Source of the DNA: Malacoraja senta | Lineage: Eukaryota | Direction of reading: 5' to 3' | Length of the DNA stretch: 64,000 nucleotides | Assembly: GCA_038087875.1 (NCBI GenBank) | Contig: CM075992.1 | Coordinates: forward strand, 6,946,001 to 7,010,000 | Shown here: one piece after another, positions 1-64,000 of the stretch | Layout: every line of letters begins with the position of its first letter | Numbering within the stretch: position 1 is the first letter of the stretch | Translations under genes and position numbers: made by a program | Notes under the pieces: model-generated | Seen by the model: only the letters and a program-made list of their open reading frames with translations | Databases searched by the model: none | Told to the model about the DNA's origin: nothing

Positions 1-262
1 TCCACAGATTCATAACCCTCTCGCTAAAGAAATTCCTCCTCATCTCCATTTTGAAGGTACGTTCTTTTACTCTGAGGCTGTGTCCTCTGGTACAAGACTC
101 TCCCTTTACTGGAAATATCCTTTCCACGTTCATTCTATCCAGGCCTTTCCTTATCCTATAGGTTTCAAAGATATCCCCCCTCACCCATCGGGAGGGTTTG
201 CGGTTATTAATCTTTTGACATTATTGTTTATTATATATTATCTATGTGTATTGTGTTTATAA

Positions 263-512
263 GCGGCATGGTGGCGCAGCGGTAGAGTTGCTGCCTTACA
301 GCACCAGAGACCCGGGTTTCTCCCTGTGACCACGTGGGTTTTCTCCGGGTGCTCCGGTTCCCCCCTACATTGCAAAGACATACAGGTTTGCAGGCTAATT
401 GGCTTCTGCAAATTGTCCTTAATGTGTAGGATAGTTCTAGTGTATGGGGTGATCGGTGGCCAGCATGGACTCGATGGGCTGAAGGGCCTTATCTCTAAAA
501 GGCTAAAAGTAA
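263..512 (+). mobile_element. tRNA-derived SINE (HE1/V-SINE-like), internally deleted
   Basis: A-box-like GGTGGCGCAGCGG head, GGTTTTCTCCGGGTGCTCCGGTT V-domain-like core, 3' tail TATCTCTAAA shared with CR1 3' ends. Confidence 0.8.
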
Positions 513-748
513 AGTCTGTTAAGCTGCTGCAAGAATGTCATTGTTTTGTTGTCTGTCCATGCAACAATTAAACACTCTTGCCTTTTATTTCAAAAGAGCC
601 CTGGCAATGTGCAATAAAGGGGAAGGCTTTGTTAGGGGCATCCCAACAATGGGCCATTGTCTACCCCGTTCCTGCTCTTTCCCCATATCCCTTGATTCCT
701 TTACCCCTAAGAGCAAAATCTCTTTACCCCTAAGAGCTAAACCCCTAA

Positions 749-1084
749 AGGGCCTGTCCCACTGCACGAGGTAATTCAAGAGTTCTCCCAAGTTCTCCCC
801 TGATTCGAGCTCGTGTAATGTACGTAGCAGGTACGTAGGGGCTCGTACGAGTAAAAAGTTTTTTTTAATTTCATCACGAGTATTTTTTTACTCGTGGACA
901 TTTTTCAGAGTGTTCAAAAAACATCACGAGTTTACCGGATTTCCCGAGTACCTACCGTTACTCGTACGAGCCGCTATAGGACATCCACGAGCTCCTACAT
1001 ACCCGCTACGTACATTACACGAGCACGAATCAGGGGAGAACTCGGGAGAGCTCCTGAATTACCTCGTACAGTGGGACAGGCCCT
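749..1084. mobile_element. MITE family A (PIF/Harbinger-like non-autonomous DNA transposon)
   Basis: About 90 bp imperfect TIRs AGGGCCTGTCCCACTG...CAGTGGGACAGGCCCT. TAA on both sides (746-748, 1085-1087). Inserted in a CR1 3' region whose empty site CCCTAACTCTCTCTTG is visible in the CR1 copy near 11430 (reverse strand). Confidence 0.85.
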
Positions 1085-1087
1085 TAA

Positions 1088-1560
1088 CTCTCTCTTGCAA
1101 ACATCCAGTGAATTGGCTTCCACTGCCTTCTGCGGCAGAGAAATCTACAGATTCACAACTCTCTGGGAGAAAACGTTTTTTCTCATCTCCCAACATCGGG
1201 AACATTTTTCCTGCATCTAGCCTGTCCAATCCTTTAAGAATGTTATATGTTTCTATAAGATCCCCTCTCATCCTAAATTCCAGTGAATACAAGCCCAGTC
1301 GACCCATTCTTTCATCATATCTCAGTCCCGCCATCCTGGGAATTAACCTGGTGAACCTACGCTGCACTCCCTCAATAGCAATAATGTCCTTCCTCAAATT
1401 AGGAGACCAAAACTGCACACAAAACTCCAGATGCGTCTCACCAGGGCCCTGTACAACTGCAGTAGGACCTCCTTGCTCCAAAACTCAAATCCTCTCGCAA
1501 TGAAGGCCAACATGCCATTAGCTTTCTTCACTGCCTGCTGTACCTGCATGCTTACTTTCT
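1088..1560 (-). mobile_element. CR1 (HER1-like) LINE 3' fragment, RT C-terminal region
   Basis: Minus [40 protein letters not shown]...LGLYSLEFR, typical CR1 ORF2 C-terminus; continues left of the MITE. Confidence 0.9.
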
Positions 1561-1599
1561 TTTGTTCTGGCCTATTCTTGCCGCCACCTCACCCTCCAT

Positions 1600-1890
1600 C
1601 TTTCAGTCTGAAGAAGGGTTCCAACCTGAAAGGTCACCCTTCCATAGAGAGACACAACCAGCTGGAGTAACTCAGCAAGTCAGGCAGCATCTCTGGAGAA
1701 AAGGAATTGGCGACGTTTCGGGACAAGACCCTTCTTCGGACTGAGAGTCAGAGGAGAGGGAAACGAGATATATGAAAAGGTACGTGGAGCAAATGAATGA
1801 AAGGTATGTAAAAGGACAAATCAATGTCAGCACCTATCCATATTCTCCAGAGATGCTGCCTGACCCGTTGAGTTCCTCCAGCATTTTATG
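1600..1890. mobile_element. Cluster of Penelope-derived short elements in both orientations, with degenerate hammerhead motifs
   Basis: CTGAAGAAGGG at 1608, GCTGGAGTAACTCAGC...GACGTTTCGGG at about 1660-1745, reverse copy at about 1845-1890. Confidence 0.7.
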
Positions 1891-2050
1891 TAAGAAGGCG
1901 TGGCTGGAGGGCGATCCTAAAAACACGGCGATGCTAACAAGCTGTATCAACAAAGTGTGTAGACCTTCAGAAATGCACACTCCCTGAAGCACACACATAC
2001 TGGCTTCGAAACAAAATACCCGCCACACACACAGATCTCCGAGTGTGTGG

Positions 2051-2190
2051 CACACAGACATACACACTCACACACACATACACACTCACACACACATACA
2101 CACTCACTCACACATACACACTCACACATACACACTCACTCACACATACACACTCACACACACATACACTCACACACACACATACACACT

Positions 2191-2225
<35 letters not shown>

Positions 2226-2715
2226 TCACACACACACACACACATACACACACACACACACACACACATACACACTCACACACACACACACACACACTCA
2301 CACACACACACACACTCACACACACACACACACACTCACACACACATACACACTCACACACACACATACACACACACACATACACACACACACATACACA
2401 CTCACACACACATACACACTCACACACACATACACTCACTCACACATGCACACATTCTCACACACATTCTCACACACATACACACTCACACACACAGACA
2501 CACACTCACACACACACAAACTCACACGCACGCACACACACACACAAACGTACGCTCACTCACACATGCACACACACACATGCACACCCACTCACTCCCA
2601 CACAGACACACACTCACACATGCATGCATGCACACACACTCACACACACTCTCACACACACTCACTCTCTCTCACACACACACACACACAACACACTATC
2701 TCACACACACACACC
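2051..2715. repeat. Degenerate (CA)n microsatellite with CATA/CTCA interruptions
   Basis: Direct reading; source of the spurious HT/CV ORFs. Confidence 0.95.
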
Positions 2716-4386
2716 TAAGAAATAAAAGTTCCCGCAAATCAGCATCCTCAGAACACAGACGTGAAGCGGTGAAGAACTAGTCACAGGGAGCCTCGTTGAA
2801 AAGCTCCGGTCCACAGAAGCACAAAAGCCATCCCCAAGAAACACAATTCCTTTGAAATGTAGGAGGAGAGGAACGCAGGCGCTTGGTAATGTGTACACAA
2901 CGTCAGACGTGATGCCTCGCAAACACAGACCCTCCACGGCATCTCAGTCACATCTCTGTTCAACCTTAACCAGGCTTCGAGTCTAACAGCCGCCCACTCC
3001 CCGCCTCTCTGTGTGGGCAGCTGACAACCCAGCCGTATGAATATTGACTTCTCTAATTTCAAGTAACCCTAGCTTTCCCTCTCCCCCATCCCTCCCCCAT
3101 CCTAATTATCCGACCAGTCTGACCGTCCCCGTTTAAATTCTCGCCTCGTTGTCTCAATGAATTTTCCTTGAGCCTCATCCCCTTTGATAACCCGCTTTCA
3201 CACCTTACCCTTCCTTATCTCTGTGTCTCCCTCTCTCCCCTGACTCTCAGTCTGGTCTCGACCCGAAACGTCACCCATTCCTTCGCTCCAGGGAGGCTGC
3301 CTGGCCCGCTGAGTTACTCCAGCACTTTGTGTGTCTAACTCTCTGGATATAAACACTTCTTCCACACACACACTGCAGCCCCAGAGGGAAGTGGATGCTG
3401 CCTGTGGTTCACAGTGCAATAAATCAACGAAGAACGAGGAAAGCGCTGCTCATTACCTTGTTTCTGCAGAAGCTCGTCCTCTCTGGATGATTAATGGGAC
3501 CCAGACAATCTCAGATTATGTCTTTGTGTCAGACCTCTCCGAACTCTGACTCACGCCTTTGGAGAGCCTGACTCACATTTGCTTGAAACCACACCAGAGA
3601 GGAAAAGTATTCCAAGATAGACACAAAATGCTGGAGTAACTCAGCGGGACCGGGCAGCATCTCTGGAGAGAAGGGATGGGTGACGTTTCTGGCTCGAGGC
3701 CCTTCTTCAGACTGAGAGGCAGGGGAGAGGGAGACACAGAGATATAGGTATGAAAACCAGACATCAAAGGGTTCAGAGCTCAAGGAGCTCATTGTAGAAT
3801 AGATCACTGTGAGATTGGGGAAGGTGACAACTCATTTATTTACCTCTTCCCGATGTTTAGACGGGCACATGGATATGCAGGGAGAGGAGGGCAGAGAGCA
3901 GTCCTGAACTACTTTCTCCTTATTGGTGACCCTCGGACTATCTTTGATCAGACTTTACCTTGCACTAAACGTTATTCCCTTATCATGTATCTGTACACTG
4001 TGAAACTGTGCACTGTAAAAACAGAGAACGCTGGAATTACTCAGCAGGTCAATCATCTTTGGAAAGGAAAATAGTGATAAGGTTTCACTATAATGAAACT
4101 CAGAAGTATCAGAAAATTTCTGAGATTTCTCCATTTCTGATGAAAGAAATGTAAAAATGTTTTAATTAATGTCAACGGATGGTGAATATTGGCTGCGGTG
4201 TTTTTCCAGGCCCTTGGGATATGTTGCTGAGGGGGTGTTTCAGATATGTGCTCCAGAGAGGGAATTAAAACATAGAACTGAGAGGCACAAGAACAGGCCC
4301 TTCGGCCCACAATGTCTGTGCCGAACATGATGTCAAGACCCTCACTTGCTACCTGTACATGACCCATATCCTGGAAGGCATGTGCC

Positions 4387-4682
4387 TGGCGCAGCGGTAG
4401 AGCTACTGCCTCACAGCGCCAGAGACCCGGGTTCAATCCTGACTGCAGGTGCTGTCAGTACGGAATTTGTACCTTCTCCCCGTGACCTGCGTGGGTTTGC
4501 TCCGAGATCTTTGGTTTCTTCCAACCCTCTAAAGACGGACAGGTTTGTCGGTTAATTGTCTTGGTATAAAATGGAAAATTGTCCCTAGTGTGTAGGGTAG
4601 TGCTAATGTGCGGGGATCGCTGGTCGGTGCGGACTCGGTGGGCCGAAGGGCCTGTTTCCGCGCTGTATTTCTAAATCTAAAA
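4387..4682 (+). mobile_element. tRNA-derived SINE (HE1/V-SINE-like), near full length
   Basis: TGGCGCAGCGG A-box, GGTTCAATCC B-box, conserved core, GGGCCGAAGGGCCTGTTTCC tail. Confidence 0.9.
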
Positions 4683-5034
4683 TATCCCTCTGTTCTTTAC
4701 ATATCCATATGCTTATCCAACAATCTTTGAAATGCCACTATCGTATCTGCTTCAACTACGACCCACAGCAGTGTGTTCCAGATACCCACCACCCTCTGTG
4801 TAAAAACATTGTGCCCCGCCAGACCACCTTAAATTGTGCCCCTCTCATCTTTACACTACTGTATGCCCCACGGTATTTGGTTTTTCCCTCCTGGGTATAA
4901 AGGTTCTGACTGTCTACCCCATCTATGCCCCTCATAATTTTATATGCTTCTATCGGAAATTGGTGTCCTGCTTAAAGTCTCACCAGAGCAAAATGTGTCT
5001 CCAGCATCACGGCACTCTCTCCACGAGGCTCTGA

Positions 5035-5290
5035 ATAGACAATAGACAATAGGTGCAGAAGTAGGCCATTCTGCCCTTCGAGCCAGCACCGTCATTCAAT
5101 GTGATCACGGCTGATCACCCACAATCAGAACCCCGTTCCTGCCTTCTCCCCATATCCCCTGACTCCGCTATCTTTAAGGGCCCTATCTAGCTCTCTCTTG
5201 AAAGTGTCCAGAGAACCGGCCTCCACCGCCCTCTGAGGCAGAGAATTCTACACTCACAACTCTCTGTGTGAAAAAAGTTTTTTCTCGTCT
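5035..5290 (-). mobile_element. CR1 LINE 3' end with (ATAGACA)n tail
   Basis: Matches the 3' UTR of the longer CR1 copies at 21485-21990 and 50200-50540. Confidence 0.85.
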
Positions 5291-5294
5291 CAGG

Positions 5295-5640
5295 TTTTGT
5301 GCTCAGGTCTTCCTGATGTGGGACTTGATCTCACAACCTTCTGCTGTCGGAAGGGCTGCCAAATGAGCCACTTGATATAGTTGTCGATGAGTAATAAATC
5401 CTCTCCAGGAGAGACTCCCCTTGCTTCCATGAGGTGTCCTGGGATTTACCTTGAGAAGGCCTCACTTTAAAAAAAATATTATCTCGATGCGTCACTCGAA
5501 AGATGACACCACCAGACCAGCAGTGCTTCAGAAGTAACCCCTCAGGCTTATCTCTGCCAAGGCTCTGGGATAAGGATTCAACATTGATTGCTCACTATGT
5601 TCTGAGAAAGTGTTGCAGGCAAAGACTCTCACACCACTTC
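5295..5640 (-). mobile_element. Old, degraded DeuSINE/SacSINE1-like remnants
   Basis: GTGGGACTTGATCTCACAACCTTCTG...TGAGCCA resembles a reverse tRNA head of shark DeuSINEs. Similar remnants at about 15620-15715, 16800-16835 and 18100-18130. Recognised from memory only. Confidence 0.4.
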
Positions 5641-5756
5641 TGAGCATGAAATATGAGCAGGAAGGGTTCTGTGGGATATGGGCCAAATGCAGGCAAATGG
5701 GATCAGGCCAGAATACCAACTTGGTCAGCGTGGACAAGCTCTCTTTTTTAAAATAT

Positions 5757-6053
5757 AGTTTAGTGTAGAGATACAGTGCAGAAATAGGCACTTGACCCAC
5801 TGAGACCGCACCGCCAAACCATCCTCACACACTAACACTATTCTTACACAATTTACAATCATACCAAGTCAATTAACCTACAAACCTGTAGGTCTTTGGA
5901 TTGAGGAGGGAATTTGAAGATCTCTCCTGGAGAAAACCCATCGCAGGTCACGGGGAGAAGGTACAACTCCATACAGACGGCACCCGTAGTCACGATCAAA
6001 CCCAGGTCTCTGGCGCTGTAAGGCAGCAACTCTACCGCTGCGCCACCATACCA
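5757..6053 (-). mobile_element. tRNA-derived SINE (HE1/V-SINE-like)
   Basis: Reverse complement of the same consensus. Confidence 0.85.
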
Positions 6054-6531
6054 CCCTTATGTTCCTTGTTTATAAGAATTTAAGCTGCTCATGTTTTTTT
6101 TCAGGAAACATGGAATAGTAATACCAATTTCTTGGCTTGGGTATTAGTTCCGAATCATCAAGTGTGGAAGCGTATCTTGTTTACTCCCGTTATAAACACT
6201 TACAAAAATAGGCAAGGCTTAAAGAAAGACTAGACACTGAAAGAGGGTGACACTAGAGACAGCAGATGCTGGGATCTTGACCAAAAAGGAACTCAGACAT
6301 TCAGGTCTGAAGAATGTCCCAATCTGAACAGCCTCCTGTCCATTTCCCTCCACAGACACTGTAAAAGGATCATTAACACACTAATAGGATTATATGCTGC
6401 AGCAAATCTCAACAGTGATCACTGAAGCTGGAATGTTTAAGAAAGAACAGCAGATGCTGGAAAAATCGAAGTTAGACAAAAATGCTGGAGAAACTCAGCG
6501 GGTGAGGCAGCATCTATGGAGCGAAGGAATA

Positions 6532-6564
6532 GGTGACGTTTCGGGTCGAGACCCTTCTTCAGAC
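6532..6564 (-). ncRNA. Minimal hammerhead ribozyme motif in a Penelope-derived element (element about 6436-6565)
   Basis: Minus strand GT-CTGAAGA-A-GGGTC-TC-GACCC-GAAAC-GTC-ACC: CUGANGA and GAAA boxes, stem II and a GUC cleavage triplet. Confidence 0.75.
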
Positions 6565-6643
6565 AAATCAGAATAATCATTGAAGGTTCTTTTGAGAGGC
6601 CCCAGGGTGAAGATTTTGCATTATCGGGGGGGGGGGGGGGGGG

Positions 6644-6941
6644 GGGCACAGTGGCGCAGCGGTAGAGTTGACACCATTACAGCGCCAGAGACCCGGGTTC
6701 GATCCTGACTGCGGGTGCTGTCTGTACAGAGTTTGTACGTTGATCCCGTGGGTTTCTCTGGGTGCTCCAGTTTCCTCCCACACTCCAAAGATGTACAGGT
6801 TTGTAAGTTAATTGGCTTCAGTTAGTTGTAAATTTGTCCCTAGGTGTGTGTAGATTAGTGTGATCGCTGGTCGGCGCAGACTCGTTGCGCCAAAGGGTCT
6901 GTTTCCGTGCTGTATCTCTAAAGTCTAACGTCTAAAGTCTA
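6644..6941 (+). mobile_element. tRNA-derived SINE (HE1/V-SINE-like)
   Basis: A/B boxes (GGTTCGATCC), core and tail. Confidence 0.88.
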
Positions 6942-7464
6942 GCCTGATGTTGCTTTGCATAGAGCATGTTCGATGGGTTTTAATTTCTCATTCTCTATGT
7001 TCAGGATTGCTGACTCCCCTTGGAAGGGGGTGTGAAAGGCCTACATTCCTAACGTGTTGTTGTTAGGCAGTCAATCAAGGCCTACGTGTCGCTGCCAAGC
7101 ATTGAGGCTCAACCTCTTTGATGCTTGTGATGTGTTCTTGGCATCTCACAGAACGAGTACAAAAATCTCCAACCCAAACTGGCCTCACAGAAACACCGAT
7201 AACAAACATCAAGAAAAAAGACACAAAGTGCTGGAGTACTTCAGCGGGCCAGGTGCGGGTGCATCTCTGGAGGACGTGGAGAGGTGATGTTTCAGGTCGG
7301 CACCCTTCTTGAGCCGAAACGTCACCGATCCATGTTCTCCAGAGATGCAGCCTGACCCACTGAGGCACTCCAGCACTTGGGTCTTTGTTAAGTAGCCCAG
7401 ACCTACCCTGGGAGTTGGATGCTTGTCCACCTCACTTGAAGCGAATGGACTCATCTGGATGATG

Positions 7465-7760
7465 ACCGGAAATTGGAGGAGCAGCACCTCATATTCCGCT
7501 TGGGCAGTCTGCACCCTAGCGGCATGAACATTGACCTCCAATTTCCGGTAGCCCTTGCTGTCTCCTCCCCTTCTCAGCTGTCCCTCAGCCCTTGGGCTCC
7601 TCCTCTTCCTTTCTCCTTTCTTCTCCCCCGCCCCCCCCCCCCCCCCCCCCCATCCTACATCAGTCTGAAGAAGGATTTTGGCCCAAAATGTTGCCTATTT
7701 CCTTCGCTCCATAGATGCTGCTGCACCCGCTGAGTTTCTCCAGCACTTTTGTCTACCTCT
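7465..7760 (+). mobile_element. Penelope-like element 3' fragment (GIY-YIG C-terminus, 3' UTR, degenerate hammerhead)
   Basis: EQHLIFRLGSLHPSGMNID matches the C-terminus of the 22560-22835 ORF; followed by CAGTCTGAAGAAGG... Confidence 0.8.
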
Positions 7761-7833
7761 GGATGATGAACATGTAGGGGTGTTAGCTGAACATTGGAGT
7801 GTTCTGATGCCAACCAAACTTATTTAACCAAGG

Positions 7834-7926
7834 TACACAAAAATGCTGGAGAAACTCAGCGGGTGCAGCAGCATCTATGGAGCGAAGGAAATAGGTAATG
7901 TTTCGGGCCGAAACCCTTCTTCAGAC
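7834..7926 (-). mobile_element. Short Penelope-derived element with hammerhead motif and 11 bp TSD
   Basis: TTTAACCAAGG at 7823-7833 and 7927-7937. Confidence 0.8.
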
Positions 7927-8399
7927 TTTAACCAAGGCATGGTTTGGTAGACAAAAATGCTGGAGAAACTCAGGGGGTGAGGCAGCATCTATCCTTTGCT
8001 CCATAGATGCTGCCTCACCCGCTGAGTTTCTCCAGGATTTTTGTCTACCTTTGATTTTCCAGCATCTGCAGTTCCTTCTTAAACACAGTTTGGTTTGGTT
8101 TATTGTCACGTGTACCGAGGTACAGTGAAAATTGGATGCTGTTTATAAACAGCAGAAACAGTCAAGGAACATAGAGTAATACAGCACGGAAACAGGCCCT
8201 TCAGCCCAACTTTCTCATGATGTCAACCAAGATGCCCCATCTACTCTAGTCCCACCCGCCCATGCTTGGCCCATATTCCTCTGTAAGGCTTCAACTCTAC
8301 CGCTGCGCCACCCTGCCTCCCTGATCTGGCTCAGTGGGAGGTAGAAGGACGGCACGCTGGCAGCCGTTTGTCAACAGTCAGTCCCCCTTCCTGCATTTG

Positions 8400-9025
8400 A
8401 AACATAGAAAATAGGTGCAGGAGTAGGCCATTCGGCCCTTCGAGCCTGCACCGCCATTCAATATGATCATGGCTGATCATCCAACTCAGTATCCTGGACC
8501 TGCCTTCTCTCCATACCCCTGATCCCTTTAGCCACAAGGGCCACATCTAACTCCCTCTTAAATATAGCCAATGAACTGGCCTCAACTACTTTCTGTGGCA
8601 GAGAATTCTACAGATTCACCACTCTCTGTGTGAATTTTTTTTCTCATCTCGGTCCTAAAAGACTTCCCCCTTTATCCTTAAACTGTGACCCCTTGCTCTG
8701 GACTTCCCCAACATTGGGAACAATCTTCCTGCATCTAGCCTGTCCAACCCCTTAAGAATTTTGTAAGTTTCTATAAGATCCCCCCTCAATCTTCTATATT
8801 CTAGCGAGTACAAGCCGAGCCTATCCAGTCTTTCTTCATATGAAAGTCCTGCCATCCCAGGCATCAGTCTGGTGAACCTTCTCTGTACTCCCTCTATGGC
8901 AAGAATGTATTTCCTCAGATTAGGAGACCAAAACTGTACACAATACTCCAGGTGTGGTCTCACCAAGGCCCTGTACAACTGCAGTAGAACCTCCCTGCTC
9001 CTATACTCAAATCCTTTTGCTATGA
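8400..9025 (-). mobile_element. CR1 LINE 3' fragment
   Basis: [25 protein letters not shown]...LGLYSLEYRRLRGDLIETYKIL plus 3' UTR ending TTTCTATGTTTC. Confidence 0.92.
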
Positions 9026-9507
9026 AGCCAGGTTTGCTGCAGTGAATGTAACTAGTTTGACGTATTCCCTCTGCGTGGTGGGACCCACAAATGCAATCAG
9101 AGGAACAGCCGGGAGAATGGACAGGAAAGGCTTGGTCCGCTGCTCAAGGAGTTATTTCCTGAATGAGATCCCCCGGAGACCCTCGCATCCCAGCGGATTC
9201 ACAACAAGAGGAGCAACTTTCCAAATTGTTATTTTTAAAACAAATTCCTGTGCTTTCGTTGCAAGTTCTTGAAACAAGTGCCAGGAGTTGAGCACGTTTC
9301 ACCGGCGTGACTGTATCCAGTCCGATGGTTCAACTGATCACCAGCTCCTCCCCACTCCCACCATCCCGCCCCACTGAGCATTTTTATTCTCCCATCTGAG
9401 ATATTTTTAGAACAAGTTACGACCAGAAAAGAAGCACACAAAATATTCTGTAAAACCTCCTTCTTTTTCACTCTCCAGAGTTTGTGACATTTTGGGGAGA
9501 TTTCATG

Positions 9508-9780
9508 ATGGCGCAGCGGTAGAGTTGCTGCCTTACAGCGCCAGAGACCTGGGTTCGATCCTGACCACGGGTGCTGTTTGTACGTTTTCCCCGTGAACTG
9601 TCTGGGTTTTCTCCGGGTGCTCGGGTTTCTTCCCACACTCCAAAGAAGTACAGGTTAGGGGGTTAATTGGCTTCTGTAAATTGCAAACTGTCCCTAGTGT
9701 GTAGGATAGCACTAGTGTGATCGATGGTCGGTGGGCCAAAAGGCCTGTTTCGCGCTGTATCTCTAAAGTCTAAACTAAAG
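9508..9780 (+). mobile_element. tRNA-derived SINE (HE1/V-SINE-like)
   Basis: Same consensus. Confidence 0.88.
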
Positions 9781-9971
9781 AGCCAGACCAGCTGACCGTC
9801 CAGGATAGGGGCACGGACCAGACTTAACCCCCACCCCCACATCTCGGCTTCTGTGCTGCCCAGAGACGGGAGTGCCGGCAGACACACTGAGGTGTGGTCG
9901 CGAATGTGAACAGGTCCCATCTGTAGGGAGATCCCACATGGATCAAGTGACATGCTTCAAGTACATCCTCA

Positions 9972-10106
9972 GATAGACACAACAAGCTGGAGTAACCCAG
10001 CGGGACAGGCAGCATCTCTGGAGAGAAGGAATGGGTGACGTTTCGGGTCGAGACTCCTCGTCAGTCCATCTTCGGTTTTAACAAGCATCTGCAGTTCCTT
10101 CCTGCA
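9972..10106. mobile_element. Penelope-derived short element with inverted tail and 14 bp TSD
   Basis: CAAGTACATCCTCA at 9958-9971 and 10107-10120. Confidence 0.8.
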
Positions 10107-10633
10107 CAAGTACATCCTCATGTTTGGTTGATCGAAATTGATTGAAAGATACAGCATGGAAACAGCCCCCTTAGGCCCATCGAATACACGTCGACCATCC
10201 ATCACCCATTCACACTAACTAGTTCTATGTCATTTTCTTAACAGTCGATGGTTTTATCCTGTGATGGAGACAGTGCGGTCAAGAAAGGGGAGGGTGGTGT
10301 GTGAGATAGACTGGGTGAATTTGATTTTACCAGATCGATGCCTCGATTAGCAGGGTATCAGCTGCAGGAAGAAGTTGGGCAGACCTGGGATGTTTTCTCT
10401 GGAAAGCTGGATGCCAGAAGTTGAGAGATGTCCCGATAGAAGTGTATAAAATCAATACGGTGGACAGTCAGAACCTTTTACCAAAGGGTGGAAATGTCAA
10501 AGACTAGAGTGTATTACTTTCAGGCGAGAGGGGCAAGATTTAAAGGACCAGTGCAGGGCAAGATTTTCTTTACACAGAAAGTGGTGGGTGCCTGGAACAC
10601 ACTGCCGAGGGTAGTGGTGGAGGCAGATACGAT

Positions 10634-10936
10634 AGTTTAATTTAGTTTAGATACAGTGAGGAAACAGGCACTTTTTGGCCCACCGAGTCCGCACCAACCA
10701 GCGATCCCCGCACACTAACATTATCCCACACACACTGGGCACTATTTACATTTATACCAGGCCAATTAGCCTACAAACCTGCACATCTTTGGAGTGTGGG
10801 AGGAAATCGAAGATCTCGGAGAAAACCCACGCAGGTCACGGGGAGAACGTACAAATGTCGTACAGACAGCACCTGTGGTCAGGATCGAACCTGGGACTCT
10901 GGCGCTGTAAGGCAGTAGCTCTACCGCTGCGCCATC
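10634..10936 (-). mobile_element. tRNA-derived SINE inserted in an older CR1 fragment (about 10350-11080)
   Basis: Reverse consensus; CR1-like sequence resumes after it. Confidence 0.85.
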
Positions 10937-11244
10937 GGGCCGATAGTGGCTTTTACAGCACATGGATGTGCAGTGAAGGGATGGATCTGGATCAAGTGCA
11001 GGCAGAAGGGATTAGTTTAACTTGGCATCATGTTCGGCCTGGAGATTGTGGGCTGAAGGCCCCATTCCTGTATCGTGCTGTTCCAGAGGGTCTTGAGAAA
11101 ATGAAAAGAGGGTGTGAGTCTGCGGTGCTGAGGGATCGCTCCCACTGATGTTGCCCGGGATCCTGGCAGTAGGTTTCCATAGCTGGCAACAGGCAGCAGG
11201 GCTGGGTGGAACGCAGGAGAAAAACACGCTTCCATTTTGACTGG

Positions 11245-11600
11245 CTGCATGCAGGAAACATGTTCCTGATGTTGGAGGAGTCTAGAACCAGGAGCCACAC
11301 AGATTAAGAATAAGGGCTAGGCCATTTAGGACTGAGATGAGGAGAAACTTTTTCACCCAGAGAGTTGTGAATCTGTGGAATTCTCTGCCACAGAAGGCAG
11401 TGGAGGCCAATTCACTGGACGTTTTCAAGAGAGAGTTAGGGTTAGCTCTTAGGGATAAAACGGAATCAAGGGATATGGGGAGAAAGCAGGAATGGGGTAC
11501 TGATTTTAGATGATCAGCCATGATCATATTGAATGGTGGTGCTGGCTCGAAGGGCCGAATGACCTACTACTATGTTCTATGTTTTCTATGTTCTATTGCT
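11245..11600 (+). mobile_element. CR1 LINE 3' end
   Basis: ATGCAGGAAACATGTTCC...GAATCTGTGGAATTCTCTGCC...(TTCTATG)n tail. Confidence 0.88.
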
Positions 11601-11682
11601 CTGGTGTGAGGTGAGGGAGGCAGGGAGCTGGCAGAGGCAGGGAGCTGGCAGAGGCCGGTGGATATGCATCGCCCGAGCTCAC

Positions 11683-11848
11683 CGTATATGGAATTCATTC
11701 TCAGAGCAAACAAACAGAACATTTTTCCAGAGTCGGCAGGGTGGGTGTTATTCTTCACGGAATCACTGCACGAGAGGCCCAGACAGAGCTCTCTCCCCTC
11801 TGCACGCAGGGACCACAGTGATGGTTAGACACTGGCTCAGGAACATCC
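11683..11848 (-). other. Candidate exon (possible alternative N-terminus MFCLFALRMNSIY, phase 1)
   Basis: Unique sequence. Minus-strand acceptor TTTGTATTCAG|G, donor ACG|GTGAGC, ATG at 11722 with A at -3. No homology recognised. Confidence 0.3.
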
Positions 11849-12969
11849 CTGAATACAAACGTCCTCCACCAACCAATCTCCTCCTCACCCACTCCACCTC
11901 GCCCCCATCTCCACCCTCCCTTCCCCCACATCCCCCCCCCCTCCCCCCCACGCCCCAAAACCTGCATTAATCCAGCTAATGAACCAATTCAGTAAATCAT
12001 AGTGTCACACAGCATGGAAACAGGCCCTTCAGCCCAACTTGTCCACACTGCCCAACACATCACATCGACACTAGTCACACCTGCCTGCATTTGGCCCATA
12101 TGCTTCTAAACCTGTCCTATCCATTTCGTAAACATTGCAGTATTCCCTGCCTCAACTGAACTACCTCCTCTGGCAGCTCGTTCCATACACCCACCACTAC
12201 TTTGTGCAAACATGTTACCTCTCGGGTTCCCAGTAAACGGACATGTTTTTGATTGATTGAAAGATACGGCAGGGAAACAGGCTCTTCGGCCCGTCGAGTC
12301 CATGCTGACCATCCATTACCCGTGCACTCCAGTTCTATGTTATCCCACTTTCTGATCCACTCCCTTCACACTATGATCCTATTATTTCCACTGTCTGCAT
12401 CCTTGTGTCCTTCTCGTTAACACAACTTCCCCAGCCAACAATGGGCCATTATGGGCTCCACCCTTCCTGGAGTCATCTGTTGCCGCCCTTGTTTTGTTCT
12501 GGCCTTATCTATCTTTCAATCTGGAGAAGGGTTCCGACCTGAAACGTCTCCTATTCCTTTCCTCCGGAGATGCTGCCTGGCTCGCTGAGTTATTCCAGCA
12601 TTCTGTGTCTATCTCAGATATAAACCAGCATCTGCAGTTCCTTCCTCCACAGAGAGTATTACCTTATTACCTGTTCGGATTGTGTATGGACCAAGTGCAG
12701 GCTGGTGGGACTAGTGTAGATGGGGCATGTTGGTCAGCGCGGGCAAGTTGAGCTGAAAGTTCTGTTTCCATGCTGTATGATTCTGACAATAAACCATAAA
12801 CTTGCCACGCCAAGACCAAGACTCATTATGGTTCAATCTTGTCACTAATTCCTTTTATGCCTGTACTTTAAATGACAATTACCTTTGAATATTCATTCTC
12901 CAGCTTTGACACTTTGTAACCCGCTTTCTCTAATGGCAAATGGATTTGACCTGCTCTCTCATAGTTTGG

Positions 12970-13278
12970 GGTGGCACGGTGGAGCAGCGATAGAGTTGTA
13001 GCCTTACAGCACTAGAGACCCGGGTTCAATCCTGACTCTGGGTGCTGCCTATACTGGGTTTGTACGTTCTCCCTGTGCCTGCGTGGGTTTACTCCGGGTG
13101 CTCCAGTTTCCTCCCACACTCCAAAGACCTGCAGGTTAATTGGCTTTGGTAATTTGGTCATTGTGAAATTGTCCCTGGACAATTGGTGCTAGTGTACGAG
13201 GTGATCGCTGGTGGGTGCGGACTCGATGGGCCGAATGGCCTGATTCTGCACTGTATCTCTAAACTAAACCAAACTAAA
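12970..13278 (+). mobile_element. tRNA-derived SINE (HE1/V-SINE-like)
   Basis: Same consensus. Confidence 0.88.
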
Positions 13279-14356
13279 GTTGTGAATTTATCACCAAACT
13301 ATATTGTGTAAAGCTAGTCATGCAGTCGTTTATAGACTGGACATTATGAATCATAAACCTTGTGATAAATGTTTTTTAAAAAAACAAGAAGTTATCTCAC
13401 AGACACCACTTTGTCAGAAAATGTTTCCTGTTGAGTACTTGATATTGGTATGTGATTGTCCTGTTACAGTTAAAACCCTTGTGTTTAGTGTGTTGTCAAG
13501 GCAAATCATACCATACATAGGTTAGTGCAAAAGAGAAAATAAAAAAAGGAAGTTGCAATAAAAAAAACCTGCAAGGGTCACAGTGAGGTAGATTGGAAGA
13601 TCAGGAATTCATCCCCAGTACATGAGAAGTCCATTAAGGAGTCTGATAACAGCAGGGAATAAGCTGTAGACACAAGGAACTGCATATGCTGGTTTGCGGA
13701 GAAAGACACAAAGTGCTGGAGTAACTCAGCGAGTCAGGCAGCATCTCTCGAGAACATGGATAGGTGATATTTTGGCTTGGGATCCTTCTTCAAACTAATT
13801 GAAGTTGGGGGTAGGGGTGGGGGGGGGGGAGAAAGCTGGAAGAGAGGAGTGGCAGGTAATAGGTGAACACAGGTGAGGGAAGGGGGTGGGGGCAAATGGT
13901 ACAGAAGTGTGAAAATGTACACGTCCAGATTCAGGGACAGTTTCTTCCCAGCTGTTATCAGGCAACTCATCGGGGACCCACGGACAGTCTTTGATCGGAT
14001 TTACTTTGCACTGAACGTAATTCCCTTATCATGTATCTATACACTGTGAATGACTCGATTGTAATCATGTATTGTCTTTCCGCTGGCTGGTTAGCACACA
14101 ACAAAAGCTTTTCACTGTGCCTCGGCACAGGTGGCATTGTGCTAAACGGAACCTTTTGATACATAGATGGTTCCTGAATCTGGTGGCACATGCTTTGTAT
14201 ATTCTGCTGGACAGGAGAGGGATGAGGAATGCCTGAGGCGTGAGTGATCCTGGGTTATGTGTAAGAAAGAACTGCAGATGCTGGTAAAATCTAAGGTAGA
14301 CACAAAATGCTGGAGTAACTCAGCGGGTGAGGCAGCTTCTCTGGAGAGAAGGAATG

Positions 14357-14388
14357 GGCGACGTTTCGGGTCGAGACCCTTCTTCAGT
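14357..14388 (-). ncRNA. Minimal hammerhead ribozyme motif (Penelope-derived element, about 14260-14440)
   Basis: Minus CTGAAGA-A-GGGTC-TC-GACCC-GAAAC-GTC-GCC; a truncated opposite-strand copy starts at 14420. Confidence 0.7.
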
Positions 14389-14458
14389 GATGTTCCCTCC
14401 CCAACCCCCTAACATCAGTCTGAAGAAGGGTCTCGACCATGGCTCTCTGGCACTGTAA

Positions 14459-14748
14459 AGGCCCTGTTCCATGATGCGAGTTTACCCAAGAGCTCTCCCG
14501 AGTTAAAAAAAAAATCAAACTCGTGTTAAGTACGTAGAACGTACGTAGCGGGTACGTCGGAGCTCGTGAATGTCTCGTAGCGGCTCGTAATGCTAACGGC
14601 AGGTACTCCGGAAACTCGGAAACTCGTGAAGTTTTTTCAACAGTGTGAAAAATTTCCAAGAGTAAAAAAATACTCGTGATGAAGTACCACGAGTTTTTTA
14701 AAAACTTGGGAGAGCTCTTGGGTGAACTCGCATCGTGGGACAGGGGCT
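14459..14748. mobile_element. MITE family A
   Basis: TIRs AGGCCCTGTTCCATGATGCGAG / CTCGCATCGTGGGACAGGGGCT. TAA duplicated (14456-14458, 14749-14751) inside the SINE site CTG-TAA-GGCAGCAAC. Confidence 0.85.
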
Positions 14749-16189
14749 TAAGGCAGCAACTCTACTGCTGCGCCACCATGCCGCCCCGACTGTGATTCCC
14801 CGGTTAATAACTGTGTACGCTGAGAATCCACAGGCCCTAGTCAGTATGTATCAACCTCTCTCCCGCACAGATGGAACCAACCTGGGATGTCCAGGAAAAC
14901 AAACCGATTAAAAGGAATCCTTTGTACTAAGTGTGTTGCTTAAAAGTTTGGAAATTGAACTCTGACCCAGACAGAAACATTCTCAGTCAAAGGTTAGGAA
15001 TGCGCACATTTAATCACCAAGATACATAGTTCATCCTCAGCAAAAACAAATAAAAGACAGAAAATCATACTTAAAACCCCAAAGTGAGGCAATATTTTGA
15101 GTGACTTAATCACAGAGGGTCACGGTACATTCATCATCAGTCTGTCAGAGTATTGAGTCTGGAAGTTTAGTTTAGTTTAGAGATACAGTGAGGAGACAGG
15201 CCCTTCGGCCCACCAAGTCTGCACCTACCAGCAATTCCCACACACTAACACTATCCTACACACACTAGGGACAATTTACGCATACACCAAGCCAATTAAC
15301 CTATAAACCTGTGCATCTTTGGAGTGTGGGATGAAACTGAAGATCTCGGAGAAAACATCACCCGTTCCTTCTCTCCAGAGATGCTGCCTGTCCCGTTGAG
15401 TTACTCCAGCTTTTTGTGTCTATCTCCGATTTAAACCAGCACCTGCAGTTCTTTCCTGCACGTGATGATAGCTTCTTACCGTACGAAAGGGGCTGCGTCA
15501 GTCTGGAGTCCAGGGGAACATGGGTGAGATGAAGGTGGTGACTGTGGTGGTTCTACGGGAACCCACGGTGGAGATACGTCAGCAACTCCACACAGCTAAA
15601 GAAAGGGACAAAGAATGTGCATTTATATAGTGCCTTCCACAACCTCACAACACTTCACTGACACAAAGGCACAGTCTTCTATTGCGCTTGCTGCAAAGCA
15701 AGATCCCACAAGCATGGGACATCGTCCACACGCTCCCCGGCTTACGGAATAGGCGACTTACGCAAACCCAAACTCGCGGAAACAATTCTGTGGACAAGAA
15801 TGCTGGAGAAACTCAGCGAGTGAGGCAGCATCTATGGAGCGCCGGAATAGGTGACATTTCAGGTCGAGACCCTTCTTCAGACTGCATCTGCAGTTCTTTC
15901 TTAAACAATTCTGTACTCGGTCCCAAGTGCAATCAAGGCAGCTTGTAACTTCCACAGCTCCTCTGGGCGGTCACGGTGGTGCAGCAGTAGATAGACGCAA
16001 ATTGCTGGAGTAACTCATTTGTTGGAAAACGTTCTGACTGTCTACCGTATCTAAACAGAAACAGAAATAATATCCCGGGGGAATAGTTTCAGTGATGCTG
16101 ACTGACTGGACATTGTGGACAATTCCACTGATCATCTCTGACCGGCATTCTTCACCTGAGGGGGGCAAGCATGGACTCGACCACGTCAC

Positions 16190-16745
16190 TTCATGCGCCA
16201 TAGAAAGCATTTTATCGAGATGCATCACAGCACAGTTTGGGAACAGCTCCATCCGAGACTGCAAGAAATTGCAGAGAGTTGTGGACGCAGCCCAGACCAT
16301 CACACAAACCAACCTCCCTTCCATTGACTCCATCTACACATCACGCTGCCTCGGCAAGGCCAGCAGCACAATCAAGGACCAGTCTCACCCTGGTCACTCA
16401 ACTCTGCTCCCCTCTCCCATCAGGCAAGAGGTACAGAAGTGTGAAAACGCACACCTCCAGATTCCGGGACAGTTTCTTCCCAGCTGTTATCAGGCAACTG
16501 AACCATCCTACTAACAACTAGAGAGCAGTCCTGAGCTTCTATCTACCTCATTGGAGACTCTTGGACTATCTTTCATCTGACCTTACTGGATTTTGTCTTG
16601 CACTAAACATTATTCATGTTATTCCCTTTATCATGTACACTGTGGATGGCTCGATTGTAATCATGTATTGTCTTTCCACTGACTGGTTAGCATGCAACAA
16701 ATGATTTTCACTGTATCTCGGTACACGTGACAATAAACTAAACTC
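16190..16745 (+). mobile_element. Rex1/Babar-like LINE 3' fragment
   Basis: CAIESILSRCITAQFGN...KKLQRVVDAAQTIT...DQSHPGH / LPSGKRYRSVKTHTSRFRDSFFPAVIRQLN (frameshifted); 3' UTR ends GTGACAATAAACTAAAC. Confidence 0.85.
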
Positions 16746-17450
16746 AATGAGGCTGTTTGCCTGTTCTGAAGAAACCACATTGCTGCCAGGTCTGTCCATG
16801 GGAGACTTGAATCTGCAATCTTCTGATTCTAAGTTGGCAGACGGAGTTTCATCTGAGAAAGTGTGAGGGGCTGCAGTTTGGGAGGTCGTGTATGATTTAT
16901 GTATAACTTACGTTATGGTGTGTTTGCCTGCGTCTAAGTGCCAGTGATGATGCTGCCGACAGGATTGTAGCCGCACCTCTCTGTACTTGCGCATATGACA
17001 ATATCGCGTCTGATCTAACAGGGCCTCAAGTGACTGCAGAAGCTTCGATCCGAGCTGCTGGGGGAACTCAGCAGTGGAGGATGCAAGCTGCTGGAGAAAC
17101 AATCTGGTGGAGGAACTCAGCGGGTTATGCAGGGAGAAAGGGTTTCTTTTGGGAGAAAGGGTTTTGATCCAATGATTCAATGATACCTTATTGTCACATG
17201 TACCTAGATGCAGTGAAATGCTTTGTTTTGCCGGTACAACCTCACCTAGGCAGTGCACAATGTCGCCATATTTTGCAAAACGCCGACAGTTACAAAAGTT
17301 TGCCAAATGGTCCTATCTACTGCTTGCCGCCGCATATGGTAGCAGCCTCCGCAATCTGAAGAGTTAACGATTCCAAAACCTCCTATAGACGCTGCTCGAA
17401 CCGTCAAGTTCCTATGGCAGGTTGCCTGCTGCTGCACTCTGGGGAGACAC

Positions 17451-17766
17451 ATTGGCTTAGCGAGTAGAGCCACTGCCTCACAGCGCCAGAGACCCATGTT
17501 CAATCCTGACTTCGGACGCTGTCTGTGTGGAGTTTGCTCGTTCTCTCTGTGAACCCGTGGGCTTTCTCCAGGTGCTCAAGTTTCCTCCCAGTCCCACATC
17601 CCACAGACGTGCGGGGTTGTAGGTTAATTGGCCCTCTGTAAATTGCCCCCCCGTGTGTAAGGAGTGGATGAGAAAGTGGGATAACATGGAACTCGTGCGA
17701 ACGGGTGATCGATGGTCGGTGTGGACTCGATGGGCTGAATGGCCTGTTTCTGTGCTGAATCTCTAC
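17451..17766 (+). mobile_element. tRNA-derived SINE (diverged subfamily)
   Basis: Head, core and tail recognisable; variant middle GGAGTGGATGAGAAAGTGGGATAAC. Confidence 0.8.
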
Positions 17767-18289
17767 ACCGAACTTCATTTGAAACGTTAATGTTCGTTTG
17801 TGCCCAGCCTGTGAATGCGGAGCAGAACAACAGACAGCCAACCATGTCATCTCTGGGTGCCCGCTCCACCACCCACCAAATGGAGCTCTGTCAGGGCCTG
17901 GCAGACATTGACGCCAACAGAGACAACAACCTGGCTGCTCAACACCCGGCTTGAGATCTAACTATTCCTTTGGTTTATGTTTCATTCGCAAGAAGAAGAT
18001 TTGAAACGTCGAACCAAGTCGAATCAAAGTGTCGAAAAGGTTTGTTCTGACGAACACCAAGTTGATTTACAGAAGAACAGAGAGACAGTGCGCGTGGCAT
18101 CTTGGCCAACATTCCTCTCTCAAACAAACCGCCCATAGAGAGAGCAAACATCTTTTCATTGCAATTTTTCTACCAACACAAGACCTTATCATCCAATCTG
18201 ACTAATCAGTGTCCAGATCTAAGTAACAGTCAACCAAAGTTAGACCAGGGTCAGCAACTGGTAGCTCGGGTAATGTGGGCTTTGGCCAG

Positions 18290-18900
18290 ACGGCGGGAGG
18301 GATGGAGGGAGGGGTGGTGGGATGAAGGGAATGAGGAAGGGGGGGATGGAGGGTAGGAGGGATACATAGATACATAGCCATTAGGTGCAGACAATAGGCC
18401 ATTTGGCCCTTCGAGCCAGCACCGCCATTCAATGTGATCATGGCTGATCATCCACAATCAGTACCCCGTTCTTGCCTTCTCCCTATACCCCTTGATTCTG
18501 CTAGCCCTAAGAGCTCTATCTAACTCTCTTTTGAATGCATCCAGTGAATCAGCCTCCACTGCCTTCTGAGGTAGAGAATTCCACAAATTCACAACTCTCT
18601 GGGTGAAAAAGATTCTCCTCATCTCCATTTAGAGGTAGGAGTGTAGGTAGGGAGTCGAGGGATGGGGGGAATGAGGGAGGGGTGGTGGGAGGGAGGGATG
18701 GAGGGAGGGAGGGGTGGAGGAAGGGAGGGATCGGGGGAGGGTGGGAGCGGGGGAAGGAAATACATTTGAACTTGAACTTGAACTTGAGGGAGGGAGAGGT
18801 GAAGGGAAGGAGCGGTGGAGGGAGGGAGGGAGGGAGGGATAGAGGGAGGGAGGGATGGAGATGCGGCAACTCTACTGGAGGCGGGAGGTGGGATGGGGGA
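18290..18900 (+). repeat. (GGGA)n-like purine-rich low-complexity tract interrupted by a CR1 3' end (about 18360-18625, minus)
   Basis: Direct reading; many G-runs. Confidence 0.8.
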
Positions 18901-19297
18901 ACCTGACAAACCTCTTGGGACCTCCCCCCCACCTTTGGGCCTCCCCCCCCCCTCTCTACCCCCCTCCCCCACATCCTCTCACCATCCTGCCTCGCTTTGT
19001 TTCTTTAAAGAAATGCTAGGCATTCTTGAGGCTGAAATGTTGAGTTCATGCTGGACAGAGAAAGCCCTCACTCCCACACGACTGTACCTTCAAACACCAA
19101 GCAGCTACTGTGTGGCCGCCTAGCTGCGGAACTATGTTTAAATGCGACCTTTCGCCTCAAAGAATAGGAGCATTATTCCAAGCCGATATCAAATGTAAAT
19201 GAAGTTGCTAGTTGTTGACTGTGTGCGGGACAGCCCCAGTCGTTCTGTTACGGAGTTTATTCCACCCACGCCTTTCTCCACCAGCCAGTAAACAAGA

Positions 19298-19530
19298 GTG
19301 CACAATCTGCCCATCGTGGGTACTGACCTCCCCACCATCGACGGGGTCTACAGGACACGCTGCCTCAAACAGGCAGCGAGCATCTTCAAACAACCACACC
19401 ACCCTGGCCAAGCCCTCATCTCGCTGCTACCATCGGGAAGAAGGTACAGGAGCCTGAAAACCGTGACCTCCAGGTTCAAGAACAGCTTCTTCCCAACAAC
19501 CATCAGGCTCTTGAACACTGCACAAAAACT
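19298..19530 (+). mobile_element. Rex1/Babar-like LINE 3' fragment
   Basis: GTDLPTIDGVYRTRCLKQAASIFKQPHHPG...LLPSGRRYRSLKTVTSRFKNSFFPTTIRLLN. Confidence 0.85.
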
Positions 19531-19648
19531 AAACCTCAGCAAATATGATCTTCTCGAGGCGTTGTTTTGATGGCAACATTACGTTCTGCCTAGTTGACAT
19601 TACTTTATTGTATTATTGATTATTGGATATTTATTCGTATTAGTTGTT

Positions 19649-19902
19649 GGTTTTAGAGATACAGCGCAGAAACAGGCCCTTCGGCCCACCGAGTCCGCAT
19701 CGACCGGTGATCCCTGCACACTAACTATCCTACACACACTGGGGACAATTTTACCAACCCAATTAACCTACAAACCTGTACATTTGGAGTGTGGTAGGAA
19801 ACCGGAGCACCCGGAGAAAACCCACGCAGGTCACGGGGAGAACGTACAAACTCCGTACAGACAGCGCCCGTAATCGGGATCGAACCCGGGTCTCTGGTGC
19901 TG
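19649..19902 (-). mobile_element. tRNA-derived SINE
   Basis: Reverse consensus. Confidence 0.85.
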
Positions 19903-20748
19903 TCTCCTAATGGACTGTGATTCTGCATTGCTACCAGTCGAGTTGACCCATTCCTTCTCTCCAGAGATGCTGCCTGACCCGCTGAGTTACTCCAGCATTT
20001 TGTGTCTATCTTCGGTGTAAACCAGCATCTGCAGTTCCTCCCTACACATCAGTCTAGTTTAGTTTATTAGTTTATTGCCACCTGTACCTGTGTGTTGGAA
20101 TTGCTGTACCAGGCCGAGTTGCAAACAATCATAATACTCTCTACAGTAGATCTGTACAGGAATATCTAACGTTATTCCCTTATCATGTATCTGTACACTG
20201 TAAATGGCTCGATTGTAATCATGTGTTGTCTTTCCGCTGACTGGTCAGCACGCAACAAAAGCTTTTCACTGGAGCTCAGTACACGTGACAATAAACTAAA
20301 CTAAACTACAGCGCAGTAAAACTCCATTAACATGAACCTGAAGACCAAGTTCCTTATTATTTCATCCTTCCCCTCAAAAGCAAGAGTCATATAGAGACCC
20401 TGCAATGTTTGTTCGTGTGTGTCGACCAGGGATGGGATGGAGCGGAGAGTCGCGCACAGCAGGCTCCAGCGCTGGATATCCTGCCGACAGGCACACACAC
20501 ACACACAGGCAACAGAAAGACCATTATGGCAGCAGAGGCCAACAGCTGGAAGGAATGAACTCAGGCAGCAGCTGGGCAGACATGGGACTTGCTGGAGAAT
20601 GGACAGTAGTGGTCTGTGTGGTGGCTGGTTACTGGGATGTGGGTGTGGGAAGTGGAGGGGGGGAGGAAGAGGGGGGGGGGGGAAGAGGAGAGGAAGGGGG
20701 GAAAGGGGGGGCTGTGGGACTGGGGGTGGGGTGTGTTTACTGGGCGGT

Positions 20749-21032
20749 GTTTAGTTTTTTTTAGTTTTAGTTTTAGAGATACAGGCCCTTCGGCCCATCG
20801 CGTCCGCACCGACCAGCGCATTAACACTACCCTACACACCTTAGGGAGAATTTTACATTTACCCCAAGCCAACTAACGTAAATACCTGCATGTCGTTGGA
20901 GTGTGGGAGGAAACCGAAGATCTCGGAGAAAACCCACGCAAGTCATGGGGAGAACGTGCAAACTCCCCACAGACAGCACCCGAAGTCAGCATCGATTCCG
21001 GGTCTCTGGCGCTGTGAGGCAGCAACTCTACT
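20749..21032 (-). mobile_element. tRNA-derived SINE
   Basis: Reverse consensus. Confidence 0.8.
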
Positions 21033-21484
21033 GGTGAATGAGTAAACCAGCATCTGCAGTTCCTTGTGTCTCCTTTCAGAGACGTTCAAAGTGTTTGTTC
21101 CCCCTAGAATGCAGGCGGCTGGGGGAGGACCTGATTGAGAGAGCAACATTAAGGGGTGGACAGACAGGGAAGAATATTTTTCCCATGACGGGGTGTCGAA
21201 GGCATGAAGGCATAAGTGTAAGGTGAGAGGTGGGAGGTTTAGAGGGAATAGAACGTGGAACAGTACAGCAAAGGAACGGGTCTCGACCCAAAACGTCACC
21301 TATCCATTTCCCTCCACAGATGCTGCCCGACCCACTGTGTTCCTCCAGCACTTTGTGTTTGGTTCCAGACCCCACCCGCTCATCATCATCTCTCATCTGG
21401 AAATTCCATGAAATCACTGCTCCCCGTCTCCCTGCTCTAGGAAAATATCTCTGACTTATTCACCCGTTTGAAAATATTCCAAGT

Positions 21485-21990
21485 GACAATAGACAATAGA
21501 CAATAGGTGCAGGAGTAGGCCATTTGGCCCTTCGAGCCAGCACCGCCATTCAATGTGATCATGGCTGATCATCCCCAATCAGTACCCCGTTCCTGCCTTC
21601 TCCCCATATCCCCTGACTCCGCTATTTTTAAGAGCACTATCTAGCTCTCTCTTGAAAGCATCCAGAGAACCGGCCTCCACCGCCCTCTGAGGCAGAGAAT
21701 TCCACAGACTCACCACTCTCTGTGAGAAAAAGTGTTTCCTCGTCTCCGTTCTAAATGGCTTACTCCTTATTCTTAAACCGTGGCCCCTGGTTCTGGACTC
21801 CCCCAACATCGGGAACATGTTTCCTGCCTCTAGCGTGTCCAAACCCTTAACAATCTTAGGTACACAAAAATGCTGGAGAAACTCAGCGGGTGCTGCAGCA
21901 TCTATGGAGCGAAGGAAATAGGCAACAATCTTATATGTTTCAATGAGATCACCTCTCATCCTTCTAAACTCCAGAGTGTACAAGCGTGGA
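21485..21990 (-). mobile_element. Young CR1 LINE 3' fragment containing a nested 65 bp Penelope-derived insert (21859-21923)
   Basis: ORF LYTLEFRRMRGDLIETYKIV...[insert]...KIVKGLDTLEAGNMFPMLGESRTRGH; AACAATCTTA duplicated at 21849-21858 and 21924-21933. Confidence 0.9.
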
Positions 21991-22311
21991 TTCATTTCTC
22001 TGGTGCGTCAGAGGCTGAAGTATATCAAGTAATGAGAGTCATGGCTCGGCTAGACAGTCAGAACCCTTTCCCCAAGAAGCAAATGTCAATGACTAGAGGA
22101 CAAAGCTTTAAGGTGAGAGGGGGAAAAGGAGATGTGCAGGACACGTTTTGTTTTACAGAGAGTGGTGGGGGTATGGTACTCGCTGCCAGGGGTGGTGGTG
22201 GAGGCAGATGGTTATAGCGTTGAAGAGGCTTTTAGATTGGCACATGGATATGCAGGGAATGGAGGGATATGGATCACGTGCAAACAGAGTAGATTAGTTT
22301 AACTTGGCAAC

Positions 22312-22820
22312 GTGTTAAAGAAGGAACTGCAGATGCTGGAAAATCGAAGGTACACAAAAATGCTGGAGAAACTCAGCGGGTGCAGCAGCATCTATGGAGC
22401 AAAGGAAATAGGCAACGTTTCGGGCCGAAACCCTTCTTCAGACTGATAGGGGGTGGGGAGAAGAAAGGAAAAAAGGAAAAAAGGCGGAGGAGGAGCCCGA
22501 GGGCTGGGGGAGGGGAGGAGACAACCAGAGGGCTGATGAAGGGGAGGGGACAGCAAGGGCTAGCAGAATTGGGAGAATTCAATGTTCAAGCCCCCAGGAT
22601 GTAGACTGCCCAAGCGGAATATGAGGTGCATTTCCTCCAATTTCCGGTGTTGCTCGCTGTGGCCATGGAGGAGACCCAGGACAGAGAGGTCAGATACGGA
22701 ATGGGAGGGGGAGTTGAAGTGCTGAGCCACCGGGAGGTCAGGTTGGTTATTGCGGACCGACCGGAGGTGTTCGGCGAAACGATCGCCAAGCCTCCGCTTG
22801 GTCTCACCGATGTAGACCGG
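22312..22820 (-). mobile_element. Penelope-like retroelement 3' end: GIY-YIG endonuclease C-terminus, 3' UTR and hammerhead
   Basis: ORF 22560-22835 VYIGETKRRLGDRFAEHLRSVR...PVAQHFN...RKLEEMHLIFRLGSLHPGGLNIEF carries the YIG, R, E and N GIY-YIG motifs. Confidence 0.9.
22411..22444 (-). ncRNA. Minimal hammerhead ribozyme motif in the Penelope 3' UTR (sense strand of the ORF)
   Basis: Minus AGT-CTGAAGA-A-GGGT-TTCG-GCCC-GAAAC-GTT-GCC: stem II closed by a UUCG loop, GUU triplet. Confidence 0.75.
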
Positions 22821-24252
22821 CAACATGTTTGCCACAGTGTGGTCTGAAGGGCCTGTTCCATTGCTGTATGGTTCTGTGGACGTTGGTTAGGTCCCTGCTA
22901 AATCTACAAACCTCAATTGCCTCCCCTTCGCCCCCTCTGTCCCAAAGAAAACAAGGCCATTTTGCCCAATCTTTCCTCTGAGCTCCCAATATCCAGACCT
23001 GGCAGCATCTTGGCTAAATAAACTCCTCTCCTGTGTAATCACATCGCCCCTGTGATGTGGCGACCAGCTCTGGACCAAGAGGTCGTGCTGTGGCCAACTT
23101 AATGAGAGTGCTGTTATTTAGACTGTAAACATGAGGCTGGATGTGCTGAGGCTGTCAGTGAGGGGGAGGTGCAGACCGCACTTGCACTTCAACGTCGGAG
23201 AAGGTGGTAATTATGGAGCTGCAGCAAGTGGTGAGTGGAGACGGTGGATGTTTGGGACGAGGCTTTCGTTCCGAGAGCCAGCATCAATGGGGGAGTAGAC
23301 CCCCATGACACCAGCTCTGGGAGCTGACATAGAACACTGCTGTCTGTATGGAGTTTGTACGTTTTCCCCATGACTGCGTGGGTTTCCTCTGGGTGCTCCC
23401 ACCTCCCAAAATGTGCGGGTCAGAACCCTTCTTCGGACCTAGTGCGATTCTTGAGGCTGAAGAAGGGTCTCGACCTGAAACATCGCCCATCACTTATCTC
23501 CAGAGATGCTGCTTGACCTCTCTGAGTTACTCCAGCACTTTGTGGCTATCCCCATAATAAGGATAGACACTACCCCATGCACACTAGGGACAATTTTACA
23601 TTTATACCAAGCCAATTAACCAACAAACGTATTGCTGCTGAGGATGTGCAGGAAGGAACTGCAGATGCTGGTTTAAACTGAAGATAGACATAAAAAGCTG
23701 GAGTAACTCAGCGGGACAGGCTGCATTTATTGGAGGGAAGGAATGGGTGACGTTTCGGGTCTCTCCAGAGATGCTGCCTGTCCCGCTGAGTTACTACAGA
23801 TTCTTGTGTCTATCTTCGGATGAAACCAGCATCTGCAGTTCTTTCCTGCACATCCGTAATAGCACATCCGTAATAAGGAGGTCTGTTAAAATGAGGGTTT
23901 ACTGTGGAGATGACTTGAGTTGGCTCACAGACCAACTGTGATCTCAATGGATGGCAGAACAGGTTCGAGAGGCTAAATAGTCCAAGTTTGTTCCCATGGT
24001 TACACAACAATGGGCTCAGATCGCAAATCAACACATCTGCAGCGAGAGATCTGGAAAATGTAAGTGTTTGACTCCACATCTCAGCAGAGCTGATCTTTCA
24101 TCAGGCTGCTCAGTGTCACAGACCCCCACATCACACGCACACTCCACCATGGAGCAAGGGAGACAAGCTTGGAGATCCGACAGCATCCGACACAAATGTC
24201 AGCTGCAATCAGAAGATGCAAAGCTCAGTCACATGTGGTGATGGTCTAGGGT

Positions 24253-24770
24253 CACACACACACACACACACATGCACACACACCAACAGCACGTGCAAAT
24301 GCGCGCACATGCACACACACACACAGACACACACACACGGACACGCACACACGGACACACCAACAGCACATGCCCAAACACACATAAACAAATACACAGA
24401 TGCACACACACACGGACACACACACACACATGGACACGGACACACACACACAGACACACACACGGACACGCACACACGGACACACCAACAGCACATGCCC
24501 AAACACACATAAACAAATACACAAATGCACACACACACGGACACACACACACACATGGACACACACACACGGCACACACACACGGACACACACACACACA
24601 CACACCAACAGCACATGCTGAAACACACATAAACAAATGCACAAATGCACACACATACATACACACACACATACAAACTACCAAAACGGACACAGACATA
24701 CAAACACACAGCACACGTACATACATACACACGTACATACATACACACGCACACACACACACACGCACTA
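24253..24770. repeat. CA-rich minisatellite with an approximately 120 bp higher-order unit
   Basis: CACACCAACAGCACATGC...AAACACACATAAACAAAT recurs at about 24356, 24481 and 24601. Confidence 0.85.
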
Positions 24771-25076
24771 ACAAAGGAGATGTATAGTGCAAGTTTTTAC
24801 ACAGAGGCTGCTGAGTGTCTGGAACATGCTGCCAGGGGTGTTGGTGGAGGCAGACATGATAGTGCTGTTTATGACACTTTTGGATAGGCTCATGGATATG
24901 CAGGGAATAGATATGGATTATGAGCAGGAAGATTAGTTGGCCTTGGCATCATGTTCTGTGTAGACACTGTGAGCTGAAGGGCCTGTTCCTGTACTGTCCT
25001 GCATTTGTTCTAAACACACACATACCCACTCACACACACGAGCACACTCTTAAACATACATGCCTATATATATATA

Positions 25077-26710
<1,634 letters not shown>

Positions 26711-27455
26711 GCCAGACACAAAGCCAGAAGCAGCAACAACAATACCCAGATTATCGTCGCCAATATAAACTGTGAGACTCCATCATTAACAACTAATGAC
26801 CGAAGAACAGTTGCCAATGGTGGGTACAAGTCAAGAAGATGAGGGTACTTGTTAGAACAAGTGTTTTTGATTGAAAGATACAGCACTCAAACAGGCCCTT
26901 CGGCCCACCGAGTCCACGCCGACCAGCGATCGATCACCCGTTCACACTAGTTCTGTGTTTCTCATCCTTTCTCCACACAAGAGGGGGCCAATTTACAGAG
27001 GACCAATTAACCTACAAACATACATATCTTTGCGATGTGGGAGGAAACCGGAGCACCTGGAGAAAACCCACGCGATCGCGGGGAGAACATCATTATTAAT
27101 GTGGAGAGCTTGAGAGTGGACGAGGTTACGGAGGTGTGAAGGGTGTAATTATACAAAATGGAAAGAGCGGAGAAGTACAGAGCAGAGACATCACACGTTA
27201 CATCGCCAGTGCTTGGCAAGGGCTGGGTGGGAAGCTGACCTACTAACGTCTGAAGAAGGGTCTCGGCTCTGAAGGTCACCCATTTCTTCTCTCCAGCGAC
27301 GCTGCCTGTCCCGCTGAGTTACTCCAGCATTTCGTGTCTACGAACTAAAGCCAACGTTGATACCCTTTGTGACCAGCGACTGGACTCAGTCAGCAGCAGG
27401 GGACAGGAGTAAACCGATTGACCAAGTCCCGGGCACATATTCTTTCTGGTCCTAC

Positions 27456-27647
27456 CTGGAACTTTCACGTTCACTGGCGGGGCATAGAGTCGGAGCGGGG
27501 GTTTGGGCTCGGCCAGGGGGGAAGAGGGAGCGCCGTTACTGGGCTGAAAGGGAGCAGCAAGATCGCAGCGAGTGTGGAGGTGGTGGCGGTGGCAGATCTG
27601 CAGGCGGGGAGCATAGATCAGAGCGGGGGATGAAGGAATGTGCGTGA

Positions 27648-27690
<43 letters not shown>
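27456..27690 (-). other. Candidate GC-rich first or alternative exon next to a (GA)n tract
   Basis: Unique and CpG-enriched; minus donor CCAG|GTAGGA at 27456/27455; (CT)n at about 27651-27688. Confidence 0.3.
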
Positions 27691-28369
27691 GCTGGGTGGA
27701 TTTAAATTCCCTGGCAACAATACCAGTGTGAAATGCCAGACTCAGTAACCCTTCCACTGACTCGGGCACTGACAGCAAGCCCTTTTATGCTCAAACCTTC
27801 TCACAAATAAAGCACCAAAGTGCCAAGCACATCACCTCCGTCGTTCGGTCTTTAATAAATAATAATAATAATTTAAAAAATCGGACAAGTATGTATACAT
27901 ACAAGGAATATTACAATCGACAATAGACAATAGGTGCAGGAGTAGGCCATTCGGCCCTTCGAGCCAGCACTGTCATTCAATGTGATCATGGCTGATCATC
28001 CCCAATCAGTACCCCGTTCCTGCCTTCTCCCCATATCCCCTGACTCCGCTATCTTTCAGAGCCCTATCTAGCTCTCTCTTGAAAGTATCCAGATAACCGG
28101 CCTCCACCGCCCTCTGAGGCAGTGAATTCCACAGACTCACAACTCGTCTCCCTTCTAAGTGGCTTACTCCTTATTCTTAAACTGAGGCCGGCTCCCACCC
28201 GGCAGGTGAACGGCGGTCAGACGGTGGCCTTGATTTATTATCGTCCTCGATACAGCGATGCTGGGAGAAACTTTGCATTATGTGCTGACCAGGCTGACCA
28301 CTCTGTACATGAGTGCAACTGAGAAAACAAACAGAGTGCAGAAGATAGAGAAAGTGCACGGGCCACAAC

Positions 28370-28625
28370 CAGGTAGGTTGGAAGATCAGGAATACACTCT
28401 CGGCCTGTGGGAGACTTGTTCAGTAATCTGATAAAAGCGGGGAAGAAGCTGTTCCTGAGTCTGGTGGCGAGCGCTTTCAAGCTTCTGCATCTTCCACCCG
28501 GTCGGGGGTGTGGAGAGAAGAGGGAAAGACTGGGGTGGATAATGTTGGCTGGATAATGTTGGCTGCTTTCCCCAGACAGGGTGCAGATGGAGTTGATGGG
28601 GGGTAGGGGGCTGGTTTTTGTGATG
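28370..28625 (-). mobile_element. Rex1/Babar-like LINE 3' fragment
   Basis: GGRCRSLKALATRLRNSFFPAFIRLLN. Confidence 0.75.
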
Positions 28626-30319
28626 GAATGAGTAAGCCCATGACTTCCTGCAGAATGATATAAGGCCACAGCGTAACACCAACAAGATATGTGAGGATTA
28701 CACTACAAGTTAGAGTGAAGTGTGAGGAGTACATCAGAGTGAGAGGGGTATCCATTACAGTGAGGGGTGTAAGTGTTACAGTGAGGGGAGTATCCATGTA
28801 AATTGTGTGGATGAGTGGTATAATCTAGGAGAGAGAGGCCTGGAAAGTAAATGTGCGAATAATGTGGGTTAGGGTAACATTAGTGTAAAAATAGGTCAAG
28901 TCAAGTCAAGTCATATTTATTTATATAGCACATTTAAAAAACAACTCTCGTTGGCCAAAGTGCTTTACATTTGTTATAAGAATAATATAAACAAACAAAC
29001 TACATACATATATACATATAGCCCTCGCTCAGAGGACGTCAAGAAAGGCTTGGGGGTATAGATAAGTTGCTTGATGGTCAGTATAGACTCGATGGGCCGA
29101 AGGTCCAGGTTCTGTGCTCTGTCATTGTTTGACCCTGTGACTTTGACTCAGAGCGGAGATTCACTTTCTTGCTCTGGAGACCCAGCCTGCCCCGTGATTA
29201 TTAATTATTTTGTTCGTTTCAGACACAGAAATTCAACTGTAAACTCATAGGTCCCATTGTGTGGTTCTCGAAGCAATCTCTGAATCTTGCAATCAAGACG
29301 GCAAATTTCACAGGAGGCAGACCACCCATTTAGCGACTCTTTGCTCACTGGCAGATGAAAAGGATTCATGCATTGACAGTTCTGGGCTGCTCAGAGCAAA
29401 GGAACTGTTCCCAGTCTGAGACAGACAAGATGAATGCCAGACTCAATTAGGCTGGAAGTCTGAGATGACTTGTGCTCCTCCAGCAATTAATTCCTCGTTC
29501 CGCACATCCCCAGACCCAAGAACCACTTAGTCATGAACCACACCATATGACAGACAGTATCACATGTGGAAAACCGCAATGTGGAACTCATTCAAGTGCA
29601 TTCTGCAACTCCAACCCCCTCACTGTAACACTGATACACCCCTCACTGTAAACTGCCCCTCAGATAGGCTTTAATATTTTCAGATTAAATTAGCCTCTCT
29701 ATACTAAATCAAACACATATACGCAGGCCACTTGGCCACCCCCAAGCTTCTGATCAGTGTTGACGCCTGATATATTGTTAGTAAGGGATTGATTCTATGC
29801 CAATTAATCTGCAAATCTGTGCATATATGGAGTGTGGGAGAAAACTGGAGCACCCGGAGAAAGCCCACGAACGTCAGGGGGAGAACGTACACACACCGCC
29901 CGTGGTCAGGATGGAACCCGGGTCTCTGGCGCTGTGAGGCAGCAACTCGACCGCTGCGCCACCGTGCGCCCTGACTCGAGCAAAGCCTGGTAGCAATGAC
30001 TGTGGTGCCCCAGCTGTGGCACAGGATGGGGAGCGGCGTTAATGTTCGGAGACACCCCCCCCCAGGCCAGTTGTTGGAAGCAGAGACCACAAACACAGCT
30101 GTGGGGATGTCACAAGGAACATCACATCCAGGCCAGCATTCAGTCGGACTCTGACATGACGCAAGCTTTCACAAACCTCTCCATTTTGCTATCATTATGT
30201 GGGAGAAAATAAAATATTTTAAATGCCTTTGGTTAAAACCCACACATGTACAATGTTGCCTCCTGCCCGAGATTCCCATCTGTAGCAATGACTTTCATTG
30301 ACAGGTCAGCACAATTGGT

Positions 30320-30780
30320 TCATTAGTTCATAAATTCTAGGAGCAGAATTAGGCCATTCGGTCCATCAAGTCTGCTCCACCATTCAATCATGGCTGATCT
30401 ATCTTTCCCTCTCAACCCCATTCTCCTGCCTTCTCCCCATAACCCCCTGACACCCGCACTAATCAAGGATCTGTCAATTTCCCTCTTAAAAATATCCACT
30501 GACTTGGCCTCCACAGATTCACCACCCTCTGACTAAAGAAATTCCTCCTCACCTTTCTAAAGGTACATTCTTTTGTTCTGAGGTTATGACCTCTGGTCCC
30601 AGACTCTCCCACAAGTGGAAATATCCTCTCCACATCCACTCTATCCAGATCTTTCATTATTCGGTAAGTTTCTATGAGACCTCCCCCCCCCCCCTCGTCA
30701 TTCTAAACTCCATTGAGTACAGGCTTAGTGCGGCTAAACACTTATGATATGTTAACCCAATCATTCCTGGGATCATTCCT
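30320..30780 (-). mobile_element. CR1 LINE 3' fragment (second subfamily)
   Basis: DLDRVDVERIFPLVGESGTRGHNLR...RRNFFSQRVVNLW; continues after the SINE at about 31107-31160. Confidence 0.85.
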
Positions 30781-30789
30781 GGACTGTCG

Positions 30790-31106
30790 CGGTGGCGCAG
30801 CGGTAGAGTTGCTGCATGCTTTGGAATGCAGCACCGGAGACACGGGTTCAATCCCGACTACGGGTGCTGTCTGTACGGAGTTTGTACGTTCTCCCCGTGA
30901 CCTGCGTGGGTTTTCTCCGAGATCTTCGGTTTCCTCCCACACTCCAAAGACGTACAGGTTTGTAGGTTAATTGGCTTGGTAAATGTAAAAAATTGTCCCT
31001 AGTGGGTGTGGGATAGTGTTAATGTGCTGGAATCGCTGGTCGACGCGGACCCGGTGGGCCGAAGGGCCTGTTTCTGCGCTGTTTCCCTAAACTAAACTAA
31101 TCTAAA
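30790..31106 (+). mobile_element. tRNA-derived SINE, full length
   Basis: A/B boxes, core, (CTAAA)n tail. Confidence 0.9.
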
Positions 31107-32053
31107 CATTCTCGTAAACCTCCTCTGGACCTCTCCAGCGCCAGTAAATCTTTCCTCAGATAATTACAGAGAAATGTCTCAAAGCATTTACCCTGAAAGC
31201 ATCGTTGAACAAACATCAGTCACTGTATCGAGCATTAATTCTTTATGCGGGTAACTAAAAACTTGGCTGAAGAGGCTCTGAATGGAGGGAGGAGGATGGA
31301 GAGCTTTAGGGAGGGGATTCTAAGCTTAATGTTTTGGATTGTTGTCGAACGCTTGAGGGGGGACCTGATAGAAATGTATAAAATGATGAGAGGCATAGAT
31401 GGGGTAGACAGTCAGAACCTTTCTCCCAGGGTGGAAATGTCAAAGACTAGAGGGCATACAATTAAGCTGAGAGGGGCAAAGTTTTAAAAAGATATGCAAG
31501 GCTAGATTTTTCACAGAGGGTGGTGGGTGCCTGGAACGCGCTGCCAGGGGTGGTGGTGGCAGATAGGATCGTGGTGTTTAAGAAGTTTTTGAATAAACAC
31601 ATGGATATGTAGGGAATGGAGGGAATATGAATCACGTGCAGGCAGAGGTGAACAATTTAACTTGGCATCATCTTCAGAATGACCATAGTGGGCCGAATGG
31701 CCTGTTCCTGTGCTATACAGTCCTTATATTCTTATATATAACTTTGGGATCTCCCTCATTGGTTACCCACGGACTATCTTTGATCGGACTTTACTGGCTT
31801 TACCTTGCACTAAACGTTCTTCCCTTATCATGTACTGTAAATGGCTCGATTGTAATCATGTAATGTCCTTCCACTGACTGCGCAGCACGCAACAATAGCT
31901 TTTCACTGTACCTCGGTGTACACATGACAATAAACTAAACTGAAACTGATGAAGGGTGAGGAGGCACAAAGCCACAGCATTGTAGGGCAAGATGGCGTTA
32001 CAGAGGAACAGGACTTGTACCTTACTTCACGGCTGGTGTACTGGGAACAAATG

Positions 32054-32350
32054 CGGTGGCGCAGCGGTAGAGCTGCTGCCTTACAGCGCCGGAGATCCGG
32101 GTTCGATCCCAACTACCGGTTCAGTCCGTACGGAGCTTGTACGTTCTCCCCGTGACCGCGTGGGTTTTCTCCGAGATCTTCGGTTTCCTCCCACACTCCA
32201 AAGACGTGCAGGTTTGTAGGTTAATTGGTTTGGTATAATTGTAAATTGTCGCTAGCGTGGGTAGGATAGTGTTGGTGTGTGTGGATCGCCGGTCAGTGTG
32301 GACCTGGTGGGCCAAAGGGCCTGTTTCCACTCTGTATCTCTAAACTAAAA
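32054..32350 (+). mobile_element. tRNA-derived SINE, full length
   Basis: Same consensus. Confidence 0.9.
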
Positions 32351-32760
32351 CGCAGGCTGGTGAAGCCGAGCTTGGGGTGAGCTCATGAGATGTGAGGGTG
32401 GGGGTCAGATCGTTACTTACAACATATCTATGGGAAGTACAACAGGAGCAGGAAAGGCCCAGATGAGTCTTTACGACTGTAGCAGGAGATCAAGACTGAT
32501 CTGTGACCTAACCCCAACGATCCTGAAGCCCCAGGAAGTTTGTGTCTACCTTCGATTTAAACCTGCAGCTGCAGTTCTGTCCTACACATTTACTGTCCCC
32601 CTCTTCTCTCCACCATCAGACAGCAGGAATTTGCTTCATTTGACTAATATATGTTCTCTGTGTATATTGCATCTTTGGGCCTCTTGCAACTAAAAAAATT
32701 CATGTTCCGTTGATGGTACATGTGACAATTAAACACTTTTGCAACATGTGGCGGAACGAT

Positions 32761-33036
32761 GGCGCAGCGGTAGAGTTGCTGCCTTACAGCGCCAGAGACC
32801 AGGGTTCGATCCCGACTACAGGTAAGAGTTTGTACGTTCTCCCTGTGAGTTTTCTCCGGGTGCTCCGGTTTCCCCCATATTACAAAGATGTACAGGTTTG
32901 TAGGTTCATTGGCTTTGGTAAAAATTGGAAATTGTCCCTGGTGTGTAGGATAGTGTTAATGTACGGGGAATCGCTGGCTGCCACGAACTCAGTGGGCTAA
33001 AGGGCCTGTTTCCGCTCTGTATCTCAAAACTAAACT
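32761..33036 (+). mobile_element. tRNA-derived SINE
   Basis: Same consensus. Confidence 0.85.
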
Positions 33037-33070
33037 CTTGACACTTGAGGACAGCTCATCCTCAGTTTAA

Positions 33071-33381
33071 TGGGCCTGTCCCACTTAGGTTGATTTTCTA
33101 GGCAACTACAGGCGACTAGTTTGTCGCCACATGTTCGTCGGGAGTAGTCGCCTCAGTCGCGCAAAAAATCGTAGCGTCTTTATGGTCGGCGTTAAATTTT
33201 CAACGCGTTGAAAAAATGTTGGCGTTTGATGCCCATGAGCGTAGCTTGGCTTCTCTGACGTAGGTGCTGTCGTAGGTTGTCACCAGGATGACGTAGGTTG
33301 TCGCCGTTTTTTCGGCGAACTGCTACGACCATGACAGTCGCCGGCAGTTGCCTAAAAGAATCGGCAAGTGGGACAGGCCCG
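33071..33381. mobile_element. MITE family B (GTCGCC-rich), same TIR core
   Basis: TGGGCCTGTCCCACTT...AAGTGGGACAGGCCCG; flanks TAA / TTA; central palindrome TTTTCAACGCGTTGAAAA. Confidence 0.85.
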
Positions 33382-33407
33382 TTACTGTCAGCTTTTGTTC
33401 CACATTC

Positions 33408-33710
33408 GTTTAGAGTTTTAGACTTTGGAGATACGCCGCAGAAATAGGCCCTTCAGTCCGCGCCGACCAGCGATCCCCATACACTAGCACTATCCTACAC
33501 ACCAGGGGACAATTTATAATTATTACCAAAGCCAATTAACCTACATGTCTTTGGAGGGCGGAAGGAAACTGGAGCACTCGGAGAAACCCCACGCGGTCAC
33601 AGGGAGAAAGTACAAACTCTGTACAAACTCTGTACAGACAACACCCGTAGTCAGGATCGAACCTGCGTCTCTGGCGCTGTAAGGCAGCAACTCTACCGCC
33701 GCGCCACCAT
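33408..33710 (-). mobile_element. tRNA-derived SINE
   Basis: Reverse consensus. Confidence 0.88.
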
Positions 33711-34548
33711 ACGTTTTATTTTTATTGTTAATAAAAATCGATCATTCTAAGATGAGGAAATTTGACCTTTGGTACACAGAGTTTTCTGGGAGATTTGCTT
33801 CTCGACGCAGAAGGCTGTGGGAGGAGCAGCTTACGGCTTGTTGAGTTGAGAGTTAGGGAGAGTGAAAGTTGCCGTGTCTCCTGACAGTCACACATGTAGT
33901 ACGTGACAGCAGAACAGCTGGTAACCTGCAGAACTCACACACAGGCCTCATTATGTTTAGCCGCCTTGTCTCTGGATACAGATTGTGCTGCAGAAAGCGA
34001 CAGTGACAAACAGCAGGCAGAGATCAGTCAAAGCTGAACCGGGTGGGAGGTGAGGGGGACCAGACGGAGATAAACGGAGGGAGGGTCCCACGATCCCTGC
34101 ACAGCGTACAGGCATGGAAACTTGTGTATATATCCCAGATTTGACCAGGCCTCCTGTCTCTGTTCAACACACCCTTGTGTGGTTTGGTGTCAATTATTTG
34201 AGTGGTAATGTTCCTGTGGAACAGCTTTAGACTTTAGCGCGGAAGCAGGCCCTTCAGCCCACTGAGTGCGCTGACCGGTGATCACCCCGCACACTAACAC
34301 TATCCTACACACTAGGGACAATTTACAATTTTAACGAAGCCTATTGACCTGCAAAGCTGGACACCTTTGGAGTGTGGGAGGAAACCGGAGCACCCGGAGA
34401 AAACCAACGTGTTCACAGGGAGAACGAACAAACTCACCCAGCAGGGGACACCCAGATACGGGGAAGAACAAACAAGACACAAAGGGAATCTGTGGAATTC
34501 ATTGCCACAGACGGCTGTGGAGGTCACGTCAATGTTATTTTAAAGAAA

Positions 34549-34549
34549 G

Positions 34550-34585
<36 letters not shown>

Positions 34586-34825
34586 GGATAGATAGATGGA
34601 TGGATGGATGGATGGATGGATGGATGGATGGATGGATGGGATGGATGGATGGATGGATGGATGGATGGATGGATGGATGGATGGATGGATGGATGGATAG
34701 ATGGATAGATGGATAGATGGATAGATGGATAGATGGATAGATGGATAGATGGATAGATGGATAGATGGATAGATGGATAGATGGATAGATGGATAGATGG
34801 ATAGATAGATAGATGGATAGATAGA
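34549..34825. repeat. Compound (GATA)n-(GGAT)n-(GATAGATG)n microsatellite inside a CR1 3' region
   Basis: Flanks match the CR1 sequence GAGATAGATAGATTCTTGATTAGTACGGG seen at about 57958. Confidence 0.92.
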
Positions 34826-35706
34826 TTCTTGATTAGTACGGGTGTCAGGGGTCACGGGGAGAAGGCAGGGAATAGAGTTAGGAGGGAGAGATAGGCTCGA
34901 AATGCTGGCTCGAGTGCTGGCTCAAAGGGCCGAATGGGCTCCTCCTGCACCTATTTTCTATGTTTCTATCAGCCATAATTGAATGGCGGAGTAGACATGA
35001 TGGGCCGAATGATCTAATTCTGCTCCGATCACTTATGAACTTATGTGCCGGAATAACTCAGCGGGACAGGCAGCAGAATTCTCTTTGGAGAATGCTATTT
35101 CGTTTGGGTAGCTTAAAACCCAGCGATATGAACATTCTCTAATTTTGAGTAATTCTATGTACACTACCTCCCCCTCCCCCCCCCACCACTCCTCCATCCT
35201 TGGCGTTTAACTAGTAGCACAGTTTCCACATTGTATCCCTCTTGGGATCACACCTTCCATATCCAACAATGGGACCACCCCCTCCACACACAACCTCCTA
35301 TTTTCTGTCTGAAGAAGAGTCCCGGCCTGAAACGTCACCCAAACTAGCAGAGTCAAGGGATATGGGGAGAAGGCAGGAACGGGGTACTGATTGGGGATGA
35401 TCAGCCATGATCACATTGAATGGCGGTGCTGGCTCGAAGGGCCAAATGGTCTACTCCTGCACCTTTTGTCTATTGTCTATTGTCATTCCTTCTCTCCAGA
35501 GATGCTGCCTGTCCCGCCGAGTTCCTCCAGCATTTTGTGCCTATCTTCGGTGTAAACCAGCATCTGCAGTTCCTTCCTACACACTGCTGAGTTACTCCAG
35601 CACTTTGTGTCTATCTATGAGAAATAGGAAGTTGGATAAGATTGCATGTATGAAAATATGCAAGATGTTTTCAAGGTCCATGAGGAAGAAGGGAACCGAC
35701 TAACAA

Positions 35707-35995
35707 TTTAGTTTAGAGATACAGCACGGAAAAAGGTCCTTCGGCCCAGCAGGACCCGCGCCCTACCAGCGATTCCCGCACATCAACCCTACCCGACACA
35801 CACTAGGGCCAATTTTTACATTTATACAAAGCCATTTTATCAACAAACATGTACGTCTTTGGAGTGTGGGAGGAAACTGAAGATTTCGGACAAAACCTAC
35901 ACAGGTCACGGGGAGAACGTACAAACTCCGTACAGACAGCACCCGCAGTCAGGATCGAACCCGGATCTCTGGCGCTGTGAGGCAGTGCGCCACCG
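35707..35995 (-). mobile_element. tRNA-derived SINE
   Basis: Reverse consensus. Confidence 0.85.
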
Positions 35996-36458
35996 TTAGC
36001 AACAATAAAGTGAGACAAAGCAGGGTTGTGGCTGGGGGTGATATTGAGCAGAAAAACAGGCGAACATTGCGCCCGTTTCTAAGCTGTGACCTCTGTTTAC
36101 TTCAGCGTTACCTCATCTGGAAACCAAGAGCAGGAGTGTTTATGACTGAGCCGTGAGTCAGGGAGCTGCAGGATTAGGACGGGGCCTTGTTATAGTGACG
36201 AACATTGTTACACGTGCAGGTTCACTGATCCCAGAAGGTCAGGTAGGTAGATTCGTTAAGAAAGCATGTGCGATGTTTTACTGGCCAAGGCATTGAGAAT
36301 AAGAGTTGAAAGGTCACATTAGAGTTGCCACAACTTGAATACAGTCGACAGTTCTGATTACCACAGCACACTGTGTAAATGTTTAGTTTAGTTTAGTTAT
36401 AGAGTGCGGTAAAGAGGCCCTTCGGCCCAACGAGTCCACACTGAACAGCGATCCCAGT

Positions 36459-36886
36459 GGTGCTGGCCCGCCGATAACGACGATGGCAGTCTCAGTTCTG
36501 CTGAGTTCTGACATGGCTTAGTCACGAATCCAACTCGAGGGCAGTGGGGGCAGATGAAGGTCATCGCTGGCGGTTCTGGGCGCCAGCCTCCCTCCTCCCT
36601 CTGGCTTTGGTAATCGCTCTATGCGGCGCTCCTCGAAGCTGCTGGCTGCTGTGCGCACTGCTGCGCGCCAGCAAGTTCTGTCGCTGACGCAGGCTTCCAG
36701 TTGCTTGGGCGCAAGAGATAGTCCTTGACGCAATCTTTGTACCGCTGCCTGGGACGCCCACGGTTCCTTTGTTCCTGGGAGAGCACGTCGTAGAAGGCAT
36801 GCAAGTCAAGGCATGCGTTTTTCATCCATCCTGATGACGTGCCCAGTCCATCCGAGCTGTGCTTTGATGATCATTGCCTCGATGCT
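36459..36886 (-). mobile_element. RTE-clade LINE 3' fragment nested in a SINE (SINE about 36380-37114)
   Basis: Minus frames SIEAMIIKAQLGWTGHVIRMDEKRMP and FYDVLSQEQRNRGRPRQRYKDCVK; 10 bp TSD CGATCCCAGT (36449-36458, 36887-36896). Confidence 0.8.
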
Positions 36887-37311
36887 CGATCCCAGTACAC
36901 TAGCGTTATCCTACACACACTTGGGACAATTTACATTTTTACAAAGCCAATTAACCTCCAAACCTGCACGTCTTTGGATTGTGGTAAGTAACCAGAGCAC
37001 CCGGAGAAAACCCACTCTGATCACGGGGAAAACGTACAAACTCTGTACAGACAGTCCCCGTAGTTGGGATCGAACTTGGGTCACTGGCGCTGTGAGGCAG
37101 TAACTCTACCGCTGCACATTCATGCAATATCTCTAAACTAAATCACCGTCTGTATCTCTCGTTTCCCTTTCCCCTGACTCTCAGTTCAGTCTGTAGAAGG
37201 GGTCTCAACCCAAAACATCACCTATTCCTTTCTGTGGAGTTGCTGTCTGACCCACTGAGTTACTCCAGCTTTTTGTGCCTATCTTCAGTTTAAAACCAGC
37301 ATCTGCAGTCC

Positions 37312-37511
37312 NNNNNNNNNNNNNNNNNNNNNNNNNNNNNNNNNNNNNNNNNNNNNNNNNNNNNNNNNNNNNNNNNNNNNNNNNNNNNNNNNNNNNNNNN
37401 NNNNNNNNNNNNNNNNNNNNNNNNNNNNNNNNNNNNNNNNNNNNNNNNNNNNNNNNNNNNNNNNNNNNNNNNNNNNNNNNNNNNNNNNNNNNNNNNNNNN
37501 NNNNNNNNNNN
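37312..37511. other. Assembly gap (200 N)
   Basis: Run of N of round length, typical of a scaffolding placeholder. Confidence 0.99.
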
Positions 37512-37660
37512 CATCACGAGATGCGCGCATGGCGTGCATTACGCGAGCATGGTGCGTGGTGACGTGCAGTTGCGCGCGGCGCCCCAGAATTTTGCGATTC
37601 ACAAAATCATCGCGTGCCACCTGCTTGACGCGCAAATGACGCCCTAGTGGGACAGGCCCT
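37512..37660. mobile_element. MITE family C (GCGCG-rich), right end only; left part lost in the gap
   Basis: Ends AGTGGGACAGGCCCT-TAA followed by CTCCAGCTTTTTGTG of the Penelope-derived repeat. Confidence 0.75.
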
Positions 37661-40600
37661 TAACTCCAGCTTTTTGTGCCTATCTTATGATCAACTTGTT
37701 CAGAACCTGTGGAGGAAAGAGGTCAGAGAAGAAAGGAGGAGCAACAAAGGGGAGCATGGGAACGGAAAACGATGCAGTGGTTATCAGTTTCTCATCTTTA
37801 CATGAGCTTGATCACTGAATCTAAATCCCTGGATAGCATCAAGTCGGAGAGATCACTGTTGCTTGAGAGGAATGTGCAGCGTCTGGGATGGGTTAGCGGA
37901 ACATGCGACAGAACTTACTTTATTAAATCGCAATAACACGAGCAAAAGTCAAGGCGCATTCTCCAAATGCCTCTTTAACGCCCATGTTTCGGGGCTTGCT
38001 GAGAAGGGGGCAACAAGATACAGTGACCAAGGTGGAGGGGCAGGAAGATGGAAAGCGGGGCAGATTGGTGTCAGGGACGGAGCGTGGGGCAGAGAGGTGG
38101 GCAGGACTGAGGTAGCTTTCAGGTGAGAGGGGCAAAGTTTAAAGGAGATGTGCGGGTCAAGTTTTTTCTACGCAGAGGGTGGTGGAACGCGCCTGGAACG
38201 CACTGCCAGGGGTGCCGATGGAGGCAGATACAATAGTGGCATTTAAGAGGCTTTTAGATAGGCACATGGATATGCAGGGAATGGAGGGATATGGATCACT
38301 TACAGGCAGAGGAGATTAGTTAATAGACAATAGACAATAGACAATAGGTGCAAGAGTAGGCCATTCGGCCCTTCAAGCCAGCACCACCATTCAATATGAT
38401 CATGGCTGATCATCCCCAATCAGTGCCCCGTTCCTGCCTTCTCCCCATATCCCCTGACTCCGCTATCTTTAAGAGCCCTATCTAGCTCTCTCTTGAAAGT
38501 ATCCGGAGAACCGGCCTCCACCGCCCTCTGAGGCAGAGAATTCCACAGACTCACAACTCTCTGTGTGAATAAGTGTTTCCTCATCTCCGTTCTAAATGGC
38601 TTACCCCTTATTCTTAAACTGTGGCCCCTGGTTCTGGACTCCAGAAAAAAAGTTAACTTGGCATCATGTTCGGCACGGACGTTGTGGGCCGAAGGGCCTG
38701 TTCCTGTGTTGTACTGTGCTATGTTCTATGGAACGGGAGGGGTAGAGTGGAGGGAGGGAGAGAAAGGGGGGGGGGGGAGAGTTGGGGTGGGGCATGGATT
38801 GATAGAGATTGTGTGAGGTAGTGGGTGATATGGGAGTTAGAAGGGGCGGGACAGAGGAGCTGGGAAAGCAGACACGGAAAGGAAACAGTAAAAAACGATG
38901 GTAAAAACAAACTGTGAGTTTCCAAAAACAGCATTTATTTTTTCTGCCGGAGCCAGAAGCTTTTCCAGATGGATAAATCACTCTATCTTTCATTATGTCT
39001 GTGGAAACTGCTGCTCTCCCTGACCCTCTCCTTTACACGTACAAGTCTCAGTGGTTTTATGTGTGGCTGGAGAGGCAACAGCTAGCTATCCCGGGAGCAG
39101 CTTTTTAGGGGCAAGACACTGTATGAAACATGGGTGGCACAGCGGCACAGCGGGAAGAGCCACTGCCTCACAGCACCAGAGACCCGGGAACGATCCTGCA
39201 GTAACCTCAGGTGCTGTCTGTGTGGAGTTCGCACATTCGCCCTGTGAGGCCAAGGCAGTGGATATTTTTAAGGCAGAGATCATAGACAGATTCTTGATTA
39301 GTACACGTGTCAGAGGTTGCGGTGCTGGCTCGAAGGGCCGAATGGCCTCCTCCTGCACCTATTTTTTATATTTTCTATGTTATGGGGAATGGGGTTAGGA
39401 GGGAGAGATAGATCAGCCAAGATTGAATGGCGGAGTAGACTTGATGGGCCGAATGGCCTAATTCTACTCCTGTCACTTATGACCACGTGGGATTCCTCCA
39501 GGTGCTCCGGTTTCCTTCCACATCCCAAATACATTCTGGTTTGTAGGTTAATTAGCCCCTAGTGTGTAGGGAGTGGACGAGAAGTGGGATAGGATAACTA
39601 GTGTGAATGGGTGATCGGTGGGCCGAAGGGCGCGTTTCCATGCTGTATCTTTCAATCATTTCATAGAAACATAGAAAATAGGTGCAGGAGTAGGCCATTC
39701 GGCCCTTCGAGCCAGCACTACCATTCAATATGATCATGACTGATCATCCAGAATCAGTACCCGTTCCTGTTCTCCCCATATACCTTGCTTCCTTTAGCAC
39801 TAAGAGCTAAATCCAACTCTCTCTTGAGTACATCTTGATTACACTGAATTCAATCAATTTCAAACTCATTAAAACATATTAAGATTCAAGCAGCTGAATA
39901 AGACAAGACTGGGTCAAACCCTGGCCACAGGATAACAGGAGCAGGAGTAGTCCACTCGGCCCCTCAAGCCTGTGCCACTGCTCAACGGCATCATGGCTGA
40001 TCTACACTGGCCTCAACTCCTCTCTGTGCCAGTTCCCTATCACCCTCAATCCCTCAATCTTTATCTCTCTCCACATTAAATAGGATCCAACCTCCACCCT
40101 TCTAGCGGGCAGGGAGACTCCACCCTCTGAAAGAAGATATCTCTACACCTCATTTTTAAATGGCCGGCCCTTATTTTGTAACTGTGTCATATTCATGTCA
40201 CAGGAGTAGAATTAGGCCATTCCACCCACTGAGTCTAATCCACCATTCAATCATGGCTGATCTATTTTTCCCTCTTAACCCCACCCCCCTGCCTTCTCCC
40301 TATAACCCCTGACACCCATACTAATCAAGCATCCCTGCTTTAAAATTACCCATTGACTTGGCCTCCACAGCCAGCTGTGACAGTGAATTCCACAGATTCA
40401 CCACCCTCTGACTAAAGAAATTCCTCCTCGTCTTTTGTGTCCAAGATCTTAGTCATACAGTGTGGAAACAGACCCTTTGGCATAACTTGCCCACATCGAC
40501 CAACATGCCCCACCTACACTGGTCTCTTTTTGTAAACCAGAATCTGCAGTTAAAGATTTAAAATGGCGACTGCGATGCTGTGCAGTGCAGTCTTGCAATT

Positions 40601-41197
40601 GGGAAGGATTCCCAGTCATGGCCATTGGCACAGAGACATGGACAAGTGTTCTTTGGAATGGGTGGTGGGTGTGGTGGGAGTCTGGGGACGGATGTTGGCA
40701 AGTTGATGAATTCTATGTTAGGGAAACATGTTTCAGTTGTGCTGCTAAGCCCTTGACTGGCAAATAGTCACCAGCCACTTTCACAAAGACGTCCACTTGG
40801 TCCAGAGTATTAGAGTCATACAGCGTGGAAACAGGAAACAAACCCTTCTGCACAACTTGCCCACGTCGACCAACATGTCCCATCTACACTTGTCTCTTTT
40901 TGTAGACCAGCATCTAGTTCCATGTTTCTCCAGCTTAAGGATTTGGCCAAGGTAGGAGATAGGAGAGGACAGGTTTTCTCTCAAATAGGAACTGTTAACT
41001 CTGCTGCAAATTCACACAATTTCGATTTCACGCACTGTTCTCAGCCTCCCCGCGAGACACAGCATTTGATACGCTCGTTTATAAATGCATTCCATTCAGA
41101 TGAATCAAAACATCACGAGTGGAGAACCCAGCTCTCGGCCCTGACCACACAGGGGTGTGGTGCAGACTCTGTTCTTGGACAGAGGCACAAGGATCAG

Positions 41198-41497
41198 AGC
41201 GGCACGGTGGCGCAGCGGTAGAGTTGCTGCCTCACAGCGCCAGAGACCCGGGTTCAATCCTGACTCCGGGTGCTTGTCCGTACGGAGTTTGTACGTTCTC
41301 CCTGTGACTCGCGAGGGTTTTCTCCAGGAGCTCCGGTTTCCTCCCACACTCCAAAGATGTACAGATTTGTAGGGTAATTGGCTTCTCTAAATTGCAATTT
41401 GTCCCTAGTGTGTGTGTAGGATAGTGCAAGTGTCCTGGGTGATTGCTGGCCGATGCGGACTTGGTGGGCCGAAGGGCCTGTTTCCACACTGTATCTA
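41198..41497 (+). mobile_element. tRNA-derived SINE, full length
   Basis: Same consensus. Confidence 0.9.
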
Positions 41498-41500
41498 CGT

Positions 41501-41969
41501 TAAGTTTGGAGATACAGCACAGAAACAGGCGCTTCGGACCACCGAGTCCGCGCCGACCAGCGATCCCCGCACACTAGCACTATCCTACACACCCTAGGGA
41601 CAATAGATAGAGCTCTAGGGGCTAGTGGAGTCAAGGGATATGGGGAGAAGGCAGGCACGGGTTATTGATAGGGACCGATCAGCCATGATCACAATGAATG
41701 GCGGTGCTGGCTCGAAGGGCCGACTGGCCTCCTGCACCTATTTTCTTTGTTTCTATGTTTCTATGTAATTTATAATTTTACTGAAGCCAATTAGCTGACA
41801 AACCTGTGTGTCTTTGGAGTGTGGGGGAGAAAACCGGAGCACCTGGAGAAAATTCGTGCAGGTCACAGGAAGAACGTACAAACTCCATACAGACAGCACC
41901 TGTGGTCAGAATTGAACCTGGGTCTCTGGCGCTGTGAGGCAGCAACTCTACCGCTGCGCCACCGTGCCG
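41501..41969 (-). mobile_element. tRNA-derived SINE interrupted by a CR1 3' end (about 41604-41766, plus)
   Basis: Reverse consensus split after GGGACAAT. Confidence 0.85.
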
Positions 41970-44044
41970 CTCTCTCAGGTCAAGGTTAGGACCTCTTAAA
42001 TCTCTAAAGCCTACAGATGGCAGGCAGCATTGCACTCTCTGACGACCCGCCCTTCCTGAGTGAGAGATTCTCCAGATCCAGCAGCGCTGGAGAGTCAGGA
42101 GCCTGGATCTCCGCTCCGCTCTCACCTCAGGGGACAGACATGGAGCCAAAGTAAAAGGTCACACATTTGTCATCAGTGCAGCCGCCACTATCAGTGCCTT
42201 GGCCGATTACATTGGGTGTGGCCGGCCTCGTCCACATCAGCTCACTGGAATGTCCTGAGCATCAGAGGAGTGGTAAGAAATGAAACCAGAGATGGCCCTT
42301 CATAAATTCATGTCACAGGAGCAGAATTATGCTGAATTTAGCAGAATTTCTATTCAGCGATCGAGCTAATATAAAGATTAGCATCGTTTTCCATTCCCAT
42401 GCTCCCCTTTGTTGCTCCTCTTTCCTTCTCTGACCTCTCTCCTCCACAGGTTCTGAACAAGGACTGACCCAAAATCGACCATGTTCCCTGCAACAGGGCA
42501 CATATCTGGCAGGTTTTGCAAATGTCCAGAGTAAGCTCTAACCAGGTGCTGAGTGGGTGTAAGAAGCCCACACACCTGTCTTTCATATGTTCCTGTCTTA
42601 GGAGCGGAATTAGGCCATTCGGCCCATCAAATCAATTCTGCCATTCAATCATGGCTGATCTATCTTTCCCTCTCAACCCCATTCTCCTGCCCTCCCCATA
42701 ACCCCTGAAACCAGTACTATTAAACAATCTGTCAATCGTCGCCTTAAAAATACCCCAAATGGCCTCCTCAACTGTCAGTGGCAATGGATTCCACAGATTC
42801 ACCACCATCTAACTAGAGAAATTCATCCTCATCACCTCTCTGAAAGTGCGTCCTTTTATTCTGAGGCTGTCCCCTCTGGTCCTAGACGCTCCCACTAGTG
42901 GAAACATCCTCTCCACATCCATTCTATCCAGGTCTTTCATTATTCACCATTCACATTTCACTATTTTGTCTGCCATCTACTAAGATTAGGGCCAGGGCAT
43001 AACTCTGGGAAATGTGCGATTAGGATGTATTTCTCTGATCAGATTCAAATTATTTCGTTTACATTAAAGATACAGCACAGAAACAGGCCCTTCAGCCCAC
43101 TGCGTCCACGCCGACCATCGATCACCCATTCACCCCAGTTCTATGTTATCCCACTTTCTCATCCACTCCCTACACACTAGGGGCAATTTACAGTGGGCCA
43201 ATTAACCTACAAACCCGCACGGTTTGGGAATTGGGACAAAACCGGAGCAAGGTCACAGGGTGAACGTGCAAACTCCACACAGACAGCACCCAAGCCCACG
43301 GTCAGGATCAAAATTGGGTCTCTGGTGCTGTTAGGGAGCAACTCTGCTGCTAAGCCACTGTGCTGCCCCAGAGGAATAATTCCTCTCTCCACCCCCCTCC
43401 CCATACAGATGCCCTCCGAGGTGTGTGGCAGGTACCCAGGAACGGTGCTGAATTATAGGGCCACCCAGGTGACAGATTACATTTATATTCCTCATATATC
43501 CTGAAGAGAAGGTTGTACAACTCTGCACCAACTCTCAACCCCCCCCCCCTGTTATCTCCCCCCGTTCCTCCCACCACCCACCTACAGAATGGGACTTTAC
43601 TGGAGAGACTTAACCTACCTACCACCAGTTTTTTTTGGAGTGTGGGAGGAAACCAGAGCACCCAGTCGAAACCCACACGATCACAGGGGGAACGTGCGAA
43701 CTCCACACAGACAGCACTGGAAGTCGGGGTTGCTGTAGTTGAGGTAGTGGCTCTACCGCTAGGTTTAGGTTACGGTTTATTATTGTACCGAGCTACAGTG
43801 ACAAGCTTGGTTTTGGATGCTATCCAGTCTAGGCAACAGTGCCATCTTTTTCAAAAGCTCGTCTTAGTTTAGTTTAATCTAGTGTATTATTATCAAATTT
43901 ACCGCAGTACAGTGAAAATCTTTTTGTTGCATGCTGTGCAGTCAAAGAATTAAAATCAAGCCGTCCACAGTGTACAGATAAAGGATAAAAGGAATAACCT
44001 TTAATGCAAGATAAAGTTTGATTAAAGATAGTTCAAATGTTTCC

Positions 44045-44560
44045 AATATGCTATTGAGGGAGTGCAGCGTAGGTTCACCAGGTTAATTCCCGGGATGGCG
44101 GGACTATCATATGATGAAAGAATGGGTCGACTGGGCTTGTATTCACTGGAATTTAGAAGGATGAGAGGGAATCTTATAGAAACATATAAAATTATTAAGG
44201 GGTTGGACACGCTAGATGCAGGAAACATGTTCCAGATGTTGGGGGAGTCAAGAACCAGGGTCCACAGTTTAAGAATAAGGGGTAGGCCGTTTAGAACGGA
44301 GACGAGGAAAAACTTTTTCACCCAGAGAGTTGTGAATCTGTGGAATTCTCTGCCTCAGAAGGTAGTGGAGGCCGATTCACTGGATGCATTAATAAGAGAG
44401 TTAGATAGAGTTCTTAGAGCCAGTGGAATCAAGGGATATGGGGAGAAGGCAGGAACGGGGTACTGATTGGGAATGATCAGCCATGATCATATTGAATGGT
44501 GGTGCTGGCTCGAAGGTCCAAATGGCCTACACCTGCACCTATTGTCTACGTATCTATGTA
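44045..44560 (+). mobile_element. CR1 LINE 3' fragment with open RT C-terminal frame
   Basis: ORF 44062-44466 [44 protein letters not shown]...GYGEKAGTGY*. Confidence 0.93.
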
Positions 44561-44654
44561 TCAATAAGGTAGATGGGAGGTCAGGACCGCACTCTAGTTG
44601 GTGAGAGGATGGTTCAGTTGCCTGAACTGTCCCTGAATCTGGAGGTATGCTTTT

Positions 44655-44957
44655 TTTTTAGTTTTAGAGATACTCATACAGCGCGGAAACAGGCCCACCG
44701 AGTCCGCACCGACCAGCGATCCCCGCATATTAACACTACCCTACACACACTAGGGGACAATATTACCTGGATACCAAGCCAATTAACCTACAAACCTGTA
44801 CGTTTTTGGATTGTGGGAGGAAGCCAAAGATCTTGGAGAAAACCCACGCAGGTTTCGGGAAGAACGTACAAACTCCGTACAGACAAGCACGCGTAGTCAG
44901 GATCGAACCCGGGTCTCTGGCGCTGGAAGGCAGTAGATCTACCGTTGCGCCGCCGTG
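44655..44957 (-). mobile_element. tRNA-derived SINE
   Basis: Reverse consensus. Confidence 0.85.
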
Positions 44958-45563
44958 CAGCCCTCAAACCTCTGTACTCAAACTGCTGACCTCTTGGCTG
45001 ATGGGAGTGGGGAGATGAGAGAGTTTGCAGCTCACACAACAAGATGTAACATTCACAGCAATGTGACAAGGGTCAGCTATACCCGAGATCAAACTGGAAA
45101 CTCCCATGCCGTTTAAATGCTGTTTCCCGACCAGATGAAAGGCTAAGAAAGAAGGGCGCACTCCAGCATTGATCTTGGTCTAAGTACCAGGGAGAGTTGA
45201 ACCACTTTCAAGTTGAGAGGCTGAGTTCGAACCCGGGTTATATCCGTTATCTGTGTCTGGATCCCACAGCTTGCCGAGGAATGTGGCGAGGGGTGGGAAT
45301 GTTTGTTTCAAACCGCATCAGAGCAAGTGGGAGGTACTGGTTGGGTTTGGAGGGTTGGTGTTACATCTCACAGGCAAACACATGACTCCCAGCCTGTCAC
45401 TGCTCCCAGGGCGGGCTGTCAGAGACACACGCCTGCAATTAATCACAAATATCAACACACATACCATCTTCCCAGATGACCCCTCCTGAAGCTCAGAGCT
45501 GTGCCTCAGTGGTTCAATGGTACTTTACTGTTCATTGAAGATAGACACAAAAAGCTGGAGTTA

Positions 45564-46135
45564 TGGGCCTGTCCCACCTAGGAGATTTTTTTGGCAACTT
45601 CCGGCGACTGTAATAATTGTAGCAGGTCGCCGAAAAACTGGCGACTGGACCCCCCTACGAGAATGTCTACGACAATGTCTACAACAACCTACCACCTAGT
45701 CGACATCCAGCTACGGCAAGCTACCGACAACCGGCGACCCATTAGGACGCCCACACCTACGACAACCTATGTCCACCCGCGACAAGCTACGGCAAGGTAA
45801 GACAATTCAGTCGGCGGTACCTGTCGCCAGTTGACGTAGGAAGTCGCCAATGGAATTTACCGAAGTCAGCACCGGCGACAACCTACGTCATCCTGGCGAC
45901 AACCTACGACAGCAACCACGTCAGGAGAAGTTAAGCTACGCTCATTGGCGTCAAGCCAATTGTCGCCGAAAGGTTTCAAACATTTCAAAATCCAGCGGCG
46001 ACCAGAAAGGCGCTACGACTCTTTGGGCGACTGAGGAGACGACTCACGACCATACAGGCGACTCCCTGGCGACCATGTGGCGACAGCCTAGTCGCCTGTG
46101 GTCGCCTAATAAATCGCCTAAGTGGGACAGGGGCA
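45564..46135. mobile_element. MITE family B, longer copy, opposite orientation to 33071-33381
   Basis: TGGGCCTGTCCCAC...GTGGGACAGGGGCA; many GGCGAC/GTCGCC submotifs; splits GCTGGAG|CTCAG of a Penelope-derived element. Confidence 0.85.
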
Positions 46136-46503
46136 TATCTCAGTGGGACAGGCAGCATCTCTGGAGAGAAGGAATGGATGACGTTTCGGGTCGAGTCCAC
46201 ATGTAGTTGATTAGTATGGGTGTCAGGGATTCTGGGGAGAAGGCAGGAGAATGGGGTTGAGAGGGAAAGATAGATCAGCCATGATTGAATGGCGGAGTAG
46301 TCACGATGGGCCGAATGACTGAATTCCGCTCCTATATCTTATGAACTTATGAATATGTTCAGTGAGATTCCTTTCTTGCATACAGTTCAGTAAACATCAT
46401 TGGCACAATCAGACTCAAGTACAGTGTAAAGTTAGTCGATTACACTGAGGTAGGATACAAGAGCACCCTTCAAGTTGCAAAAAGACACAAAGTGCTGGAG
46501 TAA

Positions 46504-46834
46504 AAGCCCTGTCCCACGGTACGAGTTCATTCCAAGAGCTCTCCCGAGTTTAAAAAAAATCGAGCTCGTGGTAAGCACGGAGAATGAACGTAGCGGGTAT
46601 GTCGGAGCTCGGGGACGTCTCTTAGCGGCTCGTAACACTAACGGCAGGTACTCGAGAAGACTCGCTAAACGGCAGGTAAGCACGGGAAGACTCATGAAGA
46701 TTTTTCAACATGATGAAAAATGTCCACGAGAGCCCCGAGTACCGACGAGTGGCCATTACCGTAAATCTCCGAGTTCGAATCAGGGCAAACTCGGGAGAAC
46801 TCTTGGAATGAACTCGTACCGTGGGACAGGGGTT
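46504..46834. mobile_element. MITE family A
   Basis: AAGCCCTGTCCCACGGTACGAGTTCATTCCAAGAG / CTCTTGGAATGAACTCGTACCGTGGGACAGGGGTT; flanks TAA / TTA; splits GCTGGAG|CTCAGC. Confidence 0.88.
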
Positions 46835-47255
46835 TTACTCAGCATCTCTGGAGAACATGGATTGATGACGTTTTGGGTCGGGAACCTTCTTCAGAGTCCG
46901 AGTCTGAAGAAAGATCCTGACCTGAAACGTCACCAATCCATGTTCTCCTGAGATGCTGCATGACCCACTGAGTTACTCCAGCACTTTGCGTCTTCTTTTG
47001 TAAACCAGCATCTGTAGTTCCTTGTTTCTACTTTCCTCATCCAACACCGGACAGCCATCTGTTCAATCCTTGATAATGTTTATTGGGTCAAATTGAAGAT
47101 TTTAATCCGTGTGTTAAAAATGCAGAATTTCCTCATCTTTAATCTCCGTCCATCCAAAAAACATTTATCAACACTCTGTTTCTTTGACACCATTTCTGCC
47201 ATTCGCCCACCATGGTCAGTTGTACATAGAGGACTTTACCATGCTCTAGAAATCC

Positions 47256-47554
47256 CTTTAGACTTTTTGACCTCAGAGATACAGTGCGGGAACAGGCTCT
47301 TTGGCCCACGATGACCAACGATCCCTATACACTAACACTATTCCACACACGAGTGACAATTTACAATTTTTTTACCGAAGTCTATTAACCTACAAACCCA
47401 TATGTCTTTGGAGTGTGGGAGGAAACCGGAGCACCCGGAGAAAACCCACGCGGTCACAGGGAGAACGTACAAACTCCGTTCAGACAGCACCCGTAGTCAG
47501 GATTGAACACGGGTCTCTGGCGCTGTGAGGCAGCAACTCTACCCCTGCGCCACC
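47256..47554 (-). mobile_element. tRNA-derived SINE
   Basis: Reverse consensus. Confidence 0.88.
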
Positions 47555-48656
47555 CCAGAGCACTAATTCCTCTCTCCGCCTCACTCCCCCTTTTGAAACT
47601 TACAGATGTCCCCGGAGGTGTGTGGCAGGTTCCCAGGAATTGTGCTGAGTTATGGGGCCTCCCAGGTTAGAGATTAGTGTCTAACCCCGGCAACCCCACT
47701 ACAGAAATAGCTGAGCCTCTCTGCAGACCAAGTAACAACACCCGGAGAAACATATTTTCCATTTTCTCCGTTTCAGGCCACCCAACATCATTACCTCAGT
47801 CTCTGTGATGAAGACCAAACCTGATTCACTCCTCGACCTTCTCCCCCTCTATCTCCCAATTTAAGATGTCCAGCTTTAAGGTGCGAGGGGCAAAGTTCAA
47901 AGGAGATGTACAGGTCAAGTTTAGGTTTACGTTTACTATTGTCACATATACCAAGAGCCTTATTTTACTTGCTAGCCAACATCAGATATACCATATATAG
48001 ATACAATCAGTTCAAATTCACCTGTACTAGGTAGAGCAAATGGGAAGATACAGAATGCAGAATGTAATTCTCAGCATTGTAGTGCATCAGTTCCTTGGAC
48101 AAAGTCCAATTTCCTCAGTGGGGAAGAGGTGAATCGGACAGTACGCTGGCTTATATGCAAGTTTTTTTTATACAGAGGGTGGTGGGCGCAAGGAATGCGC
48201 TGCTGAGGATGGAGGCAGATAAGACAGTAGTGTTTTAGAGACTTTTGGATTATGTGCGGACAAGATAAGGATTGGTCCTGGCATGAAGTTTGGCATGGAC
48301 CTTGTGGGCCCAAGGGCCTGTTCCTGGGCTGTACGGATCTGTGTTCTAAGACTCGATGCTTTCAAGACTGACAAGTTGTGGAAGCCAAGAGTCAAGTGAA
48401 GAGTGTTTAGTTGTCAAAAACTGAGGTCCATGGTGCAACCAAAGATCTATGGACTGTCCAACAGATCAGATATTCCATATCAGATCATTCAGTTCAAACT
48501 CAACTATGAAAGGTAGAGCAAAGGGGAATATACAGAGTTGGGAATATAATTCTCAGCATCGTGGTGCATTAGTTCCACGGACAATATCCAATGTCTTCCA
48601 TGATGATGTAGAGATGAGTCAAACAGTTCAAGCTCCACAGAAGTGAAGTTCTACAG

Positions 48657-48960
48657 GGTGGCACGGTGGTGCAGCAGTAGAGTTGCTGCCTCACAGCACC
48701 ATAGATCCGGGTTCAATCCTGACTAAGGGTGCTGTGTGTATGGAGTTCGTACGTTCTCCCAGTGACCGCGTGGGTTTTGTCCGGGTGCTCTGGCTTCCTC
48801 CCACACTCCAAAGACGTACAGGTTTGTTGATTAATTGGCTTCATTAAAGGCTAAATTGTCCCTAGTGTGTGGAATAGTGCTAGTGTACGGGGTGATTGCT
48901 GGTCGGCGTGGAACTCGGTGGGCCGATGGGCCTGTTTCTGTTCTCTCTCTCTAAACTAAA
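48657..48960 (+). mobile_element. tRNA-derived SINE, full length
   Basis: Same consensus. Confidence 0.9.
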
Positions 48961-50199
48961 GTCCATCGCAGATCATCATTGTTGAAGTTAGTCAAATATA
49001 AAATGAGTCTACACGGCTATCACAACTATTCCCAATAGGCTTGAGGATAAAGCAGGGATCCATGGGGGGGGGATTAATGGAACCCAGCAGACACCCAGAG
49101 GTGGCCCATGCAACATGTTGTGCAGAGACCACGGGAGGATAACATGCAGACATTTGTGAGGGGGCCGGGGGGGGGGGGGGTTTGGGGGGGGAGGTGAGCA
49201 CTTCGTGTATGGGTGCCAGTAGCAGGATCTATGCACCCAAACCATTGATAACCAATTAGTTATAAGTGATGTCCATGTAATTAGGCCAGTCGGCCCATCG
49301 TTTCTATCCCGCCATTCAATCATGGCTGATCTACCCCTCCCTCTCAACCCCATTCTCCTGCCTTCCTGCCATAACCGCTGACAGTCATACTAATCAAGAA
49401 TCTATCTATCTCTGCCTTAAAAATACACATCGACTTGGCCTCCACAGCCGTCTGTGGCAATGAATTCCACAGATTCACCACCCCCTGACTAAAAAAAACT
49501 CTCTTCCTTCCTAAAGAAACGTCCTTTTATCCTGAGGCTATGACCTCTAGTCCTAGACTCTCCCACGAGTGGAATCATCCTCTCCACATCCACTCTATCC
49601 AGGCCATTCACTGTTCAGTAAGTTTCAATGATGCCCCTCCTCAACCTTCTAAACTCCAGTGAGTCGAGGCCCAGTGCCGACAAACGCTTATCCCGTGTTA
49701 ACAGGACGGATCAATACAAGGAGGAATGTGCGGGTGCTAGGAGTTGCCCGCGATGGAGGGCAGTGCCAGGGGTGGGTTGGATCAGAGCTGCTTCGGTGGG
49801 TCTTTGATCTGAAGCCAAACCGCAAATGATTCCCACGAATTGGTGTTGGTGCCAACTGGACCCGAACCTACAGAAGCTGCCTGCCAAAAATAAAATTTGG
49901 TCGGCTCTTTTCGACATTACACTGACTTAAACACTGCCAGTTTATAGTCAGTCGTTACCATACAAGGCAATCACGTCAACTCTTCCTTTGGCAGCAGATC
50001 CTTTGTGCAGTAGATCCAGACCTGTTGCCCGATGAGCCCGAGGTACAGAGTGGGACGTGGCTACTCATCTGTCCTGGCTGCAGATGTCCTGAAACTCCTC
50101 ACCTTTGGGCACTTCTGCACAAAACACCATCCTAACCTGGCACCCAGTGTGCTCAGACTACAGCAGTCAGACCACACCCATGGCCAAGAGAACAGAACT

Positions 50200-50543
50200 G
50201 AACATGTTCCCGATGTTGGGGGAGTCCAGAACCAGGGGCCACAGTTTAAGAATAAGGAGTAAGCCATTTAGAACGGAGACGAGGAAACACTTTTTCTCAC
50301 AGAGAGTGGTGAGTCTGTGGAATTCTCTGCCTCAGAGGGCGGTGGAGGCCGGTTCTCTGGATACTTTCAAGAGAGAGCTGGATAGGGCTCTTAAAAATAG
50401 CGGAGTCAGGGGATATGGGGAGAAGGCAGGAACGGGGTACTGATTGGGGATGATCAGCTATTATCACATTGAGTGGCGGTGCTGGCTCGAAGGGCCGAAT
50501 GGCCTACTCCTGCACCTATTGTCTATTCTAATATTGTCTATTG
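50200..50543 (+). mobile_element. Young CR1 LINE 3' end
   Basis: NMFPMLGESRTRGHSLRIRSKPFRTETRKHFFSQRVVSLWNSLPQ...; nearly identical to 21485-21830. Confidence 0.9.
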
Positions 50544-52124
50544 AACACAAGAACGTGTAGGAAAGAACTGCAGATGCTGGTTTAAACCGAAGGTAGACAC
50601 AAAATGCTGGAGTAACTCAACTCTGGAGAGAATGAATGGGTGATGTTTTGGTTGGGACCTTTCTTCAGACTCGAAAACATCACCAATTCCTTTTCTCCAG
50701 AGAACGTTTCAGGTCGAGACCACACTGTGTGTTGGAAGGAACTGCAGATGCTGGTTTACACCGAAGATAGACACAAAATGCTGGAGTAACTCAGCGGGAC
50801 AGGCAGCATCTCTGGAGAGAAGAACTGTCTACTGAGGATGGGATGTGTCTGAGGAGGCGATTAAAAAGGGAGGTCCCTCAATTAGCCAACTCTCAAGCCC
50901 GTCTTCTCCTCTCTCTTCCTTTCACATTCTGACCATCCCCTGCCTCTCCGTCATGTTCAGACTCACTCTCTCTTCCCTCCTTGCTAGCTTCCAGACTCCT
51001 GGCACCAAGCCTTCTCTGCCTTCGATCGACACAGAGAAAATAATCAGAATCAGTCCCAGATGAAACACAAACCAAGGGAGGAGGGGGGGGGGGGGGGGGG
51101 AGTAATAATTAGACTAATAGCGAACATCTGCCAGGTCCAAAACAACAGCAGTCAGCTCCAAACCCTCACCGAGTGAGCACAGCCCTACAACTGGGACAGA
51201 AAGCTCAGCGGAAATTACTGCAAAAACATTAAAGCTTGTGATCGCTGTTCAGGAATCCCCATTAAAAAAAAAAGTTTCAACAGCTCTCAAGCCCAAGTAA
51301 AAATAGTTGCAGGATTTTGTGCAGCTTTGAACAGGAATGAGAGAGTACATTTCACTAGGTGGTTGGAAAAGGATGTTGTTAAAATCGCAGAGGGTCGTCG
51401 CGCTCTTGATAGCCTGATGTGGATTTGGTTTGGGAAGGGAGCACTTGATGCACCTCGGACTCAAAGTCAATATTTCCACTGAATATAGACACAAAATGCT
51501 GGGGAAAACTCAGCGGGTCAGGCAGCATCTCCAGGGGAAAAGGAATAGGTGATGTTTCGAGTCGAGACCCTTGTTCAGAGAGTTAGGGGATAGGGAAACT
51601 AGAGGTATGAAAAGGTACAGAACAAATCCAAGCCCGCATACAGTAGATGACCACACCTGGAGTATTGTGTGCAGTTTTGGTCTCCTAATTTCAGGAAGGG
51701 CATTATTGCGATTGAGGGAGTGCAGCGTAGGTCACCAGGTTAATTCCCGGGATGGCGGGACTGTCATTTGATGAAATAATGGATCAACTGGGCTGATATT
51801 CACTGGAATTTAGAAGGATGAGAGGGAATCATAGAAACATATAAGAGAGTTGTGAATCTGTGGAATTCTCCGCCACCGAAGGCAGTGGAGGCCAATTCAT
51901 TGGATGTTTTCAAAAGCGAATTAGATATAGCTGTTGGGGCTAACTGAATCAAGGGATATGGAGCGAAAGCAGGAACGGGGTACTGATTTTCGATGTTTAA
52001 GAAGGAACTGCAGATGCTGGAAAATCGAAGGTAGACTAAAATGCTGGAGAAACTCAGCGGGTGAGGCACCATCGATGGAGCGAAGGAAATAGGCAACGTT
52101 TCGGGCCGAAACCCTTCTTCAGAA

Positions 52125-52610
52125 AACATAGAAACATAGAAACATAGAAAATAGGTGCAGGAGTAGGCCATTCGGCCCTTCGAGCCTGCACCGCCATTCG
52201 ATATGATCATGGCTGATCATCCAACTCAGTATCCTGTACCTGCTTTCTCTCCATACCCCCTGATCCCTTTAGGCACAAGGGCCACATCTAACTCCCTCTT
52301 AAATATAGCCAATGAACTGGCCTCAACTACCTTCTGTGGCAGAGAATTCCAGAGATTCACCACTCTCTGTGTGAAAAATGTTTTCCTCATCTCGCTCCTA
52401 AAAGATTTCCCCCTTATCCTTAAACTGTGACCCCTTGTTCTGGACTTCCCCAACATCGGGGACAATTTTCCTGCATGTAGCCTGTCCAACCCCTTAAGAA
52501 TTTTGTACGTTTCTATAAGATCCTCCCTCAATCTTTTAAATTCTAGCGAGTACAAACCGAGTCTATCCAGTCTTTCTTCATATGAAAGTCCTGACATCCC
52601 AGGAATCATC
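52125..52610 (-). mobile_element. CR1 LINE 3' fragment with (AAACATAG)n tail
   Basis: IPGMSGLSYEERLDRLGLYSLEFKRLREDLIETYKILKG...GYGEKAGTGY*. Confidence 0.92.
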
Positions 52611-53229
52611 CCAGGAATCAGAAGAAGGCTGATTGAATGGCGGTGCTGGCTCAAAGGGCCAAATGGCCTACTCCTGCACCTATTGTCTATAATCTATCTG
52701 TTTGTGGCCCTTGCACTTTAAAATAAACTATATTCTTTGACACTGTATATTGCAATCTAATCCTGATATATTCATGAGTGATGGAATTGTCAGGATAGCA
52801 AATTCAGATCTTGATTCTTGTCGTACCCCTGGTGCTTTTCACAAAAGACAGCACAGAACTCAACATTAAATACAGATCGAGCCTTCCAAACCAGAATAAA
52901 GTCTAGGAAGAGGATCATTTAAGAGCATAGAACAAAGAACTGCACAGCACAGGAGTAGGCCCTTCAGCTCACAATGTTTGAGCTGAACATGAAAGTATGT
53001 AAGTGGTGAGTCTGTGGAATTGTCTGCCTCAGAAGGCGGTGGAGGCAGGATCTCTGGATACTTTCAAGAGAGAGCTACATAGGGCTCTTAAAGATAGCAG
53101 AGTCAGGGGATATGGGGAGGAGGCAGGAATGGGGTACTGATTGAGGATGATCAGCCATGATCACATTGAATGGCGGCGCTGGCTCGAAGGGCCGGATGGC
53201 CTACTCCTGCACCTATTGTCTATTGTCTA

Positions 53230-53430
53230 TGTAAGAAAGAACTGCAGATGCTGGTTTAAATCAAAGGGAGACACAAAATGCTGGAGCAACTCAGCGGGAC
53301 AGGCAGCATCTCTGGAGAGAAGGAATGGGTGACTTTTCGGATCGAAACGTCTCGACCCGAAAAGTCACCCATTCCTTCTCTCCAGAGATACTGCCTGTCC
53401 CGCTGAGTTACTCCAGCAAGTTTGGTCTAC
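53230..53430. mobile_element. Fold-back (inverted) Penelope-derived element
   Basis: About 65 bp arms TGCTGGAGCAACTCAGCGGGACAGG...GACTTTTCGG / CCGAAAAGTC...GAGTTACTCCAGCA. Confidence 0.85.
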
Positions 53431-54831
53431 CCTAGTTAAAGTAATCTCCTCTGCCAGCACAAGATCCATAACCCTCCATCTCCTGCAGAAAACCAAGTCC
53501 CTATCTAATAGCCTCTTAAATCCCACTTTCACATCTGCCTGCACCACCACCTCTGGCAGTGCGTTCTAGGCATCCATCACCCACTGTGTAAAAGAAAACT
53601 TGCTCCACACATCTCCTTTAAACTTTGTCCCTCTCACCTTAAAGCTCTGCCCTCTAGTCTTTGACATTTCCACCCTGGGAGAAAACTTCTGTCTCTCTGC
53701 CCTATCTATGCCTCTCATAATTCTATATCTATCTATCTGTACACTACAAGGGCCAGGAAGCGAGTGGGCAAGATCATCTCTGACCCCTCTCACCCTGGCC
53801 ACAAACTCTTTGAATCACTTCCCTCTGGAAGGCGACTCCAGACTGTCAAAAGCTGCCACAGCCAGACATTAAAACAGTTTTTATCCACAAGTAGTTGCTC
53901 TACTCAACAGCCAAAAACATGTAGCCTCCGTTTGATCTGGTATTTTGTTGGTTGACATGCTTGACCAATGGTGTTCTAACATTAATGTTTTATTATTATT
54001 AATGTTTAGTGTTTTCTGAGTGATTCGTAACTGTCACTATATGTCATGTTGTTACTTGTGGGCAGAGCACCAAGGCAAATTCCTTGTATGTGAATACTTG
54101 GCCAATAAACTTACTTACTTACTGACTTAGTCTCCCTCAACCTCCAGCATCCCAGCAAGCTCCAACACATAGTGACAATCTGAGCTGGCTCTGGATCAAA
54201 CATAGGTTCACCAGCAATGTTTGCTGAACTTGGGTTGAGCACAGTGGACAAGTCATGATTCATTTATTCCAAATCACACTCGTGGAGCCACACGGCTGAA
54301 CGGATGGAACATTCCAATGAGATAAAGGTTCGTATGCCTCAAGTGGGTGGCTGTCAAAATGATGAACTCCAGCACCGTTTTAAATCACAGTCCAAGATCT
54401 ACGCAGGTCTCACATTCAGTGACAATAGCTGCAAAGCACACACAGTTGTCACAGCAGGTCAACGGTACAACCTAACTGACACACCATGGCTTTACATTTC
54501 AGTCTCTCACGGAATATGTAGCCTCGTGGCAAAAAAGGCCGTTTCCACTAACAGTCCCGTATCTTATGAGAATGTCAATTTTACAGAGTTGTTACTGATA
54601 GATGGAAATAGCAGATTGTTATTATGCACTCTTGTAGAACTGACCTCACTGTTAAAATCATAACACACTGTGATTAAAAGTAACAGTCAAAGGTATTTAC
54701 TTGGAATGCAATTAAACTCAAATTAAAACTAAAAACAAATGCCACAATAGTCCAAAAAGACATTTGGGCAGACGTATGGATACGAAGGTTCAGATGCATA
54801 TGGCCCAAATACAAATAACCCAATATGCCAG

Positions 54832-55047
54832 GAAGGATTGCAGATGCTGGTTTCACCAAAGATAGACACAAAATGCTGGAGTAACTCAGCAGGACAGGCA
54901 GCATCTCTGGAGAGAAGGAATGGGTGACGTTTCAGGTCGGGCGGTCTGAAGAAGGGTCTCGACCCGAAACGTCACCCATTCCTTCGCTCCAGAGATGCTG
55001 CCTGTCCCGCTGCGTTACTCCAGCATTTTGTGTCTATCTTTAGCCAA
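54832..55047. mobile_element. Fold-back Penelope-derived element with an intact hammerhead and 11 bp TSD
   Basis: About 80 bp inverted arms; CAATATGCCAG at 54821-54831 and 55048-55058. Confidence 0.85.
54943..54976 (+). ncRNA. Minimal hammerhead ribozyme motif
   Basis: GGT-CTGAAGA-A-GGGTC-TC-GACCC-GAAAC-GTC-ACC; GGT/ACC can form stem I; predicted cleavage after C54973. Confidence 0.75.
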
Positions 55048-56389
55048 CAATATGCCAGCATGGACAAGGTGGGCCGAAGGGACTGTTTTGTTGCTGAACA
55101 GCTCTACGACTCTAAAATTACAGTATCTTCCTTAAACTCCTCCAAAATAGAGTTCAATGATTTTGTAGTTCGAATCAGTGAATAACTTGGAAGGTGGAAT
55201 GCCAGCCAATGCAGTGACAATGCAGGCACAGAGAGAATAGCAACAACACAGCAGTTACAGAAGCTGGTTTCAGCATAGCTGATCAAAGAAACCCTGTCTC
55301 ATTAGTCAGATAATCAAGAGATATTGATGCAATTGAGTAAATAGGCTATGAAGAGGAAAATGGATTTTAATGAGCTCTACATTTCAAAAGGACTCCTTTC
55401 TCTCAAATTCTGCACATGAATCCAAAATGGGAAGGTGAAAGGAAAGGGGGCAAGGTCAGAAATGAAAATAGATTCAGGGAAAAAAACCCTCTGGGAATAT
55501 TCAATGGGAATGGATTATTTAATTTCAATAATAAACTTTATTCATAAAAAATGTAAGAAATATGGCGGCACAGTGGCGCAGTGGAGGAGTTGCTGTCTGT
55601 ACGGAGTTTGCACGTTCTCATGGTGATGGTGGAGTAGAGGGATATGGGGAGAAGGCAGGAAGGGGGTACTGATCGTGGATGATCAGCCATGGTCACAGTG
55701 AATGGCGGTGCTGGCTTGAAGGGCCGAATGGCCTACTCCTGCACCTATTGCCTATTGTCTATTGTCCTGTATGGGTTTTCTCCGGGAGCTCCAGTTTCCT
55801 CCCACACCCCAAAGATGTGCAGGTTTGTAGGTTAATTGACTTTGCAAAATTGTAAATTGTTCGTAGTGTGTAGGATGTGAGCAGGTATTGCAGGTTGGTG
55901 CAGACTCGTTGGGTCGATGGGCCTATTTCCGCGCTGTAATTCTTAATTAAACTAAAATCAAAGCAGTGCATGGAAGCAGTGCATGGCTATCTTTACATTC
56001 AGTTAGTTTTGCTATTGGTTTATTATTGCCACATGTACCAAGGTACAATTCATAATATATCTGAGTGCCTCAGGTAGTGCCAAAGAGGAAACCAACAAAT
56101 TGCTGATTGTAGTGTGTAAGAAGGAACTGCAGATGCTGGTTTAAACCAAAGATAGACACAAAAGCTGAAGTAACTCAGCGGGACAGGCAGCATTCTCTAG
56201 AGAGAAGGAATGGGGACGTTGTATGAAGGAGGGTCTCGACCCAAAACATCACCCATTCCTTCTCTCCAGAGATGCTGCCTGTCCCGCTGAGTTACTCCAG
56301 CTTTTTTGTGTCTATCTTTGCTGATTGGAGTGTTACAACTGCAGAGAGATTGCAGGTAAAAAAGTACGAGGTTCGTAATGAGGTAGATT

Positions 56390-56790
56390 GGAAGATCAGG
56401 AATTCATTCCCAGCATATGCAAGGTCCATTGAAGAGTCTGATAAAGCTGGGGAAGAAGCTATTCTTCAATCTCATGTTTTCACGCTTTTGTATCTTCTGC
56501 TCGAGAGAGGAGAAGAGGGAATGGCTGGGGTGTGAGCGGTCCCTTGATTATGTTGGCTGTTTTCCCAAAGCAGCATGAAGTGCAGATGGAGTGTACGGGG
56601 AGGAAGCTGGGTTTGTGTGGAGGACTAGGCTGCGTTCTCAACTCTGCAATTACTTGTGGTTTTTGGATACAGCAGATGCCATATCAAGCTGCGATGCATC
56701 TGGATAGGATGCTTTCTATGGTGCATCTATAGAAATTGGTGAGAGTCATTGGAGACATGCCGAATTCCATAGCCTTCTGAAGAAGTAGAA
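56390..56790 (-). mobile_element. Rex1/Babar-like LINE fragment
   Basis: FGMSPMTLTNFYRCTIESILSRCIAA. Confidence 0.75.
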
Positions 56791-56995
56791 TCGTGGAGAT
56801 GTGCAGGAGGAACTGCAGATGCTGGTTTAAACTGAAGATAGACACAAAAAGCTGGAGTAACTCAGTGGAACAGGCAGCATCTCTGGAGAATGCCTGAAAA
56901 GGTTCTCGATCCAAAACGTCACCCATTCCTTCTCGCCAGAGATGCTGCCTGTTCCGCTGAGTTACTCCAGCTTTTTGTATCTAGAAAAGAAGAGG

Positions 56996-57306
56996 GGTGG
57001 CACGGTGGCGCAGCGGCAGAGTTGCTGCCTTCCAGCATTTACAGCGCCGGAGACCCGGGTTCGATCCCGACTACGGGTGCTGTCTGTACGGATTTTGTAC
57101 GTTCTCCCTGTGATCCACGTGGGTTTTCTCCGAGATCTTCGGTTTCCTCCACACTCCAAAGAAGTACATGTGGTTGGATAATTGACTTAGTAAATGTAAA
57201 AATTGTCCATAGTGTGTTGTAGGATAGTGTTAGTGCGGGGATTGCTGGTCGGCGCCGACCCGGTGGGGCCGAAGGGCCTGTTTCCTCGTTGTATCGCTAA
57301 ACTAAA
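56996..57306 (+). mobile_element. tRNA-derived SINE, full length
   Basis: Same consensus. Confidence 0.9.
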
Positions 57307-58127
57307 AGTAGTGCTTTCATAGCCATGAGTGTCAATGTGCTTGGACCACGTGACAAATTGTTAGTGATATTTTGGACCTGGGAACTTGAACCTCTCAACT
57401 ATCTCCACTTCAGCCCATTGATACAGAGAGGGTGTGTGTACTCCACCCTGCTTCCTGACCCGTTCCTTCTTGCTTGCTGACATTGAGGCAGAGGCTGTTT
57501 GTCTTGACACTTTGTGTGTTCTTCCAGTCCATTCATTCATTATATTATCAGGTTTATACAATTGTGGTGTCAGCACATTCTACGCACGAGACACCATTGC
57601 AACTTGTGGCATCGATTGCACAGTTCAAATGTTTGAGAGGCTTTTTACACAGGGCTTATCCCTCAATGCTGGAGGCAACAGGACTTTAGACTGCGGACCT
57701 TCCTCACAAAGCATTTTGCCTTGGCTGCTCCAAGCATGTTCCCTATGCCTGGGATATGGCAGACAACAACATTCCTCAAACAGAGGATGTTTTCCACTAG
57801 TGGGAGAGTCTAGGACCAGAGGTCACAGCCTCAGAATAATGGACATATCTTTAGGAAGGAGATGAGAAGGAATTTCTTTAGTCAGAGGGTGGTGAATCTG
57901 TGGAATTCATTGCCACAGAAGGCTGTGGAGGCCAAGTCAATGGATATTTTTAAGACGGAGATAGATAGATTCTTGATTAGTACGGGTGTCAGGGGTTATG
58001 GGGAGAAGGCAGGACGATGGGGTTGATGGGGAAAGATAGATCAGCCATGATTGAATGGTGAAGTCGACTTGATGGCCGAATGGCCTAATTCTGTTCCTAT
58101 CACTTATGAACTTACGGATTCCCTTAC

Positions 58128-58210
58128 AGCCATCTCGTACAGGAGGACCGACAGGTCTCGAGTAGACCACAGTCGGTCTCTCACTGGGCTGGTGGTCTCG
58201 ATGTGCTCCC
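58128..58210 (-). other. Candidate 83 nt exon ending ...GAGATGGCT (possible start codon, Met-Ala)
   Basis: Unique island. Minus acceptor CTGATCTACGTGCTGTTTCCAG|G, donor GCT|GTAAGG, ATG in strong context (G at -3 and +4). Confidence 0.35.
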
Positions 58211-59214
58211 CTGGAAACAGCACGTAGATCAGCGAGGGATGAACCTCGACAAAGACACTTGCATCAATCTCCAGACTTTCCTCGCAAATCCTTAGTCTGC
58301 AATGTGAAGGGGGCGATTCTTTCCTCCACTGCAGCCGGCCCGAGGGCAGCGTGCACTTTGGGGGAGACACCGACGGCGTAGCTTTTCCCTGTACCTCGGT
58401 ACACGTGACAATAAACAAAACTGAGTATAGTAGCAAGCAGTCTGAGGAAGGGTCCCGACCTGAAACATCTCCTACTTCTTCTCTCCAGAGATGCTGCCTG
58501 TGACCCGCTGAGTTACTCCAGCCTTTTGTGTCCATCTTCGGTTTAAACCAGCATCTGCAGTTCCTCCCGAAGCGTACTAGGGACCTGAAATGCCTGACTT
58601 ATATGCACTTCATAAATGGTCTTGGAAGCCACAGGGAGAACCTGATTTAGTTTTATTATTAATTTGTTACGTGTACCGAGGTATAGTGAAAAAGCTTTTT
58701 GTTGCGTGCTATCCAGTCAGCGGAAAGACTATACGTGGTTACAAGCAAGTAATCAGTGATGTGATGTGGGAGTGAATGGATTGTTTGCTGTTCTACAGTG
58801 ATTAAACCAGTCAGTCAACATCACAAATTGGACACAGTTCATTCACCGGAGCGCAAGGTTGGGAAAACCCTGCCTAAACTTTACTCTGGGCAAATGATAA
58901 CTTGCGCGCTGTACTCAAATCTGATCACCGAGAATTTATTCAAGCATTGGAAGCAGTGAAAAGAAGGGCTTTGTGCCCAAGATAGACACAAAGTGCTGGA
59001 GGAACTCTGCGGGTCAAGCAGCGTCTCTGGAGAAAAGGAATAGGTGACGTTTCGGGTCGAGAACCTTGTTCCGACTGAACCAGCATCTGCAAGGGATATG
59101 GATAGGACAGGTTTGGAGGGATATGCAGGCAGGTGGGGACTAGTGTAGCTGGGACATGTTGGGCGGTGTGGGCAAATTAGGCCGAAGAGCCTGTTTCCAT
59201 GGTGTTTAACTCCA

Positions 59215-60210
59215 TAACTATAATAATAATAATAATAGATTTTATTTTATATAGCGCTTTTCAGGACTCAAAGTCGCTTTACAATTGAGAGTCAGGAATA
59301 AACAAAACAAAATAGAGCAGTAAGACAGAGGGGAGGGGAACATGGACTAAGGGTATGCAGATGTGAAGAGATGGGTCTTGAGGCGGGACTGGAAGATGGT
59401 GAGGGACTCAGAATTTCGGACCGGTTGTGGGGAGGGAATTCCAGAGCCTGGGAGCTGCCCTGGAGAAGGCTCTGCCTCCAAAGTGCAGAGGTTTGAATTC
59501 GGAGTGGAGAGGAGACCAGCTGATGTGGATCTGAGGGACCGTGAGGGTTGGTAGGGGGAGAGGAGGTCAATGAGATAAGGGGGGGCCAGGTTGTTGAGGG
59601 CTTTGTAGGTGAGGACCAGGATTTTGTAGGTGATCCGGTGGGAAATGGGAAGCCAGTGAAGTTCTTTGAGAACTGGGGTGATGTGGTGCCAGGAGTTGGT
59701 GTGGGTAATGAGTCGGGCGGCTGCATTCTGGACCAGTTGGAGTCGTTTGATGCTGCTGGAATTGATTCCGAAAAGAAGAGAGTTACAGTAGTCCAGTCGG
59801 GAGGAGATGAAGGCATGGATGAGTCTTTCAGCAGCGGGGGGGGGGGGGGGGTGTGAGAGACGATCTGATTTTATGCAATGTTGCGGAGGTGAAAAATGAT
59901 GTTTTGACAACATGGCGGATGTGAGGCTCAAGGGAGAGGGTTGAGTCCAAGGATCACGCCAAGGTTGCGTGCCTGAGGAGATGGGGAGACAGTGGTGCCG
60001 TCGATAGTGAGAGTGGGGTTGTTGATTTTAGTGAGTGTTGATTTGGAGCCAATGAGGAGAAATTCTGTTTTGCTACTGTTTAATTTAAGGAAGTTGAGTT
60101 GCATCCAAGATTTGATGGCTGATAGGCAAGAGTTGATATGGGAGAGAGGGGGGTGGTGGGGGGGACTTGGTGCTGAGATAGATCTGGGTGTCATCAGCAT
60201 AGCAGTGGAA
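59215..60210 (-). mobile_element. L2-clade LINE 3' portion (RT, frameshifted) with (TTA)n tail
   Basis: YADDTQ motif at about 60203, SCLSAIKSWMQLNFLKLNSSKTEFLLIG, ARNLGVI, LIHAFISSRLDYCNSLL, LQLVQNAAARL, LHWLPI; 3' end AAAGCGCTATATAAAATAAAATCTATTATT. Confidence 0.92.
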
Positions 60211-60974
60211 GTCAGTTCCTTCCTTCAGAACTTTGTGCCTGGTGGGTATCATGGCCTTCTTCTGTGCTTTCAGTGGGCCCCAGTATTAAACTAGAGCAAA
60301 TAAGACATTGGAAATGTGATGGCTCGGCAGTTTTGTATCGTTCTTATCATTGTGTCAGAGCGAGGGGATTCAGATGTTATGAGAAGACTTCAGTAAACAG
60401 TCTCGGCCACAGTGTGCCAATAGTTGTTCAATCCAAACAGCCTGAAAGATACGAAGGGAGTTCCTCATACACAGTTTAACATTTATCCCACCACAAGAAC
60501 AGACGTACTGACTCGTCACTTATGGCATGTTGAACGAGCTGTGAGGAGAATGTGAGGAGCAAAACCACGTTCTCTGAGAACGTGAAAGTGGAACTCAGCT
60601 GAAAATATGATACAAAACATAGAAGGAAATTGCAGGAGGAGGCCATTCGGCCCTTCGAGCCAGCACCGCCATTCAATATGATCATGGCTGATCATCCTAA
60701 ATCTGTACCCCGGTCCTGCTTTCTCCCCATATTCCTTGATTCCATTAGCCCGGAGAGCTATATCTAACTCTCTTTTGAAAACATCCAGTGAATTGGCCTC
60801 CACTGGCTGAGAATTCCACAGATTCACAACTCTTTTATATGTTTCTATAAGATTCCCACATCCTTCTAAATTCCAGTGAATATAAGCCCAGTTGATCCAT
60901 TCTTTCATCATATGTTAGCCATGCCATCCCGGAAATTAACCTGGTGAAGTATTTGGAAAGGATGCAGAATAAAA

Positions 60975-61600
60975 TTCACCTGGATGTTACCAGGGTTTGC
61001 GGGCTTGAGTCGTAGGGAGAAGTTGGATAGGCTGGGACTTTTTTTCTTTGGAGTGTAGGAGGCTGAGGGGTGACCTTATTGAGGTGTACACGATTATAAT
61101 GGGCATGGATGAAGTGAACGCTCACAGTCTTTCCCCCCAGAGTAGAGAGTTCTACAACCAGAGGGCACAGGCTTAAGGCGAGAGGGGAGAGACTGAAGAG
61201 AGACCTCAAGGGCAACTTGTTCAACCAGAGGGTAATTCGTATCTGGAATCAGCTGCCAGAGGAAGCTATAACGTAGATATAATTATGACTTTTAAAAGAT
61301 ATTCGAACAAGTACATGGATAGGAAGGCACCAAATGCTGGCGTAACTCAGCGGAACAGGCAGCATCTCTGGAGAGAAGGAATGGGTGACGTTTCGGGTCG
61401 AGACCCTTCCCCCGAAACGTCTATCTTCGGTTTAAACCAGCATCTGCAGTTCCTTCCTACACATGGATAGGAAGGGTTTAGAGGGCTAGGGGCCAACATG
61501 AAATGCAAAAGGCAAACATTCCCTTATGCCAATTTGGTCGGCATGAACAAGGTGGGCCGAATGGCCTGTTTATATGATGCAAAGCTCTGTGACTCTATGA
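60975..61600 (+). mobile_element. Older CR1 fragment with a nested Penelope-derived insert (61328-61460, 15 bp TSD)
   Basis: ACATGGATAGGAAGG at 61313-61327 and 61461-61475. Confidence 0.8.
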
Positions 61601-62090
61601 CTAAAGGAGATCGGAGAGTGAAAAATAAAATGAAAGAAATATCAAACGATTTGTTTTAGAAAACAAACACGGGGACAACAAAGGCAATTCCTGTGAACTC
61701 CGGGGAGAGTTTTGCCCAAATGCAGCACGATTGTTCAAACTGACATCTAAAACCAATCTAAAATTCAGGGCAGGTTTGAAAACAAAAGTGAAGTCTTTTC
61801 TCCCAGCCCTGGGTGGGGTGGTTGGGATTGCTCGGGCTCTGTTCTTTGGCCACTACTTCTATTTCCATCACCGTTGGGTTCAGTTATTCCGGCTGACCCT
61901 GCTTCCCAACGACTTCCGAGCATTCAGTTGGGAATATCGATCACGTCCCCGTCTGTCGGGGGAGGACGAGGAGTCTAAATTCCGTCCAAAAACACTTTTT
62001 CTTGTTGCAAAACTTCCCTCTGCATCCTCTCTTTCTCTCTCTCTAAATTATATCCAGAAAGAACATTCATTCCCCAACCAGTCCACTCAC

Positions 62091-62560
62091 GGCGTTTAAA
62101 CTCCAAACAGATCGGCGAGCCACTTTAGACAAACAGTTTAATGTTTGGGGAACTAGCCGACTGCTATTTCTAAAGATACGTCCCGAGATTTTGACTGTAA
62201 ACATCCCAAGTTCACTCAAAACATCAAAGGCACAACTGTTTAATATCAACAACGCATCTTAAAGTTATTGCAAAGCTCTGGATAAATTCACGTATCAATT
62301 TGCTTCGAAACAAACGGTACTTTTAAAACTTCCACGACTTACATTAAAAGTTGACTCCCCAGCGCCGCAGTCAAATCCTCCTCCTGCTCCGACTTGAACG
62401 ATTCGTATTGCAAGCGGCCAATGCCGAGATGGCTTAGGGACTCTCTCTAAATTGCCTCATCTGGAACAAACGCACGACGTAGCCTTTCAGGATCCACAGC
62501 AACCAATGCACACGCCTTTTCCAGAGCTCCAAATCCCGGCCCCGTTTTAAATAGAGCTTT
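62091..62560 (-). promoter_or_regulatory. Candidate promoter and first exon in a repeat-free, CpG-enriched island
   Basis: About 1 kb without repeats (61610-62620). Minus donor GCC|GTGAGT at 62091/62090. CCAAT at about 62418 and 62503, TCF/LEF-type ACATCAAAG at 62221, FOX-type TGTAAACA at 62196. Confidence 0.35.
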
Positions 62561-62778
62561 CTGTCCAAAAGTAAACATTCAAGGAAGTAAACAATTTCAT
62601 TTTAGATTATGTCATGGGATCATAGGGAGATGGAGTACACAAACAAGCCCTTGCCAATTGCATTATTTATATTTACGCCTACATAAATCCTATTTTTAAA
62701 ATTATCTCAGCAACTCCCCCTAGATTCTACCTTACACACATGGGCAGTTTATAGCAGTCAATTCGTTTAGTATTAAAG

Positions 62779-62812
62779 GGTCTGAAGAAGGGCCTTGACC
62801 TGAAACGTCACT
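62779..62812 (+). ncRNA. Hammerhead ribozyme motif (variant stem II)
   Basis: GGT-CTGAAGA-AGGGCCTTGACCT-GAAAC-GTC-ACT. Confidence 0.55.
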
Positions 62813-64000
62813 TATTCTCTTTCTCCCAGACATGTTGCCTGATCCGCTGATTTACTCCAGCAATTTGTGTCTATCTTTAGTTTACTTTTGGTTCAAGTTT
62901 AGTTTATTGTCACATGTACCGAGGCACAGTGAAAAGCTTCTTTGCTGCATGCTAATTAGTCAGCGGAAAGACTGTACATGATCACCGCCCATAGTGCACA
63001 GATACAGGATAAAGGGAATAAAGTGTAGTGCAAGGTAAAGTTTGATTAAAGATATAGCCCGAGGGTCTCCATTGAGGTAGATAGTAGTTCAGGACTGCTC
63101 TCTAGTTGTTGGAAGGATGGTTCAGTGGCCTGATAACACCCGAATCTTATATGTTTTAATAAGATCCCCTCTGAATTAAAAAAGAAACTGTCCATGAATC
63201 TGGAGGTGTGCGTTTTCACACTTCGGTACCTCTTGCCTGATGGCAGTGGGGAGAAGAGGGGGTGTCCGGGTGAGATATGTCCTTGATTATCGACCCTTCA
63301 TTAACCAATCAACCTGCACATCTTTAGGTCGCGGGAGGAAATCGGAGCAACCAGGGGAAATCTGAATGTCACATTGAGAAAGCAAGAAGTCCACACAGAC
63401 AGCACTGGAGATCAGGATGGAACCTGGGTCATCATTGGTGGGACTGTGGCTCTACATACTGCGCTGCTGAGGCATTACCATGTGGAATCACATAGGCCAG
63501 CATGATATTTTTGCCCGTCAAGTCCATGCTAGCTTTTTGAAAGATGCAGTTATACCACTATCCTGTCCTTTCTTGCAGGTCCATTTTTTCTCTTTCCAAT
63601 GCACATCTAGTTTGATGATCCCTTCTTCTCCTGGTTTTTGTCTTTCCATGTGTTGTTCACACCGTTTCTCAGCTACCAAAGGGGCCAACACATTTCAAGT
63701 TATTGTCATTTGATCTAGAAGCCAGCCGATAGGTTTGTGCTTCCCACTTGGAAATGCGTGACACTCCATGTTGGGTCAGTAGTCCACTGGTTGGAATGTT
63801 CATCCATGTTCAGAATTCTTTCCATGAAGGACGTTGGTTTCACCTGCAGGAAGGTTGTTGTGCAAGGATATAGTCATAGAATCACACACCATGGAAACAG
63901 GCCCTTCGTCCAACTTGCGAGATCTGGGTGTCCTTGTTCATCCGTCAGTGAAAGTAAGCATGCAGGTACAGCAGGCAGTGAAGAAAGCTTCACAGGCATG

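Follow-up and report, generated by a model that had tools for sequence, protein, structure and literature searches.

The stretch of DNA analysed here, a window of 64,000 nucleotides from Malacoraja senta, carries a 65-bp insert that begins at the base following the predicted cleavage site of a hammerhead ribozyme, and the question raised by this locus is whether such insertions record self-cleavage of the ribozyme in the germline. Positions refer to the window unless signed; signed numbers count from the NUH triplet, with its H as -1 and the next base (22413, minus strand) as +1. Our analysis points, with moderate confidence, to the insert being a short retrocopy of a Penelope-like element (PLE) whose start at the cut site is probably a coincidence, and to rare restarted copies elsewhere as the likely record of ribozyme-cut templates.

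The 65-bp insert and its target site

The insert, its flanks and a second copy with a similar start are as follows.
21859-21923, minus strand: 65-bp insert, corresponding to +1 to +65 in the end repeat of the PLE, on the downstream side of the cut predicted for the hammerhead
21849-21858, unstranded: copy of the target-site duplication (TSD) at the 3' end of the element, AACAATCTTA, with 1 nt of microhomology
21924-21933, unstranded: TSD copy at the element's 5' end, AACAATCTTA; the three bases that close it in the sense direction, GTT (21926-21924), are the same as the NUH triplet
21660-21848, minus strand: host repeat, an open frame resembling the C-terminus of LINE ORF2, identified from its translation and 76 other host hits
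19946-20049, plus strand: second copy, from an older subfamily, starting exactly at +1, with an extra G at 19945 and a 9-of-10 TSD

The minus-strand sequence of the insert is GCCTATTTCC...GTGTACC; the insert is 94.7% identical to the copy at 22413-22349, and its 3' end is the first tail end of the PLE end repeat. The insert sits inside an older LINE, which we take to be CR1/L2-like. Analysis of other copies of this host repeat revealed empty sites, where the 10-mer AACAATCTTA is present once and followed directly by TATGTTTC; the empty site is matched exactly in eight of 76 host hits (for example L207, L197, L031, L034 and L227), the rest having diverged. Since the host copies carry the 10-mer singly, the duplication around the insert is a true TSD, and the insertion with a 10-bp TSD reported in the first-pass annotation is real. 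That annotation also placed the 5' end after GTT, with an ambiguity of 3 nt due to microhomology; this holds, because the TSD itself ends in GTT and the 5' boundary may lie anywhere from -3 to +1. The position given for the hammerhead, 22411, was incorrect: GTT of the reference copy occupies 22416-22414 and +1 is 22413. The target 10-mer (21849-21858) agrees at six of ten positions with the element sequence just past the 3' end of the insert, hinting at a loose primer-template pairing.

The second copy does begin at +1 (19946), as had been claimed, after one extra G; its TSD copies, CAGTCGAGTT at 19935-19944 and CAGTCTAGTT at 20050-20059, agree at nine of ten bases. In the window, three of 43 copies start at -3 to +1, compared with about 2.2% expected, giving P = 0.25 for two or more such starts and P of about 0.07, calculated by hand, for three or more. 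The coincidence of starts with the cut in the window is not clearly above chance. The start of the 65-bp insert at the predicted cut is probably explained by chance and 3 nt of microhomology, and we consider it unlikely that this insert was derived from cut RNA.

The parent element and its predicted hammerhead

The reference copy of the element contributes three features.
22560-22829, minus strand: 3' end of the PLE open reading frame, the C-terminal half of a GIY-YIG endonuclease (P0001), in the 5'-truncated reference copy
22440-22447, minus strand: dominant 5' boundary of family copies (-34 to -27), ATCAG/TCTG after a pyrimidine tract
22414-22443, minus strand: predicted minimal type I hammerhead, with a CUGAAGA core (22441-22435), stem II with a UUCG loop, GAAAC, palindromic ACGU, and GUU at 22416-22414

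The repeat is the end repeat and tail of an EN+ Penelope-like element. The end of the reading frame upstream of the reference repeat reads YIGETKRRLGDRFAEHL, with YIGETKRRL...EHL at its terminus. The P0001 fragment itself found no match in Pfam or in PDB; it scores 0.95 to GIY-YIG clusters (Atlas), seven of the nine homologs scanned match GIY-YIG at E < 0.01, two of these exceeding the Pfam cut-off, and the longest homolog (813 aa, 49% identical over the fragment) carries RVT_1 upstream of GIY-YIG. A CX2-5CxxC linker is present in the homologs P0007 (63%) and P0143; the window copy ends before the linker region. The cited portion of PMC8557442 gives the CXnCxxC linker as a mark of Neptune/Nematis. 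An inverted arm lies directly upstream in 45 of 124 young copies, partial tandems appear in segment maps, and TSDs measure 10-21 bp (33 simple insertions). The 3' ends form two clusters about 38 nt apart (+63 to +69 and +98 to +103, the reference copy ending at +103), and the optional tail of 30-40 bp, a PLE trait, is present. Exact matches to +1 to +27 number 36,579 across the 1.94 Gb genome, from which no full-length copy of the element was recovered.

Several further arrangements of the element were observed. A head-to-head inverted pair lies at 23633-23864 of the window, and other inverted pairs occur near 7313, 46898, 53348, 54940, 56215 and 56890; the inversion junctions of head-to-head pairs often fall on the hammerhead palindromes. 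A long CA-rich simple-repeat tract spans 24240-26000. The loci L018-L028 (G000:C1, about 3.87-4.04 Mb) belong to a tandem repeat of about 2.45 kb with a young PLE copy in each unit. In two database proteins, P0061 and P0003, this GIY-YIG terminus is fused with either a GPCR or a DUF4518 domain, and these fusions are probably gene-prediction chimeras over PLE copies.

Cleavage of the predicted hammerhead would fall between 22414 and 22413. The CUGANGA and GAAA core, the NUH triplet and stem II are kept in 23 copies of the young subfamily, 13 of the intermediate and 77 of the old, with GUU or GUC as the NUH triplet and U-G or U-A as the stem II pair depending on the subfamily. The palindromic positions 15.2-16.2 (dimer formation) read ACGU in the consensus of each of the three subfamilies. 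Cleavage has been described for PLE hammerheads that act as dimers. The core, the bulged base before stem II, G10.1-C11.1, the palindromic 15.2-16.2 and the lack of helix III agree with described minimal hammerheads, whereas helix I differs from them, with two contiguous pairs only (U-G or U-A, plus G-C) followed by mismatches in place of the usual 4-5 bp, and this short helix makes ribozyme activity uncertain. No Rfam match was found in the window at the gathering threshold, and free-energy folds did not return the ribozyme form. RNA-seq of related organisms gave no pile of read starts or ends, these fragmented reads being uninformative on cleavage.

In the young subfamily the long tail (22312-22327) is complementary to the core (22431-22441, minus strand), a predicted pairing with z of -1.8 in the young consensus that is absent from the intermediate one. 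The resulting long hairpin is predicted by this folding model to block the ribozyme, and cleavage might, speculatively, follow the unzipping of the tail from the core.

The main boundary of family copies coincides with the upstream edge of the hammerhead, and TSDs confirm starts at -31 to -28. ATCAG/TCTG after a pyrimidine tract resembles both an initiator and a 3' splice site. For D. virilis Penelope, an internal promoter is described in the cited part of PMC2377424, and an intron ending at helix I in PMC4209133; with respect to helix I, the CAG/TCTG boundary lies just where that intron ends, and the 2-bp helix I beside the intron 3' end in D. virilis compares with a 2-bp helix I beside a pyrimidine tract and CAG here. 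We favour a transcription start over a splice-site effect as the likely meaning of the -30 boundary. In the TSD-defined copies neither a shared upstream exon nor a cap-derived G at -30 is evident; an extra G before starts at -36 to -23 was counted by eye in 11 of 18 copies (P = 0.005), which is suggestive only. At L153 a junction leads from +3, via one G, back to -31, and a similar joint occurs in 10 reads of one RNA run from a related organism.

Other candidate features were rejected or set aside. An intron as the source of 75-77-nt skips in RNA reads was set aside, as the reads look like diverged old copies aligned in two pieces. A second cut at GUC (-30 to -28) does not fit starts at -31 and -30 rather than -27, and helix I is lacking there. 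The idea that a GG insertion at the cut marks a subfamily was dropped, as none of 291 intact hammerheads carries one.

5' ends of ordinary copies

The first-pass annotation had proposed that the inserts may be reverse-transcribed 3' products of self-cleavage, with mapping of 5' breakpoints over all copies as a check. A random sample of 100 stretches of 10 kb gave 283 copies that satisfy two limits, a 5' end no later than +22 and a 3' end no earlier than +50. Among them, four start at -3 to +1, three at -7 to -4, seven at +2 to +5 and 108 at -34 to -27; the hazard per 4 nt is 0.01-0.04 around the cut, compared with 0.29-0.47 at -27 to -34. Genome-wide exact patterns, in which five mismatches were forced ahead of a 4-nt window (with a shorter anchor for +2 to +5), gave 141 starts at -7 to -4, 184 at the cut, 347 at +2 to +5 and 1495 at -31 to -28. 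The corrected shares of the 36,579 matches are about 1.3, 2.2, 3.8 and 18% in the same order, approximate values that use a single denominator throughout. The mapping revealed no peak after the NUH triplet, the main boundary lying 27-34 nt upstream, and the two named inserts cannot, by themselves, be called cleavage products.

Copies with A at +1 were examined among the first 100 of the 347 matches in the +2 to +5 window. Fourteen of these start exactly at +1, compared with 7-9 expected (P = 0.01-0.07), and GG immediately precedes +1 in five of the 14, compared with 0 of 291 intact hammerheads.

Re-start junctions, arrays and their explanation

Direct junctions, in which a tail end of one unit is followed by the 5' part of the next, were collected from complete genome-wide exact-match lists of 73, 16 and 2 matches (acceptors from about -12 to +9) and from lists further upstream with 17 and 11 matches. 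Head-to-tail units of 61 nt were first seen at unrelated loci in the cut-window list. The donor (3') side is nearly fixed, at +60 to +63 or about +99, and usually lacks homology, which defines the last feature.
22312-22353, minus strand: two fixed resumption sites in the tail, +61 (22353) and +99 (22315), 38 nt apart

Once duplicates had been removed, the hand-curated table comprised 40 fixed-donor loci; it leaves out 11 loci whose donors lie at +64 to +74 and six from the upstream lists in which a spacer or TSD separates the copies. The acceptor is exactly +1 at 16 of the 40 loci, +7 at five and +8 at four; four are ambiguous and span the cut, and other positions are represented by two loci at most. 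Against a flat expectation of 1/21 or 7%, the excess at +1 has P of 1e-11 to 4e-9 by loci; by junction types, where +1 accounts for 8 of 28, P is 3.5e-5 to 5e-4, or 7e-4 to 0.011 after a 21-fold correction, these values applying to a class of junctions picked after the data were seen. The +1 acceptor occurs under either donor, at 12 of 27 loci for +60 to +63 and at 4 of 13 for +99, the +99 subset alone being weak after correction (P = 0.055-0.22), and sources with G or A at +1 both contribute, with no significant enrichment of A among the +1 re-starts (5/16 compared with 5/37, P = 0.15). In the first-30 samples, which overlap the main set, re-starts were found at 3 of 29 loci at the cut and at 0 of 83 elsewhere (P = 0.016). 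The excess at +1 in re-start junctions likely records cut templates. Accordingly, of the suggestion that these sequences preserve a germline record of cleavage, only the part concerning this rare class stands (16/40 at +1); ordinary copies (4/283) do not bear it out, and neither do the two inserts taken alone.

Segment maps of these insertions follow a common order: between the two TSDs lie, in turn, an inverted arm (not always present), a partial unit, complete units and a final unit that extends to a normal end. The 61-nt units span +1 to +61 without the catalytic core, and up to nine exact units occur in one array (L293). Each insertion appears to generate re-starts of its own, because several stops occur within single insertions (L314 at +8, +28 and +34; also L317, L301 and L313) and an extra A is present at two of the four junctions of L350. 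We argue, though it is not proven, that the 11 loci carrying 61-nt units are independent; the length of the arrays was partly expanded as DNA, as read from a mutation shared by two units of L293. In the +1 re-start insertions no forward segment lies clearly upstream of +1, with one chance match of 1 nt (L354). The inverted arm passes the cut in three of them (L254, L349 and L364), so that uncut RNA was also used. Upstream, 13 loci have single junctions spread over -34 to -22, the region with most ordinary 5' ends; if the -30 boundary is a physical end, so few re-starts there count against the cleavage reading.

The alternative that survives best, and one we regard as rather unlikely, is that no cleavage is recorded, the excess at +1 being produced by stalling of the polymerase at the folded, uncut core, by homology between +1 to +4 and +63 to +66, and by a few source arrays that inflate the counts. 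It is consistent with the missing peak among bulk copies, with the weak helix I, with the inverted arms that run past the cut (L254, L349 and L364) and with the second acceptor cluster at +7/+8 (9/40), where +7 pairs at 7 of 8 bases with +62 to +69, although homology accounts for this cluster in part only. Homology, however, predicts +7/+9 and +2 in preference to +1; 16 junctions were observed at +1, and the better-paired register, +2, has no fixed-donor junction in the table. The +99 donor lacks such homology and still gives +1 at 4 of 13 loci. The arms of L349 (-22 to +65) and L364 (-24 to +66) are contiguous past the cut, so an array source could not have supplied them. Stalling should also raise simple truncations at +1, for which the excess is marginal at most (14 compared with 7-9, P = 0.01-0.07).

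A rolling-circle origin of the 61-nt arrays, from a small RNA circle formed by ligation of the cut 5' end to +61 in the manner proposed for retrozymes, is very unlikely. Nine exact units in L293 and arrays that begin mid-unit (L069, L252 and L363) would suit a circle, and circles were proposed for PLE tandems by Cervera and de la Pena (PMC4209133); against this, the last unit usually continues beyond +61 to the normal end (+64 to +102), an end that a circle does not have, the junctions of L350 differ by an added base, and there is no second cut at +61. Equally improbable is the general view that inserts are reverse-transcribed 3' cleavage products and that 5' ends of the family peak at the cut: both named copies start at +1 and copies with A at +1 show the marginal excess and added GG, but this view is refuted for the bulk of copies by the random sample (4/283) and by the 184 genome-wide starts at the cut, which lie between their neighbours (141 and 347) and far below 1495.

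Under the preferred reading, a short retrocopy at 21859-21923 and cut templates in the rare restarted class, the PLE enzyme would nick DNA and start reverse transcription inside the RNA, near +61 to +66 or +99 to +102. It would usually run to the boundary near -30, the likely transcription start, or alternatively stop at random and join through microhomology, as may have happened with GTT at the 65-bp insert. The hammerhead would have cut a small share of templates; here run-off of the enzyme would take place at +1, at times with untemplated bases added, and resumption at +61 or +99 without homology would give units, joined head to tail, whose first base is exactly +1. Template jumping triggered by a template end is known for R2. 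More tentatively, it is possible that the hammerhead cuts the RNA in the germline, perhaps as the reverse transcriptase unzips the core-paired tail, and that this telomerase-related enzyme runs off the cut end and re-initiates repeatedly at its fixed internal site, writing telomerase-like arrays of cut-bounded units.

Cleavage of PLE hammerheads in vivo is stated to be an open matter in PMC4209133 and in the cited portion of PMC8557442. A close parallel is Poseidon of Anolis carolinensis, the one reconstituted PLE, which, in the sections of PMC11167929 cited here, likewise has a hammerhead in the pLTR, two internal sites of reverse transcription start that bracket a tail of 30-40 nt, priming without homology and extension of both DNA strands. 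The same sections (Frangieh et al. 2024) report that Poseidon cleavage is unnecessary in vitro and that RNA ends at the cut were not found; they contain no description of repeated re-starts, whereas re-start junctions here peak at the cut; close homologs here also differ in carrying the Neptune/Nematis-type linker. For R2 with its HDV-like ribozyme, the cited part of PMC3774820 documents genomic 5' junctions that reflect the cut site and untemplated bases added on run-off. Both traits recur here, but the cut of R2 defines its normal 5' end, which it does not do here, where the signal is seen solely in re-start junctions, a rare class. Metazoan non-LTR retrozymes, as outlined in the cited portion of bioRxiv 10.64898/2026.07.22.740005, are also short tandem PLE-derived units moved by PLE machinery; they carry a hammerhead in every unit, in contrast to the 61-nt units, which hold post-cut sequence only and no core. 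A literature search found no paper on such re-start junctions, with most subscription journals outside its coverage.

With young copies numbering in the tens of thousands, such a genome provides a countable readout of PLE hammerhead cleavage. Normal 5' ends do not lie at the cut, but rare restarted insertions appear to be marked by it, and fixed resumption sites without homology allow a direct test of internal initiation and of behaviour like repeat addition in the sister group of telomerase. If true, the more tentative reading, of germline cutting and repeated re-initiation, would be evidence that PLE hammerheads cleave in vivo and that a PLE reverse transcriptase re-initiates iteratively.

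Shorter tandem units were also observed. Units of 55 nt (+7 to +61) occur in L283, L285 and L287, where +7 to +14 pairs at 7 of 8 bases with +62 to +69. Short tandem repeats of antisense -21 to +12 lie inside the inverted arms of L043, L362 and L288, and these antisense repeats also appear in RNA reads of related organisms as joints that go back by 32-34 nt.

What the first reader, a model, noticed from the sequence alone, without database searches (positions are those of the whole stretch)
37512..46837. Three different MITE families inserted at the same TAA of the ribozyme element, next to a mimic of their own TIR
Seen: MITEs at 45564-46135 (family B), 46504-46834 (family A) and ending at 37660 (family C) all interrupt the near-palindrome GCTGGAG-TAA-CTCAGC of the Penelope-derived repeat. 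That is 3 of the 6 MITEs in the window. In many host copies this site is followed within a few bases by GCGGGACAGGC, nearly the MITE terminal motif GTGGGACAGGC; the flank at about 46143 reads exactly GTGGGACAGGC. Established: PIF/Harbinger elements have TWA targets and extended palindromic target preferences. Inference: a target-biased DNA transposon uses an abundant retroelement as a safe landing pad, possibly guided by transposase binding to the TIR-like motif.
Basis: partly seen in the sequence, partly recalled or inferred. Interest (0 to 1): 0.7.

Follow-up and report, generated by a model that had tools for sequence, protein, structure and literature searches.

The report
Harbinger MITEs swap target-duplication middle base
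Small jumping DNA elements land in this common retroelement site about 8-10 times more often than at an average site, but two other repeats are hit harder and the look-alike motif makes no difference; the surprise is that about one junction in five has its middle letter changed, likely because the element carries a scrap of its old site into the new one.

Summary
The three insertions are real, from three MITE families, at the same TAA of a Penelope-type repeat. Genome-wide the site is used about 8-10 times more than an average TWA, yet holds only about 2.5% of elements. The rest of the reading fails. Hosts with the TIR-like motif are filled no more often than hosts without it (287/68,789 vs 269/69,126; ratio 1.07, CI 0.91-1.27). 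A SINE site and a LINE site are hit 37x and 32x, and two of the window's other MITEs sit in those. The elements are Tourist-like MITEs of PIF/Harbinger (a 4.7-kb element with the same TIR, DDE_Tnp_4 and MADF frames exists), with the superfamily's usual 9-bp flank preference, which GAG-TAA-CTC fits. The unexpected result: the middle base of the 3-bp duplication is swapped A<->T at about 18% of filled junctions versus about 1% of empty hosts, in mirror image at TTA targets, and at all three window insertions. Likely the excised element brings its 3-nt donor overhang and the mismatch is fixed either way (inferred). I found no report of this in six searches, and no earlier finding of this scan.

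The parts
45564..46135 (.). MITE family B, 572 bp, in the host site; junction triplets TTA (45561-45563) and TAT (46136-46138) where the host has TAA
   Evidence: 75% like the MITE at 33071
46504..46834 (.). MITE family A, 331 bp, in the host site; triplets TAA (46501-46503) and TTA (46835-46837)
   Evidence: 43 matches over 60% of its length among fetched loci, up to 95% identical
37512..37660 (.). MITE family C, one end only (200-N gap before it); junction reads TTA in host orientation
45540..45560 (+). Host repeat 5' flank of MITE B, ending GCTGGAG
46139..46198 (+). Host repeat 3' flank of MITE B, with a truncated hammerhead-like core on the minus strand at its far end
   Evidence: motif spacing
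46143..46153 (+). TIR-like motif GTGGGACAGGC; a CpG-decayed form of the host's GCGGGACAGGC with no measurable effect on insertion
46484..46500 (+). Host repeat 5' flank of MITE A
46838..46900 (+). Host repeat 3' flank of MITE A; the TIR-like motif is deleted here
37664..37686 (-). Host repeat 5' flank of MITE C
749..1084 (.). Family A-like MITE, 336 bp, TAA/TAA, in the recurrent LINE site (217 such junctions genome-wide)
14459..14748 (.). Family A-like MITE, 290 bp, TAA/TAA, in the recurrent SINE site (785 such junctions genome-wide)
33071..33381 (.). Family B-like MITE, 311 bp, at a site not recognised as a repeat; triplets TAA/TTA (swapped)

Best explanation
These are Tourist-like MITEs of the PIF/Harbinger superfamily that favour TWA sites flanked by G/C at positions 1 and 3 on both sides, so they recur at any abundant repeat carrying such a site, and the middle base of their 3-bp duplication is often swapped, likely because the excised element keeps a 3-nt overhang from its old site. 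Shown: TIR, 3-bp TWA junctions, flank bias, enrichment at three repeats, no effect of the TIR-like motif, the swap and its mirror image. Inferred: mobilisation in trans by the two-gene elements with the same TIR; staggered excision leaving 5' TWA overhangs on the element (model from mPing); the overhang pairing with the target's single-stranded TWA instead of being trimmed, giving a T:T or A:A mismatch that is fixed to the donor base roughly a third of the time.
For: 57,965 strict TIR ends. Among 113 non-host ends, position -1 is C/G in 74%, -2 is G in only 8%, -3 is C/G in 62%; this matrix predicts 13-14x (positions 1-3) or 7-8x (1-5) for the host site; observed 7.6-10.6x. GAG flanks 5,303 of 57,965 ends and only 6 of the first 30 such loci were classed as host. 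SINE site 785/53,026 = 37x; LINE site 217/16,996 = 32x. Many families and lengths (184-1,228 bp, 86 complete host insertions) fill the site, so insertions are independent. Coding element L322: 4,746 bp, same TIR, TAA/TAA, DDE_Tnp_4 E 7.8e-35 in a 405-aa open frame and a convergent MADF frame at the cut-off. Swap: left junction TTA in 17 of the first 100 listed (125 genome-wide); right junction TTA in 21 and 16 of the first 100; empty hosts about 1.2% TTA (7,211 non-A of 208,888, 35 of the first 100 TTA). Mirror: TAA at 18 of 100 filled vs 6 of 100 empty SINE sites, 11 of 100 vs 1 of 100 LINE sites. TGA, the transition, is not in excess (12 seen, 9.3 expected). 12 of 53 unselected complete elements have A/T-discordant triplets. 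Overhang model: PMC4561436, PMC11254759.
Against: The flank matrix under-predicts the SINE site (10-13x predicted, 37x seen), so age, chromatin or longer context also matter; it rests on 113 ends mostly from the tip of one contig. No coding element matching families A, B or C beyond the TIR was found among the DDE loci fetched (30 of 150 scored matches as 3.5-kb loci, 22 stretches of 10 kb). For the overhang step: the two ends swap with no detectable correlation (10 of 42 vs 13 of 58, Fisher P = 1.0), where a hand calculation expects about 28% vs 16%: compatible but not supportive. In yeast, mPing with TCA/TCA donors gave only 1 of 46 new junctions with TCA (PMC4561436), which argues against strong carry-over there. 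The TCA excess here (21 seen, 3.8 expected) is larger than the few TCA donor ends (3 of 104) easily explain. No donor-target pair was observed.
Confidence: 0.6

Rival explanations
1. Ordinary flank preference as above, but the swap arises in place: the element is cut out with its overhangs and re-joined flipped in the same gap, or one end is cut and resealed with the triplet inverted.
For: TTA is the reverse complement of TAA, so no outside donor is needed for the main signal. Uses the same staggered cut proposed in PMC4561436.
Against: Cannot make TCA from TAA, yet TCA is 5.5-fold in excess. A flip mismatches both ends together and predicts a stronger correlation than seen.
Confidence: 0.2
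2. Quasi-palindrome correction after insertion: the element folds back and one triplet is rewritten from the other, making the inverted repeat perfect.
For: Most swapped elements are TTA..TAA or TAA..TTA, which extends the inverted repeat (32 of 42).
Against: Double swaps (TTA..TTA at a TAA host) are 10 of 42, against about 6.5% expected from hosts that were already TTA (P = 3e-4). 23 of 40 TTA..TAA matches keep unequal 14-nt TIRs and 0 of 46 right flanks are converted beyond the triplet. No route to TCA.
Confidence: 0.08
3. One reading: the transposase complex binds the TIR-like motif in the Penelope repeat and uses it as a dedicated landing pad.
For: The site is enriched 7.6-10.6x and holds hundreds of independent insertions.
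Against: Rate ratio mimic/non-mimic 1.07 (0.91-1.27); the two empty host classes are equally decayed (7.5% vs 8.0%), so age does not obviously mask an effect; the perfect motif is as common among filled non-mimic hosts as C-to-T decay (18 and 20 of 100); repeats without the motif are hotter.
Confidence: 0.03
4. The filled sites are copies of a few MITE-in-retroelement composites amplified by retrotransposition.
For: The hosts are retroelements with about 200,000 copies.
Against: 86 complete host insertions span many families and lengths.
Confidence: 0.02

Closest known systems
Tourist-like MITEs of PIF/Harbinger (mPing with Ping/Pong; maize PIF)
   Same: Short non-coding elements, about 14-bp TIRs, 3-bp TWA duplication, 9-bp extended target preference, two-gene partner with DDE transposase and Myb/MADF protein (PMC2836001, passages).
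   Different: About a fifth of junctions differ from the target at the middle base; PMC11254759 (passages) states that free insertions have an intact duplication.
mPing staggered-cut model (PMC4561436; PMC11254759)
   Same: Cutting within the duplicated triplets, 5' overhangs; donor TTA/TAA seen delivered to Cas9-cut sites.
   Different: There the delivery is into blunt nuclease cuts. Here the signature is at natural TWA targets in an animal genome. Their 46 yeast insertions from TCA donors showed TCA once.
Harbinger3_DR of zebrafish
   Same: Vertebrate Harbinger with a palindromic target preference (PMC3016246, passages).
   Different: That element has a strict 15-bp consensus around CWG; these have a loose S-x-S TWA S-x-S bias.
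piggyBac
   Same: Element ends carry the duplicated site as a 5' overhang, and excision is seamless (PMC7351741, passages). Mismatched junctions at non-TTAA sites are recalled from memory, not read.
   Different: Different transposase family, 4-nt palindromic TTAA, so no mismatch at canonical sites; the 3-nt TWA mismatches by design in about half of events.
Penelope-like element terminal repeats with minimal hammerhead motifs (PMC4209133, passages)
   Same: Host has the core CUGAnGA, an unpaired base, helix II, GAAAC-GUC, and a sister subfamily copy lies 150 nt after an RT plus GIY-YIG-like frame (L208).
   Different: The insertion site lies about 40 nt outside the core; self-cleavage untested.

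Membership tests
PIF/Harbinger Tourist-like MITE | Terminal inverted repeats on a short non-coding element | tested here: met
   14-bp TIRs, 290-572 bp elements
PIF/Harbinger Tourist-like MITE | 3-bp TWA target duplication | tested here: met
   90 of 104 ends found without requiring it read TAA or TTA (loci were centred on TWA-selected ends); 36 of 53 pairs identical, 12 differ only A/T in the middle
PIF/Harbinger Tourist-like MITE | Target preference extending beyond the duplication | tested here: met
   Bias at -1 to -4 in 113 non-host ends
PIF/Harbinger Tourist-like MITE | Coding element with the same TIR, DDE transposase and Myb/MADF gene | tested here: met
   L322, L321, L264; MADF hits partial, one at the cut-off, two below
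PIF/Harbinger Tourist-like MITE | Families A, B, C derive from or are moved by that element | tested here: inconclusive
   Only the TIR is shared; no internal match
PIF/Harbinger Tourist-like MITE | Precise excision | not testable with these tools
   Needs orthologous alleles or an assay
Penelope-like element terminal repeat | Lies at the end of an RT plus GIY-YIG frame | tested here: met
   L208: 543-residue open frame with RT-type motifs read by eye and GIY-YIG E 5.7e-4 (below cut-off), 150 nt before a sister-subfamily copy; 1 such case among 352 cores
Penelope-like element terminal repeat | Minimal hammerhead motif | tested here: inconclusive
   Core present by eye; no Rfam match; fold of one copy uninformative, z -0.65
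Target-specific transposon (dedicated repeat target) | Most copies at one repeat site | tested here: not met
   About 2.4-2.6% of elements; 3 of 116 unselected ends
Target-specific transposon (dedicated repeat target) | Insertion depends on a TIR-like motif beside the site | tested here: not met
   Ratio 1.07, CI 0.91-1.27

The most novel reading that the evidence does not exclude
In natural transposition of an animal PIF/Harbinger family the donor's 3-nt overhang is built into the new junction, so the 'target-site duplication' is partly inherited from the previous site and each end records a repaired heteroduplex; high-copy repeats with a known pre-insertion base make this readable for thousands of events.
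Probability: 0.55. Interest if true: 0.55.

Novelty: new variant of a known kind. Interest (0 to 1): 0.33.

Why it matters
The landing-pad and mimic idea does not hold, so the original finding is ordinary. The swap matters in three ways if the overhang reading is right. It would be genome-scale evidence for how PIF/Harbinger transposases finish insertion, a step with no structure found in my search. It means filters that demand identical 3-bp flanks, as used in PMC13668399 (passage), would drop a quarter to a third of real elements here (17 of 53 pairs differ), and dating by duplication mismatch would mislead. It gives a count of how T:T and A:A mismatches were resolved in a germ line.

Tried and rejected
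Rfam at gathering level on the window: 0 matches; at E up to 10 on one host copy: 4 chance matches. Folding one host copy: z -0.65, copy has an internal inversion. PDB sequence search with the L208 frame: 0 matches. My first estimate of double swaps (6 of 15, 40%) suggested correlated ends; with 70 loci it fell to 10 of 42 (24%) and the correlation vanished; 17 of the 63 host-like junctions had no partner end in the fetched stretch, 4 had other triplets and 7 of 70 were not host-like, and all these were left out. 70 of the 125 TTA-left junctions were examined. The first GAG count (24 of 173) was inflated by host-selected loci and was redone on unselected loci (7 of 113). The GGGTGAGG/GGGTGCAG subfamily mostly reads GAGAAACTC, without a TWA, so it was not used for the mimic test. 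Earlier findings of the scan: 2 shown for this genome, both unrelated; 0 by words. PMC4423477 passages held nothing on mismatched duplications.
Full report
What is in the window. Six MITEs share a 14-bp TIR ending CCTGTCCCAC: 749-1084, 14459-14748, 33071-33381, 37512-37660 (cut by a gap), 45564-46135 and 46504-46834. The last three interrupt the same triplet of a repeat with 45 recognisable empty copies in the window, and BLAST separates them into three families. The junctions are not clean TAA/TAA: TTA/TAT, TAA/TTA and TTA/gap in host orientation. Only the 45564 element has the TIR-like motif beside it. The triplet lies 38-39 nt outside the hammerhead-like core. The host is Penelope-type: in L208 a sister-subfamily copy follows a 543-residue open frame with RT-type motifs (read by eye) and a weak GIY-YIG match, as described for minimal hammerheads in PMC4209133 (passages). 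Rfam did not detect the motif.

What the elements are. The genome (1.94 Gb) has 57,965 strict TIR ends with a TWA triplet, against 3 for the reversed pattern. A DDE_Tnp_4 search scored 150 of 534 candidates; several fetched loci are bounded by the same or a near TIR. L322 holds a 4,746-bp element with the TIR, TAA/TAA flanks, a 405-aa DDE frame and a convergent MADF frame. This is the two-gene PIF/Harbinger plan (PMC2836001, passages). Its subterminal sequence matches another MITE family that also fills the host site, not families A, B or C, so their mobilisation in trans is inferred.

Is the site enriched? Yes. Baseline is 3.9e-4 ends per TWA side, from 75.5 sides per kb in 20 evenly spaced 10-kb stretches of five contigs (4.6e-4 with the denser local set). 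Left junctions: 550 per 182,163 empty sites, 7.6x. Right junctions: 10.6x and 9.9x. But only about 2.5% of elements are there.

Is it special? No. In 113 non-host ends the flank is C/G at -1 (74%), rarely G at -2 (8%), C/G at -3 (62%), A at -4 (52%); a matrix from these predicts 7-14x for the host site. A tRNA-type SINE site has 785 junctions per 53,026 empty sites (37x) and a LINE site 217 per 16,996 (32x); the SINE and LINE labels are by eye and recall. The window's MITEs at 14459 and 749 sit in exactly these. The matrix under-predicts the SINE (10-13x), so host age or context adds. Filled hosts keep the nearby CpG less often than empty ones (40 of 74 vs 115 of 162), which suggests some hosts arrived after the MITEs and dilute the rate (inference). 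Three of six in this host-rich window has P about 0.05-0.08.

Does the mimic guide? No. With GGACAGG: 287 filled per 68,789 empty. With GGTCAGG: 269 per 69,126. Ratio 1.07, 95% CI 0.91-1.27. The two empty classes are equally decayed. The GGTCAGG class includes 66-bp tandem arrays, a possible dilution that would, if anything, inflate the ratio.

The unexpected result. Because the hosts' original base is known, the duplication can be checked. Empty hosts read TTA in about 1.2%. Filled hosts read TTA at the left in 17 of the first 100 and at the right in 37 of 200 (counted by eye from the listings). At TTA targets the mirror holds: TAA in 18 of 100 filled vs 6 of 100 empty SINE sites and 11 vs 1 for the LINE. 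Filled and empty listings cover different stretches of the first contigs. TGA is not in excess (12 vs 9.3), so this is not general mutation; TCA is (21 vs 3.8). Among 53 complete elements not selected by site, 36 have identical triplets, 12 differ A/T in the middle and 5 otherwise. Of 42 resolved TTA-left insertions, 32 are TAA on the right and 10 TTA, so they are mostly not hosts that were already TTA, and double swaps exceed what fold-back correction allows (P = 3e-4).

Mechanism. PMC4561436 (parts 1-3 of 5 read; supplements not seen) proposes staggered cuts in the triplets with 5' overhangs; PMC11254759 (passages) saw donor TTA/TAA delivered to Cas9 cuts and assumes intact duplications in free transposition. 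If the overhang pairs with the target's single strand, about half of ends meet a T:T or A:A mismatch; an 18% swap needs the donor base to win about 37% of the time (hand arithmetic). piggyBac ends carry such overhangs (PMC7351741, passages). Against: no end-to-end correlation (10 of 42 vs 13 of 58), only 1 of 46 TCA junctions from TCA donors in yeast, and a TCA excess larger than donor frequency suggests. I put carry-over at about 55-60%, in-place flipping at 20%, fold-back correction under 10%.

Novelty. Elements and target bias are known kinds. Searches for a report of mismatched Harbinger duplications found none; most subscription papers and Repbase are not in the library. Verdict: observation partly confirmed, landing-pad and mimic reading not supported, a mechanistic side finding of moderate interest.

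Noticed in passing
G000:C1:2699051-2824271 (listing): Many arrays of a 66-bp tandem unit containing the host motif GAGTAACTCAGYRGGTCAGG; could be tandem terminal-repeat arrays of the Penelope-type element.
   Followed up: no
window 23633-23864, 53266-53431, 54858-55041, 56164-56301: Host copies often occur as head-to-head inverted pairs joined near the hammerhead-like core.
   Followed up: no
L360:2929-6946: A transposase-coding element sits in the host site itself, with a TTA left junction; a near-identical junction is listed about 113 kb away on the same contig.
   Followed up: partly
L253-L260, L266, L270, L271: A related Harbinger family with TIR variant AAGGCCTGTCTCAC, about 5 kb, with many 440-480-residue open transposase frames and 270-288-bp internal tandem repeats that contain a TIR-like motif; looks young.
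   Followed up: partly
window 14430-14775: The recurrent SINE triplet lies where the anticodon loop of the tRNA-like head would be (by eye); it is the hottest site measured, 37x, above the flank-matrix prediction.
   Followed up: partly
empty host sites, listing: TTA outnumbers TCA among empty hosts (35 vs 19 of 100), and 6 of 100 empty SINE sites read TAA; some may be footprints of precise excision from swapped insertions.
   Followed up: no
window 37254-37686: An empty host just before the 200-N gap and the filled host just after it share a rare variant in the 5' flank but diverge beyond it; a local duplication is possible.
   Followed up: no
L208:7817-9700: Long open Penelope-type frame followed by two tandem terminal repeats of the GAGAAACTC subfamily, which lacks the TWA and so cannot be hit at this position.
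   Followed up: partly
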